Part shown: piece after piece, positions 1-14,178 of the stretch
Layout: every line of letters starts with the position of its first letter
Numbering within the stretch: the first letter of the stretch is position 1
Virus record (IMG/VR): IMGVR_UViG_2529293265_000015
Length of the DNA: 14,178 nt
Strand: one strand, 5' to 3'
Origin: a virus
Lineage: Duplodnaviria; Heunggongvirae; Uroviricota; Caudoviricetes
Program-made: the position numbers and the translations under genes
The notes under the pieces: generated by a model
The model's database searches: none
Told to the model about the DNA's origin: nothing
What the model saw: the letters and a program-made list of their open reading frames with translations, nothing else

Positions 1-280
1 TACTGCGCATACGATTACCGGGTCATACAGGAGCAGTCTGGTCTGAAAACATCAATGTCGCGTAAAGGTAACTGTTACGACAACGCTCCGATGGAAAGCT
101 TCTGGGGAACGCTGAAAAAATGAGAGCCTGAGCTACTATCGTTTTAATAACCGGGATGAAGCCATCTCAGTAATACGGGAATACATTGAGATTTTCTACA
201 ATCGTCAGCGTCGTCACTCTCGTCTGGGGAATATCTCCCCGGCAGCCTTCAGGGAAAAATATCATCAGATGGCTGCTTAA
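1..280 (+). pseudogene. IS600 orfB transposase, 3' fragment, frameshifted
   Basis: Encodes the orfB C-terminus (...NISPAAFREKYHQMAA, stop 278..280). Relative to the full copy it has one extra A in an A-run (gctgaaaaaatgag at ~111..124, A6 vs A5), giving an in-frame TGA, plus one C>T change. Confidence 0.7.
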
Positions 281-323
281 AAAAAGAACAAATGGTAGTG
301 TCCGCTATTGCCAGTACACCTCA
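1..323 (+). mobile_element. IS600 (IS3 family), partial copy: right end only, truncated by the window edge
   Basis: 1..323 is the reverse complement of 10398..10720 of the complete copy, with 2 differences. It ends in the same terminal inverted repeat (...ccgctattgccagtacacctca at 302..323). Confidence 0.85.
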
Positions 324-489
324 GTTAGTCAGCTTCTTATCGAACTTGAGCTGAAGGATCTTAAAACAAGTTTCCATAGTGCTCCTGGATTTTCTCTTTT
401 TGGACATTGACGTCTCCACTGGTTTAAACACGGCAATGGAGACTGTGGTGAAAAGAGTTAATTCCCGGAGTGACTGGCGAATTCCAATC

Positions 490-615
490 AATGATCGGAA
501 GTATGCCAAATCGTGATCGATTGTGATGCCAAACTGTGATCGGAGATGGATGCCAAATCATGATCGATTCGAATGCCAAACTGCGATCGATTCAGATGCC
601 ATTTTGCAATCAGCG
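490..615. repeat. Array of ~5 imperfect 23-24 bp direct repeats, each containing GATC
   Basis: Repeat unit approximates ATGCCAAAYYRYGATCGRWTYR. GATC sits at 493, 515, 538, 562 and 585, a spacing of 22-24 bp. Confidence 0.8.
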
Positions 616-713
616 CCAGAACAGCAGCTGACAGGCCGTATTTGATTTTTGCGCTCATGGATATTTATCAGGATGCTACCAATGAAAGATACTGGAAAGC
701 CAACTGCAAAAAG

Positions 714-1028
714 CTAACAACCCGTAATCGAGTTATCAGAACTGTTAATTTTTATGGTATACCGCGCCTCTGAACAGGGGCGCGTTTCTGGCAACAGCTC
801 GTCCCCTTCACATAACCCGGCAGCAACATCCAAGAAGACCTGTCTGATGCTCCTTCTGGCTGCTGCCTCATAAAACTCCAGCGCGGCACCTTCAACACGG
901 TCCAGCGAGATGTCCAGGTCAAAAATTTCACCGTCAAAGCGTTTTTTGTCCCGTAACGCTAAAGTTACCGTAACTTTATTCTCAAAATTGCGGATCCCTT
1001 TCACAATCAGTTCATAGTTTTGAGTCAT
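714..1028 (-). CDS. YdfR-like small protein (104 aa) of the lysis cassette
   Basis: ORF with SD GGGGAGAG about 9 nt upstream, starting 4 nt after the holin stop. Position (holin, then ~103-aa protein) matches Qin essQ-ydfR; family assignment is from memory. Confidence 0.5.
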   Translation of the reverse strand: MTQNYELIVKGIRNFENKVTVTLALRDKKRFDGEIFDLDISLDRVEGAALEFYEAAARRSIRQVFLDVAAGLCEGDELLPETRPCSEARYTIKINSSDNSITGC

Positions 1029-1032
1029 TGAA

Positions 1033-1248
1033 TTACTCTCCCCGTGCAGCCTTACGACGGTCCTCTCTGATTTTGAAATACAGGTTAGTCAGATATGTCA
1101 GCAGCCCAAACAGCAGACTCCCCAGCACGCCTATTGCCGCCCACTGAGACGGGGAAACCCTGTCCAGCAACTGCAGGAACCAGTAGCCCGTTCCCACCGC
1201 TGACGTGGTGTATGACACACCTGTTGTGATTTTTTCCATCTGGTACAT
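1033..1248 (-). CDS. Class II holin / pinholin, phage 21 S-like (71 aa)
   Basis: [71 protein letters not shown] closely resembles the S21 pinholin, including the dual-start Met1/Met4 motif and two TM segments. SD GGGAGACGGGG lies upstream of the ATG at 1246..1248. The 106-aa track ORF has a spurious N-terminal extension. Confidence 0.85.
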
Positions 1249-1278
1249 ACCCCGTCTCCCGTTATCCGGAAGCTGACA

Positions 1279-1312
1279 ACAATAAAAAAGCCACCAGTTA
1301 AGTACTGATGGC
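1279..1312 (-). terminator. Intrinsic terminator-like hairpin between nanS-p and the holin
   Basis: On the minus strand: GCCAUCAG-uacuuaa-CUGGUGGC (8-bp stem with one G.U) followed by UUUUUUAUU. Confidence 0.5.
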
Positions 1313-1397
1313 TCTGATAACTCATGCAGGCATCTCAGACGACCCACTGACACTACCGGTGAGTTTAACGATACCTTCCATTTGGCTGGCTCACTTT

Positions 1398-3251
1398 TTA
1401 TGATGATGCCGGTGCATTTATCTCCAGCACCAGACTTTCTATCTCAACGCCATACGCTGCATTTTTGGTAATATCCGTCAGCGTCAGCGCATTCAGCCCC
1501 AGTGTCAGACTGTCTTTTATGACCTGGAATGCCGGGCCAGCCACTCCATTCAGTTTCGGAGTAACCGTGGCACTGCCGGCGGTGAACACCAGCTCCAGCG
1601 TCAGCCAGTCGTTACTGTAATTCCCGAACTCGCCCAACTTTGTGTTTCCTGCTTTCTTGTGATGCATCAGATTCAGTTTGCCGTCTGTGGTCTGGGTGAA
1701 GAACGACATCAGGAACGGGTTACCAGTCCCGGTCATCGCCACGACGTCAGGTAACGCTACATCGGTATACAGATAAATTCCCAGACCGAACTGGTTGTTG
1801 GTCAGTGCGCCTGACAGTCGAAACTTACAGCTCAGTCTGCCACCCCGTGTCAGCAGGGAGACTGCGTCATCCACCGGGCGCGTCAGGGACCAGGCTTTAT
1901 TGCTCTGCTTGGTGATCTTAAATACACCATCTGACAACTGAACTCCGCCATTCTTAATGCTCCAGCCCTGCGCAGCAGCGTCTCCGGCTGTCGGCAACAG
2001 GGAGATTGTGCGTATGGATGCATCTTCAGACGGCCCCGATGGCGTGTCGCCGCCGGGCGAGGGTTTGATTTCCGGTGCCTTACCACTAATGAAGGCTAAG
2101 GTGCGACCGGCTACGTTCAGAATAGCAGTTGCCATACGATCGGGAATAATGCCACGACGCGCCCATGAGCTGAAATGCGTCGGGCGATTTGATGATACCC
2201 AGTTTTTGTTCGTTCGGGATGCCGAACCGTAATAACCAGACCCGGCAATATCAGGATCTTCTGACGGGTTGTTTGTCGGTGTATTAACTCCGCTACCATC
2301 GGTCATAAAGGGAACAAAATAAATCTGCTGGGATTCTTTACCTTTATATGCACCATATACCACTTCATATTGCGTACCGTGTTCTTGTTTCCACGCGTAT
2401 GTCGTGTCGCCACAAATCCAGGGGACTGATGCCGGACTTCCACCGTGACACTGCGCCGCCAGCCCGGCAAGGTCAGCACGGAACTGCTGTACCATTGCAA
2501 GAAATGCTGCTGGCTGCTGGGCGTAACTGGCATTCGTCATATCGAATTCCCCCTGCATCCAGCATATCGCCAGCAAAACGTTTTTCGGGTTTTTCTGCAA
2601 TGCTGCCTTCGTGCGGAAAAGCAGATCCTGATATAACGGCTTACCCACTCCCCAGCGAGCCGAATCCTGACTGGCCCCCGTGGACTCGCTGAATGTCCCC
2701 TCCGTGCCCTGGGTGAATGCCGAACCACCACAACAGCATGGTACCAGCAGGATCCCCGCATTATTAGGGATATACGGAAGCAGTTTTTTGGCAATATGTA
2801 AGCCCTGTCCGACACAGCCGTACTGCCCTTTGCTCAGGTCAGCCCGGGGATGGTTAATCGTACTCATATCCTGAACATCATGCAGACAATGGTCAGCAGG
2901 AATGATGTCGTTAAATACGCATACTTCACCACCGGGAGTCACTGTGTTACGACGGGCCAGTTGCTTAATGCGCGGATGGGGCGCATCGTATGAATCCGGA
3001 AGCGGAAGACCTTCACCGTAAGCCATGGCATTGGATTGCCCGGCCAGTACGATGACGTAGTACCACTCCGGCTCAGTTGCACCACTGACGACCACATCAC
3101 CTTCTGCTGCAATCGCCTGCATCAGGGTATAAGGGGTTATGGCCACCGGACTACCAAACGGCTGCCAGCCCTCCTTCAGTTTTTGTGTCAGTCGTTTCGC
3201 AAGGTCTGACGGCGATGCCGCCCTGACCACGTCATAGTGTTTAAATGCCAT
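1398..3251 (-). CDS. nanS-p: Prophage sialate O-acetylesterase, NanS-p-like (617 aa)
   Basis: N-terminus [21 protein letters not shown]... and the SGNH/SASA motif [14 protein letters not shown] are typical of the phage-encoded NanS-p esterases found downstream of stx in Stx phages. SD GGGAGG upstream of the ATG at 3249..3251. Confidence 0.85.
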
Positions 3252-3445
3252 GAATCCTCCCGGCCGGGATAATATTGTGAGTAAAATAAGGAGCGGGCTG
3301 AAGTCCGGAAGTTACAGGACAATGGCAGAAGAGAGACGACAGCCCGCAATTCGAAAAAGACCGCGCAGTTGCGCAGAGTGATTACTATGGGGTATTATTC
3401 GCCAGCTGAAATATTACTTCACGTTTTATTGTTTATTCCTTGCCG

Positions 3446-3474
3446 CCCGCGTCTCCCAGCGCGGGCTTTTTTTG
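3446..3474 (+). terminator. Plus-strand intrinsic terminator-like hairpin with no plus-strand gene upstream
   Basis: GCCCGCG-tctcccag-CGCGGGC followed by TTTTTTT on the plus strand. On the minus strand the same hairpin is not followed by a U-run. Confidence 0.5.
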
Positions 3475-3476
3475 CC

Positions 3477-3780
3477 CACAAGAAAACCCCTCCGGAGAGG
3501 GGCTAAAGCCGCGTATCTGTATCATCATGCACATGGTGCCGGGTGCCTCCCGGTGAGTTCAGCCCGGTGCCACTAAACCCGCGTCATTCTCGTTTTGATA
3601 ATCAGAGATTATACCGTCACCAGTCGCCCCTCCGCTCAGGGGGATTCACCATGCGAAATTTTTTTAACAAATGCCCAGTCTGACAGGCAACTGTCAACTT
3701 ACTGAATTGTGAGCAACATAGCATTTAACGGGGAACCTGTTTTCTGCAGTAAAAAGGCCCACCGGAGCGGATGGGCCTGG
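3477..3780. repeat. Non-coding tandem module, copy 1 (~304 bp)
   Basis: Aligns with 3965..4216 at roughly 75-80% identity by eye. Shared blocks: cccctccggagaggg hairpin, gccgggtgcctcccggtga, cccctccgc.cagggggattcaccatgc, ttttaacaaa, caactgtcaac, ctgaattgtgag, and a terminal hairpin plus U-run on the minus strand (3751..3777). No ORF of 60 aa or more on the sense strand. Confidence 0.75.
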
Positions 3781-3964
3781 AAGGATAGCGGTCATGTGAT
3801 GCCGGTTTCCCGGTAACTCAGCACCGGTATCTGAGTCAACGTTTTCTCTACTGGGTCATTTCCGATACGCCCTGCCTGCTGACAGGCTTTCATCACATCT
3901 GAAAATATAGCACCCTGACTGATACTGTAGTACCTAAGGTTCCAGAAACTGTGATGTATCCGGC

Positions 3965-4216
3965 ACAGAAAAGCCCCTCCGGAGAGGGCTGGAGAGTGGC
4001 GCTATGTGCCATTGCATGATGCCGGGTGCCTCCCGGTGAATTCAGTACCAGCACCTGAATCCGCGATTATCCCATATACCTACTCGCTGATTGCCCCTCC
4101 GCACAGGGGGATTCACCATGCCAGTTTCTTTTAACAAACTCCCCGCAAAACAGACAACTGTCAACCGTCTGAATTGTGAGACATTTAAAAAAAAGGCCCG
4201 CAAAAGCGAGCCAGGG
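3965..4216. repeat. Non-coding tandem module, copy 2 (~252 bp)
   Basis: Second diverged copy of the 3477..3780 module. Minus-strand terminator GGCUCGC-uuuu-GCGGGCC followed by U8 (plus 4187..4212) lies immediately downstream of the tRNA cluster. Confidence 0.75.
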
Positions 4217-4226
4217 AAAATAAGTG

Positions 4227-4303
4227 TGGCGCGTTGTACTGGATTCGAACCAGTGACCGATTGCTTAGAAGGCAATTGCTCTGTCCGGCTGAGCTAACAA
4301 CGC
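4227..4303 (-). tRNA. tRNA-Arg (anticodon UCU)
   Basis: Hand-folded cloverleaf on the minus strand: GCGTTGT acceptor pairs with ACAACGC, anticodon loop CTTCTAA, T-loop TTCGAAT, 3' GCCA. Confidence 0.8.
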
Positions 4304-4316
4304 ATGATGCAGATAA

Positions 4317-4393
4317 TGGACCGCCATCGGGGACTTGAACCCCGCGCAGCCAGCTTCGAAGGCTGGCGCTCTTTCCTGATGAGCTAATGGCGG
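4317..4393 (-). tRNA. tRNA-Arg (anticodon UCG)
   Basis: Hand-folded cloverleaf: acceptor CCGCCAT/ATGGCGG, anticodon loop CTTCGAA, T-arm CGGGG-TTCAAGT-CCCCG, 3' UCCA. Unusual C1-G72 pair and U73 discriminator. Confidence 0.7.
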
Positions 4394-4400
4394 TATGTGA

Positions 4401-4476
4401 TGGTGGCCCTTGCTGGATTTGAACCAGCGACCTGGCGATTATGAGTCGCTCGCTCTCACCACTGAGCTAAAGGGCC
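4401..4476 (-). tRNA. tRNA-Ile2/Met (anticodon CAU), ileX/ileZ-like
   Basis: GGCCCTTTAGCTCAGTGGT...CTCATAAT...GGTTCAAATCC...AAGGGCCACCA closely resembles E. coli ileX. Same Ile-Arg-Arg order as the tRNA cluster of Stx phages. Confidence 0.8.
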
Positions 4477-4516
4477 GGGAGCCGCATAATAACGACGCGT
4501 AATTAATTCTTCAATA

Positions 4517-5575
4517 TCATCCGTTCTGGCTGACTAAATCCTGTACTTCCCGAACCGTCTGCTCAAAACGTTCAGTCTCCAGCTCAACGCCAATTGCACG
4601 ACGCCCGAGCGCCAGTGCCGCTTTCACTGTCGAACCCAACCCCATGAAAAAATCTGCAATCAGGTCACCCGGACGACTGCTAGCGCTGATTATCTGCTGC
4701 AGCATTTCTGCCGGTTTTTCGCACGGATGTTTCCCGGGATAGAACTGCACCGGTTTATGCGTCCACACATCGGTATACGGCACCTGCACCGTCACGCCAA
4801 AATACCGCCGCAGATGTTTATATTCACTCAGCAGCTCCGCATACTGCCGGTTCAGTGAGGTATACGTATCCACCAGCTGGTGGTGGAGCTTTTCCAGTTC
4901 ACCACGCCGATGCTTCTCTTCTGCCACCCGGGCAAACAGCGCCTGTAATTTCAGATAATCGCTTTCATTCGGCAACTGCCACTGACCGGCACTGAACCAG
5001 TGCGACACCATGTTTTTCTTTCCTGTGGCATCTGCAATCTGTTTTGCCGTTATCCCCAGGGCAGCTCGCGCATCACGAAAGTAAGAAATCAGCGGGGCCA
5101 TCACATGCTGTTTCAGTGCACTGCCCTTCGCCGCATACCCGGCATCTTTCGGACGATACGGCCCCTGATAATGTTCCGCGAACAGAATGCGCTCTGTGGC
5201 GGGGAAATACGCCCGCAGGCTTTCCTTGTTGCATCCGTTCCAGCGTCCGGACGGCTTCGCCCAGATAATATGGTTCAGCACACTGAAGCGTTCACGCATC
5301 ATGATTTCGATATCAGATGCCAGGCGATGACCACAGAACAGGTAAAGACTTCCGGCAGGTTTCAGCACCCGCCAGAACTGCGCCAGACACTGGTCCAGCC
5401 ACTTCAGGTAATCATCGTCGCCCTTCCACTGGTTATCCCAGCCCTCAGGCTTCACTTTAAAGTACGGCGGGTCCGTGACTATCAGGTCAACAGAATTTTC
5501 GGGTAACGACCGGATAAATTCCAGGCAGTCGGCGTTGATTAACTCACAACTGGATATTTTTACAGTATTAAGCAT
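4517..5575 (-). CDS. DNA methyltransferase, beta-class (N6-adenine or N4-cytosine), solitary
   Basis: 352-aa ORF with the N-terminal catalytic motif LIVTDPPYF and a C-terminal AdoMet motif DFFMGLGST; this motif order defines beta-class amino-MTases. No restriction endonuclease gene is adjacent. Target specificity is unknown. Confidence 0.8.
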   Translation of the reverse strand: MLNTVKISSCELINADCLEFIRSLPENSVDLIVTDPPYFKVKPEGWDNQWKGDDDYLKWLDQCLAQFWRVLKPAGSLYLFCGHRLASDIEIMMRERFSVLNHIIWAKPSGRWNGCNKESLRAYFPATERILFAEHYQGPYRPKDAGYAAKGSALKQHVMAPLISYFRDARAALGITAKQIADATGKKNMVSHWFSAGQWQLPNESDYLKLQALFARVAEEKHRRGELEKLHHQLVDTYTSLNRQYAELLSEYKHLRRYFGVTVQVPYTDVWTHKPVQFYPGKHPCEKPAEMLQQIISASSRPGDLIADFFMGLGSTVKAALALGRRAIGVELETERFEQTVREVQDLVSQNG

Positions 5576-5710
5576 GGATCATTAAGCCTGTCTCTGATAG
5601 GCTCATTCTGCTTTTGCGCAAAGCAGTGGGCCTGAGGTTTGCTTGTGAACCCAACGCATGAGCAGATGGCTGGTGGGTGCCCCTAACACCCACCAGCCGC
5701 CCATTTACCA

Positions 5711-5739
5711 CAAATAAAAAAGCCTTCACTGCGGAAGGC
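5711..5739 (-). terminator. Intrinsic terminator of the small HTH gene
   Basis: On the minus strand: GCCUUC-cgcagu-GAAGGC followed by UUUUUUAUUUG. It overlaps the stop codon of the 65-aa ORF. Confidence 0.6.
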
Positions 5740-5923
5740 GTCTGTAACAACCGAACTGATAGTCTGCCAGACCCGCCATAACCAGCTGGGTCAGTATTAA
5801 CTGGCAGCGTTCGCGTGAAAGGTAAGTATTCTGCGCTATCTCCCCGACTGTCGCCGGTTCGGTAACGCTTAATTCATTAAACACCACTCTGGCGGTTTCT
5901 GTCATATCCTGCTGTTTTAGCAT
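5726..5923 (-). CDS. Small hypothetical protein (65 aa), possibly a helix-turn-helix regulator
   Basis: ATG preceded by AAAGGAAAAG. The segment TVGEIAQNTYLSRERCQLILTQL looks HTH-like. It has its own terminator. Confidence 0.4.
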   Translation of the reverse strand: MLKQQDMTETARVVFNELSVTEPATVGEIAQNTYLSRERCQLILTQLVMAGLADYQFGCYRRLPQ

Positions 5924-6043
5924 GTCTTTTCCTTTTCCGGTTAACGTGACACACCAATAACTCTTGTCGAAAAAGCCAGCAAGCTGAAAGACAGGTATTC
6001 ACCGCCACCAGCGCGTTTACTGTACTGACGCGATTTCAGTCAT

Positions 6044-6065
6044 AAAAAACCCGCTCGGCGGCGGG
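6044..6065 (-). terminator. tR'-like intrinsic terminator of the short late leader transcript
   Basis: On the minus strand: CCCGC-cgccga-GCGGG followed by UUUUUU, about 65 nt downstream of the predicted pR' start. Confidence 0.65.
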
Positions 6066-6114
6066 TTGTAGAAACTCTTCTAACGTCAGGCATAAAACGC
6101 CCATCGTTATGACG

Positions 6115-6142
6115 AATTTACCACAGATTCCGGAAAAATCAA
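6115..6142 (-). promoter_or_regulatory. Late promoter pR'-like, with promoter-proximal pause element
   Basis: Immediately downstream of the Q stop on the minus strand: TTGATT, 16-nt spacer, TAAATT, then cgtcatAACGATGGG. This resembles lambda pR' (TAAATT -10 and AACGATGGG early-transcribed pause element). Confidence 0.6.
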
Positions 6143-6147
6143 CCTTG

Positions 6148-6969
6148 TTACCTAGTTACCTTTTTTAACTGCCGCTCAGCCCATGCTTCTTCAATATCAA
6201 ACCGGGTCACCAGCGCATCATAAAATTTCTTAACTGTTTTTTCCCATGACGCGCGTGTTATCTGGTTTGTCACCTCGCATATAGCATTAAATGCCTCCGT
6301 TGATGGTAGTCTTTCATAGCCACGACCACCACAACGCTGGCAGTCTCTGATAACAGGCATACCACGTTTTACCGACTCTTCACGATGAATGGCGACACCA
6401 CGCCCACGGCAATCCTTACAGGCGGTGGAAACCTCACCCTTTCCGCCACACTCCGGACAGGCAACTTTTACCACCTCCCTGACTTTTTTCCATTCTTCCC
6501 AGTAAGACGGATACACACCTTTCGTACACTTTGCCCATACCGGCGGCTTACCATCCGGATACTGGATCTTGTTTGTAAAAACCTCGCTTTCAATAAATTT
6601 TTTTCCGTGACAGCAGGGGCACTGTTTTTTGCTCGCCGCGCTACGGGCATAATCTTCAAACGCATACGAAGCCATAATACGCATCACTGCCGGTTTTATT
6701 TCTGCCGGGAGTTTTCTTAACGCCGCCACGCGATCACACCGACTGAGTGCATATTCTGTCAGCAATTCTGTTGCCCGCTCTCTGTCATTCATACTAATGC
6801 CCATTTTCCCAAGGAACGCAGAAACCCCCATCTCAGCCCGATTCTGTGTCATGCCCTGCGCGGCCATCACATCAGTGATACTCAGCGCATCTTTCGACGT
6901 TGAGGCCGATGCATCAGTCAGGCCGGGGGATTTTGGGGAGTAGTATTTCGGTAAATCTTCCAGTTTCAT
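6148..6969 (-). CDS. Late-gene antitermination protein Q (273 aa, zinc-finger type)
   Basis: Sits between rusA and the pR'/tR' pair. Several CxxC pairs (CPCCHGKK, CPECGGKG, CKDCRGRG, CQRCGGRG). Start overlaps the rusA stop (ATGA). Confidence 0.65.
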   Translation of the reverse strand: MKLEDLPKYYSPKSPGLTDASASTSKDALSITDVMAAQGMTQNRAEMGVSAFLGKMGISMNDRERATELLTEYALSRCDRVAALRKLPAEIKPAVMRIMASYAFEDYARSAASKKQCPCCHGKKFIESEVFTNKIQYPDGKPPVWAKCTKGVYPSYWEEWKKVREVVKVACPECGGKGEVSTACKDCRGRGVAIHREESVKRGMPVIRDCQRCGGRGYERLPSTEAFNAICEVTNQITRASWEKTVKKFYDALVTRFDIEEAWAERQLKKVTR

Positions 6970-7346
6970 TTTTTGACCTGCCCTTCAAGCATTATGGGAT
7001 AAATCTTCACCCCCAGACGTCCACCAGATACTGGCTGAGCACGAACGATATTGATTTCATCAAACTGCTCATCGTCCATTAGCAACCCCGCATGCGTCAG
7101 CGCATCCAGCGGCGCTTTCAGAATATTGTCCAGGTCACGGCGGCGCTTATCCGGTGGTTCTGCAATAATTTTTATTGCCAACCTTCCGGACAGGCTTAAT
7201 TTCAGCCGCTGCTGGCGAACAATAAGCGCCACTGCCCGGCGATAACGCTCCCCGGCTTTTGATACAAAATATGTGCTGCCACGACGACGCCAGTAAGTGT
7301 TCACCGTCGGCGGGTAAGGTAAAACAAATTCTATGCGCTCGGTCAT
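6966..7346 (-). CDS. rusA: Holliday-junction resolvase RusA
   Basis: 126 aa with PPTVNTYWRRRG near the N-terminus and the RRRDLDN catalytic motif; canonical nin-region position upstream of Q. Confidence 0.85.
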   Translation of the reverse strand: MTERIEFVLPYPPTVNTYWRRRGSTYFVSKAGERYRRAVALIVRQQRLKLSLSGRLAIKIIAEPPDKRRRDLDNILKAPLDALTHAGLLMDDEQFDEINIVRAQPVSGGRLGVKIYPIMLEGQVKK

Positions 7347-8405
7347 TTATGCTTTCCACTTCAGAACACCCGAATTTCTCGCGTGCATTAAAAAACGAAT
7401 CAGCAACAACAGCTGACTGCCGTGTTTCTCTTCAAAATCTTTTACTCCGGCATGTAGTTCGTTACGGCATTTACGGCATAACGGAATAACAAACAAATCA
7501 TCAGCCTTTGTTCCCATCCCTCCCAGTCCATGACCAATGATGTGATGCGGATCATCTGCCTGATTGCCACACGTCATGCATTTCTGCGTTTTTACCCAGC
7601 GCGTGTATACAGGCATCTCTTCCCGTTGTGATTTCTGGCGCTGGAGATACTGAGCCGGTGACTCCGGATCAACGGCAATGCTGACCACCGTCTTTTCCTG
7701 TGGTGGGTTCTGTTGCTGGTGGACGTGAGGCAGTAACGCAATATTTTTTGTGCGCTGCTTCAGTATGCTGGTGGCTGTCTGCTCTCCCGGTATGATGTCG
7801 CTTTCACTGTACACAGAGCGAATTTTTTCCGCACGCAACCCCAGCGAACGACGTAATACCGCTTCCGGTAGCGCGTCCGCCACCTGATTGCGGACCGCCC
7901 ACCAGGATAATTCAGCCAGAGATAATTCACGCTCCTGCGTACCGCTTATTGCGTGACCGATGACGTCAATCATCCATGCTGACAGGTTTTGATGAGCAAG
8001 TTGCTCGAGTGATTCGGATGTCTGGTCACGCAGCTGGTTGTCGCAGTGCCAGCACAACACCATTGCGCCGGTACCATAACGGTGAATGACGGTTTCGCTG
8101 TGATGATAATCGCCGTGTGGCCACTGGCAGGATTTAATATGGCGCAACAGCCAGTCAGACAATGCACCAGCACCACCAGCAGCACGAATCACCCGTGCGT
8201 TACTGAAAAACGGCAGCAATGTTTTGTCTTCCACCAGCGGCTGGCGAGCGGCAGGAACGACCCCGGACGGCAGATTACGCATGCTTTTTGGTTCCGGCTC
8301 CACCAGTATTCTGCCGTTATGGAATGCTGACATTGATTCACGGCCTGGCTTAACGATAACCAGACCGAGTTCCGGTACCAGAACAGGTCGAAGTAATACC
8401 CGCAC
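7347..8405 (-). CDS. DUF968 / YdfU-like prophage protein (352 aa)
   Basis: GTG start preceded by GGAGG. C-terminal Cys/His-rich segment CMTCGNQADDPHHIIGHGLGG...PLCRKCRNELH (HNH-like). Same position as Qin ydfU, upstream of the Q region. Confidence 0.6.
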   Translation of the reverse strand: MRVLLRPVLVPELGLVIVKPGRESMSAFHNGRILVEPEPKSMRNLPSGVVPAARQPLVEDKTLLPFFSNARVIRAAGGAGALSDWLLRHIKSCQWPHGDYHHSETVIHRYGTGAMVLCWHCDNQLRDQTSESLEQLAHQNLSAWMIDVIGHAISGTQERELSLAELSWWAVRNQVADALPEAVLRRSLGLRAEKIRSVYSESDIIPGEQTATSILKQRTKNIALLPHVHQQQNPPQEKTVVSIAVDPESPAQYLQRQKSQREEMPVYTRWVKTQKCMTCGNQADDPHHIIGHGLGGMGTKADDLFVIPLCRKCRNELHAGVKDFEEKHGSQLLLLIRFLMHARNSGVLKWKA

Positions 8406-8406
8406 A

Positions 8407-8685
8407 TTACCTCCAGATCCGTTGCTGGAATGTGCGGGACGGACGCGTTGGCCGTTCGGAGTAAGGGAGCCTGACGGAGATTATCCAGTGACGGTAGTCG
8501 AGGCTAAGGGCTTTTTTAACCTCGCATCCGCGCCTGCGGTAACACTGAATGAGCCATTCGGCCTGTTCTTCAGTGCATGGGGGATGCTGGTACCAATCAG
8601 ATTTAAATGCGTGAGAGCGCCGCCCGTGCCTGCTGGCAAAGACGGCTGAATTATCAGAATTGTGTAGTCTGGAATTTTGCGCCAT
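8407..8685 (-). CDS. Hypothetical protein (92 aa), translationally coupled to the DUF968 gene
   Basis: ATG with SD GGAGAAA about 6 nt upstream; its stop lies in the SD region of the downstream gene. Family not recognised. Confidence 0.4.
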   Translation of the reverse strand: MAQNSRLHNSDNSAVFASRHGRRSHAFKSDWYQHPPCTEEQAEWLIQCYRRRGCEVKKALSLDYRHWIISVRLPYSERPTRPSRTFQQRIWR

Positions 8686-8751
8686 CGGCTTTCTCCGGTG
8701 GCACAGTGTTACTCAACAGGGGTTCAGCCCTGCGCTGAATTGTAGATGAAT

Positions 8752-9012
8752 TCACTCATCTTCAAAAGCAGAAAAACCAGCCTTAATCCCAGCTTCTTTC
8801 AGAGACGGCAACGATGTGACAAATTCATTTGCACGCGAAATAAAACCATCCGTCACAAGCCCATCCACAAAATGAATTAACGCAGCTCCACTCTTCCTTT
8901 GTTGAGACTGTAAACATTTAATACGGCAGTGGCTGACAATAGCGCCATTCTCAACGCGCACAGTATAGAGGCCATCTTCACTAAAAATTTCACGTAATTC
9001 TTCGATTTTCAT
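8752..9012 (-). CDS. Hypothetical protein (86 aa)
   Basis: Likely real start is the ATG at 9010..9012 (SD GGAAGGA upstream), one codon inside the track ORF's TTG. Occupies the position of rem in Qin; identity not established. Confidence 0.45.
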   Translation of the reverse strand: MKIEELREIFSEDGLYTVRVENGAIVSHCRIKCLQSQQRKSGAALIHFVDGLVTDGFISRANEFVTSLPSLKEAGIKAGFSAFEDE

Positions 9013-9140
9013 CAACAGAATCCTTCCAGATAAATAGCACTCCCCTGTTCGGGGTCCATCCCTCTTCTCCCTGCGCGCTACTTAAGTATTTTTGATTCTA
9101 TTCCGGCACCATCTAAAACTTCAAACGCGTTGAAAATAAA

Positions 9141-9163
9141 AACAAAAACCCGCCGAAGCGGGT
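9141..9163 (-). terminator. Intrinsic terminator of the hok transcript
   Basis: On the minus strand: ACCCGC-uucg-GCGGGU (UUCG tetraloop) followed by UUUUUGUUUUUAUUUU. Confidence 0.7.
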
Positions 9164-9232
9164 TAAGTGTGGGTGCATTGAGGATGCCTGACCCATCAGA
9201 GGTGGCGAGGGATTTCTCCCCCGCCTGGTCTC

Positions 9233-9388
9233 TTACTCCTCAGGTTCGTAAGCTGTGAAGACAGCGACCTCCGTCTGGCCGGTTCGAATTCGTACCTCGC
9301 AGAGGTCTTTCCTCGTTACCAGTGCCGTCACTATGACGGTTAAACAGATGACGATCAGGGCGATTAACATCGCCTTTTGCTGCTTCAT
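9233..9388 (-). CDS. hokD: Hok-family type I toxin, HokD/RelF-like (51 aa)
   Basis: MKQQKAMLIALIVICLTVIVTALVTRKDLCEVRIRTGQTEVAVFTAYEPEE is a single-TM Hok-family peptide; by recall it matches E. coli HokD (RelF). SD AAGGAG lies 7 nt upstream of the internal ATG at 9386..9388. The track ORF 9233..9445 is an in-frame upstream extension. Confidence 0.85.
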   Translation of the reverse strand: MKQQKAMLIALIVICLTVIVTALVTRKDLCEVRIRTGQTEVAVFTAYEPEE

Positions 9389-9679
9389 AGCCTGCTTCTC
9401 CTTGCCTTTCGGCACGTAAGAGGCTAACCTAGATTTGCCGTTCATAGATTGAGCCTCAGATTAATGTTAAGCGTCTTGCCGGACGCGTAATGTTAACTGG
9501 GGCTTTTCTCTATCTGCCTTTTGGTGTTCATGCCTGAGACAGATAGCCTCAAGCACCCGCTGCAATTCTACTTAACTCTCCTTTTCCCGCAAACCGTTTT
9601 TATCCCCAGCGGCAAATCGAATACACCACCAGCGCCACCGCCATCGCAATTCCTACCGTTGTTAATGCTTCAGGCCAGG

Positions 9680-10024
9680 TCATCGTAAAATATCCTCCAC
9701 GCTTATCAGTCCGTTCCGCTCCAGATAACTCATCGCCTTATCCGGTAATTTGCAGTCTGGCTTCGCTTTTCTCAGTTGCCAGGTTAACTGCTTTACCAGC
9801 ATGGTTAACTCATCGACCAGACGCTGATATCCCACTGGTTTGTATTCATGCAATTTACCGGCTGGCTCTGCTGCCAGCGATACCAGTGCGATTTCCAGAA
9901 CAGCAATATCCATCTTATATGTGCGGATGATGTCATGGTCGATTGTGCCCGGTATGCACAGTCTCTGTGCTTCAATAGTCTCCTCTGCGTGAGCTATTAA
10001 CTGCTCTCTGGTAAAAGTCGTCAT
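9680..10024 (-). CDS. Hypothetical protein (114 aa), paralog of the upstream 55-aa protein
   Basis: Start ATG overlaps the upstream stop (ATGA); SD AAGGGG. N-terminal half aligns with the 55-aa protein (MTTxTxE... and IALxSLxAEP). Confidence 0.55.
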
Positions 10025-10188
10025 GCCGTAGCCCCTTCTTGATATTTTTCAAACCAGAACACAACCGGCTCTGCTTCCAGCGATGCCAGCGCAATCCGTG
10101 CCAGTTCCATTTGTTCACCACGGGTAAGCCCGTTTTCAAGCGGGTTTTTAATGAACAATTCAATACGTTCTTTGGTAATAGTGGTCAT
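10021..10188 (-). CDS. Hypothetical small protein (55 aa), not in the ORF track
   Basis: Hand translation: [55 protein letters not shown]. Strong SD AAGGAG 8 nt upstream; stop overlaps the start of the 114-aa gene. Confidence 0.55.
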
Positions 10189-10198
10189 GTGTTACTCC

Positions 10199-10397
10199 TT
10201 AACCCGCAGTGCTTTCAACTGATGAGGGGAACAAAATCTTTTCATCAAACCCTGCATTCATATCATGAACAGCAACACACCAATCCATCGACGAACGATT
10301 ATCAAGAGCCTCCATGATTTCATCCATGCGGCGTAGGTCATACAGGTAAATGCTTTTATCGCCAATGGTGTAAAAGCCAATTTTTTTCGGTGATGGA
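10199..10397 (-). pseudogene. 3' fragment of an unknown gene, 5' end removed by the IS600 insertion
   Basis: The reading frame stays open upstream into the IS600 terminus (the track ORF's start codon at 10429 is inside IS600). Ends ...FDEKILFPSSVESTAG. Confidence 0.45.
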
Positions 10398-10440
10398 TGA
10401 GGTGTACTGGCAATAGCGGACACTACCATTTGTTCTTTTT

Positions 10441-11259
10441 TTAAGCAGCCATCTGATGATATTTTTCCCTGAAGGCTGCCGGGGAGATATTCCCCAGACG
10501 AGAGTGACGACGCTGACGATTGTAGAAAATCTCAATGTATTCCCGTATTACTGAGATGGCTTCATCCCGGTTATTAAAACGATAGTGGCTCAGGCTCTCA
10601 TTTTTCAGCGTTCCCCAGAAGCTTTCCATCGGAGCGTTGTCGTAACAGTTACCTTTACGCGACATTGATGTTTTCAGACCAGACTGCTCCTGTATGACCC
10701 GGTAATCGTATGCGCAGTACTGTGAACCTCGATCAGAGTGGTGGATTAGCCCGGCAGGTGGGCGCTGGCTCCTGAGCGCCATAAACAGGGCTTTACCTGT
10801 CAGCTCTTTTGTCATGCGCTCTCCCATGGCGTAGCCGACAATTTCGCACGTATAAACATCTTTGATGCCAGCGAGGTACAACCATCCCTCCTGTGTGGCA
10901 ACATACGTCAGGTCCGCCACCCAGACCTGATTTGGTGCTGTAGGAGCGAACGTCTGGTTCAGCAGATTTGGCGCAACTGGCAGATTGTGGTTCGAGTTCG
11001 TAGTCGCTCTGAACTTGCGTTTCTGCTTACAGTGTAGCCTTAGCTCCTTACGAAGACGTGCCAGTCGGTCACGACCAACGATGATGCCATTCTCTGCCAG
11101 CTCCGTCTGGAGCCGCCGGGTTCCATATGTTTCGCGAGTGCGGATATGTGCCACCTTAATCTCCAGTTTTAGCCGCTCATCACTTTGTTTTCTGTCTGAG
11201 GGTTCATGCTGTACCCAGTTGTAATAACCGCTCCTGGATACACCAAATACCTGACACAT
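10441..11259 (-). CDS. IS600 OrfB (transposase catalytic domain), expressed as OrfAB by -1 frameshift
   Basis: 272-aa frame with the integrase/DDE-type core (...HSDRGSQYCAYDY...NAPMESFWGTLKNE...). The orfB frame runs upstream to overlap the orfA 3' end. Confidence 0.85.
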   Translation of the reverse strand: MCQVFGVSRSGYYNWVQHEPSDRKQSDERLKLEIKVAHIRTRETYGTRRLQTELAENGIIVGRDRLARLRKELRLHCKQKRKFRATTNSNHNLPVAPNLLNQTFAPTAPNQVWVADLTYVATQEGWLYLAGIKDVYTCEIVGYAMGERMTKELTGKALFMALRSQRPPAGLIHHSDRGSQYCAYDYRVIQEQSGLKTSMSRKGNCYDNAPMESFWGTLKNESLSHYRFNNRDEAISVIREYIEIFYNRQRRHSRLGNISPAAFREKYHQMAA

Positions 11260-11294
11260 CGCTTCAATGGGAAATTGTTGTCGCCATTGTTCGA

Positions 11295-11597
11295 TTAACG
11301 CGTATTTTTCAGCGACTCCTGTGCAAAATACGCTGTTGCTTTTTTTAATATATCTCGCTCAAGGCGAGCTTCATTTAACGCCTTACGCAGTTGCAGAATT
11401 TCAGATTCCAGTTCAGCCACCGTGCGGGAACCAGGAGTACCGAGCCCTTTTCTGGCGGCGGTAACCCATTGTCCTAAAGTGCCTTCAGGAAGAGATAATC
11501 GGGAAGCGCCTTCACTGATCGAAAGTTGATTTTCAGGAACCGTTCTGACAGCTTCGGCTTTGAACTCTTTAGAGTAACGTTGGGTTTTTCTGCTCAT
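11295..11597 (-). CDS. IS600 OrfA (100 aa)
   Basis: MSRKTQRYSKEFKAEAVRTV...LERDILKKATAYFAQESLKNTR, recognised from memory as IS600 ORF1. Confidence 0.85.
   Translation of the reverse strand: MSRKTQRYSKEFKAEAVRTVPENQLSISEGASRLSLPEGTLGQWVTAARKGLGTPGSRTVAELESEILQLRKALNEARLERDILKKATAYFAQESLKNTR
11339..11346 (-). other. Programmed -1 ribosomal frameshift site of IS600
   Basis: AAAAAAAG on the minus strand, at the end of orfA where the orfB frame overlaps. Confidence 0.6.
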
Positions 11598-11661
11598 TAT
11601 TAGCTCCTTCTGATGCCATTCTATTTCAGGAAGGAGTGTCCGTTAAACTCAGGCTACCTCA

Positions 11662-12051
11662 AAAATTAAAGGGCAGGTTGTTGAACTTGTACGTCTGAGC
11701 GGTCGCGAGACGTTGCGGCAACTGGAAGCCAAGACAGGTGCGACAAGATATCTGATGAGTGTTCTCGCCAGAGAGCTGGTTGCCAGTGGCGATGTATACA
11801 ACTCTGGTTACGGGTTATTCCCGTCTGAACAGGCGCGTAAGGACTGGCAAAACGCCCGCAAAAAACTCTCAAGGGCAAATCTGAAGAAACCATCTGTGGT
11901 TGATCCTGACCTTATCTGGTCATTACCAGACGGAGAAATACGCCGCTACGACAGGCGTCAAAACATAATCTGTAGCGAGTGCCGGAAGAGCGAAGCTATG
12001 CAGCGTGTACTGGCTTTCTATCAGGGTAATTTTCAGAAGGTGCTGTTGTGA
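11662..12051 (+). pseudogene. Unknown gene, 5'-truncated by IS600 (at least 129 codons remain)
   Basis: The plus-strand frame is open from the IS600 boundary (SKIKGQVVELVRLSGRETLRQLEAKTGATRYLMSV...QGNFQKVLL) to the stop at 12049..12051. The track places a TTG start at 11713; the first in-frame ATG is at 11755. Confidence 0.45.
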
Positions 12052-12178
12052 GCCAAATTAACAATCGGAACTTCGTGAAGAGAAAGCATAATCCAAAATC
12101 TGAATAATTAAGTTCAGCACTGTGGTGATGCTGCCAACTTACTGATTTAGTGTATGATGGTGTTTTTGAGGTGCTCCA

Positions 12179-12454
12179 GTGGCTTCTGTTTCTATCAGCT
12201 GTCCCTCCTGTTCAGCTACTGACGGGGTGGTGCGTAACAGCAAAAGCACTGCCGGACATCAGCGCTATCTCTGCTCTCACTGCCGTAAAACATGGCAACT
12301 GCAGTTCACTTACACCGCTTCTCAACCCGGTACGCACCAGAAAATCATTGATATGGCCATGAATGGCGTTGGATGCCGGGCAACTGCACGCATTATGGGC
12401 GTTGGCCTCAACACGATTTTACGTCACTTAAAAAACTCAGGCCGCAGTCGGTAA
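12179..12454 (+). CDS. insA: IS1 InsA (91 aa)
   Basis: [20 protein letters not shown]...[12 protein letters not shown] with a GTG start. Confidence 0.85.
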
Positions 12455-12876
12455 CCTCGCGCATACAGCCGGGCAGTGACGTCATCGTCTGCGCGGAAAT
12501 GGACGAACAGTGGGGCTATGTCGGGGCTAAATCGCGCCAGCGCTGGCTGTTTTACGCGTATGACAGTCTCCGGAAGACGGTTGTTGCGCACGTATTCGGT
12601 GAACGCACTATGGCGACGCTGGGGCGTCTTATGAGCCTGCTGTCACCCTTTGACGTGGTGATATGGATGACGGATGGCTGGCCGCTGTATGAATCCCGCC
12701 TGAAGGGAAAGCTGCACGTAATCAGCAAGCGATATACGCAGCGAATTGAGCGGCATAACCTGAATCTGAGGCAGCACCTGGCACGGCTGGGACGGAAGTC
12801 GCTGTCGTTCTCAAAATCGGTGGAGCTGCATGACAAAGTCATCGGGCATTATCTGAACATAAAACACTATCAATAA
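12373..12876 (+). CDS. insB: IS1 InsB frame (expressed as InsAB' by -1 frameshift)
   Basis: 167-aa frame ...[21 protein letters not shown]...[18 protein letters not shown]; the A6C slippery motif ttaaaaaactc is present. Confidence 0.85.
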
Positions 12877-12899
12877 GTTGGAGTCATTACCTACATCGG

Positions 12900-13671
12900 G
12901 GTGATGCTGCCAACTTACTGATTTAGTGTATGATGGTGTTTTTGAGGTGCTCCAGTGGCTTCTGTTTCTATCAGCTGTCCCTCCTGTTCAGCTACGGACG
13001 GGGTGGGTGCGTAACAGACAAAAGCACTGCCGGACATCAGCGCTATCTCTGCTCTCACTGACCGTAAAACATGGCAACTGCGGTTCACTTACACCGCTTC
13101 TCAACCCGGTACGCACCAGAAAATCATTGATATGGCCATGAATGGCGTTGGATGCCGGGCAACTGCACGCATTATGGGCGTTGGCCTCAACACGTATTTT
13201 ACGTCACTTAAAAACTACAGGCCGCAGTCGGTAACCTCGCGCATACAGCCGGGCAGTGACGTCATCGTCTGCGCGGAAATGGACGAACAGTGGGGCTATG
13301 TCGGGGCTAAATCGCGCCAGCGCTGGCTGTTTTACGCGTATGACAGTCTCCGGAAGACGGTTGTTGCGCACGTATTCGGTGAACGCACTATGGCGACGCT
13401 GGGGCGTCTTATGAGCCTGCTGTCACCCTTTGACGTGGTGATATGGATGACGGATGGCTGGCCGCTGTATGAATCCCGCCTGAAGGGAAAGCTGCACGTA
13501 ATCAGCAAGCGATATACGCAGCGAATTGAGCGGCATAACCTGAATCTGAGGCAGCACCTGGCACGGCTGGGACGGAAGTCGCTGTCGTTCTCAAAATCGG
13601 TGGAGCTGCATGACAAAGTCATCGGGCATTATCTGAACATAAAACACTATCAATAAGTTGGAGTCATTACC
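12900..13671 (+). mobile_element. IS1, degenerate 772-bp copy, in tandem with the first (8-bp spacer tacatcgg)
   Basis: Same terminal sequences as copy 1, but several indels and substitutions in the insA region and at the frameshift window. Confidence 0.85.
13132..13656 (+). pseudogene. Truncated InsA'-InsB fusion frame in degenerate IS1 copy 2
   Basis: Indels (cacgtattttacg...ttaaaaactacagg versus cacgattttacg...ttaaaaaactcagg) put the insA 3' part and insB in one DNA frame, while the insA 5' part carries frameshifts. Confidence 0.6.
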
Positions 13672-13714
13672 CGGCACTGTAAATAAAATTTAATCCTTAA
13701 CTGGAGGTATATCT

Positions 13715-13927
13715 ATGTCAAATACACAGAAAATTATTAACACTGAAAAATATAACGAGTGGGTGAAAAAATTCTCTGAGCAGATTTTTAAAATTACTGG
13801 CGACGAGAATGTGGCAAAAAATGAATTAGAACCGTGGACACCTGAAGGAAACGCACCAAATTATTGCTGGTGGGAGGTTGATCCGGTTGATGCTGCAAAT
13901 GAAGCCATGAGTTACCACAACGATTAA
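13715..13927 (+). CDS. Hypothetical acidic small protein (70 aa)
   Basis: ATG preceded by SD ctGGAGGtatatct. AT-rich; sequence MSNTQKIINTEKYNEWVKKFSEQIF...EPWTPEGNAPNYCWWEVDPVDAANEAMSYHND. Family not recognised. Confidence 0.5.
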   Translation: MSNTQKIINTEKYNEWVKKFSEQIFKITGDENVAKNELEPWTPEGNAPNYCWWEVDPVDAANEAMSYHND

Positions 13928-13959
13928 TGTCGGGAGGCCGCCCGAAAGGGCGGTAAGAA

Positions 13960-14178
13960 ATGACTACATTATTCAGAAAAGAATATCCGCAAAAAAGTAG
14001 GGCGACAGAATTTTTGTTTCTCATTCTGTTTATCGTATTGATGATACCGATATCCCCTCTAATTTTTGTCTGGGCAATCGGGAAAATAATTGAGCCAGTT
14101 ACTGAATTGTATACCGACGTTGTATGGGCGTCGTTCAACACACTGCACAATAAAATTAATCCGTATAAGGAAAACTGA
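13960..14178 (+). CDS. Hypothetical small membrane protein (72 aa, one predicted TM helix)
   Basis: ATG at 13960 with a weak SD (taagaa). Hydrophobic core FLFLILFIVLMIPISPLIFVWAIG; stop at the window end. A GC-rich hairpin with GAAA loop (ggccgccc-gaaa-gggcgg) separates it from the upstream gene. Confidence 0.45.
   Translation: MTTLFRKEYPQKSRATEFLFLILFIVLMIPISPLIFVWAIGKIIEPVTELYTDVVWASFNTLHNKINPYKEN

Follow-up and report, generated by a model that had tools for sequence, protein, structure and literature searches.

The lysis region described here is very probably the remnant of a Qin/phage 21-type lysis cassette, carried by a lambdoid prophage of the Shigella sonnei type and destroyed by nested insertion sequences. 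A cassette of this type comprises the S21 pinholin, YdfR, the SAR endolysin R21/RrrQ and Rz/Rz1. Within the stretch of viral DNA that was analysed (IMGVR_UViG_2529293265_000015, 14,178 nucleotides, hereafter the window) the minus strand is the late region of a lambdoid prophage, in which the first two genes of the cassette can be recognised in full and the third gives way, near its start, to the end of one insertion sequence that is in turn cut off by another. The features on which this reading depends are as follows, in order of their coordinates.

1-323, plus strand: 3' part of IS600 (IS3 family), coding for the C-terminus of orfB and closing at 323 with its terminal inverted repeat ...CACCTCA; cut by the window edge
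324-608, minus strand: fragment of ISSso4 (IS21 family), 285 bp, with the left terminal region and the first 18 istA codons; cut off by IS600
324-377, minus strand: start of istA, ATG at 377-375, 18 codons (METCFKILQLKFDKKLTN), beginning ATG GAA ACT
471-608, minus strand: left terminal inverted repeat region of ISSso4, six 23-bp units, core CGATCAnnnTTTGGCAT
488-658, minus strand: chimeric open reading frame of 56 aa, starting MSAKIKYGLSAAVLALIA, in which 17 residues come from the endolysin and the rest from reading on into the ISSso4 terminal repeats
609-613: ATCAG, the expected 5-bp target site of the ISSso4 insertion, of which only one junction is present here
609-658, minus strand: 5' remnant of a SAR-type endolysin gene, 50 nt (16 codons and 2 nt), delimited by alignment with the E. 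coli 042 cassette and the ISSso4 end
659-713: spacer between the YdfR and lysozyme genes, of normal form
714-1028, minus strand: DUF1327/YdfR-family gene, intact, 104 aa (PF07041, E = 5e-39)
1033-1248, minus strand: class II holin of the phage 21 S type, intact, 71 aa, beginning MYQMEK (PF04971)
1287-1315, minus strand: terminator-like hairpin of 12 pairs between the esterase gene and the holin, from a consensus scan only
1398-3251, minus strand: upstream late gene for a 617-aa NanS-p-like esterase (DUF1737, SASA and DUF6645), in RefSeq a 'SASA family carbohydrate esterase'
4227-4476, minus strand: three tRNA genes, Met(CAT), Arg(TCG) and Arg(TCT), between the methylase and esterase genes
4517-5575, minus strand: DNA methylase
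6148-6969, minus strand: late antiterminator Q, 273 aa (PF03589), which would govern the late operon to which the holin belongs
9233-9445, minus strand: hok/gef-family toxin gene (PF01848, E = 3e-23) in a nin-like region upstream of DUF968-RusA-Q
10398-11661: second IS600, complete, inverted relative to the copy at 1-323, inside a DUF977 gene and upstream of Q
12124-12891 and 12900-13673: two tandem IS1 copies, 8 bp apart, the second with small indels

The initial annotation had placed an S21-like pinholin and a YdfR-like gene at this position, and both are there, each with its Pfam match and an intact reading frame. The holin matches the 'Bacteriophage P21 holin S' profile over positions 1-63 of 64 (E = 9e-33, 112.5 bits against a cut-off of 26), and a crude hydropathy profile gives it a strong segment at residues 33-60 preceded by a weaker one rich in Gly, Ser and Thr. 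Pinholins of the S21 type have two transmembrane segments, of which TMD1 is only weakly hydrophobic and exits the membrane. No NCBIfam model matched the holin, YdfR or Rz. The interval first drawn around the cassette ended at 1353, which is the GTG of the longest open reading frame and not the limit of the gene, as the real start of the holin lies at 1248. The dual-start motif that was thought to have been kept is present as codons, with in-frame ATGs at 1248-1246 and 1239-1237 (Met1 and Met4, that is codons 1 and 4) and GGGAGA six nucleotides 5' of the first, but the Met-Tyr-Gln extension between the two starts has no Lys or Arg, and it is an extra positive charge that is the defining property of the S21-71 antiholin relative to S21-68 (PMC9636201). 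The longer of the two predicted products is thus no more than a putative antiholin.

The holin protein is identical to that of an intact cassette in E. coli 042, and it is also identical in eight of nine S. sonnei-type loci that share the junctions described below. The locus L015 (an NCTC assembly, holin at 9411-9626) carries the missense change S44C in the second transmembrane segment. The YdfR protein is the same in all nine, and an exact-protein look-up for it returned only intact E. coli prophages.

When positions 280-1400 of the window were compared by megablast with 5,426 complete E. coli genomes, thousands of prophages were found, the best matches (99.6%) spanning 606-1400 only, with homology to intact cassettes ending at 606-609. 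The RefSeq annotation underneath these matches reads, in order, SASA family carbohydrate esterase, class II holin family protein, 'YdfR family protein' and lysozyme. In E. coli 042, where the cassette is intact, holin and YdfR are followed by a lysozyme of 177 aa, an Rz-type lysis protein of 154 aa and the packaging genes, and the 042 lysozyme is homologous both to the phage 21 lysozyme (3hde), from residue 12 on, and to RrrD (4zpu). In a three-way alignment the window agrees with the 042 lysozyme gene as far as ...CGCTGAT and then continues in a different sequence; aligning an intact cassette, the step originally suggested for finding the endpoints, therefore puts the break at 608/609, within endolysin codon 17. 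A tblastn search with the 042 lysozyme finds only residues 1-18 in the window (658-605, 18/18 identical), the last two of these residues matching only because the IS terminus happens to code for them, TGCA supplying the next Ala by chance.

The rest of the cassette was not recovered. The 042 Rz protein as a tblastn query gave a chance-level match in the window (E = 3.9) and none in the nine related loci, the PF00959 lysozyme domain is absent from the window and from the 10 kb adjoining it in related genomes, and when the 042 DNA between lysozyme and terminase was compared with the nine loci, only the last 60 bp of that region matched. The earlier statement that endolysin and Rz/Rz1 are missing consequently stands for Rz and for the body of the endolysin, but the endolysin gene is truncated and not wholly gone, as its first 50 nt persist.

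The stretch of about 390 bp beyond the YdfR gene had been described as repeat-containing non-coding DNA. The array of repeats is indeed there, but the stretch breaks down into an intergenic spacer of 55 bp, the 50 nt with which the endolysin gene begins, and 285 bp from the left end of ISSso4, the last including the 18 istA codons. Likewise the short minus-strand reading frame with a hydrophobic N-terminus that runs into GATC repeats was found, at 488-658; what had gone unrecognised is that it is the endolysin 5' stub fused to IS sequence. Of the SAR hydrophobic segment about half is left, a catalytic domain is lacking, and the 56 aa have no match in Pfam. A protein identical to this chimera occurs in 196 blocks of an assembly collection, S. 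sonnei chromosomes among them.

The DNA that follows the endolysin stub (324-608) matches the left end of ISSso4 with 100% identity over 285-286 bp, the matching copies being on E. coli chromosomes and plasmids and on plasmids of S. sonnei and E. albertii that are annotated as 'IS21-like element ISSso4 family transposase'. In L002, which has the element intact, the match lies at 3501-3786 and the istA CDS ends at 3554, the stretch being the left end together with the first 54 nt of istA. The intact reference element encodes an istA product of 511 aa (NF033546, E = 1e-85) and istB, and has AGGAA on both flanks as a 5-bp duplication. The window holds some 11% of the element, with no transposase, no helper ATPase and no right end, so that what is left is an immobile scar, a fragment rather than a functional member of its family.

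The history of the locus beyond the window edge can be followed in nine chromosomal loci with an identical junction (L013-L021), each of which was retrieved with 10 kb on either side. Two of these genomes are more than 99.9% collinear with the window, and L018 (CP026802) is collinear with 99.97% identity over 10,657 bp. CP026802 is S. sonnei ATCC 29930 (PMC9430107), and two further loci are on chromosomes whose next-numbered plasmid accessions are S. sonnei. Both junctions, that between endolysin and ISSso4 and that between ISSso4 and IS600, are identical in all nine and so predate the split of these strains.

There are also differences amongst these loci away from the cassette. Six of the nine (L013, L014, L016, L017, L019 and L021) have an extra IS600 at 5609-6872, between the tRNA cluster and the esterase gene, at a point equivalent to 3782-3786 in the window and upstream of the holin; this copy is absent from the window. 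The same six are without about 250 bp that correspond to window 8675-8924, where the window-type loci have a gene call of the Rem family (PF27490). The T-run of the hairpin at 1287-1315 is one T shorter in the window than in L018 and L015 (an indel at 1284). The tRNA cluster between a methylase and an esterase gene is an arrangement as in Stx-type late regions. Further upstream the IS1 pair has inserted into a stretch of prophage DNA (DUF977-DUF4014) that E. coli JB2 and ATCC 25922 have unbroken, and the inverted pair of IS600 copies (1-323 and 10398-11661) brackets a 10-kb segment, from hok to the endolysin stub, that could in principle invert.

The IS600 at 1-323 shares 99.8-99.9% identity with the complete 1264-bp copies of L013-L021 and with the window's other copy. 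The terminal inverted repeats TGAGG.../...CCTCA are present, and the element abuts the ISSso4 fragment at 323/324, directly after istA codon 18. It had been recorded as an inverted partial IS600; the element is there, but it is partial only through the edge of the window and is complete (1264 bp) in nine out of nine related loci. An A-run at 113-118 has six A residues where the collinear S. sonnei genomes have five, which shifts the frame of orfB (GTLKK*), and this extra base could be either a genuine mutation that inactivates the gene or an error in sequencing the homopolymer. At 134 the window and the collinear genomes differ as well (T/C).

No 3-bp target duplication accompanies this IS600, the flanks being AAC/GCC in the window-type genomes and AAC/ATT in the other strains, so that the element is not a simple insertion and a later rearrangement is indicated. 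What lies on the far side also differs between strains. In the window type (L015, L018 and L020) it is a truncated IS21 proper, with istB cut, istA intact and in the opposite orientation, followed by the tail genes Z, U, V, G, T, H, M, L and K, and in the other six loci it is the end of a tail-fibre gene, then tail-fibre assembly genes, IS1 and trpABC. In L018 the IS21 proper occupies 11600-13460, where its istB is cut by IS600 and it stands directly upstream of tail gene Z, a second IS21-family element bordering the missing segment. Lysozyme, Rz and the remainder of ISSso4 were all sought within 10 kb beyond IS600 in the nine loci with the identical junction, and none of them was found.

Taken together these observations suggest a sequence of events. 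ISSso4 entered the endolysin gene after nucleotide 50, in codon 17, fusing the SAR start to the left end of the IS, an event that can be read from the junction itself; the endolysin would thus first have been interrupted by ISSso4 rather than cleanly deleted. IS600 now abuts ISSso4 after istA codon 18, which is likewise visible as a junction, and the parsimonious reading of the nesting is that ISSso4 was there before IS600. Thereafter recombination at IS600, or a deletion adjacent to it, may have taken away or moved elsewhere the remainder of ISSso4 and of the endolysin, together with Rz/Rz1 and the genes for packaging and head, a step that we infer from the missing target duplication of IS600 and from the two kinds of far-side neighbour that it has among the strains. 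Further changes mediated by IS600 would then have differentiated the strains.

Displacement by inversion deserves to be considered as an alternative to loss, although we regard it as unlikely. An inversion between inverted IS600 copies could have moved the missing half elsewhere, with the endolysin body, minus its first 16 codons, and the spanins now at a distant IS600 junction. The missing target duplication fits an inversion as well as it does a deletion, the occurrence of one junction with two far-side contexts in different strains points to IS600-mediated rearrangement that is ongoing, and two inverted copies of IS600 are found within the window itself. The right junction that would be predicted, GCAGCAATCAG joined to TGCGTATTCCGC, has no exact match in a species-representative genome collection, a negative result without weight, as the observed junction is also absent from that collection and from a metagenome collection, both of which thus lack S. 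sonnei. In any case an endolysin gene that had been inverted away would be promoterless, would be without its start and SAR segment and would be separated from these by about 2.4 kb of ISSso4, so that the functional conclusion would be the same.

A simple nested insertion, with the rest of ISSso4, the endolysin and Rz/Rz1 immediately beyond IS600 and the cassette interrupted only, would be compatible with the window alone, which ends within IS600, but it is scarcely credible given that the nine genomes with the identical junction have no lysozyme, Rz or ISSso4 in the 10 kb beyond, that IS600 has no 3-bp target duplication and that the IS21 on its far side is another element, which faces the opposite way. 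The nine loci and the duplication-free flanks rule it out for the 10 kb next to IS600. An intact endolysin gene beyond IS600 had been named beforehand as the finding that would speak for mere insertion, and none of the nine loci has one within 10 kb.

With its cassette truncated by nested insertion sequences, the prophage encodes neither a muralytic enzyme nor a spanin, and it is therefore unable to lyse the cell on its own. That it is defective for lysis, with a cassette that is truly truncated, was already claimed in the initial annotation, and the want of an endolysin body and of Rz, both in the window and in the adjoining 10 kb of the nine loci, agrees with this. S21-type pinholins, whose usual partners are SAR endolysins, form heptameric channels of about 2 nm through which the proton motive force is lost (PMC9636201). 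The holin expressed alone would be expected to depolarise and kill the cell without lysis, if Q were ever to activate late transcription. A depolarising toxin under the control of Q is plausible on the biology of pinholins, since several terminator-like hairpins lie on the minus strand between Q and the holin, and these are consistent with Q-dependent expression of the holin. However, IS600 and the two IS1 copies interrupt the early region on which expression of Q would depend.

It might be asked whether the surviving genes have been put to use. A combined proposal, that the holin/DUF1327 pair is fixed across S. sonnei and kept as a Q-triggered module and that, separately, CGATC makes the transposition of ISSso4 sensitive to Dam methylation, must be seen as a long shot. 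We know of no description of control of transposition by Dam methylation for the IS21 family. That the orphan holin and DUF1327 are under selection as a domesticated module, for example as a Q-triggered suicide or depolarisation device, is very improbable when taken by itself. It is true that both genes are intact and are identical in eight of the nine loci, that the holin is that of intact E. coli prophages and that the junction is common to divergent S. sonnei strains; with a divergence between S. sonnei strains of about 0.023% (PMC7373316), however, an intact gene of 216 bp is what would be expected under neutrality. Moreover one strain already has the S44C missense change in its holin, and the damage done to the upstream early region by IS600 and the two IS1 copies also tells against such a module.

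The repeats that gave the locus its unusual appearance can be accounted for by the insertion sequence. The units run from 608-586 through 585-563, 562-540, 539-517 and 516-494 to a degenerate one at 493-471, and Tandem Repeats Finder (TRF) reports an array at 492-601 with a period of 23 and about 4.3 copies. The outermost unit, on the 608 side, opens with the terminal TG, the fragment ends ...TGCA at 608, and a leader separates the units from the start of istA. GATC sites occur at 493, 515, 538, 562 and 585, a spacing of 22-24 bp, and related repeats are found inverted at the right end of the intact ISSso4. The ends of IS21-family elements carry multiple direct repeats (L1/L2 and R1/R2) 23 bp apart, each bound by the HTH domain of IstA, together with a terminal CA and 5-bp target duplications (PMC10122671), and the fragment has this same architecture of terminal TG...CA and direct repeats of about 23 bp. 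We infer that the GATC repeats are probably IstA-binding sites of ISSso4 that were brought to the locus with the IS. The repeat DNA, whose origin was at first not recognised, is the left terminal repeat region of ISSso4 and is native neither to the phage nor to the host locus.

CGATC is present in every 23-bp repeat of ISSso4, with five GATC sites at the left end (window 471-608) and three at the right end (L002 1147-1215). The left end of IS21 proper (L018 13311-13520) has zero.

That the array is a regulatory element of the locus, such as Dam/SeqA sites, iterons or a phase-variation switch, can be given almost no weight, for although five in-register GATC sites at 22-24 bp look non-random, the array agrees in every base with the terminus of a mobile element on many unrelated replicons (100% identity), is mirrored at the other end of ISSso4 and has the 23-bp spacing of IS21-family transposase sites (PMC10122671). 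A Dam/SeqA/iteron-type array was accordingly ruled out as an explanation of the repeats, the DNA being 100% ISSso4 and mirrored at the opposite end.

The relevance of the locus lies mainly in annotation, the repeat DNA being explained as an ISSso4 end and the small hydrophobic reading frame as an endolysin stub. The breakpoints at 608/609, where ISSso4 enters the endolysin, and at 323/324, where IS600 enters istA, could be used as strain or lineage markers, and recognising them prevents the 56-aa chimeric reading frame from being mis-annotated as a gene. As for a toxic remnant, the orphan holin may reasonably be put forward as a candidate.

IS600 is one of five IS elements that have expanded in all Shigella species. 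The decay of the prophage by insertion sequences is of a kind that is already known, and the junction is present in many public S. sonnei genomes. The published list of IS elements in S. sonnei includes IS1, IS21, IS600 and ISSso4, the documented way in which Shigella genomes decay is by IS expansion and convergent gene loss, and IS600 behaves here like the IS-driven gene loss that has been described for Shigella (PMC7373316). Compared with complete copies of IS600, to which it is 99.8-99.9% identical, the window copy differs by the one-base frameshift in orfB and the missing target duplication. With ISSso4, an element of about 2.64 kb carrying istA and istB, the window has the left end in common, from the terminal TG through the 23-bp direct repeats to the start of istA.

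Set beside the phage 21/Qin-type cassette of E. coli 042 (NC_017626, 1421.3-1423.3 kb), the window agrees in gene order and is 99.6% identical in its DNA from the esterase to nucleotide 50 of the lysozyme, but its endolysin is cut after codon 16-17, and Rz/Rz1 and everything downstream as far as the tail genes are absent. As a pinholin/SAR-endolysin system it has a holin and a DUF1327 protein that conform in sequence to their families, and it falls short in endolysin and spanin. The cryptic prophages DLP12 (essD-rrrD-rzpD) and Qin (essQ-ydfR-rrrQ-rzpQ) of K-12 are likewise defective lambdoid prophages with a class II holin downstream of the Q gene; DLP12 and Qin, however, retain their endolysin and spanin genes, whereas the prophage in the window keeps only the holin and DUF1327.

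Follow-up and report, generated by a model that had tools for sequence, protein, structure and literature searches.

An sRNA dyad at the moron site of lambdoid phages was described for EHEC prophages by Tree and colleagues (Tree et al., 2014, PMC4104026), and the AsxR and AgvB dyads, in which a short sRNA is convergent with an STnc100-type sRNA 3′ of pR′ (PMC4104026), have the same layout as the locus analysed here. EcOnc27 and EcOnc42 have been detected by Hfq-CRAC and Northern blotting (PMC4104026, PMC7873438, PMC7547250), the STnc100 RNAs of EDL933 by Northern blotting for one copy and by RNA-seq reads for 11 copies (PMC5331693), and PasD1 and PasD2 of EPEC by Northern blotting and RIL-seq, as RNAs of 172–173 nt with a 5′ end at GCAUGG (PMC8550237; see also bioRxiv 10.64898/2026.05.13.724894). 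Homologous RNAs are discrete species of 170–200 nt (PMC8550237, PMC5331693), abundant, Hfq-bound and endowed with reproducible target sets (PMC8550237, PMC4104026). Morons, in the sense of Juhala et al. (2000) as relayed in PMC4104026, are extra units with their own promoter and terminator in the phage late operon; those discussed below differ from the usual ones in that their cargo is non-coding RNA, in multiple copies, rather than a protein gene.

The window, a stretch of 14,178 nt from a virus of the Caudoviricetes, carries in the interval 3252–4226 four small regulatory RNA genes of families already described in pathogenic E. coli; as these are known sRNA families, the observation is real but mostly ordinary. 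We consider it highly probable that the interval represents four autonomous sRNA genes occupying the moron insertion site in the late operon of a lambdoid prophage. An earlier note on this DNA had described a backbone of Q, tRNAs, slot, nanS-p and holin, and all of these were found – the Q protein (PF03589, 6148–6969), three tRNAs (4227–4476, ARAGORN), nanS-p (DUF1737+SASA+DUF6645, 1398–3251) and a P21-type holin (1033–1353) – but it had omitted a DNA methyltransferase (4517–5575) and a 65-aa ORF, both between Q and the tRNAs. ARAGORN calls the first tRNA Met-CAT, and the same gene is annotated as tRNA-Ile (ileZ) in UTI89 and Sakai. That the slot has no ORF of 60 aa or more was borne out: the longest ORF entirely within it has 53 aa, and ORFs of 77 and 68 aa involve it only because they continue into the tRNA-Arg gene. 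At its upstream end stands the intrinsic terminator of the tRNA Ile/Arg/Arg cluster (4187–4212, minus strand; stem 4212–4195, then a T-run), the last block common to the window and Stx2 phage Sp5 before the stx2AB position. At the other end, the nanS-p leader (3252–3376, minus strand) includes a terminator-like hairpin (3376–3361, followed by UCUUUUU) and an inverted repeat (3293–3305/3335–3347), and is conserved in Sakai Sp5, a Stx2a phage, EPEC PP6 and UTI89.

Two diverged direct repeats with shared motifs and terminators, as the earlier note had claimed, are present in the slot. A repeat search recovered matches of 88 nt (82% identity, 3626–3713/4093–4180), 31 nt (94%, 3532–3562/4015–4045) and 25 nt (88%, 3477–3501/3964–3988) at a spacing of 467–483 nt, with TTGACAGTTG on the minus strand at 4164–4155 and 3697–3688, the hairpin ccgggaggcacccgg at 4036–4022 and 3553–3539, and the hairpin ccccctg.gcggagggg at 4110–4094 and 3643–3627. 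The terminator scan found four minus-strand terminator-like hairpins at 4212–4195, 3990–3972, 3778–3755 and 3504–3485, and 12 terminator-like sites in the region compared with 1.7 ± 1.2 in shuffles. The repeats are real, but each module had been drawn so as to start at a terminator belonging to what precedes it (the tRNA cluster or unit B, below); likewise there are two copies, but they are not adjacent, as the roughly 200 nt between them are a third diverged unit. Both modules belong to a curated, experimentally detected sRNA family of prophages, STnc100 (Rfam RF02076), which goes by EcOnc27 or sRNA103 in EHEC and is a relative of PasD1/PasD2 of EPEC, in agreement with the suggestion of duplicated small-RNA units, and with E-values of 8e-38 and 3e-28 they are not chance matches. 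Relative to the Rfam gathering score of 47 bits, units A and C lie above and unit B below.

Unit A is an STnc100-family sRNA gene of about 155 nt (3965–4121, minus strand; ends approximate) in which a 5′ domain of five helices leads through a linker of about 23 nt (4013–3991) to a terminator (3990–3972) and then UUUUCUGU. It matches the full Rfam model (1–206) at 4150–3961 with 123.6 bits (E = 3e-28) and our own covariance model R1 at 4124–4009 with 102.7 bits. Its upstream block and putative promoter (4128–4183, minus strand) begin with the repeat start CTCACAATTCAG and contain TTGACA (4164–4159) and the overlapping TTGTCT (4157–4152). The −35 is likely to be TTGTCT, followed by an 18-nt spacer and an extended −10, TGT-TAAAAG (4133–4128): TTGyCT is kept in all family members and fits the geometry of the PasD2 promoter, TTGACT-18-TAAAAA, which served as the template for promoter assignment. 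TTGACA was rejected as the −35, lying 25 nt from the sole plausible −10 and being lost in the PhiR5_2 copies. Promoters and transcript ends of the units were assigned by homology alone; a consensus promoter scan called none of the unit −35/−10 hexamers, which are weak matches.

Unit C is a family member of about 174 nt (3480–3654, minus strand; linker 3531–3505, terminator 3504–3485) and matches the full Rfam model (1–206) at 3683–3474 with 161 bits (E = 8e-38), and R1 with 112.3 bits. Its upstream block and putative promoter (3661–3712, minus strand) contain TCACAATTCAG, TTGACA (3697–3692), TTGCCT (3690–3685), an 18-nt spacer and TGT-TAAAAA (3666–3661), and are homologous to the region immediately 3′ of stx2B in Sakai Sp5. 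Unit C is syntenic with the Sakai STnc100 gene at 4423–4628 of the Sp5 segment compared (L004), is the positional orthologue of EcOnc27/sRNA103 of Stx2 phage Sp5, and is separated by about 230 nt from nanS-p, which follows on the same strand. Units A and C are 75–84% identical in scaffold and terminator, 42% in the variable arm and 50% in the linker.

The third, strongly diverged STnc100-like unit between them, unit B (about 3898–3750, minus strand, about 148 nt), had been missed. It scores 30.1 bits against Rfam STnc100 (3922–3749, E = 2.7e-4), under the cut-off, and 26.5 bits against R1, a model built without it (3901–3789, E = 4e-5). R1 also finds unit B alleles at the same relative position in two other prophages (L002 and L128). 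It has a closing helix AUGUGAUG/CAUCACAU, the hairpins CCUGUC-AGCA-GGCAGG and CCGG-GAAA-CCGG, a linker (about 3800–3779) and a terminator (3778–3755, then UUUUU). Among the alleles the extended −10 block is exact and the CCGG-GAAA-CCGG hairpin and terminator are kept; the first hairpin is kept through one compensatory and two one-sided changes, and in the second allele one closing-helix pair is broken. The candidate extended −10 promoter is TGcTATATT (3904–3912, minus strand), for which the sequence offers no good −35; the allele of CRE1493 and PhiR5_2, at 86% identity, has the GGGTGCTATATTTTC block unchanged and diverges directly upstream of it. Unit B occurs in 673 of 5426 E. coli genomes.

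The fourth gene, also absent from the earlier note, is a plus-strand sRNA gene (3369–3473, from a terminator scan, folding and a match to an EPEC sRNA). A putative promoter (TTGCGC at 3369–3374, an 18-nt spacer, TATTAT at 3393–3398), overlapped by the nanS-p leader hairpin 3376–3361, would yield an RNA of about 69 nt (about 3405–3473), and EPEC coverage suggests that a longer form is possible. Single-stranded CCUUGCC lies just 5′ of the terminator hairpin (3445–3466), which is followed by U7, and the fold is stable relative to shuffles (z = −3.6). The gene is near-invariant among diverged phages and occurs in 1124 of 5426 E. coli genomes. By match to the RIL-seq sequence and seed it is the EPEC ‘E2348C_1409.E2348C_1408.IGR’ sRNA of the EcOnc42/EcOnc08/EcOnc21 family, described in EHEC 3′ of stx1AB in Sp15. 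In EPEC the sRNA captures GGCAAGG/GGCAGGG sites, such as cfa and dppA. The EPEC RNA is near-identical through seed and terminator and lies upstream of nanS-p in the matching place and orientation, and an alignment of 3369–3473 with EPEC PP6 shows scattered substitutions only, with CCUUGCC and terminator kept; the identity with EHEC EcOnc42 is taken from the EPEC authors’ note. With AsxR of Sp5 this gene has the upstream sequence and the TTGCGC −35 in common, but the RNA body is unrelated: AsxR (RF02703) and AgvB (RF02702) had no match in 3340–3490 even at E ≤ 10, a search that recovers AsxR in Sp5 at 88 bits, and membership of either family was rejected. FnrS or GcvB sponge activity cannot be assumed for the plus-strand RNA. 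A match to OmrA-B (25.2 bits against a 40-bit cut-off) was likewise rejected, because terminator and U-tail drive the score. The 3′ end of unit C (about 3480, minus strand) abuts that of the plus-strand sRNA (3473), giving a convergent pair between Q and the holin.

The common structure of the STnc100 units is argued from covariation, since single-sequence folding is weak compared with shuffles (z = −1.5, −1.1 and −2.1) and the minimum free energy (MFE) structure of unit A does not give the family fold. Folding each unit had been proposed in the earlier note; the MFE structure of unit C has the family architecture and that of unit A does not, and the covariance model matches both. The 13 members compared come from Escherichia, Atlantibacter, Raoultella, Kosakonia and Enterobacter; 93.5% of their cells pair, compared with 42–47% with slid partners, and nine base pairs have changed on both sides. 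The consensus retains the closing helix, CCCCU/AGGGG, the variable arm, GGGU-CAG/CUG-ACUC and CCGGG/CCCGG, and RNAalifold independently finds the same helices. In E. coli, Atlantibacter and Raoultella the family keeps its place between Q and the lysis cassette, and some members also occur outside any late operon at the Kosakonia and Raoultella scottii loci, the latter directly upstream of a small lipoprotein ORF. Neighbours vary: stxB lies upstream in Sp5, a holin downstream of PasD1, and the UTI89 and CRE1493 members adjoin a truncated nanS-p and iraM, respectively. The EPEC PP6 member is split by ISEc13. A contig scan with the 14-mer TGGTGAATCCCCCT hit at least 120 stretches, almost all of them fortuitous and from unrelated phyla, and is no gauge of taxonomic spread; a profile scan recovered seven real, Rfam-confirmed family members among the matches listed for the 14-mer. 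Unit B here, together with PasD, points to cryptic family members below the Rfam cut-off.

Comparison with the described relatives places the units closely. EcOnc27 (sRNA103 in EDL933) has the five-helix architecture and terminator of units A and C and the position of unit C, upstream of nanS-p and 3′ of the moron site, and is likewise convergent with a short sRNA; its locus differs in having a single gene with stxAB upstream, where the window has three tandem paralogues and no stxAB, and the linker between 5′ domain and terminator of the Sp5 copy differs from those of the window. PasD1 and PasD2 of EPEC E2348/69 share the 5′ end GCAUGGUGAAUCC..., promoter layout, length (about 172 nt) and a location between Q and a sialate esterase or holin, and score 34–41 bits against STnc100 models, like unit B; they differ in their seed UGUGAG, which is not in units A, B or C, and in lacking the canonical CCGGGAGGCACCCGG hairpin and having a long U8 tail. 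Units A, B and C end in short, interrupted U-tails (4–5 U, compared with 8 U in PasD), which may weaken Hfq binding.

The earlier note had identified the interval as the canonical stx slot. In the Sakai Sp5 segment, 2615–3057 corresponds to window 4627–4186 (91.7% identity), with the same hairpin between argO and stx2A, and the order in Sp5 is tRNAs, terminator, stx2AB, STnc100 and convergent AsxR. The note had proposed to check whether stxAB sits at the homologous position in Stx prophages; by the comparison with Sp5, stx2AB would map to window 4185–3713, where units A and B stand. The slot claim applies only to unit A and the middle unit. Unit C is a constant neighbour, found immediately 3′ of stxB in Stx phages under the name EcOnc27, and the plus-strand sRNA is likewise found there. 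The flanks align to Sp5, but nothing in the window corresponds to the 1.33-kb stx2 cassette. Stx2a phages carry a single unit; the window, UTI89, PhiR5_2 and CRE1493 carry the A–B–C trio, kept as a block in prophages just 77% identical overall (PhiR5_2, CRE1493). UTI89, S88 and ATCC 11775 are among the carrier strains. Part of the interval is matched in about half of the complete E. coli genomes and the three-unit form is present in about 12%; none covers more than 70% of the window. The position of the Shiga toxin genes holds regulatory-RNA cargo in ExPEC-type prophages, with one STnc100 gene as a fixed neighbour of the stx site, and this explains an apparently empty stretch of about 1 kb in a very common prophage backbone, for which RefSeq has either no annotation or a spurious pseudogene, such as the 126-nt ‘hypothetical protein’ fragment annotated in the homologous UTI89 segment.

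The units belong to the family, have a conserved structure, contain promoter-like and terminator elements and are syntenic with those of Stx phages, and the most likely mechanism is that they act as self-contained units, or morons; presence or absence between conserved flanks is seen directly, promoter and terminator at the level of sequence. Units A, B and C would be tandem STnc100 paralogues on the late (minus) strand, each with its own sigma-70 promoter and intrinsic terminator, a five-helix 5′ domain beginning at the transcription start and a short, poorly conserved single-stranded linker as the presumed seed, and the plus-strand RNA of about 70 nt, with CCUUGCC as its seed, would converge on unit C to form a dyad. 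By analogy with the homologues, each gene would in a lysogen be transcribed from its own promoter to its own terminator; the RNAs would act in trans, bound to Hfq, on mRNAs of both host and horizontally acquired origin, different linkers giving the three paralogues different target sets; and after induction Q-modified polymerase from pR′ would pass all terminators into nanS-p and the lysis genes. The novelty implied by the earlier note does not hold, as the family, the moron-site location and the convergent partner have been published since 2014 (PMC4104026, PMC7873438); the additions made here, the tandem trio and its cryptic middle unit, are minor.

In the 900 bp that precede nanS-p there are six terminator-like hairpins on the minus strand, seven times as many as shuffled sequence would lead one to expect. 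Together with the place between Q and the lysis genes that the family keeps in E. coli, Atlantibacter and Raoultella, this would also suit units that serve mainly as a cis insulator, a stack of terminators that halts polymerase in the lysogen and yields only to its Q-modified form, with the RNAs as by-products. We think this unlikely as the main role: terminators need neither a covarying domain of about 120 nt with loops invariant across genera nor unit-specific promoters, the homologues are abundant and Hfq-bound with reproducible targets (PMC8550237, PMC4104026), and the Kosakonia and Raoultella scottii members are not in a late operon. An insulating effect is compatible with the sRNA role as a secondary one. 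The sRNA genes may also not all be intact, and mosaic prophage late regions, with a family member split by ISEc13 in EPEC PP6, make it conceivable that one or more, chiefly unit B with its missing −35, sub-threshold Rfam score and broken closing-helix pair, are decaying pseudogene copies, now without function, that stem from duplication and recombination between prophages; we hold this to be improbable, as the two unit B alleles (86% identical) retain the −10 block, both hairpins and the terminator, and the trio persists as a block in prophages 77% identical overall.

The proximity of unit C to nanS-p (about 230 nt upstream, same strand), and that of the Raoultella scottii member to its lipoprotein ORF, might be taken to indicate a cis-acting leader, attenuator or riboswitch for nanS-p, a reading we regard as very improbable: unit C’s own terminator and a convergent sRNA gene stand between it and nanS-p, the family adjoins unrelated genes, and homologous RNAs are discrete species of 170–200 nt. 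The leader units offered as an option in the earlier note are likewise not supported, as every unit comes with promoter-like and terminator elements of its own and with helices that compensatory changes have kept across diverged alleles and genera; nor is its alternative of a remnant left by moron loss, the units being themselves moron-type cargo. That the region is a degraded protein-coding gene, a remnant of stx or of another ORF, is scarcely credible despite the RefSeq pseudogene fragment in UTI89. The search for stx remnants that the note had called for was negative: tblastn with Stx2A and Stx2B gave nothing in the slot, every match having E ≥ 0.55 and lying elsewhere, and no internal ORF exceeds 53 aa. 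The AUG common to units A and C lies within the closing helix and has not been conserved in the other genera, its ORFs extend past the terminators, and a 1-nt indel separates related copies. The same observations led us to reject small ORFs as an explanation of the units.

Returning to the four sRNA genes, two possible extensions concern the 5′ domain and the promoter. With its near-invariant loops and two GGAGG/GGA-containing hairpins, kept in at least five enterobacterial genera, the 5′ domain (about 120 nt) could be a functional module of its own that binds a protein, the ribosome or a small ligand, the array then being a dosage or combinatorial device; we offer this as a speculative and rather doubtful idea, which if true would lie beyond the published model of Hfq-dependent seed pairing. 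Ribosome-footprint enrichment on several EDL933 STnc100 copies (PMC5331693) would fit such binding through Shine–Dalgarno-like motifs. Finally, HUS-associated polymorphisms (+90 T/C and +103 ΔT) are on record some 90 and 103 bp 3′ of stx2B (PMC12711010), and on the promoter assignment proposed here, with a numbering uncertainty of 1–3 nt, these changes would fall in or next to the −10 and discriminator of the EcOnc27/STnc100 promoter.

By ORF, tRNA and domain annotation, the window carries on its minus strand a lambdoid prophage late region, running from RusA (6966–7346) and antiterminator Q (6148–6969; PF03589) through a 65-aa ORF, an N6/N4 DNA methyltransferase (4517–5575) and three tRNAs (4476–4227) to the interval under study (4226–3252), nanS-p (3251–1398; DUF1737+SASA+DUF6645) and a P21-type holin (1353–1033). 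The earlier note gave this order correctly, omitting only the 65-aa ORF and methyltransferase from the Q-to-tRNA stretch. The first tRNA is Met-CAT by ARAGORN and tRNA-Ile/ileZ in the UTI89 and Sakai annotations. The two non-coding modules described in that note are true direct repeats, matching over 88, 31 and 25 nt (82%, 94% and 88% identity, respectively) at a spacing of 467–483 nt, with the TTGACAGTTG blocks, both named hairpins and, by terminator scan, all four minus-strand terminator-like hairpins where they had been placed; the region holds 12 terminator-like sites vs 1.7 ± 1.2 in shuffles. As claimed, no ORF of 60 aa or more lies within the interval (longest internal, 53 aa), and two marginal ORFs, of 68 and 77 aa, arise solely by extension into tRNA-Arg. 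RefSeq annotation of the homologous UTI89 segment is blank apart from one 126-nt pseudogene call.

Both modules are small-RNA genes, one of the readings offered in the note: unit C, nearer nanS-p (3683–3474, minus strand; 161 bits, E = 8e-38), and unit A, nearer the tRNAs (4150–3961, minus strand; 123.6 bits, E = 3e-28), match Rfam family STnc100 (RF02076) over its full length, above the curated cut-off of 47 bits. In EDL933, 11 STnc100 copies have RNA-seq reads and one was shown by Northern blot (PMC5331693), while the copy directly 3′ of stx2B in Sakai prophage Sp5 is the Hfq-bound sRNA EcOnc27, or sRNA103 in EDL933 nomenclature (PMC4104026, PMC7873438, PMC12711010). EPEC PasD1 and PasD2, 172–173 nt and detected by Northern and RIL-seq, are considered relatives (PMC8550237; bioRxiv 10.64898/2026.05.13.724894). 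A 14-mer scan of species-representative genomes was largely noise, with at least seven real STnc100 members among the matches listed. The seven we added, from Atlantibacter, Raoultella (two species), Kosakonia (two species) and Enterobacter, all exceed the Rfam cut-off, and phage lysis genes adjoin three (Atlantibacter subterraneus, Raoultella ornithinolytica, Enterobacter pasteurii).

In an alignment of 13 sequences, standard pairs occupy 93.5% of cells vs 42–47% with the 3′ partners slid, nine pairs are changed on both sides, and RNAalifold independently recovers identical helices; the RNA therefore consists of a conserved five-helix 5′ domain, a linker of ~25 nt and a terminator. Identity between units A and C is 82% in the closing helix 5′ strand and first hairpin, 75% in the distal hairpins, 84% in the terminator, 42% in the variable arm and 50% in the linker. 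In PasD the corresponding linker holds, immediately 5′ of the terminator, the RIL-seq seed UGUGAG (PMC8550237), which is absent from units A, B and C. Some non-Escherichia members occupy non-prophage-looking settings (Raoultella scottii, locus L064, 2944–3192; Kosakonia oryzendophytica, L105/L015; Kosakonia sacchari, L123); a small lipoprotein ORF directly follows one of them and several have no obvious terminator, which hints that the conserved 5′ domain may exist without the sRNA-type 3′ module.

The ~200 nt separating the two modules is no mere spacer. It holds a sub-threshold Rfam STnc100 match (3922–3749; 30.1 bits, E = 2.7e-4), our unit B, which a covariance model built from 13 family members, with unit B and PasD left out of training, detects at 3901–3789 (26.5 bits, E = 4e-5); PasD1 and PasD2 score 34–35 bits with this model. 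In alignment the unit B closing helix is preserved with changed letters (AUGUGAUG...CAUCACAU for GCAUGGUG...CACCAUGC), the first hairpin is CCUGUC-AGCA-GGCAGG, the CUCAG...CUGAG hairpin is retained and the CCGG-GAAA-CCGG hairpin is a shortened form; a terminator follows at 3778–3755 (minus strand). Unit B alleles are also detected between both strong units in phage PhiR5_2 and strain CRE1493 (20.4 bits), and of 5426 complete E. coli genomes 673 carry unit B, in one of two allelic forms (≥99% and 86% identical). Both alleles share the GGGTGCTATATTTTC block (extended −10), with diverged sequence immediately 5′, and both have a terminator; first-hairpin pairing survives three changes, one compensatory and two one-sided. 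That hairpin contains GGCAGGG (3871–3877, minus strand), which ranks first among RIL-seq target motifs for the EPEC homologue of the plus-strand sRNA described below (seed CCUUGCC); with ~0.1 occurrences expected in the interval, this could be chance.

Promoters and ends were assigned by homology to PasD2, whose 5′ end maps to GCAUGGUG, 7 nt 3′ of TAAAAA, with TTGACT 18 nt further 5′ (PMC8550237). On the minus strand, unit A would have TTGTCT (4157–4152), TGT-TAAAAG (4133–4128) and ends at ~4121 and ~3965; unit C, TTGCCT (3690–3685), TGT-TAAAAA (3666–3661) and ends at ~3654 and ~3480; and unit B, no convincing −35, TGcTATATT (3912–3904) and ends at ~3898 and ~3750. The −35 of units A and C is probably the second half of the conserved block rather than the TTGACA of the note, since TTGACA is separated by 25 nt from the −10 and has been lost in the PhiR5_2 copies, where TTGyCT is retained. 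HUS-associated polymorphisms have been reported ~90 bp (T/C) and ~103 bp (T deletion) 3′ of stx2B (PMC12711010). If the promoters are assigned as above, these would fall in or adjoin the predicted EcOnc27/STnc100 TGT-TAAAAA −10 and TTT discriminator (~4437–4451 in the Sp5 record, numbering ±1–3 nt).

Two other readings in the note, a leader and a remnant, find no support: the units have their own promoter-like and terminator elements, their helices are kept by compensatory changes, and tblastn found no stx remnant in the interval. Family membership, conserved structure, these elements and synteny are direct observations; by extension from homologues, each unit would be a self-contained transcription unit active in the lysogen, its RNA would bind Hfq and act in trans, divergent linkers would give the paralogues differing targets, and during lytic growth Q-modified polymerase would pass the terminator stack. 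A role for that stack as a cis insulator is compatible with action in trans, but leaves the conserved 5′ domain unexplained.

A convergent gene abuts the 3′ end of unit C on the plus strand, with a promoter-like element (TTGCGC-18-TATTAT, 3369–3398), a strong terminator (3445–3466 + T7) and a predicted RNA of ~69 nt. In the Stx2a phage, PhiR5_2, UTI89 and EPEC PP6 it is conserved far above the flanking sequence; it occurs in 1124 of 5426 complete E. coli genomes, and matches the EPEC RIL-seq sRNA 'E2348C_1409.E2348C_1408.IGR'. CCUUGCC in the window is the complement of the target motif of that sRNA, GGCAAGG/GGCAGGG (cfa, dppA, tir and others). The EPEC authors equate that sRNA with EHEC EcOnc08/21/42, of which EcOnc42, 3′ of stx1AB, is confirmed by Northern and Hfq-CRAC (PMC4104026, PMC7873438, PMC7547250). 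Identity with AsxR or AgvB was rejected for want of an Rfam match. The RNA nonetheless looks, from sequence, like a cassette-type alternative to AsxR of Sp5 at one locus, because it occupies the AsxR position and shares its upstream sequence and −35. The nanS-p leader carries an inverted repeat (3293–3305/3335–3347) and, overlapping the −35 of the plus-strand gene, a further minus-strand terminator-like hairpin (CUGCGCAACUGCGCGG then UCUUUUU, 3361–3376); the hairpin, kept in Sakai Sp5, the Stx2a phage, EPEC PP6 and UTI89, could be a nanS-p attenuator or part of promoter control. In PP6 of EPEC E2348/69 the STnc100 unit is split by IS4-like ISEc13 (526–601 and 2151–2303 of the PP6 locus), and the adjacent plus-strand sRNA, the one detected by RIL-seq, is intact.

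Sp5 2615–3057 aligns with window 4627–4186 (91.7%) through the tRNAs and post-argO terminator, and alignment resumes at the STnc100 promoter (Sp5 4394–4942, window 3712–3144), continuing into nanS-p. Between these blocks lies a 1.33-kb stx2 cassette without a window counterpart, so that the strict stx position is window 4185–3713, that is, units A and B. The 'stx slot' of the note thus applies to these two; unit C and its plus-strand partner occur in Stx phages too, the one Stx2a-converting phage studied closely having a single unit 3′ of stx. Units A and C and the plus-strand RNA are members of curated families already known, as is their arrangement, and what is added to published knowledge is the array of three paralogues at the stx position, cryptic unit B and the identity of the convergent partner. 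Of 302 matching phage records, PhiR5_2 alone covers ≥80% of the interval; the complete E. coli genomes (n = 5426) include 2728 that match it in part and 353 that match over ≥80%, and it is 99.4% identical in the ST95-type ExPEC UTI89, S88 and IHE3034 and in type strain ATCC 11775. In CRE1493 (2394–2729 of its locus) the A–B–C trio precedes an opposite-strand iraM (anti-adaptor) and a nanS-p that is truncated, a further cargo variant of this moron site.

Beyond the interval, a hok/sok type I toxin–antitoxin module (9233–9558; Hok/Gef ORF, 9233–9445, PF01848; sok RNA, 9383–9558, RF01794, 112 bits) precedes the DUF968/RusA/Q genes. The early prophage region is interrupted at 10441–11597 and 12150–13660 by an IS3-family element (orfA/orfB, rve domain) and a pair of adjacent IS1 copies (InsA/InsB). 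Every complete E. coli genome searched covers at most 70% of the window, which points to an IS-rich mosaic prophage, perhaps of a Shigella-like host, as its source.

Follow-up and report, generated by a model that had tools for sequence, protein, structure and literature searches.

A conserved, folded leader RNA precedes an M.EcoGII-like methyltransferase gene in the late region of a Shigella lambdoid prophage

We find that the methyltransferase gene in the late region of a Shigella lambdoid prophage has a conserved, folded RNA leader ahead of it, one that is undescribed in databases. The leader is the new point. The enzyme itself is not new and, judged by its sequence, appears to be a Shigella copy of a known family of non-specific adenine methylases, the M.EcoGII type. 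The locus is probably a late-operon module of a lambdoid prophage, whose cargo is a non-specific N6-adenine methyltransferase with Q-gated late expression and a structured leader. It lies in a stretch of viral DNA of 14,178 nucleotides (IMG/VR record IMGVR_UViG_2529293265_000015; hereafter 'the window'), in which the following features were located.

6148..6969, minus strand: late antiterminator Q gene, 273 aa (Pfam PF03589 Antiterm, 1.6e-53; PHROG anti-termination protein Q-like, 6e-112)
6115..6142, minus strand: putative pR'-like late promoter (read from the sequence by eye, position-based)
6042..6067, minus strand: tR'-like intrinsic terminator (terminator scan; AACCCGC/GCGGGTT plus TTTTTAT)
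5726..5923, minus strand: gene for a 65-aa winged-helix protein, PHROG 331, function unknown (ORF, homologues, codon pattern, AlphaFold2)
5712..5739, minus strand: second intrinsic terminator, t2 (terminator scan; the stem spans the small gene's stop codon)
5576..5717, minus strand: conserved structured methylase leader RNA, 142 nt (covariance-model match of 154.5 bits, pair counts, conservation, no Rfam family)
4517..5575, minus strand: predicted beta-class N6-adenine DNA methyltransferase of the M.EcoGI/GII family, 352 aa (ORF, Pfam, homologues)
4486..4514, minus strand: sigma-70-like promoter TTGAAG-17-TATTAT, past the methylase stop and ahead of the tRNA genes (consensus scan)
4227..4476, minus strand: three tRNA genes, CAT (ileZ in the annotation of related phages), Arg-TCG and Arg-TCT
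4195..4212, minus strand: terminator-like hairpin past the tRNA cluster (terminator scan)

The same-strand order is thus Q, pR'-like promoter, tR', small gene, t2, leader, methylase and tRNAs, and these positions bear out the original prediction of a late-operon location behind pR'/tR' and upstream of the tRNA cluster. The putative promoter has a −35 element TTGATT (6142..6137) and a −10 element TAAATT (6120..6115) with a 16-nt spacer, a TGn at 6123..6121 and AACGAT (6108..6103) at the predicted start; it matches the consensus at 8 of 12 positions, which is below the scan threshold of 9 of 12. The tR'-like terminator follows about 66 nt past the predicted start. The terminator is also the mosaic joint with phages of other Q types, as many phage matches stop exactly at window position 6067. 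With Q, a promoter, an early intrinsic terminator and same-strand cargo downstream, the locus has the layout of Q antitermination, a function that is predicted here. A constitutive promoter after Q, an early intrinsic terminator and a short RNA between them, here predicted at about 66 nt, are likewise found for lambda 6S RNA, StxS of Stx phages and IsrK of Gifsy-1. The pR'-tR' RNA of the window differs in its Q type and in a sequence that is not StxS; an Rfam isrK match at 6044..6115 reached 16 bits, a sub-threshold score that does not make it a member.

The identical order is found behind three unrelated Q families (PF03589, PF06323 and PF06530) in Klebsiella, Salmonella, Buttiauxella and Citrobacter prophages, and in one O157:H7 Stx2a phage the module lies directly upstream of stx2AB. 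The sigma-70-like promoter at 4486..4514 is consistent with a transcription start described in Stx phages, which is located between tR' and stx2 and drives the tRNAs (PMC7547250). No restriction gene was found at the locus: Pfam searches of the neighbours returned ordinary lambdoid genes and no nuclease, and PADLOC defence models matched only the methylase among ten neighbouring ORFs. The methyltransferase is therefore solitary, as had been proposed. A cognate restriction endonuclease was also absent from the related loci in Klebsiella, Salmonella, Buttiauxella, Citrobacter and the O157:H7 Stx2a phage.

The methylase matches PF01555 (N6_N4_Mtase) over residues 29-340 (E = 7.9e-42; 144.1 bits against a cut-off of 26.7). 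Its DPPY motif lies at aa 35-38 (5473..5462) and its FxGxG motif, FFMGLGST, at aa 309-316 (4651..4628). The order of motif IV, recognition domain and motif I makes it a beta-class enzyme, and Pfam and this motif order confirm the assignment first made from the N-terminal DPPY and C-terminal FxGxG motifs. The motif had been described as FxGxGS-type; its glycines are present, but a leucine stands where relatives have serine. Relatives in the PDB include RsrI, CcrM, MboIIA and DpnA. Across its full length, the protein shares 324 of 349 residues (93%) with M.EcoGII, whose reference sequence was machine-read from a PDF (PMC11551740, supplement 5) with a few reading errors. It is also 95% identical to the enzyme of phage 1720a-02, cited by Murray et al. 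for its great similarity to M.EcoGII (PMC5778455), and the phage 1720a-02 locus carries the same small gene and leader.

M.EcoGI and M.EcoGII are prophage enzymes of E. coli O104:H4 C227-11 that methylate adenine in any sequence context; they are unexpressed in the lysogen, and constitutive clones are slow-growing and unstable (Murray et al. 2018, PMC5778455). The publication contains no description of an upstream terminator, leader RNA or small gene. The window enzyme shares with them the beta-class order, a prophage location (here the lambdoid late region) and the lack of a partner nuclease. It differs from M.EcoGII in having Leu313 for Ser and Leu230 for Pro, and in residing in a defective prophage of a Shigella host. 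Since the family is non-specific, global m6A with no motif would be expected on expression, and the appearance of a new methylated motif, which the original prediction had set as its readout, is unsuited to such an enzyme.

The 142 nt between t2 and the methylase ATG (5717..5576) form a structured RNA with five helices: P0 (5703..5699 with 5631..5627), P1 (5698..5687 with 5679..5668), P2 (5664..5661 with 5643..5640), P3 (5626..5620 with 5614..5608) and P4 (5604..5599 with 5589..5584). TGATCC (5581..5576) then adjoins the ATG. The window leader scored 154.5 bits against the leader covariance model. Unconstrained RNAalifold on the first alignment was unconvincing; covarying columns then supplied the helices, which were tested by pair counts. 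The counts come from an alignment that had been fitted to the model and is biased towards the structure. In it, 94.7% of leader cells were paired, compared with at most 45% when partners were slid. Changes on both sides occurred in 20 of 27 pairs; shuffling gave 4.8 ± 1.3 (0 of 500), a control that overstates significance because the sequences are related. One P2 pair appears as U-A, C-G and A-U, exceptionless in 77 sequences, while pairing in P4 reaches just 76%. Leaders from Tatumella, Pseudocitrobacter, Rosenbergiella and a Vibrio plasmid have the same helices with different sequence.

Between genera, the leader is 74-82% identical, compared with 66-74% for the methylase coding DNA and 48-54% for third codon positions. 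Indels of 1-2 nt between genera indicate that the leader is non-coding, and they break every frame of a small ORF inside it (ATGGGCGGC...), which is thereby ruled out. Rfam 15 returned nothing at gathering scores and, at E ≤ 10, hairpin-level chance matches alone (for example P26 and mir-2008); RefSeq has no annotation at the leader position. A consensus scan found no promoter inside the leader, nor any promoter-like site between the small gene and the methylase. There is no Shine-Dalgarno sequence ahead of the methylase ATG. RNAalifold and the single-sequence fold suggested a pairing of the P2 loop (GGUCA..AAGC) with GCUUA..UGAUC before the AUG. We did not adopt this helix: it has a mismatch in the commonest E. 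coli type and is impossible in Tatumella and other divergent members, and a helix sequestering the ribosome-binding site is thus unsupported in divergent leaders. A nut-like element was also dismissed on inspection, as the boxA-like GCUCAU has no boxB hairpin after it.

Leader and methylase keep together across Enterobacterales and on a Vibrio plasmid; of 5426 complete E. coli genomes, 1812 contain the leader. Among genome contigs, 44 loci encode a methylase with at least 70% identity; 42 of these show a leader match directly 5' of the methylase start, and the other two have no match. Conversely, where the leader pattern matches in viral contigs, the methylase follows in 111 of 130 cases. We tentatively put forward the leader as a new class of cis-regulatory RNA, dedicated to the non-specific adenine methyltransferase genes of temperate phages and acting as a protein- or ligand-binding translational gate, a reading to which we give slightly less than an even chance. 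That the leader exerts translational control of the methylase is what we infer from this arrangement.

Most plausibly, the module serves Q-dependent late expression for blanket anti-restriction methylation, with Q dependence deduced here from the layout. The original prediction likewise had Q-dependent expression, with protection against host restriction as one of the roles considered, and this reading matches the published behaviour of M.EcoGII (PMC5778455). In the lysogen, the constitutive pR' transcript would halt at tR', and any leak-through beyond it would meet t2 after the winged-helix gene. After induction, Q-modified RNA polymerase would pass both terminators and transcribe the 65-aa gene, the folded leader of 142 nt and the methylase gene. 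Its product would then modify adenines of the replicating phage DNA in any context, and the progeny would thereby resist many restriction systems that are sensitive to adenine methylation. A harmful enzyme would call for several gates, here the two terminators, the missing Shine-Dalgarno sequence and the conserved structured 5' leader, which would set or condition methylase translation.

A possible alternative, to which we give roughly one chance in three, is that this particular copy is a relic that methylates under no condition, as a result of Ser313Leu and prophage decay. Residue 313 in AdoMet motif I is serine in 112 of the 113 cluster representatives bearing the motif, whose pattern is F-x-G-S-G-S/T-T, and among these the leucine occurs in the window's sequence alone. 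Positions 230 (Leu in place of Pro) and 197 deviate too. The prophage is defective: its endolysin gene is cut off near 606, and several insertion elements, including IS600-like and IS1 copies, lie within it, so induction may never occur. The exact protein is found in about 1000 Shigella contigs and is thus a fixed lineage variant. Against this, the reading frame is intact through 352 codons, and Q, tR' and the leader are all intact. Residue 313 would also correspond to the 'x' of FxGxG, which varies in methyltransferases of other classes (Dam). From its sequence, the copy may be weakened or dead.

The 65-aa ORF is a genuine gene: an AAGGA ribosome-binding site stands 7 nt ahead of its ATG, and 334 homologues, with identities of 81-100%, occur in Escherichia, Shigella, Salmonella, Klebsiella, Citrobacter and Buttiauxella. 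Against 88 distinct homologous ORFs, codon differences fall mostly at the third position (1683, versus 448 at the first and 393 at the second). AlphaFold2 gave three helices and a wing (pLDDT 72). The best Pfam matches are winged-helix families, all below their cut-offs, and NCBIfam and a PDB profile search returned no match and nothing relevant, respectively. We regard the protein as a generic winged helix. The t2 stem, GCCTTC/GAAGGC (5739..5722), is followed by TTTTTTATTT. The claim of an HTH-like gene with its own terminator directly upstream of the methylase thus stands, with the fold specified. Every relative has a hairpin at the t2 position, with freely different sequence; in other genera its U-run is poor, and there it may terminate poorly. 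In 136 of 165 occurrences, no more than 120 nt separate the gene from the leader downstream of it, while about 15% of leader-methylase units (about 24) lack it and have unrelated upstream genes. It is a frequent but dispensable companion of the leader-methylase unit.

The 65-aa protein could act as a functional analogue of Mu Com, binding the leader RNA and activating methylase translation, which we consider unlikely. The locus resembles Mu com-mom in placing a harmful late anti-restriction DNA-modification gene under layered transcriptional and translational control; however, Mom is not a methyltransferase, and Q antitermination and the structured leader appear to be the basis of control here. 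A com gene (PF10122) is absent from the window. Com-type zinc-ribbon genes do lie directly upstream in distant methylase relatives from Shewanella, Vibrio and Acinetobacter loci (PF10122 scores of 48.3 bits in L191 and 34.1 bits in L181, and below cut-off in L182 and L187), and the methylase lacks a Shine-Dalgarno sequence. Winged-helix domains can bind RNA hairpins, and SelB and Z-alpha are among the matches of a fold search, but these matches are generic and non-significant (E about 0.5). Furthermore, presence or absence of the small gene makes no difference to the sequence of the leader, and in the Vibrio plasmid the leader precedes com rather than being replaced by it. Com also precedes Hia5, Hin1523 and Nme1821, non-specific m6A enzymes of Mu-like prophages that are silent in the lysogen and have been proposed as a replacement for Mom in anti-restriction (PMC3299994). 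They resemble the window enzyme's family in being lysogen-silent, non-specific prophage m6A enzymes. They are nevertheless a different class of independent origin: Dam-like, with FxGxG before a DPPY at about residue 194, and from a different phage type.

It is similarly improbable that the leader is a riboswitch sensing a ligand such as S-adenosylmethionine or S-adenosylhomocysteine and coupling methylase synthesis to methyl-donor supply. The multi-helix junction, the invariant unpaired runs CAUG, UCACA and AACC, and the position directly ahead of the gene for an AdoMet-dependent enzyme would suit such a role. However, no Rfam riboswitch family matches at E ≤ 10, and no expression platform is definable. 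The candidate alternative pairing, a long-range GCUCAU/AUGAGC helix, is weak: it is mostly invariant, L177 alone offers a compensatory change, and L160 cannot form it but restores P2 instead.

We give still less credence to a controller-type module, in which the 65-aa HTH protein would time or repress transcription of the methylase gene as C proteins do. The likeness to Type II restriction-modification systems with C proteins is a small HTH gene upstream of a methyltransferase gene, and the frequent position of the gene close to the leader, its winged-helix fold and its NCBI name, 'TrmB family transcriptional regulator', fit this picture. The original prediction had drawn the same analogy and suggested profile searches against C-protein and PapI/FaeA-like families, which speak against both. 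The protein has no HTH_3/Xre match in Pfam at E ≤ 10, its TrmB (PF01978) score of 18.0 bits falls short of the gathering score of 25.6, and a FaeA-like profile is absent from its Pfam matches at E ≤ 10, which leaves the PapI/FaeA reading without profile support. Here there is no nuclease, a terminator and the 142-nt structured leader rather than an operator-promoter lie between the genes, and units lacking the small gene have an unchanged leader. Cloned M.EcoGII is also active without it (PMC5778455). The remaining suggestion, that the methylase is a sequence-specific epigenetic regulator of host or phage sites such as a GATC array, is very improbable: about four 23-bp tandem units with a GATC in each do exist at 478..601 and a conserved GATC adjoins the methylase ATG, but the enzyme family lacks sequence specificity, GATC is the host Dam site, and the array lies beyond the endolysin truncation and matches a 'transposase, partial' segment at another prophage's end.

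EcoGII is an established laboratory reagent, and its family occurs very commonly in E. coli prophages. To our knowledge, how phages silence and then switch on such a harmful methylase has not been described. The layout offers a testable control scheme, consisting of two terminators, no ribosome-binding site and a leader conserved across genera. If the proposal holds, the leader gate would confine the synthesis of an enzyme that modifies DNA throughout the genome to the appropriate moment of lytic growth. For the Shigella copy, the message is more modest, as it may be a decaying relic. In many Shiga-toxin phages (EHEC Stx2), the module occupies the interval from Q to stx2 and shares its late transcript with the tRNAs and stx2, which follow it directly. 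The leader and t2 are thus part of the toxin-delivering transcript and could affect stx2 expression.

The genes of the window that matter here all lie on the minus strand, and they follow one another in this order:

8405..7347 (−), DUF968/HNH gene
7346..6966 (−), RusA gene
6969..6148 (−), Q antiterminator, 273 aa (PF03589, 1.6e-53)
5923..5726 (−), 65-aa ORF (the small gene)
5575..4517 (−), methyltransferase, 352 aa (PF01555, 7.9e-42)
4476..4227 (−), three tRNA genes
stretch of ~1 kb after the tRNA genes, holding two Rfam STnc100 matches
after the STnc100 stretch (−), NanS-p-type esterase, holin and DUF1327 gene

The layout identifies the late region of a Stx-phage-type lambdoid prophage that has no stx genes. 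Its defective state is shown by the truncation of the endolysin gene and by insertion sequences, an IS600-like element and two copies of IS1. The IS3-family (IS600-like) element has orfA and orfB, and part of its end recurs in inverted orientation close to the start of the window. The two IS1-like copies are in tandem; the IS features (10340..11600, 186..410 and 12150..13656) together indicate heavy IS decay. The two copies of the STnc100 sRNA family (3474..3683 and 3961..4150, minus strand; 161 and 124 bits in Rfam) each have a terminator-like hairpin at their end and stand where related phages have stx genes. A hok/sok-type toxin-antisense locus was also detected at 9233..9558 (−), where an Rfam sok match (112 bits, 9383..9558) overlaps a 70-aa Hok-like ORF (9233..9445). 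The first tRNA (4401..4476, minus strand) was called Met (CAT) by ARAGORN and is ileZ (tRNA-Ile, modified CAT anticodon) in related phage records.

Eight bases past the Q stop codon lies TTGATT (6142..6137), followed by a 16-nt spacer with TGG at its end and then TAAATT (6120..6115). This site scores 8 of 12 and was unlisted in the consensus scan; we identify it as the candidate late promoter pR' by its location directly after Q. At its predicted start is AACGAT, a putative counterpart of the −10-like element at which polymerase pauses in lambda pR'. The scan placed a strong terminator, tR', downstream at 6067..6042, giving a predicted RNA of ~66 nt. Among many phages with different Q genes and pR' sequences, the module is common only as far as 6067, at the tR' stem, and tR' is thus the mosaic joint at which Q cassettes have recombined with the cargo downstream. 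A second terminator directly follows the small gene, and the scan found a promoter-like site at 4514..4486, ahead of the tRNA genes, which fits the transcription start reported before the tRNAs of Stx phages (PMC7547250). Prophages of Klebsiella, Salmonella, Buttiauxella and Citrobacter have three unrelated Q families, then the same small gene and methylase, with lysis genes downstream; in an O157:H7 Stx2a phage, Q is followed by the small gene, the methylase, ileZ-argN-argO and stx2AB. Judged by position, Q-dependent expression of the methylase is predicted and well supported.

The methylase is a member of an already known, characterised family in its usual place. Its sequence reads DPPY at residues 35 to 38 and FFMGLGST at residues 309 to 316, which is the beta-class order. 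It shares 95% identity with the phage 1720a-02 enzyme, cited as very similar to M.EcoGII by Murray et al. (PMC5778455), and 93% with M.EcoGII itself, whose reference sequence was machine-read from the supplement of PMC11551740 and contains a few errors. M.EcoGI and M.EcoGII methylate adenine in any context, are unexpressed in the lysogen, slow growth and cause instability of the cells if expressed constitutively, and are proposed to defeat host restriction in lytic growth (PMC5778455). Homologues in other STEC strains (~93% similar) are also listed as non-specific and silent (PMC6602927). A survey of 5426 complete E. coli genomes found DNA similar to 4400..6200 in 3392, and 2007 of these have at least 80% of the stretch. 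The exact protein is found on ~1000 contigs ('MULTISPECIES: site-specific DNA-methyltransferase [Shigella]'), which assigns the window to Shigella. We infer the activity of the window's copy from sequence. Its reading frame is intact. In motif I, the residue flanked by the two glycines is Leu instead of Ser (Ser313Leu; 4628..4651). Ser occupies this site in 112 of 113 cluster representatives, these being the family members with a readable motif (8 of 121 sequences were unreadable), and the sole Leu is the window's own Shigella sequence. Pro230 and Ser197 are likewise altered. The window's copy may be dead, which we regard as a substantial possibility, though the less likely one. A 98% identical S. 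boydii homologue, P0151, also has Leu230 and is absent from the Leu313 variants reported; it has either Ser313 or an unreadable motif.

Searches with Pfam and defence models found no nuclease or defence-like protein among the neighbouring ORFs. The original prediction was correct in its description of a beta-class methyltransferase, a 65-aa ORF with its own terminator and a nuclease-free neighbourhood. Its functional guess, protection against host restriction, was broadly right in view of the M.EcoGII family, but its regulatory analogy was wrong: the 65-aa protein failed the defining tests of both a controller protein and PapI. A speculative tie between the methylase and a GATC array also falls away, because a methylase without sequence specificity gives no reason to connect the two and the array is inserted DNA. 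It consists of ~4.3 copies of a 23-bp tandem repeat (478..601) with GATC in each unit. Phage endolysin homology ends at ~606, the gene being cut off after ~18 codons with the repeat adjoining, and the array has its match in a terminal 'transposase, partial' segment of another prophage, Stx2a_1447. The repeat resembles the terminus of a mobile element that inserted here.

The small gene is preceded by a good ribosome-binding site (AAGGA, 7 nt ahead of its ATG), and its protein is 81 to 100% identical across at least six genera. Differences among homologues concentrate at third codon positions (1683, versus 448 and 393 at the others), which shows that the ORF is a real gene. Its stop codon is enclosed by the terminator, a stem at 5739..5722 followed by TTTTTTATTT. 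The product is a small winged-helix protein, PHROG 331; every Pfam match (TrmB, MarR_2, DprA_WH) fell under its cut-off, and a fold search gave generic matches.

Between this terminator and the methylase ATG lies a conserved structured RNA, the leader (5717..5576, minus strand). The spacer has long invariant runs when aligned across genera, and one- or two-base indels mark it as non-coding. Comparison of the window with other genera gives 74 to 82% identity for the 136 nt ahead of the ATG, 66 to 74% for the methylase coding DNA and 48 to 54% for third codon positions. A 17-nt pattern from the spacer matched more than 120 viral contigs, with a DPPY methylase ~80 nt downstream in 111 of 130 occurrences. 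We built a covariance model on four helices taken from covarying columns and searched 80 loci found via the methylase protein. It gave a hit directly 5' of the methylase start at 42 of the 44 loci with a methylase at least 70% identical (the search left L152 and L165 unmatched), as well as ahead of a Tatumella enzyme (60% identity), a Pseudocitrobacter enzyme (58%) and a Vibrio plasmid copy. The leader by itself is present in 1812 of the 5426 complete E. coli genomes, in phages such as SfV, cdtI, mEp460 and Stx2a/2c/2d phages, and in phages of Klebsiella, Citrobacter, Morganella and Providencia. Searching Rfam at gathering scores and again at E ≤ 10 gave no family at the leader, and RefSeq has no annotation there; the descriptions of the Q-stx region that we examined mention neither methylase nor leader RNA.

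In 136 of 165 occurrences the leader has the small gene no more than 120 nt upstream. In about 24 leader-methylase units it is missing, and unrelated genes stand in its place ahead of the same leader; Stx2c phages, too, share the leader and methylase with the window and lack the small gene. The small gene is thus a common companion rather than a required part. One Klebsiella prophage (L003, 5196..5880) is a natural deletion variant that kept the small gene and the leader start and lost the methylase gene.

In the leader alignment, 94.7% of cells are paired, compared with 45% or less after a shift of the partners by one to three columns, and 20 of 27 pairs have both-sided changes (4.8 ± 1.3 in shuffles); these figures flatter the structure, because related sequences were used and their alignment had been fitted to the model. 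Divergent members have whole helices swapped for other complementary sequences, such as CCGGA-UGU/ACA-U-UCCGG for P1 in Tatumella and GCUC/GAGC for P3 in the Vibrio plasmid, and one P2 pair is U-A, C-G or A-U without exception in 77 sequences. A fifth hairpin, P4, has weaker support and ends 8 nt before the AUG. No Shine-Dalgarno sequence was found ahead of the methylase start, where the conserved bases are UUA-N-UGAUC-Y. As to mechanism, divergent members do not keep the pairing of a helix that would sequester the start region, and an alternative long-range pairing found little support.

Com activates translation of mom, a harmful gene of phage Mu. In distant relatives (Shewanella, Vibrio, Acinetobacter), a Mu Com-family zinc-ribbon gene stands at the leader's position (PF10122; 48.3 and 34.1 bits, two others under the cut-off). 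These Com-like ORFs, at loci L181, L182, L187 and L191, lie ~100 to 150 nt upstream of the methylase match, and the methylases are 40 to 56% identical to that of the window. At the Vibrio plasmid locus, L187, a leader-like RNA (39 bits) comes first, then com and then the methylase. Hia5 and its relatives, non-specific adenine methylases of an unrelated class, also lie behind com in Mu-like prophages (PMC3299994). With com upstream of two unrelated methylase classes, translational control is a recurring solution for such genes. In the lambdoid version, the leader would supply translational control of the methylase, and this conserved RNA, together with the terminator ahead of it, is worth following up.

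Follow-up and report, generated by a model that had tools for sequence, protein, structure and literature searches.

Genes A and B of a lambdoid prophage: a chimeric 55-codon gene beside a minimal member of a heavily shuffled early accessory family

The stretch of DNA analysed here (the window; 14,178 nucleotides, IMG/VR record IMGVR_UViG_2529293265_000015) reads, from its gene content, as the Q-proximal part of a lambdoid prophage. In addition to the region described below, the window contains DUF968/YdfU, RusA, antiterminator Q, a DNA methylase, three tRNAs, two STnc100 sRNAs, a SASA-type esterase and a holin. The names attached to matching sequences and the load of insertion sequences (IS) suggest a defective prophage of Shigella or Escherichia coli. 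Two small overlapping genes, A and B, are located on the minus strand between an IS3-family element and a hokD/sok cassette. A and B are assembled from parts that are termed here the N-module and the C-module. The features of the region, listed from upstream to downstream, are as follows.

10398..11660, minus strand: IS3-family element (orfA 11597..11295, orfB 11259..10441; Pfam HTH_Tnp_1, rve and HTH_21)
10199..10397, minus strand: 3′ remnant of an 87-aa gene (phrog_1714, 5.3e-37; WP_000224233.1 when intact), truncated by the IS
10188..10021, minus strand: gene A, 55 aa, a stand-alone N-module with a foreign tail (ORF list; RefSeq WP_000207997.1)
10066..10188, minus strand: A-type N-module and left part of A, codons 1–41, starting MTTITKE and closing with a conserved 10-residue end; identical to the beginning of much longer genes, with a 289-aa gene of the DUF551 type (locus L037) as assigned source
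10021..10065, minus strand: tail of A, codons 42–55 plus stop, derived from a 121-aa HNH endonuclease gene, which supplies its last 14 codons and the ATGA overlap with B
10024..9680, minus strand: gene B, 114 aa, a minimal N-module/C-module “bracket” family member (RefSeq WP_000206826.1)
9863..10024, minus strand: B-type N-module, B residues 1–54, starting MTTFTREQ; predicted helical hairpin (alignment to A and AF2 model)
9683..9814, minus strand: conserved C-module, B residues 71–114 (AF2 helices and columns of a 150-sequence alignment)
9600..9683, minus strand: tiny ORF of 27 hydrophobic codons, whose ATG overlaps the B stop codon (ATGA); unannotated in the RefSeq records examined
9233..9558, minus strand: hokD/sok type I toxin–antitoxin cassette (hokD coding sequence 9388..9233; sok/mok leader 9383–9558)

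Gene A is preceded by the Shine–Dalgarno sequence AAGGAG, 7 nt 5′ of its ATG, and gene B by the ribosome-binding site GAAGGGG, approximately 8 nt 5′ of its start codon. The stop codon of A and the start codon of B overlap as ATGA. A preliminary description of this DNA as containing two translationally coupled genes with strong ribosome-binding sites is thus borne out. Gene A is missing from the ORF track, as that description had reported, but it is annotated elsewhere, under the RefSeq accession given above. RefSeq labels both proteins “hypothetical protein”, and the exact A and exact B sequences each occur on at least 1000 contigs, with Shigella sonnei among the attached source names. Some sources, UniRef among them, name A “Eaa protein”, and its name in phage vB_EcoS-689R5 is “EaA protein”. 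Many fragments in the A cluster bear the PGAP label “DUF551 domain-containing protein, partial”, which is taken over from full-length relatives.

The preliminary description had proposed that A and B share an N-terminal domain, and sequence comparison indicates that an N-terminal module is common to the two proteins, with similarity beyond chance. BLASTP of A against B gave 33% identity over 54 columns (E = 1e-5 in a single comparison), and four PHROG families (phrog_60, phrog_660, phrog_3323 and phrog_5117) were matched independently by both proteins. The matches of A include phrog_3323 (1.3e-19), phrog_60 (4.3e-18) and phrog_660 (3.9e-10), and those of B include phrog_660 (8.2e-43), phrog_5117 (3.3e-9) and phrog_60 (1.5e-7). 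Moreover, residues 31–54 of A match phrog_2118, an HNH endonuclease family. Pfam and NCBIfam scans of A and B returned no match, with the DUF551 domain (PF04448) absent from both proteins in the Pfam scan, and the PF13935 (Ead_Ea22) profile matched neither protein even at E ≤ 1. No defence model of PADLOC-DB v2 matched A, B, the tiny ORF or four neighbouring proteins at E ≤ 0.1. Across Pfam, NCBIfam and PADLOC, neither A nor B showed homology to any toxin or antitoxin of known fold or family, in agreement with the earlier statement that neither protein resembles RelB or RelE. Searches of the literature on DUF551, DUF550, eaA/P22, exo-xis/Ea22 and the nin region/anti-defence retrieved nothing on the N-module, A or B.

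The proteins related to A and B follow a common plan, in which an N-module (start MTT[IF]TKE, 10-residue end motif) is followed by an optional variable centre and by a C-module of three helices. The middle of the N-module is variable, and at least nine subtypes occur, two of which are represented by A and B. The C-module displays the pattern ELTMLVKQL...KPDCKLPD...LISVEDxLR and is found at the C-terminal end of the protein in every match inspected. Its nearly invariant columns in the 150-sequence alignment are E72, L73, M75, K78, L80, L84, L93, A97, M98, Y100, L101, L106, L113 and R114 (B numbering), and the same C part stands behind at least six different N-module subtypes. The centre is most often without a Pfam match; variants include DUF551, DUF550/dATP-dGTP pyrophosphohydrolase, an Ea22-type coiled coil and “Eaa” sequences. 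B matches the phrog profiles and contains both modules, connected by a 16-residue linker, and is a minimal form of the bracket family that lacks the centre. A carries the N-module but no C-module and is thus a fragment rather than a full family member. The A-type N-module is joined in different proteins to an HNH tail or to DUF551-like, DUF550-like, Ea22-like coiled-coil and Eaa-type C-terminal parts.

When 1.84 billion representatives were searched exhaustively with a profile (cut-off E ≤ 1e-3), 1122 clusters (50% identity) were placed in the family, and most of the top matches cover the profile end to end, in proteins of 92–395 aa. Among 137 representatives, Pfam identified three dATP-dGTP_PPHyd domains, three Ead_Ea22 domains (PF13935, located in the variable centre) and two weak single-member matches; the remainder had none, so that only six representatives carry a domain of a characterised or phage-related family. 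The 41-residue module of A opens proteins of 53–411 aa in 80 IMG/VR loci, of which 40 contain a DUF551-like motif, 21 contain gene A itself and three contain a C-module end. On several phage contigs, two or three genes with the N-module are found within 3 kb. Family members are located after the replication genes (the A–B window and locus L005) and in the exo-xis region (L006), adjoining Ead/Ea22-like genes. By these matches, A and B are members of a family of early accessory proteins of prophages that is large, uncharacterised and extensively shuffled and is called “Eaa” in some records, and their paralogy is that of a promiscuous module within a mosaic gene family. A scan of genome contigs returned a single locus, on a contig that resembles an E. 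coli phage and had been binned into a metagenome-assembled genome of Segatella copri, a result that carries no information on taxonomic range.

The 10-residue motif at the end of the N-module is almost invariant in amino acid sequence across 51 distinct DNA variants from at least five subtypes, whereas its synonymous codons vary. The alanine codons GCG, GCT and GCA occur 23, 10 and 17 times, arginine is encoded by CGG, CGA or CGT, isoleucine by ATT or ATC, glutamate by GAA or GAG, and proline by four codons. This combination of fixed amino acids and varying synonymous codons indicates that the motif is constrained as protein and is not a mere recombination linker.

The AF2 model of B, calculated from the 150-sequence alignment, is all-α with a mean pLDDT of 85.4 and a pTM of 0.45. 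In the model, the N-module forms a hairpin of two helices (residues 6–22 and 30–51), and the C-module consists of one long helix (residues 66–87) and two short helices (residues 93–103 and 109–113). The block-mean pLDDT of the C-module is 89–93 over residues 71–110 and 68 for the last four residues. The low pTM value suggests that B comprises two independent modules without a fixed mutual orientation. Structure searches with B retrieved only generic helical hairpins and N15 gp45, which is itself a family member and the only significant structural match in BFVD. PDB searches with single sequences and with a profile yielded chance matches only, besides weak matches of the long C-module helix of B to designed antiparallel coiled coils. 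A DNA-binding helix-turn-helix was considered as an identity for the C-module and was rejected, as no profile or structural match supported it.

The two parts of gene A were assigned to different sources using a three-way DNA alignment and blastn mapping. The left block (window 10397..10064), which contains the 87-aa gene, the intergenic ribosome-binding site and A codons 1–41/42, matches IMG/VR locus L037 at 99.7% identity. There, the start codon of A begins a 289-aa gene that extends from an A-type N-module to DUF551, after which come a 25-aa form of the tiny ORF and then hok. The right block (window 10079..9599), which contains the end of A, B and the tiny ORF, matches locus L002 and the HNH–B–tiny ORF block of EH2252 at 98.3% identity. 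Identity to the EH2252 HNH–B locus starts at the GTT codon for V42 (GTTGTGTTCTGG). Comparison of the end of the HNH protein with the end of A over 18 residues places the crossover within shared E/D-P-V codons, where the site reads GAGCCGGTT versus GACCCAGTT. On the basis of these alignments, A is a chimera in which the 5′ end of a long N-module gene continues, in frame, into the final 14 codons of the HNH gene. Its origin represents a base-resolved example of in-frame recombination at a three-codon microhomology that creates a new small ORF.

The two N-module ends of A and B form a direct repeat of 29 nt (9864–9892 and 10067–10095; 86% identical and 203 nt apart). Natural deletions between module copies are represented by the 101-aa fusions P0151, P0152 and locus L085 and by the 63-aa P0237, and they are consistent with this repeat. 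Programmed frameshifting from A into B was also considered and rejected. The fused A–B forms P0121, P0122 and P0144 either contain indels relative to the window or cross out-of-frame sequence, and their sources are a few short assemblies; they are better explained as mutations or assembly errors. When P0121, a natural A–B read-through fusion, was aligned using MAFFT, all A homologues aligned to the module copy of B.

Of 5426 complete E. coli genomes, 571 contain B and the tiny ORF in full but only 324 the A–B pair; approximately 43% of the B-carrying genomes therefore contain B without A. In the non-A contexts that were inspected or listed, which represent part of the remaining 247 genomes, a 121-aa HNH endonuclease gene always precedes B and overlaps it as ATGA, as exemplified by EH2252 and the Stx2a phage ArgO145. 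All A–B copies are at least 98% identical, which points to a single recent recombinant lineage that spread rather than to an anciently conserved operon, and which leaves too little divergence to test selection on A. In an IMG/VR survey of the same slot, A–B–tiny ORF–hok was found in 21 loci and a single 289-aa DUF551-type gene in approximately eight, five of which have hok within the fetched flank; in L085, the slot contains the A/B fusion. The A–B arrangement is also carried by the sequenced phage PhiR49_2. The preliminary description had stated beforehand that lack of conservation of the pair as a unit across genomes would refute its reading, and such a lack is what the genome counts reveal. 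Its suggestion of an addiction, exclusion or anti-defence pair gains no support, given that A–B is not a unit, that the A module is attached to dozens of unrelated C-terminal parts, that A is chimeric and that no toxin, antitoxin or defence family was matched. A two-component toxin–antitoxin or defence pair is not supported by these sequence data, and the earlier interpretation stands only in part.

Downstream of B, the tiny ORF behaves as a separate module that travels with the right block and is also found directly after DUF551 genes (H121–H129). Its five variants are all intact. The 25-aa tiny ORF of L037 is approximately 71% identical to it at the nucleotide level, and the differing codons comprise seven synonymous and 10 hydrophobic-for-hydrophobic changes. 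One of the 11 Chi sites of the window (0.53 expected from shuffles) is located inside the tiny ORF. Homology between the window and EH2252 stops immediately past the stop codon of the tiny ORF, and the slot that follows is occupied by hok/sok in the window and by ParD/ParE, on the opposite strand, in EH2252.

The hokD product matches Pfam HOK_GEF (3e-23), and Rfam detects sok with 112 bits at 9383–9558, where the leader is intact. The hokD/sok cassette is cargo of the next slot and lies outside the A–B unit. In the Qin prophage of E. coli K-12, relB–relE abut hokD, and the positional analogy with A–B that the preliminary description had drawn thus holds. The equivalence does not extend to the DNA of the slot, because the shared homology starts only at the hokD ribosome-binding site. 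Only this site and the hokD coding region are common to K-12 and the window; the sok/mok leader, the tiny ORF and A–B are missing from K-12. Toxin–antitoxin cargo (hok/sok, ParDE and relBE) gathers in this neighbouring slot.

Upstream of A, the 87-aa gene is intact (264 nt) in E7476 and L037. Homology of the window to the intact loci ends at position 10397, and flanking homology resumes at 11661, beyond the IS3-family element, which a matching genome annotates as an IS3-like IS600-family transposase. Two IS1 copies are located beyond this element, where the sequence is scrambled. In a consensus scan of the coding strand from the upstream gene and IS to hokD, no promoter-like site of the sigma-70 type was detected, and the single terminator-like hairpin, located inside A, is weak. 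Because the IS3-family insertion separates A–B from the early-right operon, A and B are probably poorly expressed or silent in this window.

The most probable explanation, to which we assign a probability of roughly 0.75, is that A–B is a recombination product that fills a mosaic slot and is not a two-component system. On this reading, the slot lies among the accessory genes of the early-right region in Rac/Qin-like lambdoid prophages, with the replication genes on one side and Q on the other. Its order is the 87-aa gene, a variable occupant, a putative tiny membrane ORF and hok/sok, with A–B as one alternative occupant. A phage with the long gene (A-type N-module to DUF551) would have recombined with a phage carrying HNH endonuclease–B–tiny ORF, and the left crossover in the shared E/D-P-V codons would have left the N-module alone, in frame with the last 14 HNH codons. 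The strong ribosome-binding site of A is inherited from the long gene, and the ATGA coupling of A to B from the HNH gene. By analogy, B may be a small all-α early protein with a coiled-coil-like helix that acts by protein–protein contacts. The genomic neighbourhood and the shared modules suggest a role resembling that of the Ea22/exo-xis class, which comprises non-essential modulators of phage development. A itself would be a neutral by-product that at most competes for the binding target of the N-module.

A different origin for the persistence of A is conceivable but unlikely, namely that A is a selected stand-alone N-module that hetero-oligomerises with N-module proteins (B, further paralogues encoded by its own prophage, or proteins of lambdoid phages that enter the cell) and thereby regulates or poisons them. 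The end motif is under protein-level constraint, phage contigs often carry two or three N-module genes, and A keeps a strong ribosome-binding site, all of which such a function would accommodate. The same HNH tail is present on at least two other N-module subtypes (P0110 and P0120), so that N-module plus HNH-tail mini-genes exist in three subtypes, and on this evidence the HNH-tailed mini-gene could have been retained rather than being accidental. Nearly all observed copies of A also retain an intact ORF (clusters with 65, 29 and 20 members versus a few frameshifted singletons), but this intactness weighs little given the near-identity of the copies. N-module-only ORFs with many unrelated tails, which PGAP calls partial or pseudogenes, are abundant, as frequent neutral rearrangement would produce, and oligomerisation of the N-module is hypothetical.

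It is distinctly improbable that the conserved N- and C-terminal sequences serve mainly as DNA-level linkers that promote exchange of the central cassette, with little function in the terminal modules themselves. The mosaic joints lie exactly at the N-module end, at the C-module start and after the tiny ORF, deletions have occurred between repeated module ends, and the window is rich in Chi sites, as a linker role would predict. However, the codon pattern of the end motif and the C-module, whose conserved positions form the hydrophobic core of a confidently predicted helical unit, argue for selection on the proteins. A linker role of the DNA and selection on the protein are not mutually exclusive.

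A more elaborate reading, which we consider very doubtful, treats the N-/C-module bracket as a shared docking code of early phage proteins and A as a dominant-negative regulator or inter-phage interference factor. The partners of A would then be B and the many enzymes and DUF551 proteins with an N-module that lambdoid phages encode, whether these are co-resident or superinfecting.

Least credible of all is a toxin–antitoxin, addiction or exclusion pair in which the small upstream A neutralises B via the shared N-terminal domain: the genes are small and overlapping with the smaller one first, the next slot holds toxin–antitoxin cassettes here, in EH2252 and in K-12, and the shared helical hairpin could hetero-dimerise, but B often stands without A and, in the sampled cases, behind an unrelated HNH gene, the N-module of A is found without B on dozens of other proteins, the coupling of chimeric A to B comes from the HNH gene, natural A/B fusions and deletions are common, no toxin, antitoxin or defence model matches, and the absence of a promoter-like site dedicated to the pair in the consensus scan is weak evidence in the same direction.

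Among known systems, the mosaic slot product described here is most readily compared with the Ea22 and “Eaa” proteins. Ea22/exo-xis proteins are mosaic, oligomeric and pro-lysogenic, and in Ea22-like mosaics a short segment at the N terminus is combined with a part that is helical or a coiled coil and with C-terminal domains, DUF551 among them, that are interchangeable (PMC10834534). A and B resemble lambda Ea22 and the Ead/Ea22-like family (PF13935) as early, probably non-essential lambdoid accessory proteins of mosaic build, and the N-module is fused directly to an Ea22-like coiled coil in P0074–P0078 and P0096 (...ALASLEAAEKRIAELEAKL). PF13935 is carried by three of the 137 bracket-family representatives but by neither A nor B. 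Lambda Ea22 is a 182-aa protein with a solved α/β C-terminal domain and a demonstrated pro-lysogenic effect, whereas B has 114 residues, is predicted to be all-α and contains a different conserved C-module.

A and B are direct sequence members of the group formed by the “Eaa”/“EaA” proteins of P22-like and other enterobacterial prophages and by N15 gp45 (phrog_660/60/3323). “Eaa” proteins of 197–199 aa (P0210) combine the N-module of A with the C-module of B, and both modules are also present in N15 gp45. Compared with the full “Eaa” proteins, A represents the first 41 residues with a foreign tail, and B lacks the central region; “Eaa” is a name without an assigned function. The DUF551 (PF04448) proteins, which include YfdS of CPS-53, are related through the left parent of A, the 289-aa gene that ends in a DUF551-like domain, although A and B themselves lack that domain. 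RelBE likewise lies directly upstream of hokD as a pair of small genes in which the stop codon of the first overlaps the start codon of the second. Nevertheless, A–B has no sequence or profile similarity to RelBE, is not conserved as a unit and has a chimeric upstream gene, and A and B are paralogous to each other, unlike classical toxin–antitoxin partners.

The A–B pair represents ordinary lambdoid-phage mosaicism, with both genes already in RefSeq and no new addiction or defence mechanism indicated. As a by-product, the analysis provides an explicit description of a 1122-cluster family that is almost entirely without Pfam annotation. The family is abundant in prophages of E. coli, Shigella and Salmonella, including Stx phages, and adjoins Ea22/exo-xis genes that influence the lysis–lysogeny decision. 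A functional assignment of both terminal modules would annotate many hypothetical proteins at once. In the RefSeq record, the genes are arranged in the order racR-ydaS-ydaT-replication genes-DUF977-...-DUF4014-87-aa gene-A-B-hokD-...-holin in a Rac-like prophage adjoining ompW, and the sequenced phage vB_EcoS-689R5 exhibits the same gene order around A–B.

Directly downstream of B, the 114-aa gene that encodes the N-module, a linker and the C-module, lies a tiny ORF of the following extent.

9600-9683, minus strand: tiny ORF of 27 hydrophobic codons, overlapping the B stop codon in an ATGA

The tiny ORF carries no annotation in the RefSeq records inspected, and its reading frame is kept intact in all five variants (5/5). 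A 25-aa variant exhibits a nucleotide identity of ~71%, and its differing codons include 7 synonymous changes and 10 conservative replacements. DUF551 genes also precede copies of the tiny ORF. The tiny ORF possibly encodes a genuine peptide that spans the membrane once. The right-hand boundary of the mosaic is found at the position of the tiny ORF, and in some deletion variants (P0036 and P0114), the N-module is fused to the C-terminal end of the tiny ORF. The tiny ORF also contains one exact Chi site (GCTGGTGG). The 14.2-kb window contains 11 such sites, distributed over both strands, against an expectation of 0.53 from dinucleotide-preserving shuffles of the window, none of which (0 of 200) had as many as 11. 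Examples are as follows.

9626-9633, 8173-8238, 7715-7774 and 4870-4883: stretches with Chi sites

The HNH gene, which precedes B in EH2252, encodes a 121-aa endonuclease whose C-terminal region (ALVRMGLVEMKSDPV...) is weakly similar to the N-module end (EH2252 locus L002 4342-4707 versus window 10021-10100), with ~60% nucleotide identity immediately upstream of the crossover. Residues 31-54 of A, the 55-aa chimera of the N-module and the last 14 HNH codons, match the phrog_2118 HNH endonuclease family. The HNH gene 3' end may have originated in an older exchange with the N-module family.

The surrounding region contains a toxin gene, RNA cargo and insertion sequences.

9233-9558, minus strand: hokD with a complete sok/mok leader (112-bit match to Rfam sok)
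3474-3683, 3961-4150 and 4230-4476, minus strand: two STnc100 sRNA copies (161 and 124 bits), along with three tRNA genes
10398-11660: IS3-family element, IS600-like according to a matching RefSeq genome
about 12150-13660: two IS1 transposase copies, beyond the IS3-family element

In K-12 Qin (3540-4180 of its locus), homology to the window is lost upstream of the hokD ribosome-binding site, and relBE stands in place of the sok/mok leader; thus, the K-12 hokD copy, rather than that of the window, looks rearranged. The STnc100 and tRNA genes have the Q/methylase region on one side and the SASA-esterase gene on the other; Stx-like phages usually carry cargo at this position, close to the late promoter. 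The IS3-family element truncates an 87-aa gene upstream of A, and the flanking prophage segments 11661-12123 and 13674-14178 are arranged in an altered order compared with strain E7476, in which the prophage is intact.

Two database assignments appear misleading. A protein of 379-389 aa that shares these N- and C-modules (P0241/P0406) is labelled 'dTDP-6-deoxy-L-hexose 3-O-methyltransferase' in some NCBI records, likely an annotation artefact; the 389-aa cluster representative, P0241, gave no Pfam match. A Segatella copri MAG includes a 1780-nt contig (L088) whose B gene is 100% identical, probably the result of mis-binning.

Follow-up and report, generated by a model that had tools for sequence, protein, structure and literature searches.

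The window, the 14178-bp stretch of DNA analysed here, contains a complete 1264-bp copy of IS600, a member of the IS3 family, at positions 10398–11661 with its transposase encoded on the minus strand. To the left of this copy, positions 324–10397 (minus strand) hold the late-regulatory part of a prophage in its native orientation, as judged from gene content and comparison; its genes include hok/sok, DUF968, RusA, a Q-type antiterminator, tRNAs, a DNA methylase, a SASA esterase and a holin. This part is edged on both sides by mutually inverted IS600 copies, the far edge being formed by the terminal 323 bp (IRR end) of a second copy at positions 1–323 on the plus strand, inverted relative to the copy at 10398–11661. 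To the right, positions 11662–14178 (plus strand) form a prophage segment that is inverted relative to other prophages and comprises the 3′ part of a DUF977 gene, IS1 insertion(s), a 213-bp gene (13715–13927, plus strand) and DUF4014 (13960–14178, plus strand). Two tandem IS1 copies (12124–12891 and 12900–13671, together spanning 12124–13671 on the plus strand) lie inside this segment, with the flanks CAGCACTGT and CGGCACTGT.

The IS600 copy is matched over 100% of its length, at 99.8% identity, by copies annotated as 'IS3-like element IS600' in complete Escherichia coli genomes. Its IRR end (10398) faces a truncated 264-bp gene and its IRL end (11661) faces DUF977. The termini, TGAGGTGTACTGGCAATAGCGGACAC and TGAGGTAGCCTGAGTTTAACGGACAC, are imperfect terminal inverted repeats of the TG...CA form; both ends start with TGAGGT and have CGGACAC in common further inward. 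These repeats were read directly and are too imperfect for the seed of a generic inverted-repeat finder. Two minus-strand genes fill the element: orfA (11295–11597; 100 aa), which matches HTH_Tnp_1 (Pfam, E 2e-19), and orfB (10441–11259; 272 aa), which matches the DDE integrase core rve (Pfam, E 9e-26) and also rve_3, rve_2 and HTH_21. Frameshifting in the IS3 family is the basis for predicting an OrfAB fusion in IS600. Here the two genes are arranged in 0/−1 phases with a slippery A-run for OrfAB, namely a slippery-type A7G run at 11339–11346 within the orfA/orfB overlap, and sister genomes carry a gene call for a 385-aa fused OrfAB. By analogy with the family, we infer that OrfAB would arise by frameshifting at the A7G run. 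An Rfam scan of the window at gathering thresholds returned no IS3-type frameshift element inside IS600. The matches that the scan did return, STnc100 (two copies), sok and three tRNAs, all lie outside the element. This copy is intact and probably active. It has no role for the prophage today; it is a mobile element that also offers portable homology on which further rearrangement can take place.

The 3-bp flanks of IS600 are unequal, GGA on the left (10395–10397) and AAA on the right (11662–11664), and do not form a 3-bp direct duplication of the target. Two unequal 3-mers alone are weak evidence, as 63 of 64 random pairs differ; the mismatch is made solid by comparative data, namely a control copy flanked by TCC and a search of 5426 genomes, both described below. 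Left of the element, positions 10199–10397 (minus strand) are the 3′ 199 bp (residues 24–87) of a hypothetical nin-region gene of 264 bp (87 codons plus stop), which is of the WP_000224233 type in E. coli and has no Pfam match. On the minus strand, the frame ending at 10199 has no stop before IS600 and extends 32 bp inside the element, so that a 76-aa hybrid ORF results (10199–10429). Right of the element, a plus-strand frame is open from 11662, the first base past IS600, to a stop at 12051. Pfam and comparison with E. coli prophages identify it as a DUF977 gene lacking its first 11 codons: residues 12–140 are present, and positions 13–134 of the 134 in the Pfam model are matched. On comparison with the intact gene, AAA would be the target triplet within an A6 run at DUF977 codons 11–12. 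Both truncated genes point away from IS600. Direct reading of the frames thus bears out the original prediction that a complete IS600 without a target-site duplication sits between two ORFs that have lost their 5′ ends, are open into the IS termini and are not halves of one gene, being the 264-bp gene and DUF977.

In two independent E. coli prophages with the intact order, these genes lie on one strand: cro, ydaT, replication genes, DUF977, the 213-bp gene, DUF4014 and the 264-bp gene, followed by a 168-bp gene, a 345-bp gene, hokD, DUF968, RusA and Q. Intact lambdoid prophages have DUF977 and the 264-bp gene on one strand, separated by about 0.6 kb. The window, by contrast, splits this order between strands, with the remnant of the 264-bp gene, the 168-bp gene (10021–10188), the 345-bp gene (9680–10024), hok/sok, DUF968, RusA and the antiterminator on the minus strand, and the DUF977 remnant, the 213-bp gene and DUF4014 on the plus strand. 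The truncated genes are therefore neighbours from one operon, the piece between them having been flipped. They had been predicted to be unrelated, which does not hold: both belong to the same prophage module. Judged by these gene orders, the segment from inside DUF977 to the IS600 insertion point, about 1.03 kb without IS1, is inverted.

For the DNA beyond the window we relied on near-identical genomes. Ten places carrying the 76-aa hybrid ORF were fetched (L003–L012); one of them, in CP032523.1 (L004, Shigella sonnei), is 99.95% identical to positions 200–12891 of the window. CP060117 is S. sonnei UKMCC1015, and CP022457.1 is listed among S. sonnei strains. The DNA past 14178 is known from such genomes, from which the window's own genome is set apart by at least its second IS1 copy. 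Past 14178, the sister genomes continue for another 69 bp: a single intergenic base, then the initial 68 bp (the head) of the 264-bp gene. The original prediction had placed the missing 5′ part of the left ORF beside another IS600 copy; the gene head was indeed found, with no IS600 next to it. The last 3 bp of this head are a copy of GGA (L004 6963–6965), on the far side of the inverted segment. On L001, the window's left flank reaches 6798 and the 5′ piece of CP032523.1 begins at 6796, an overlap of exactly GGA whose length is that of the IS600 target duplication (3 bp). This exact sharing of GGA argues that the two copies of the IS600 target duplication now stand on opposite sides of the inverted segment, the GGA at 10395–10397 being, on the sister-genome comparison, the copy that stayed beside the 3′ part. 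The 23-aa N-terminal piece, now within a fusion ORF, and the 64-aa piece in the window together restore the 87-aa protein exactly. These comparisons indicate that IS600 inserted into the 264-bp gene with duplication of GGA.

We then reconstructed the ancestral sequence: IS600 and the IS1 copies were removed, each duplication was reduced by one copy, and the segment was flipped back. The resulting 2124 bp align in a single piece with at least 11 E. coli genomes (100% cover, 97.7–97.9% identity) and at no less than 80% cover with 48 genomes, so the comparison with relatives proposed for rebuilding the ancestral arrangement yielded a collinear one. The rearrangement junction originally proposed in place of a simple insertion is upheld by the native order, the split GGA and this reconstruction, and is the end of an inversion. 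An inversion between two IS copies exchanges target triplets; the partner of GGA was located at the far end of the segment. One of the two split duplications, that of GGA, is documented; the partner of AAA and the missing 36 bp of DUF977 were not located. No second, oppositely oriented IS600 was found at the other end of the segment, where all sister genomes that keep this end have an IS-free joint between int and GGA. Among the sister loci examined, no genome has an intermediate or pre-inversion state. Four exact-pattern scans of genome_contigs and metagenome_contigs for the DUF977 5′ end joined to an IS600 end, controls for the window's own junction included, were all empty; they say nothing about the fate of the left arm, because the control junction is also absent from those collections. 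We consider it likely that IS600, residing in a decayed lambdoid prophage at ompW in an S. sonnei-type chromosome, marks one end of a small inversion.

Two candidates for related arrangements were rejected. Complete E. coli genomes were searched for the arrangement of the window and none has it: only H61 (E. coli O121) reaches 80% cover or more, and there IS600 interrupts a DUF4406 gene close to a different DUF977 gene, which is another junction. A second IS600 about 70 bp past the right end of the window, which the inversion model predicted, is ruled out by the IS-free int fusion in the sister genomes.

Recombination between the IS600 copies of two similar prophages, producing a large inversion or translocation, could also have brought a right segment from another prophage to this IS600. 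S. sonnei genomes do rearrange at the IS600 of 10398–11661, as CP045932.1 illustrates with another partner flank, CTA, and several similar lambdoid modules exist in E. coli and Shigella. Moreover, the DUF977 allele is unequal in its identity to two E. coli prophages (99.8% and 92.9%), with the rest of the segment above 99% to both, a pattern of mosaicism that would suit such an exchange. Nevertheless, both pieces of the 264-bp gene join at one and the same nucleotide, overlap by 3 bp and together restore the exact protein. Such a fit would be expected only of pieces on either side of a single IS600 insertion event. In addition, the segment lies 1.8 kb from the int and ompW of the same prophage site. 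We regard an origin in two prophages as quite improbable, and the local inversion remains our preferred account.

The other end of the inverted segment leads to the site of the missing left arm. In L004 and six other loci, the DNA past the window consists of the head of the 264-bp gene, about 105 last codons of a tyrosine integrase and ompW-yciC-yciB-yciA, with no IS between the gene head and int. At this deletion joint, about 69 bp outside the right end of the window, the int 3′ end runs directly into GGA and the gene head. Homology to int stops at L004 6962, up to which L004 is 97.4% identical to the int 3′ end and ompW end of E. coli O55:H7, and the gene head with its GGA starts at L004 6963. 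Intact int reads ...GATGACACCACA followed by TCATCT, and the intact 264-bp gene reads ...GGTGAT followed by GGACAGCG; at the joint, ...GATGACACCACA runs directly into GGACAGCG, the int side ending in ...CACCACA. The endpoint of the deletion is thus exact at the former IS600 terminus and target triplet, with the IS removed. Comparison of the joint with intact int and the intact gene revealed no microhomology, which leaves microhomology-mediated end joining unsupported as its origin. The joint creates a 128-aa fusion ORF of gene head and int tail and forms no functional operon.

The host of these events is a lambdoid prophage at ompW, in which the int 3′ end adjoins ompW and the Q/RusA/DUF968/holin late module is present. 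An intact ompW prophage is found in E. coli O55:H7 RM12579 (NC_017656.1), in which ompW is followed on one strand by int, xis and exo, then cI, and the other strand carries cro, ydaT, O, P ... hokD, DUF968, RusA and Q. The two prophages share the attachment region, the int 3′ end (97.4% identity) and the order of modules; in S. sonnei, the stretch that starts with the int 5′ part and runs through the DUF977 5′ end is gone, and an IS21-family element and IS600 have made a further cut in the lysis region. In near-identical genomes, the locus lacks all sequence from the int 5′ part through the first 36 bp of DUF977, which by comparison with the O55:H7 prophage amounts to about 9–10 kb of excision, recombination, immunity and replication genes. 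Sequence comparison therefore indicates a left arm that is missing, with a joint exact to the IS600 target triplet. The absent target duplication and the diverging truncated ORFs had rightly flagged an IS-mediated rearrangement, and the predicted loss of immunity, replication and most integration functions is confirmed in the near-identical genomes; the reading that the arm was deleted at this IS600 is not quite right, the joint being free of IS and outside the window.

A pure IS600-mediated adjacent deletion would have removed the left arm outward from the IS end and left the DNA beyond as the right flank. It would account for the absence of the arm at the locus in sister genomes, and IS-adjacent deletions are common in Shigella (PMC7373316). 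Such a deletion would, however, preserve the orientation of the surviving DNA, whereas the right flank here is the 1 kb that directly precedes in the operon, reversed; the head of the 264-bp gene, DUF4014 and the 213-bp gene, although due to be lost first, are still there; and the real deletion joint has no IS and is situated outside the window. As an explanation of the IS600 junction itself, we judge it very improbable.

A simple insertion of IS600 whose 3-bp duplication was never made or was mutated away deserves practically no credence: the element is complete with intact ends, but its flanks belong to separate genes, one on each strand, each runs on into its own 5′ part in intact prophages, and the flanks as joined in the window (300 + 300 bp) are contiguous in 0 of 5426 complete E. 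coli genomes (best cover 50%), 4203 of which contain at least one of the two 300-bp flanks. Nor do we see any realistic chance that contigs were misjoined across the repeated IS600, in spite of the nearby tandem IS1 region, since identical junctions occur at nine of the ten places in independent complete genomes and the hybrid ORF, which is specific to the left junction, is found in 795 blocks of an assembly collection, 83 of them with contigs of more than 1 Mb. GGA adjoins the IRR end in all ten sister loci and AAAATTAAAGGG adjoins the IRL end in nine of them; the junction is therefore real and widespread, and is no assembly artefact. The same prophage supplies a control for the expected duplication: in eight of the ten sister loci an extra IS600 is present as TCC/IS600/TCC. 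The window holds the empty site of this insertion, with one TCC near 3782–3786.

On the account we favour, local inversion followed by loss of the left arm, IS600 first entered the 87-codon nin-region gene, duplicating GGA. The inversion, and likewise the IS-free joint, implies a second IS600 copy; it would have lain in the opposite orientation within the A6 run of DUF977, with AAA as its target. The segment may have been inverted by homologous recombination between the two IS600 copies after a separate insertion, or in one step, by intramolecular transposition from the end of an IS or IS dimer. Inversion is a Shapiro-type outcome of intramolecular transposition, and dimers of the IS3, IS30 and IS21 families have reactive IRR-IRL junctions. 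Such IS-dimer inversion would predict the intermediate proposed here, an inverted IS pair around an inverted segment with old and new triplets swapped; in this locus the second copy is missing today, and the end product is the same as that of two insertions and RecA recombination. Either route would have given the order left arm–AAA/IS600/GGA–inverted segment–AAA/IS600/GGA–right part. Because the segment was inverted, IS600 now has GGA and the 3′ part of its target gene on one side, and AAA and the 3′ part of DUF977 on the other.

The second IS600 would later have been lost together with the left arm of about 9–10 kb, comprising the int 5′ part, xis, immunity and replication genes and the first 36 bp of DUF977. 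This may have been a single event, in which strand transfer from the IS end reached int and not the opposite IS end, or an IS-adjacent deletion followed by simple excision. A deletion ending exactly at the IS terminus would leave the IS-free joint of the int 3′ end to GGA and the gene head beside ompW. Such joints are produced when IS3-family elements are excised by their transposase along with flanking DNA. The mechanism of this deletion is the weakest part of the account, and we infer it by analogy with studies of Shiga toxin-producing strains (STEC) and with IS3 experiments.

IS600 is a demonstrated substrate of IEE, which is reported to delete regions flanking an IS, as stated where PMC9397093 cites Kusumoto et al. 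2011. Strand transfer that misses the opposite IS end explains end-anchored deletions in the 'sloppy' model for IS629, and copy-out-paste-in alone is not expected to delete donor DNA (bioRxiv 10.1101/2023.06.07.543989). The joint resembles products of IEE-enhanced excision of IS3-family elements in being IS-free and placed at the former IS600 terminus, with the IS and adjacent DNA gone. However, IEE is described on SpLE1-type elements of STEC, the only source of the literature descriptions found, whereas the host here is S. sonnei; in addition, IEE biochemistry uses microhomology and the present joint has none. Insertion–deletion–excision with IS3 leaves IS-free joints in which distant sequences are joined with almost no trace of the IS (Kanai et al. 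2022, PMC8860574). The joint described here likewise merges distant sequences, into the fusion ORF of gene head and int tail, but that work used a laboratory system supplied with IEE whereas this is a natural fossil whose order of events is proposed from its sequence. A more specific reading, which we hold to be rather unlikely, is that the joint records a transposase-mediated event that excised IS600 along with about 10 kb of flank, by ectopic strand transfer without microhomology, in S. sonnei. If this were true and S. sonnei were without iee, it would point to an IEE-independent route, or to an unrecognised helper, for exact excision-deletion by IS3-family elements, and such a scarless route would feed silently into the reduction of Shigella genomes.

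IS600 is among the five IS types that have expanded in S. sonnei, the others being IS1, IS2, IS4 and IS911 (Hawkey et al. 2020, PMC7373316). As in the IS-bounded rearrangements of Shigella (PMC7373316), IS600 acts at this locus as portable homology and as a disrupter of genes, leaving pseudogenes and rearranged, decayed prophage DNA. The present case differs from these in that the inversion is local and very small (about 1 kb), a single IS is left so that the arrangement is locked, and the split 3-bp duplication permits a base-exact reconstruction. The expansion of IS600, IS-mediated inversions and deletions in Shigella and excision-deletion by IS3-family elements are all established; the locus is a clean instance of them and no new kind of element. 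Its value is modest: it offers a base-exact fossil of a multi-step IS history and possibly a natural IS-free, IS-anchored deletion. The ompW prophage remnant of S. sonnei is non-inducible because it lacks intact int, xis, repressor and replication genes. As the IS-free joint illustrates, a deletion driven by an IS need not retain any IS at the site, and estimates of genome decay based on IS are conservative for this reason. In some strains this IS600 is still a substrate for recombination and can therefore mislead assembly and structural typing.

The IS1 insertion in the inverted segment varies in its own right. Most sister genomes have a single copy against the two in the window, and the tandem region appears assembly-sensitive, with 1, about 1.55 or 2 copies across genomes. 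The second IS1 copy of the window holds clustered indels.

A partial second IS600 occupies positions 1–323, where the window begins within the element and its IRR end lies at 323. This copy is inverted relative to the IS600 at 10398–11661, so the 10-kb prophage remnant is flanked by two IS600 copies in inverted orientation whose IRR ends both point inward. The partial copy is placed within the terminal 300 bp or so of an IS21-family element (324 to about 638), whose end shares 95% identity with istA-adjacent ends in E. coli. Given that the IS21-family element in turn breaks the prophage lysis region near position 606, in the lysozyme gene, the left end consists of nested IS insertions.

About 1–390 bp past the window's right end, at 6644–7030 of the corresponding S. 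sonnei locus (L004, CP032523.1), lies a 128-aa fusion ORF that is the product of the IS-free deletion joint beside ompW. It combines codons 1–23 of the 264-bp gene, the hypothetical gene cut by IS600, with the last 105 or so codons of the prophage integrase; it keeps the catalytic-tyrosine region motif (...LLGHSNQKMTDIYNDVRG...) and received a gene call in some assemblies.

The same prophage varies between strains. Eight of the ten sister S. sonnei loci carry an extra IS600 with a clean TCC target duplication, for which window positions 3782–3786 represent the empty site; its absence from the window's genome marks a strain-level IS600 polymorphism within one prophage. Between hokD and the DUF968 gene, the loci are polymorphic for an indel: a 250-bp stretch (8675–8924), in which a small Rem-family (PF27490) ORF was called, is present in the window and in two sister loci (L004 and L009) and absent from three others (L003, L007 and L012). 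Moreover, the locus has been rearranged again in some S. sonnei genomes (at position 8769 of L011, 8215 of L008 and 6493 of L005). The break in L008 falls within IS1 and is followed by Mu-like com/mom genes, and that in L005 falls near the ompW 3′ end (the att region) and is followed by phage tail-fibre genes. In CP045932.1, another partner flank, CTA, was found at the IRL end of the studied IS600.

Two IS1 copies (12124–12891 and 12900–13671) stand in tandem in the inverted segment. The 8-bp spacer between them, TACATCGG, matches neither flank of the array (CAGCACTGT and CGGCACTGT). In most sister genomes the site holds a single IS1; the count is about 1.55 in L003 and L012. Within the first 330 bp or so of the second copy, indels and substitutions occur in clusters. 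This variation reflects either a true tandem IS1 polymorphism or a long-read assembly problem.

Our search of complete E. coli genomes also returned an IS600 in E. coli O121 (H61; NZ_CP119441.1, 3193860–3195656) that has another DUF977 gene some 140 bp away. This element, apparently located inside a DUF4406 gene, was rejected as an instance of the studied junction; there, IS600 inserted independently into the same prophage module.

Typical lambdoid late-region cargo survives in the remnant, all on the minus strand: two copies of the STnc100 sRNA family, three tRNA genes downstream of the Q-type antiterminator, and the sok antisense RNA adjoining hok (3474–3683, 3961–4150, 4230–4476 and 9383–9558).
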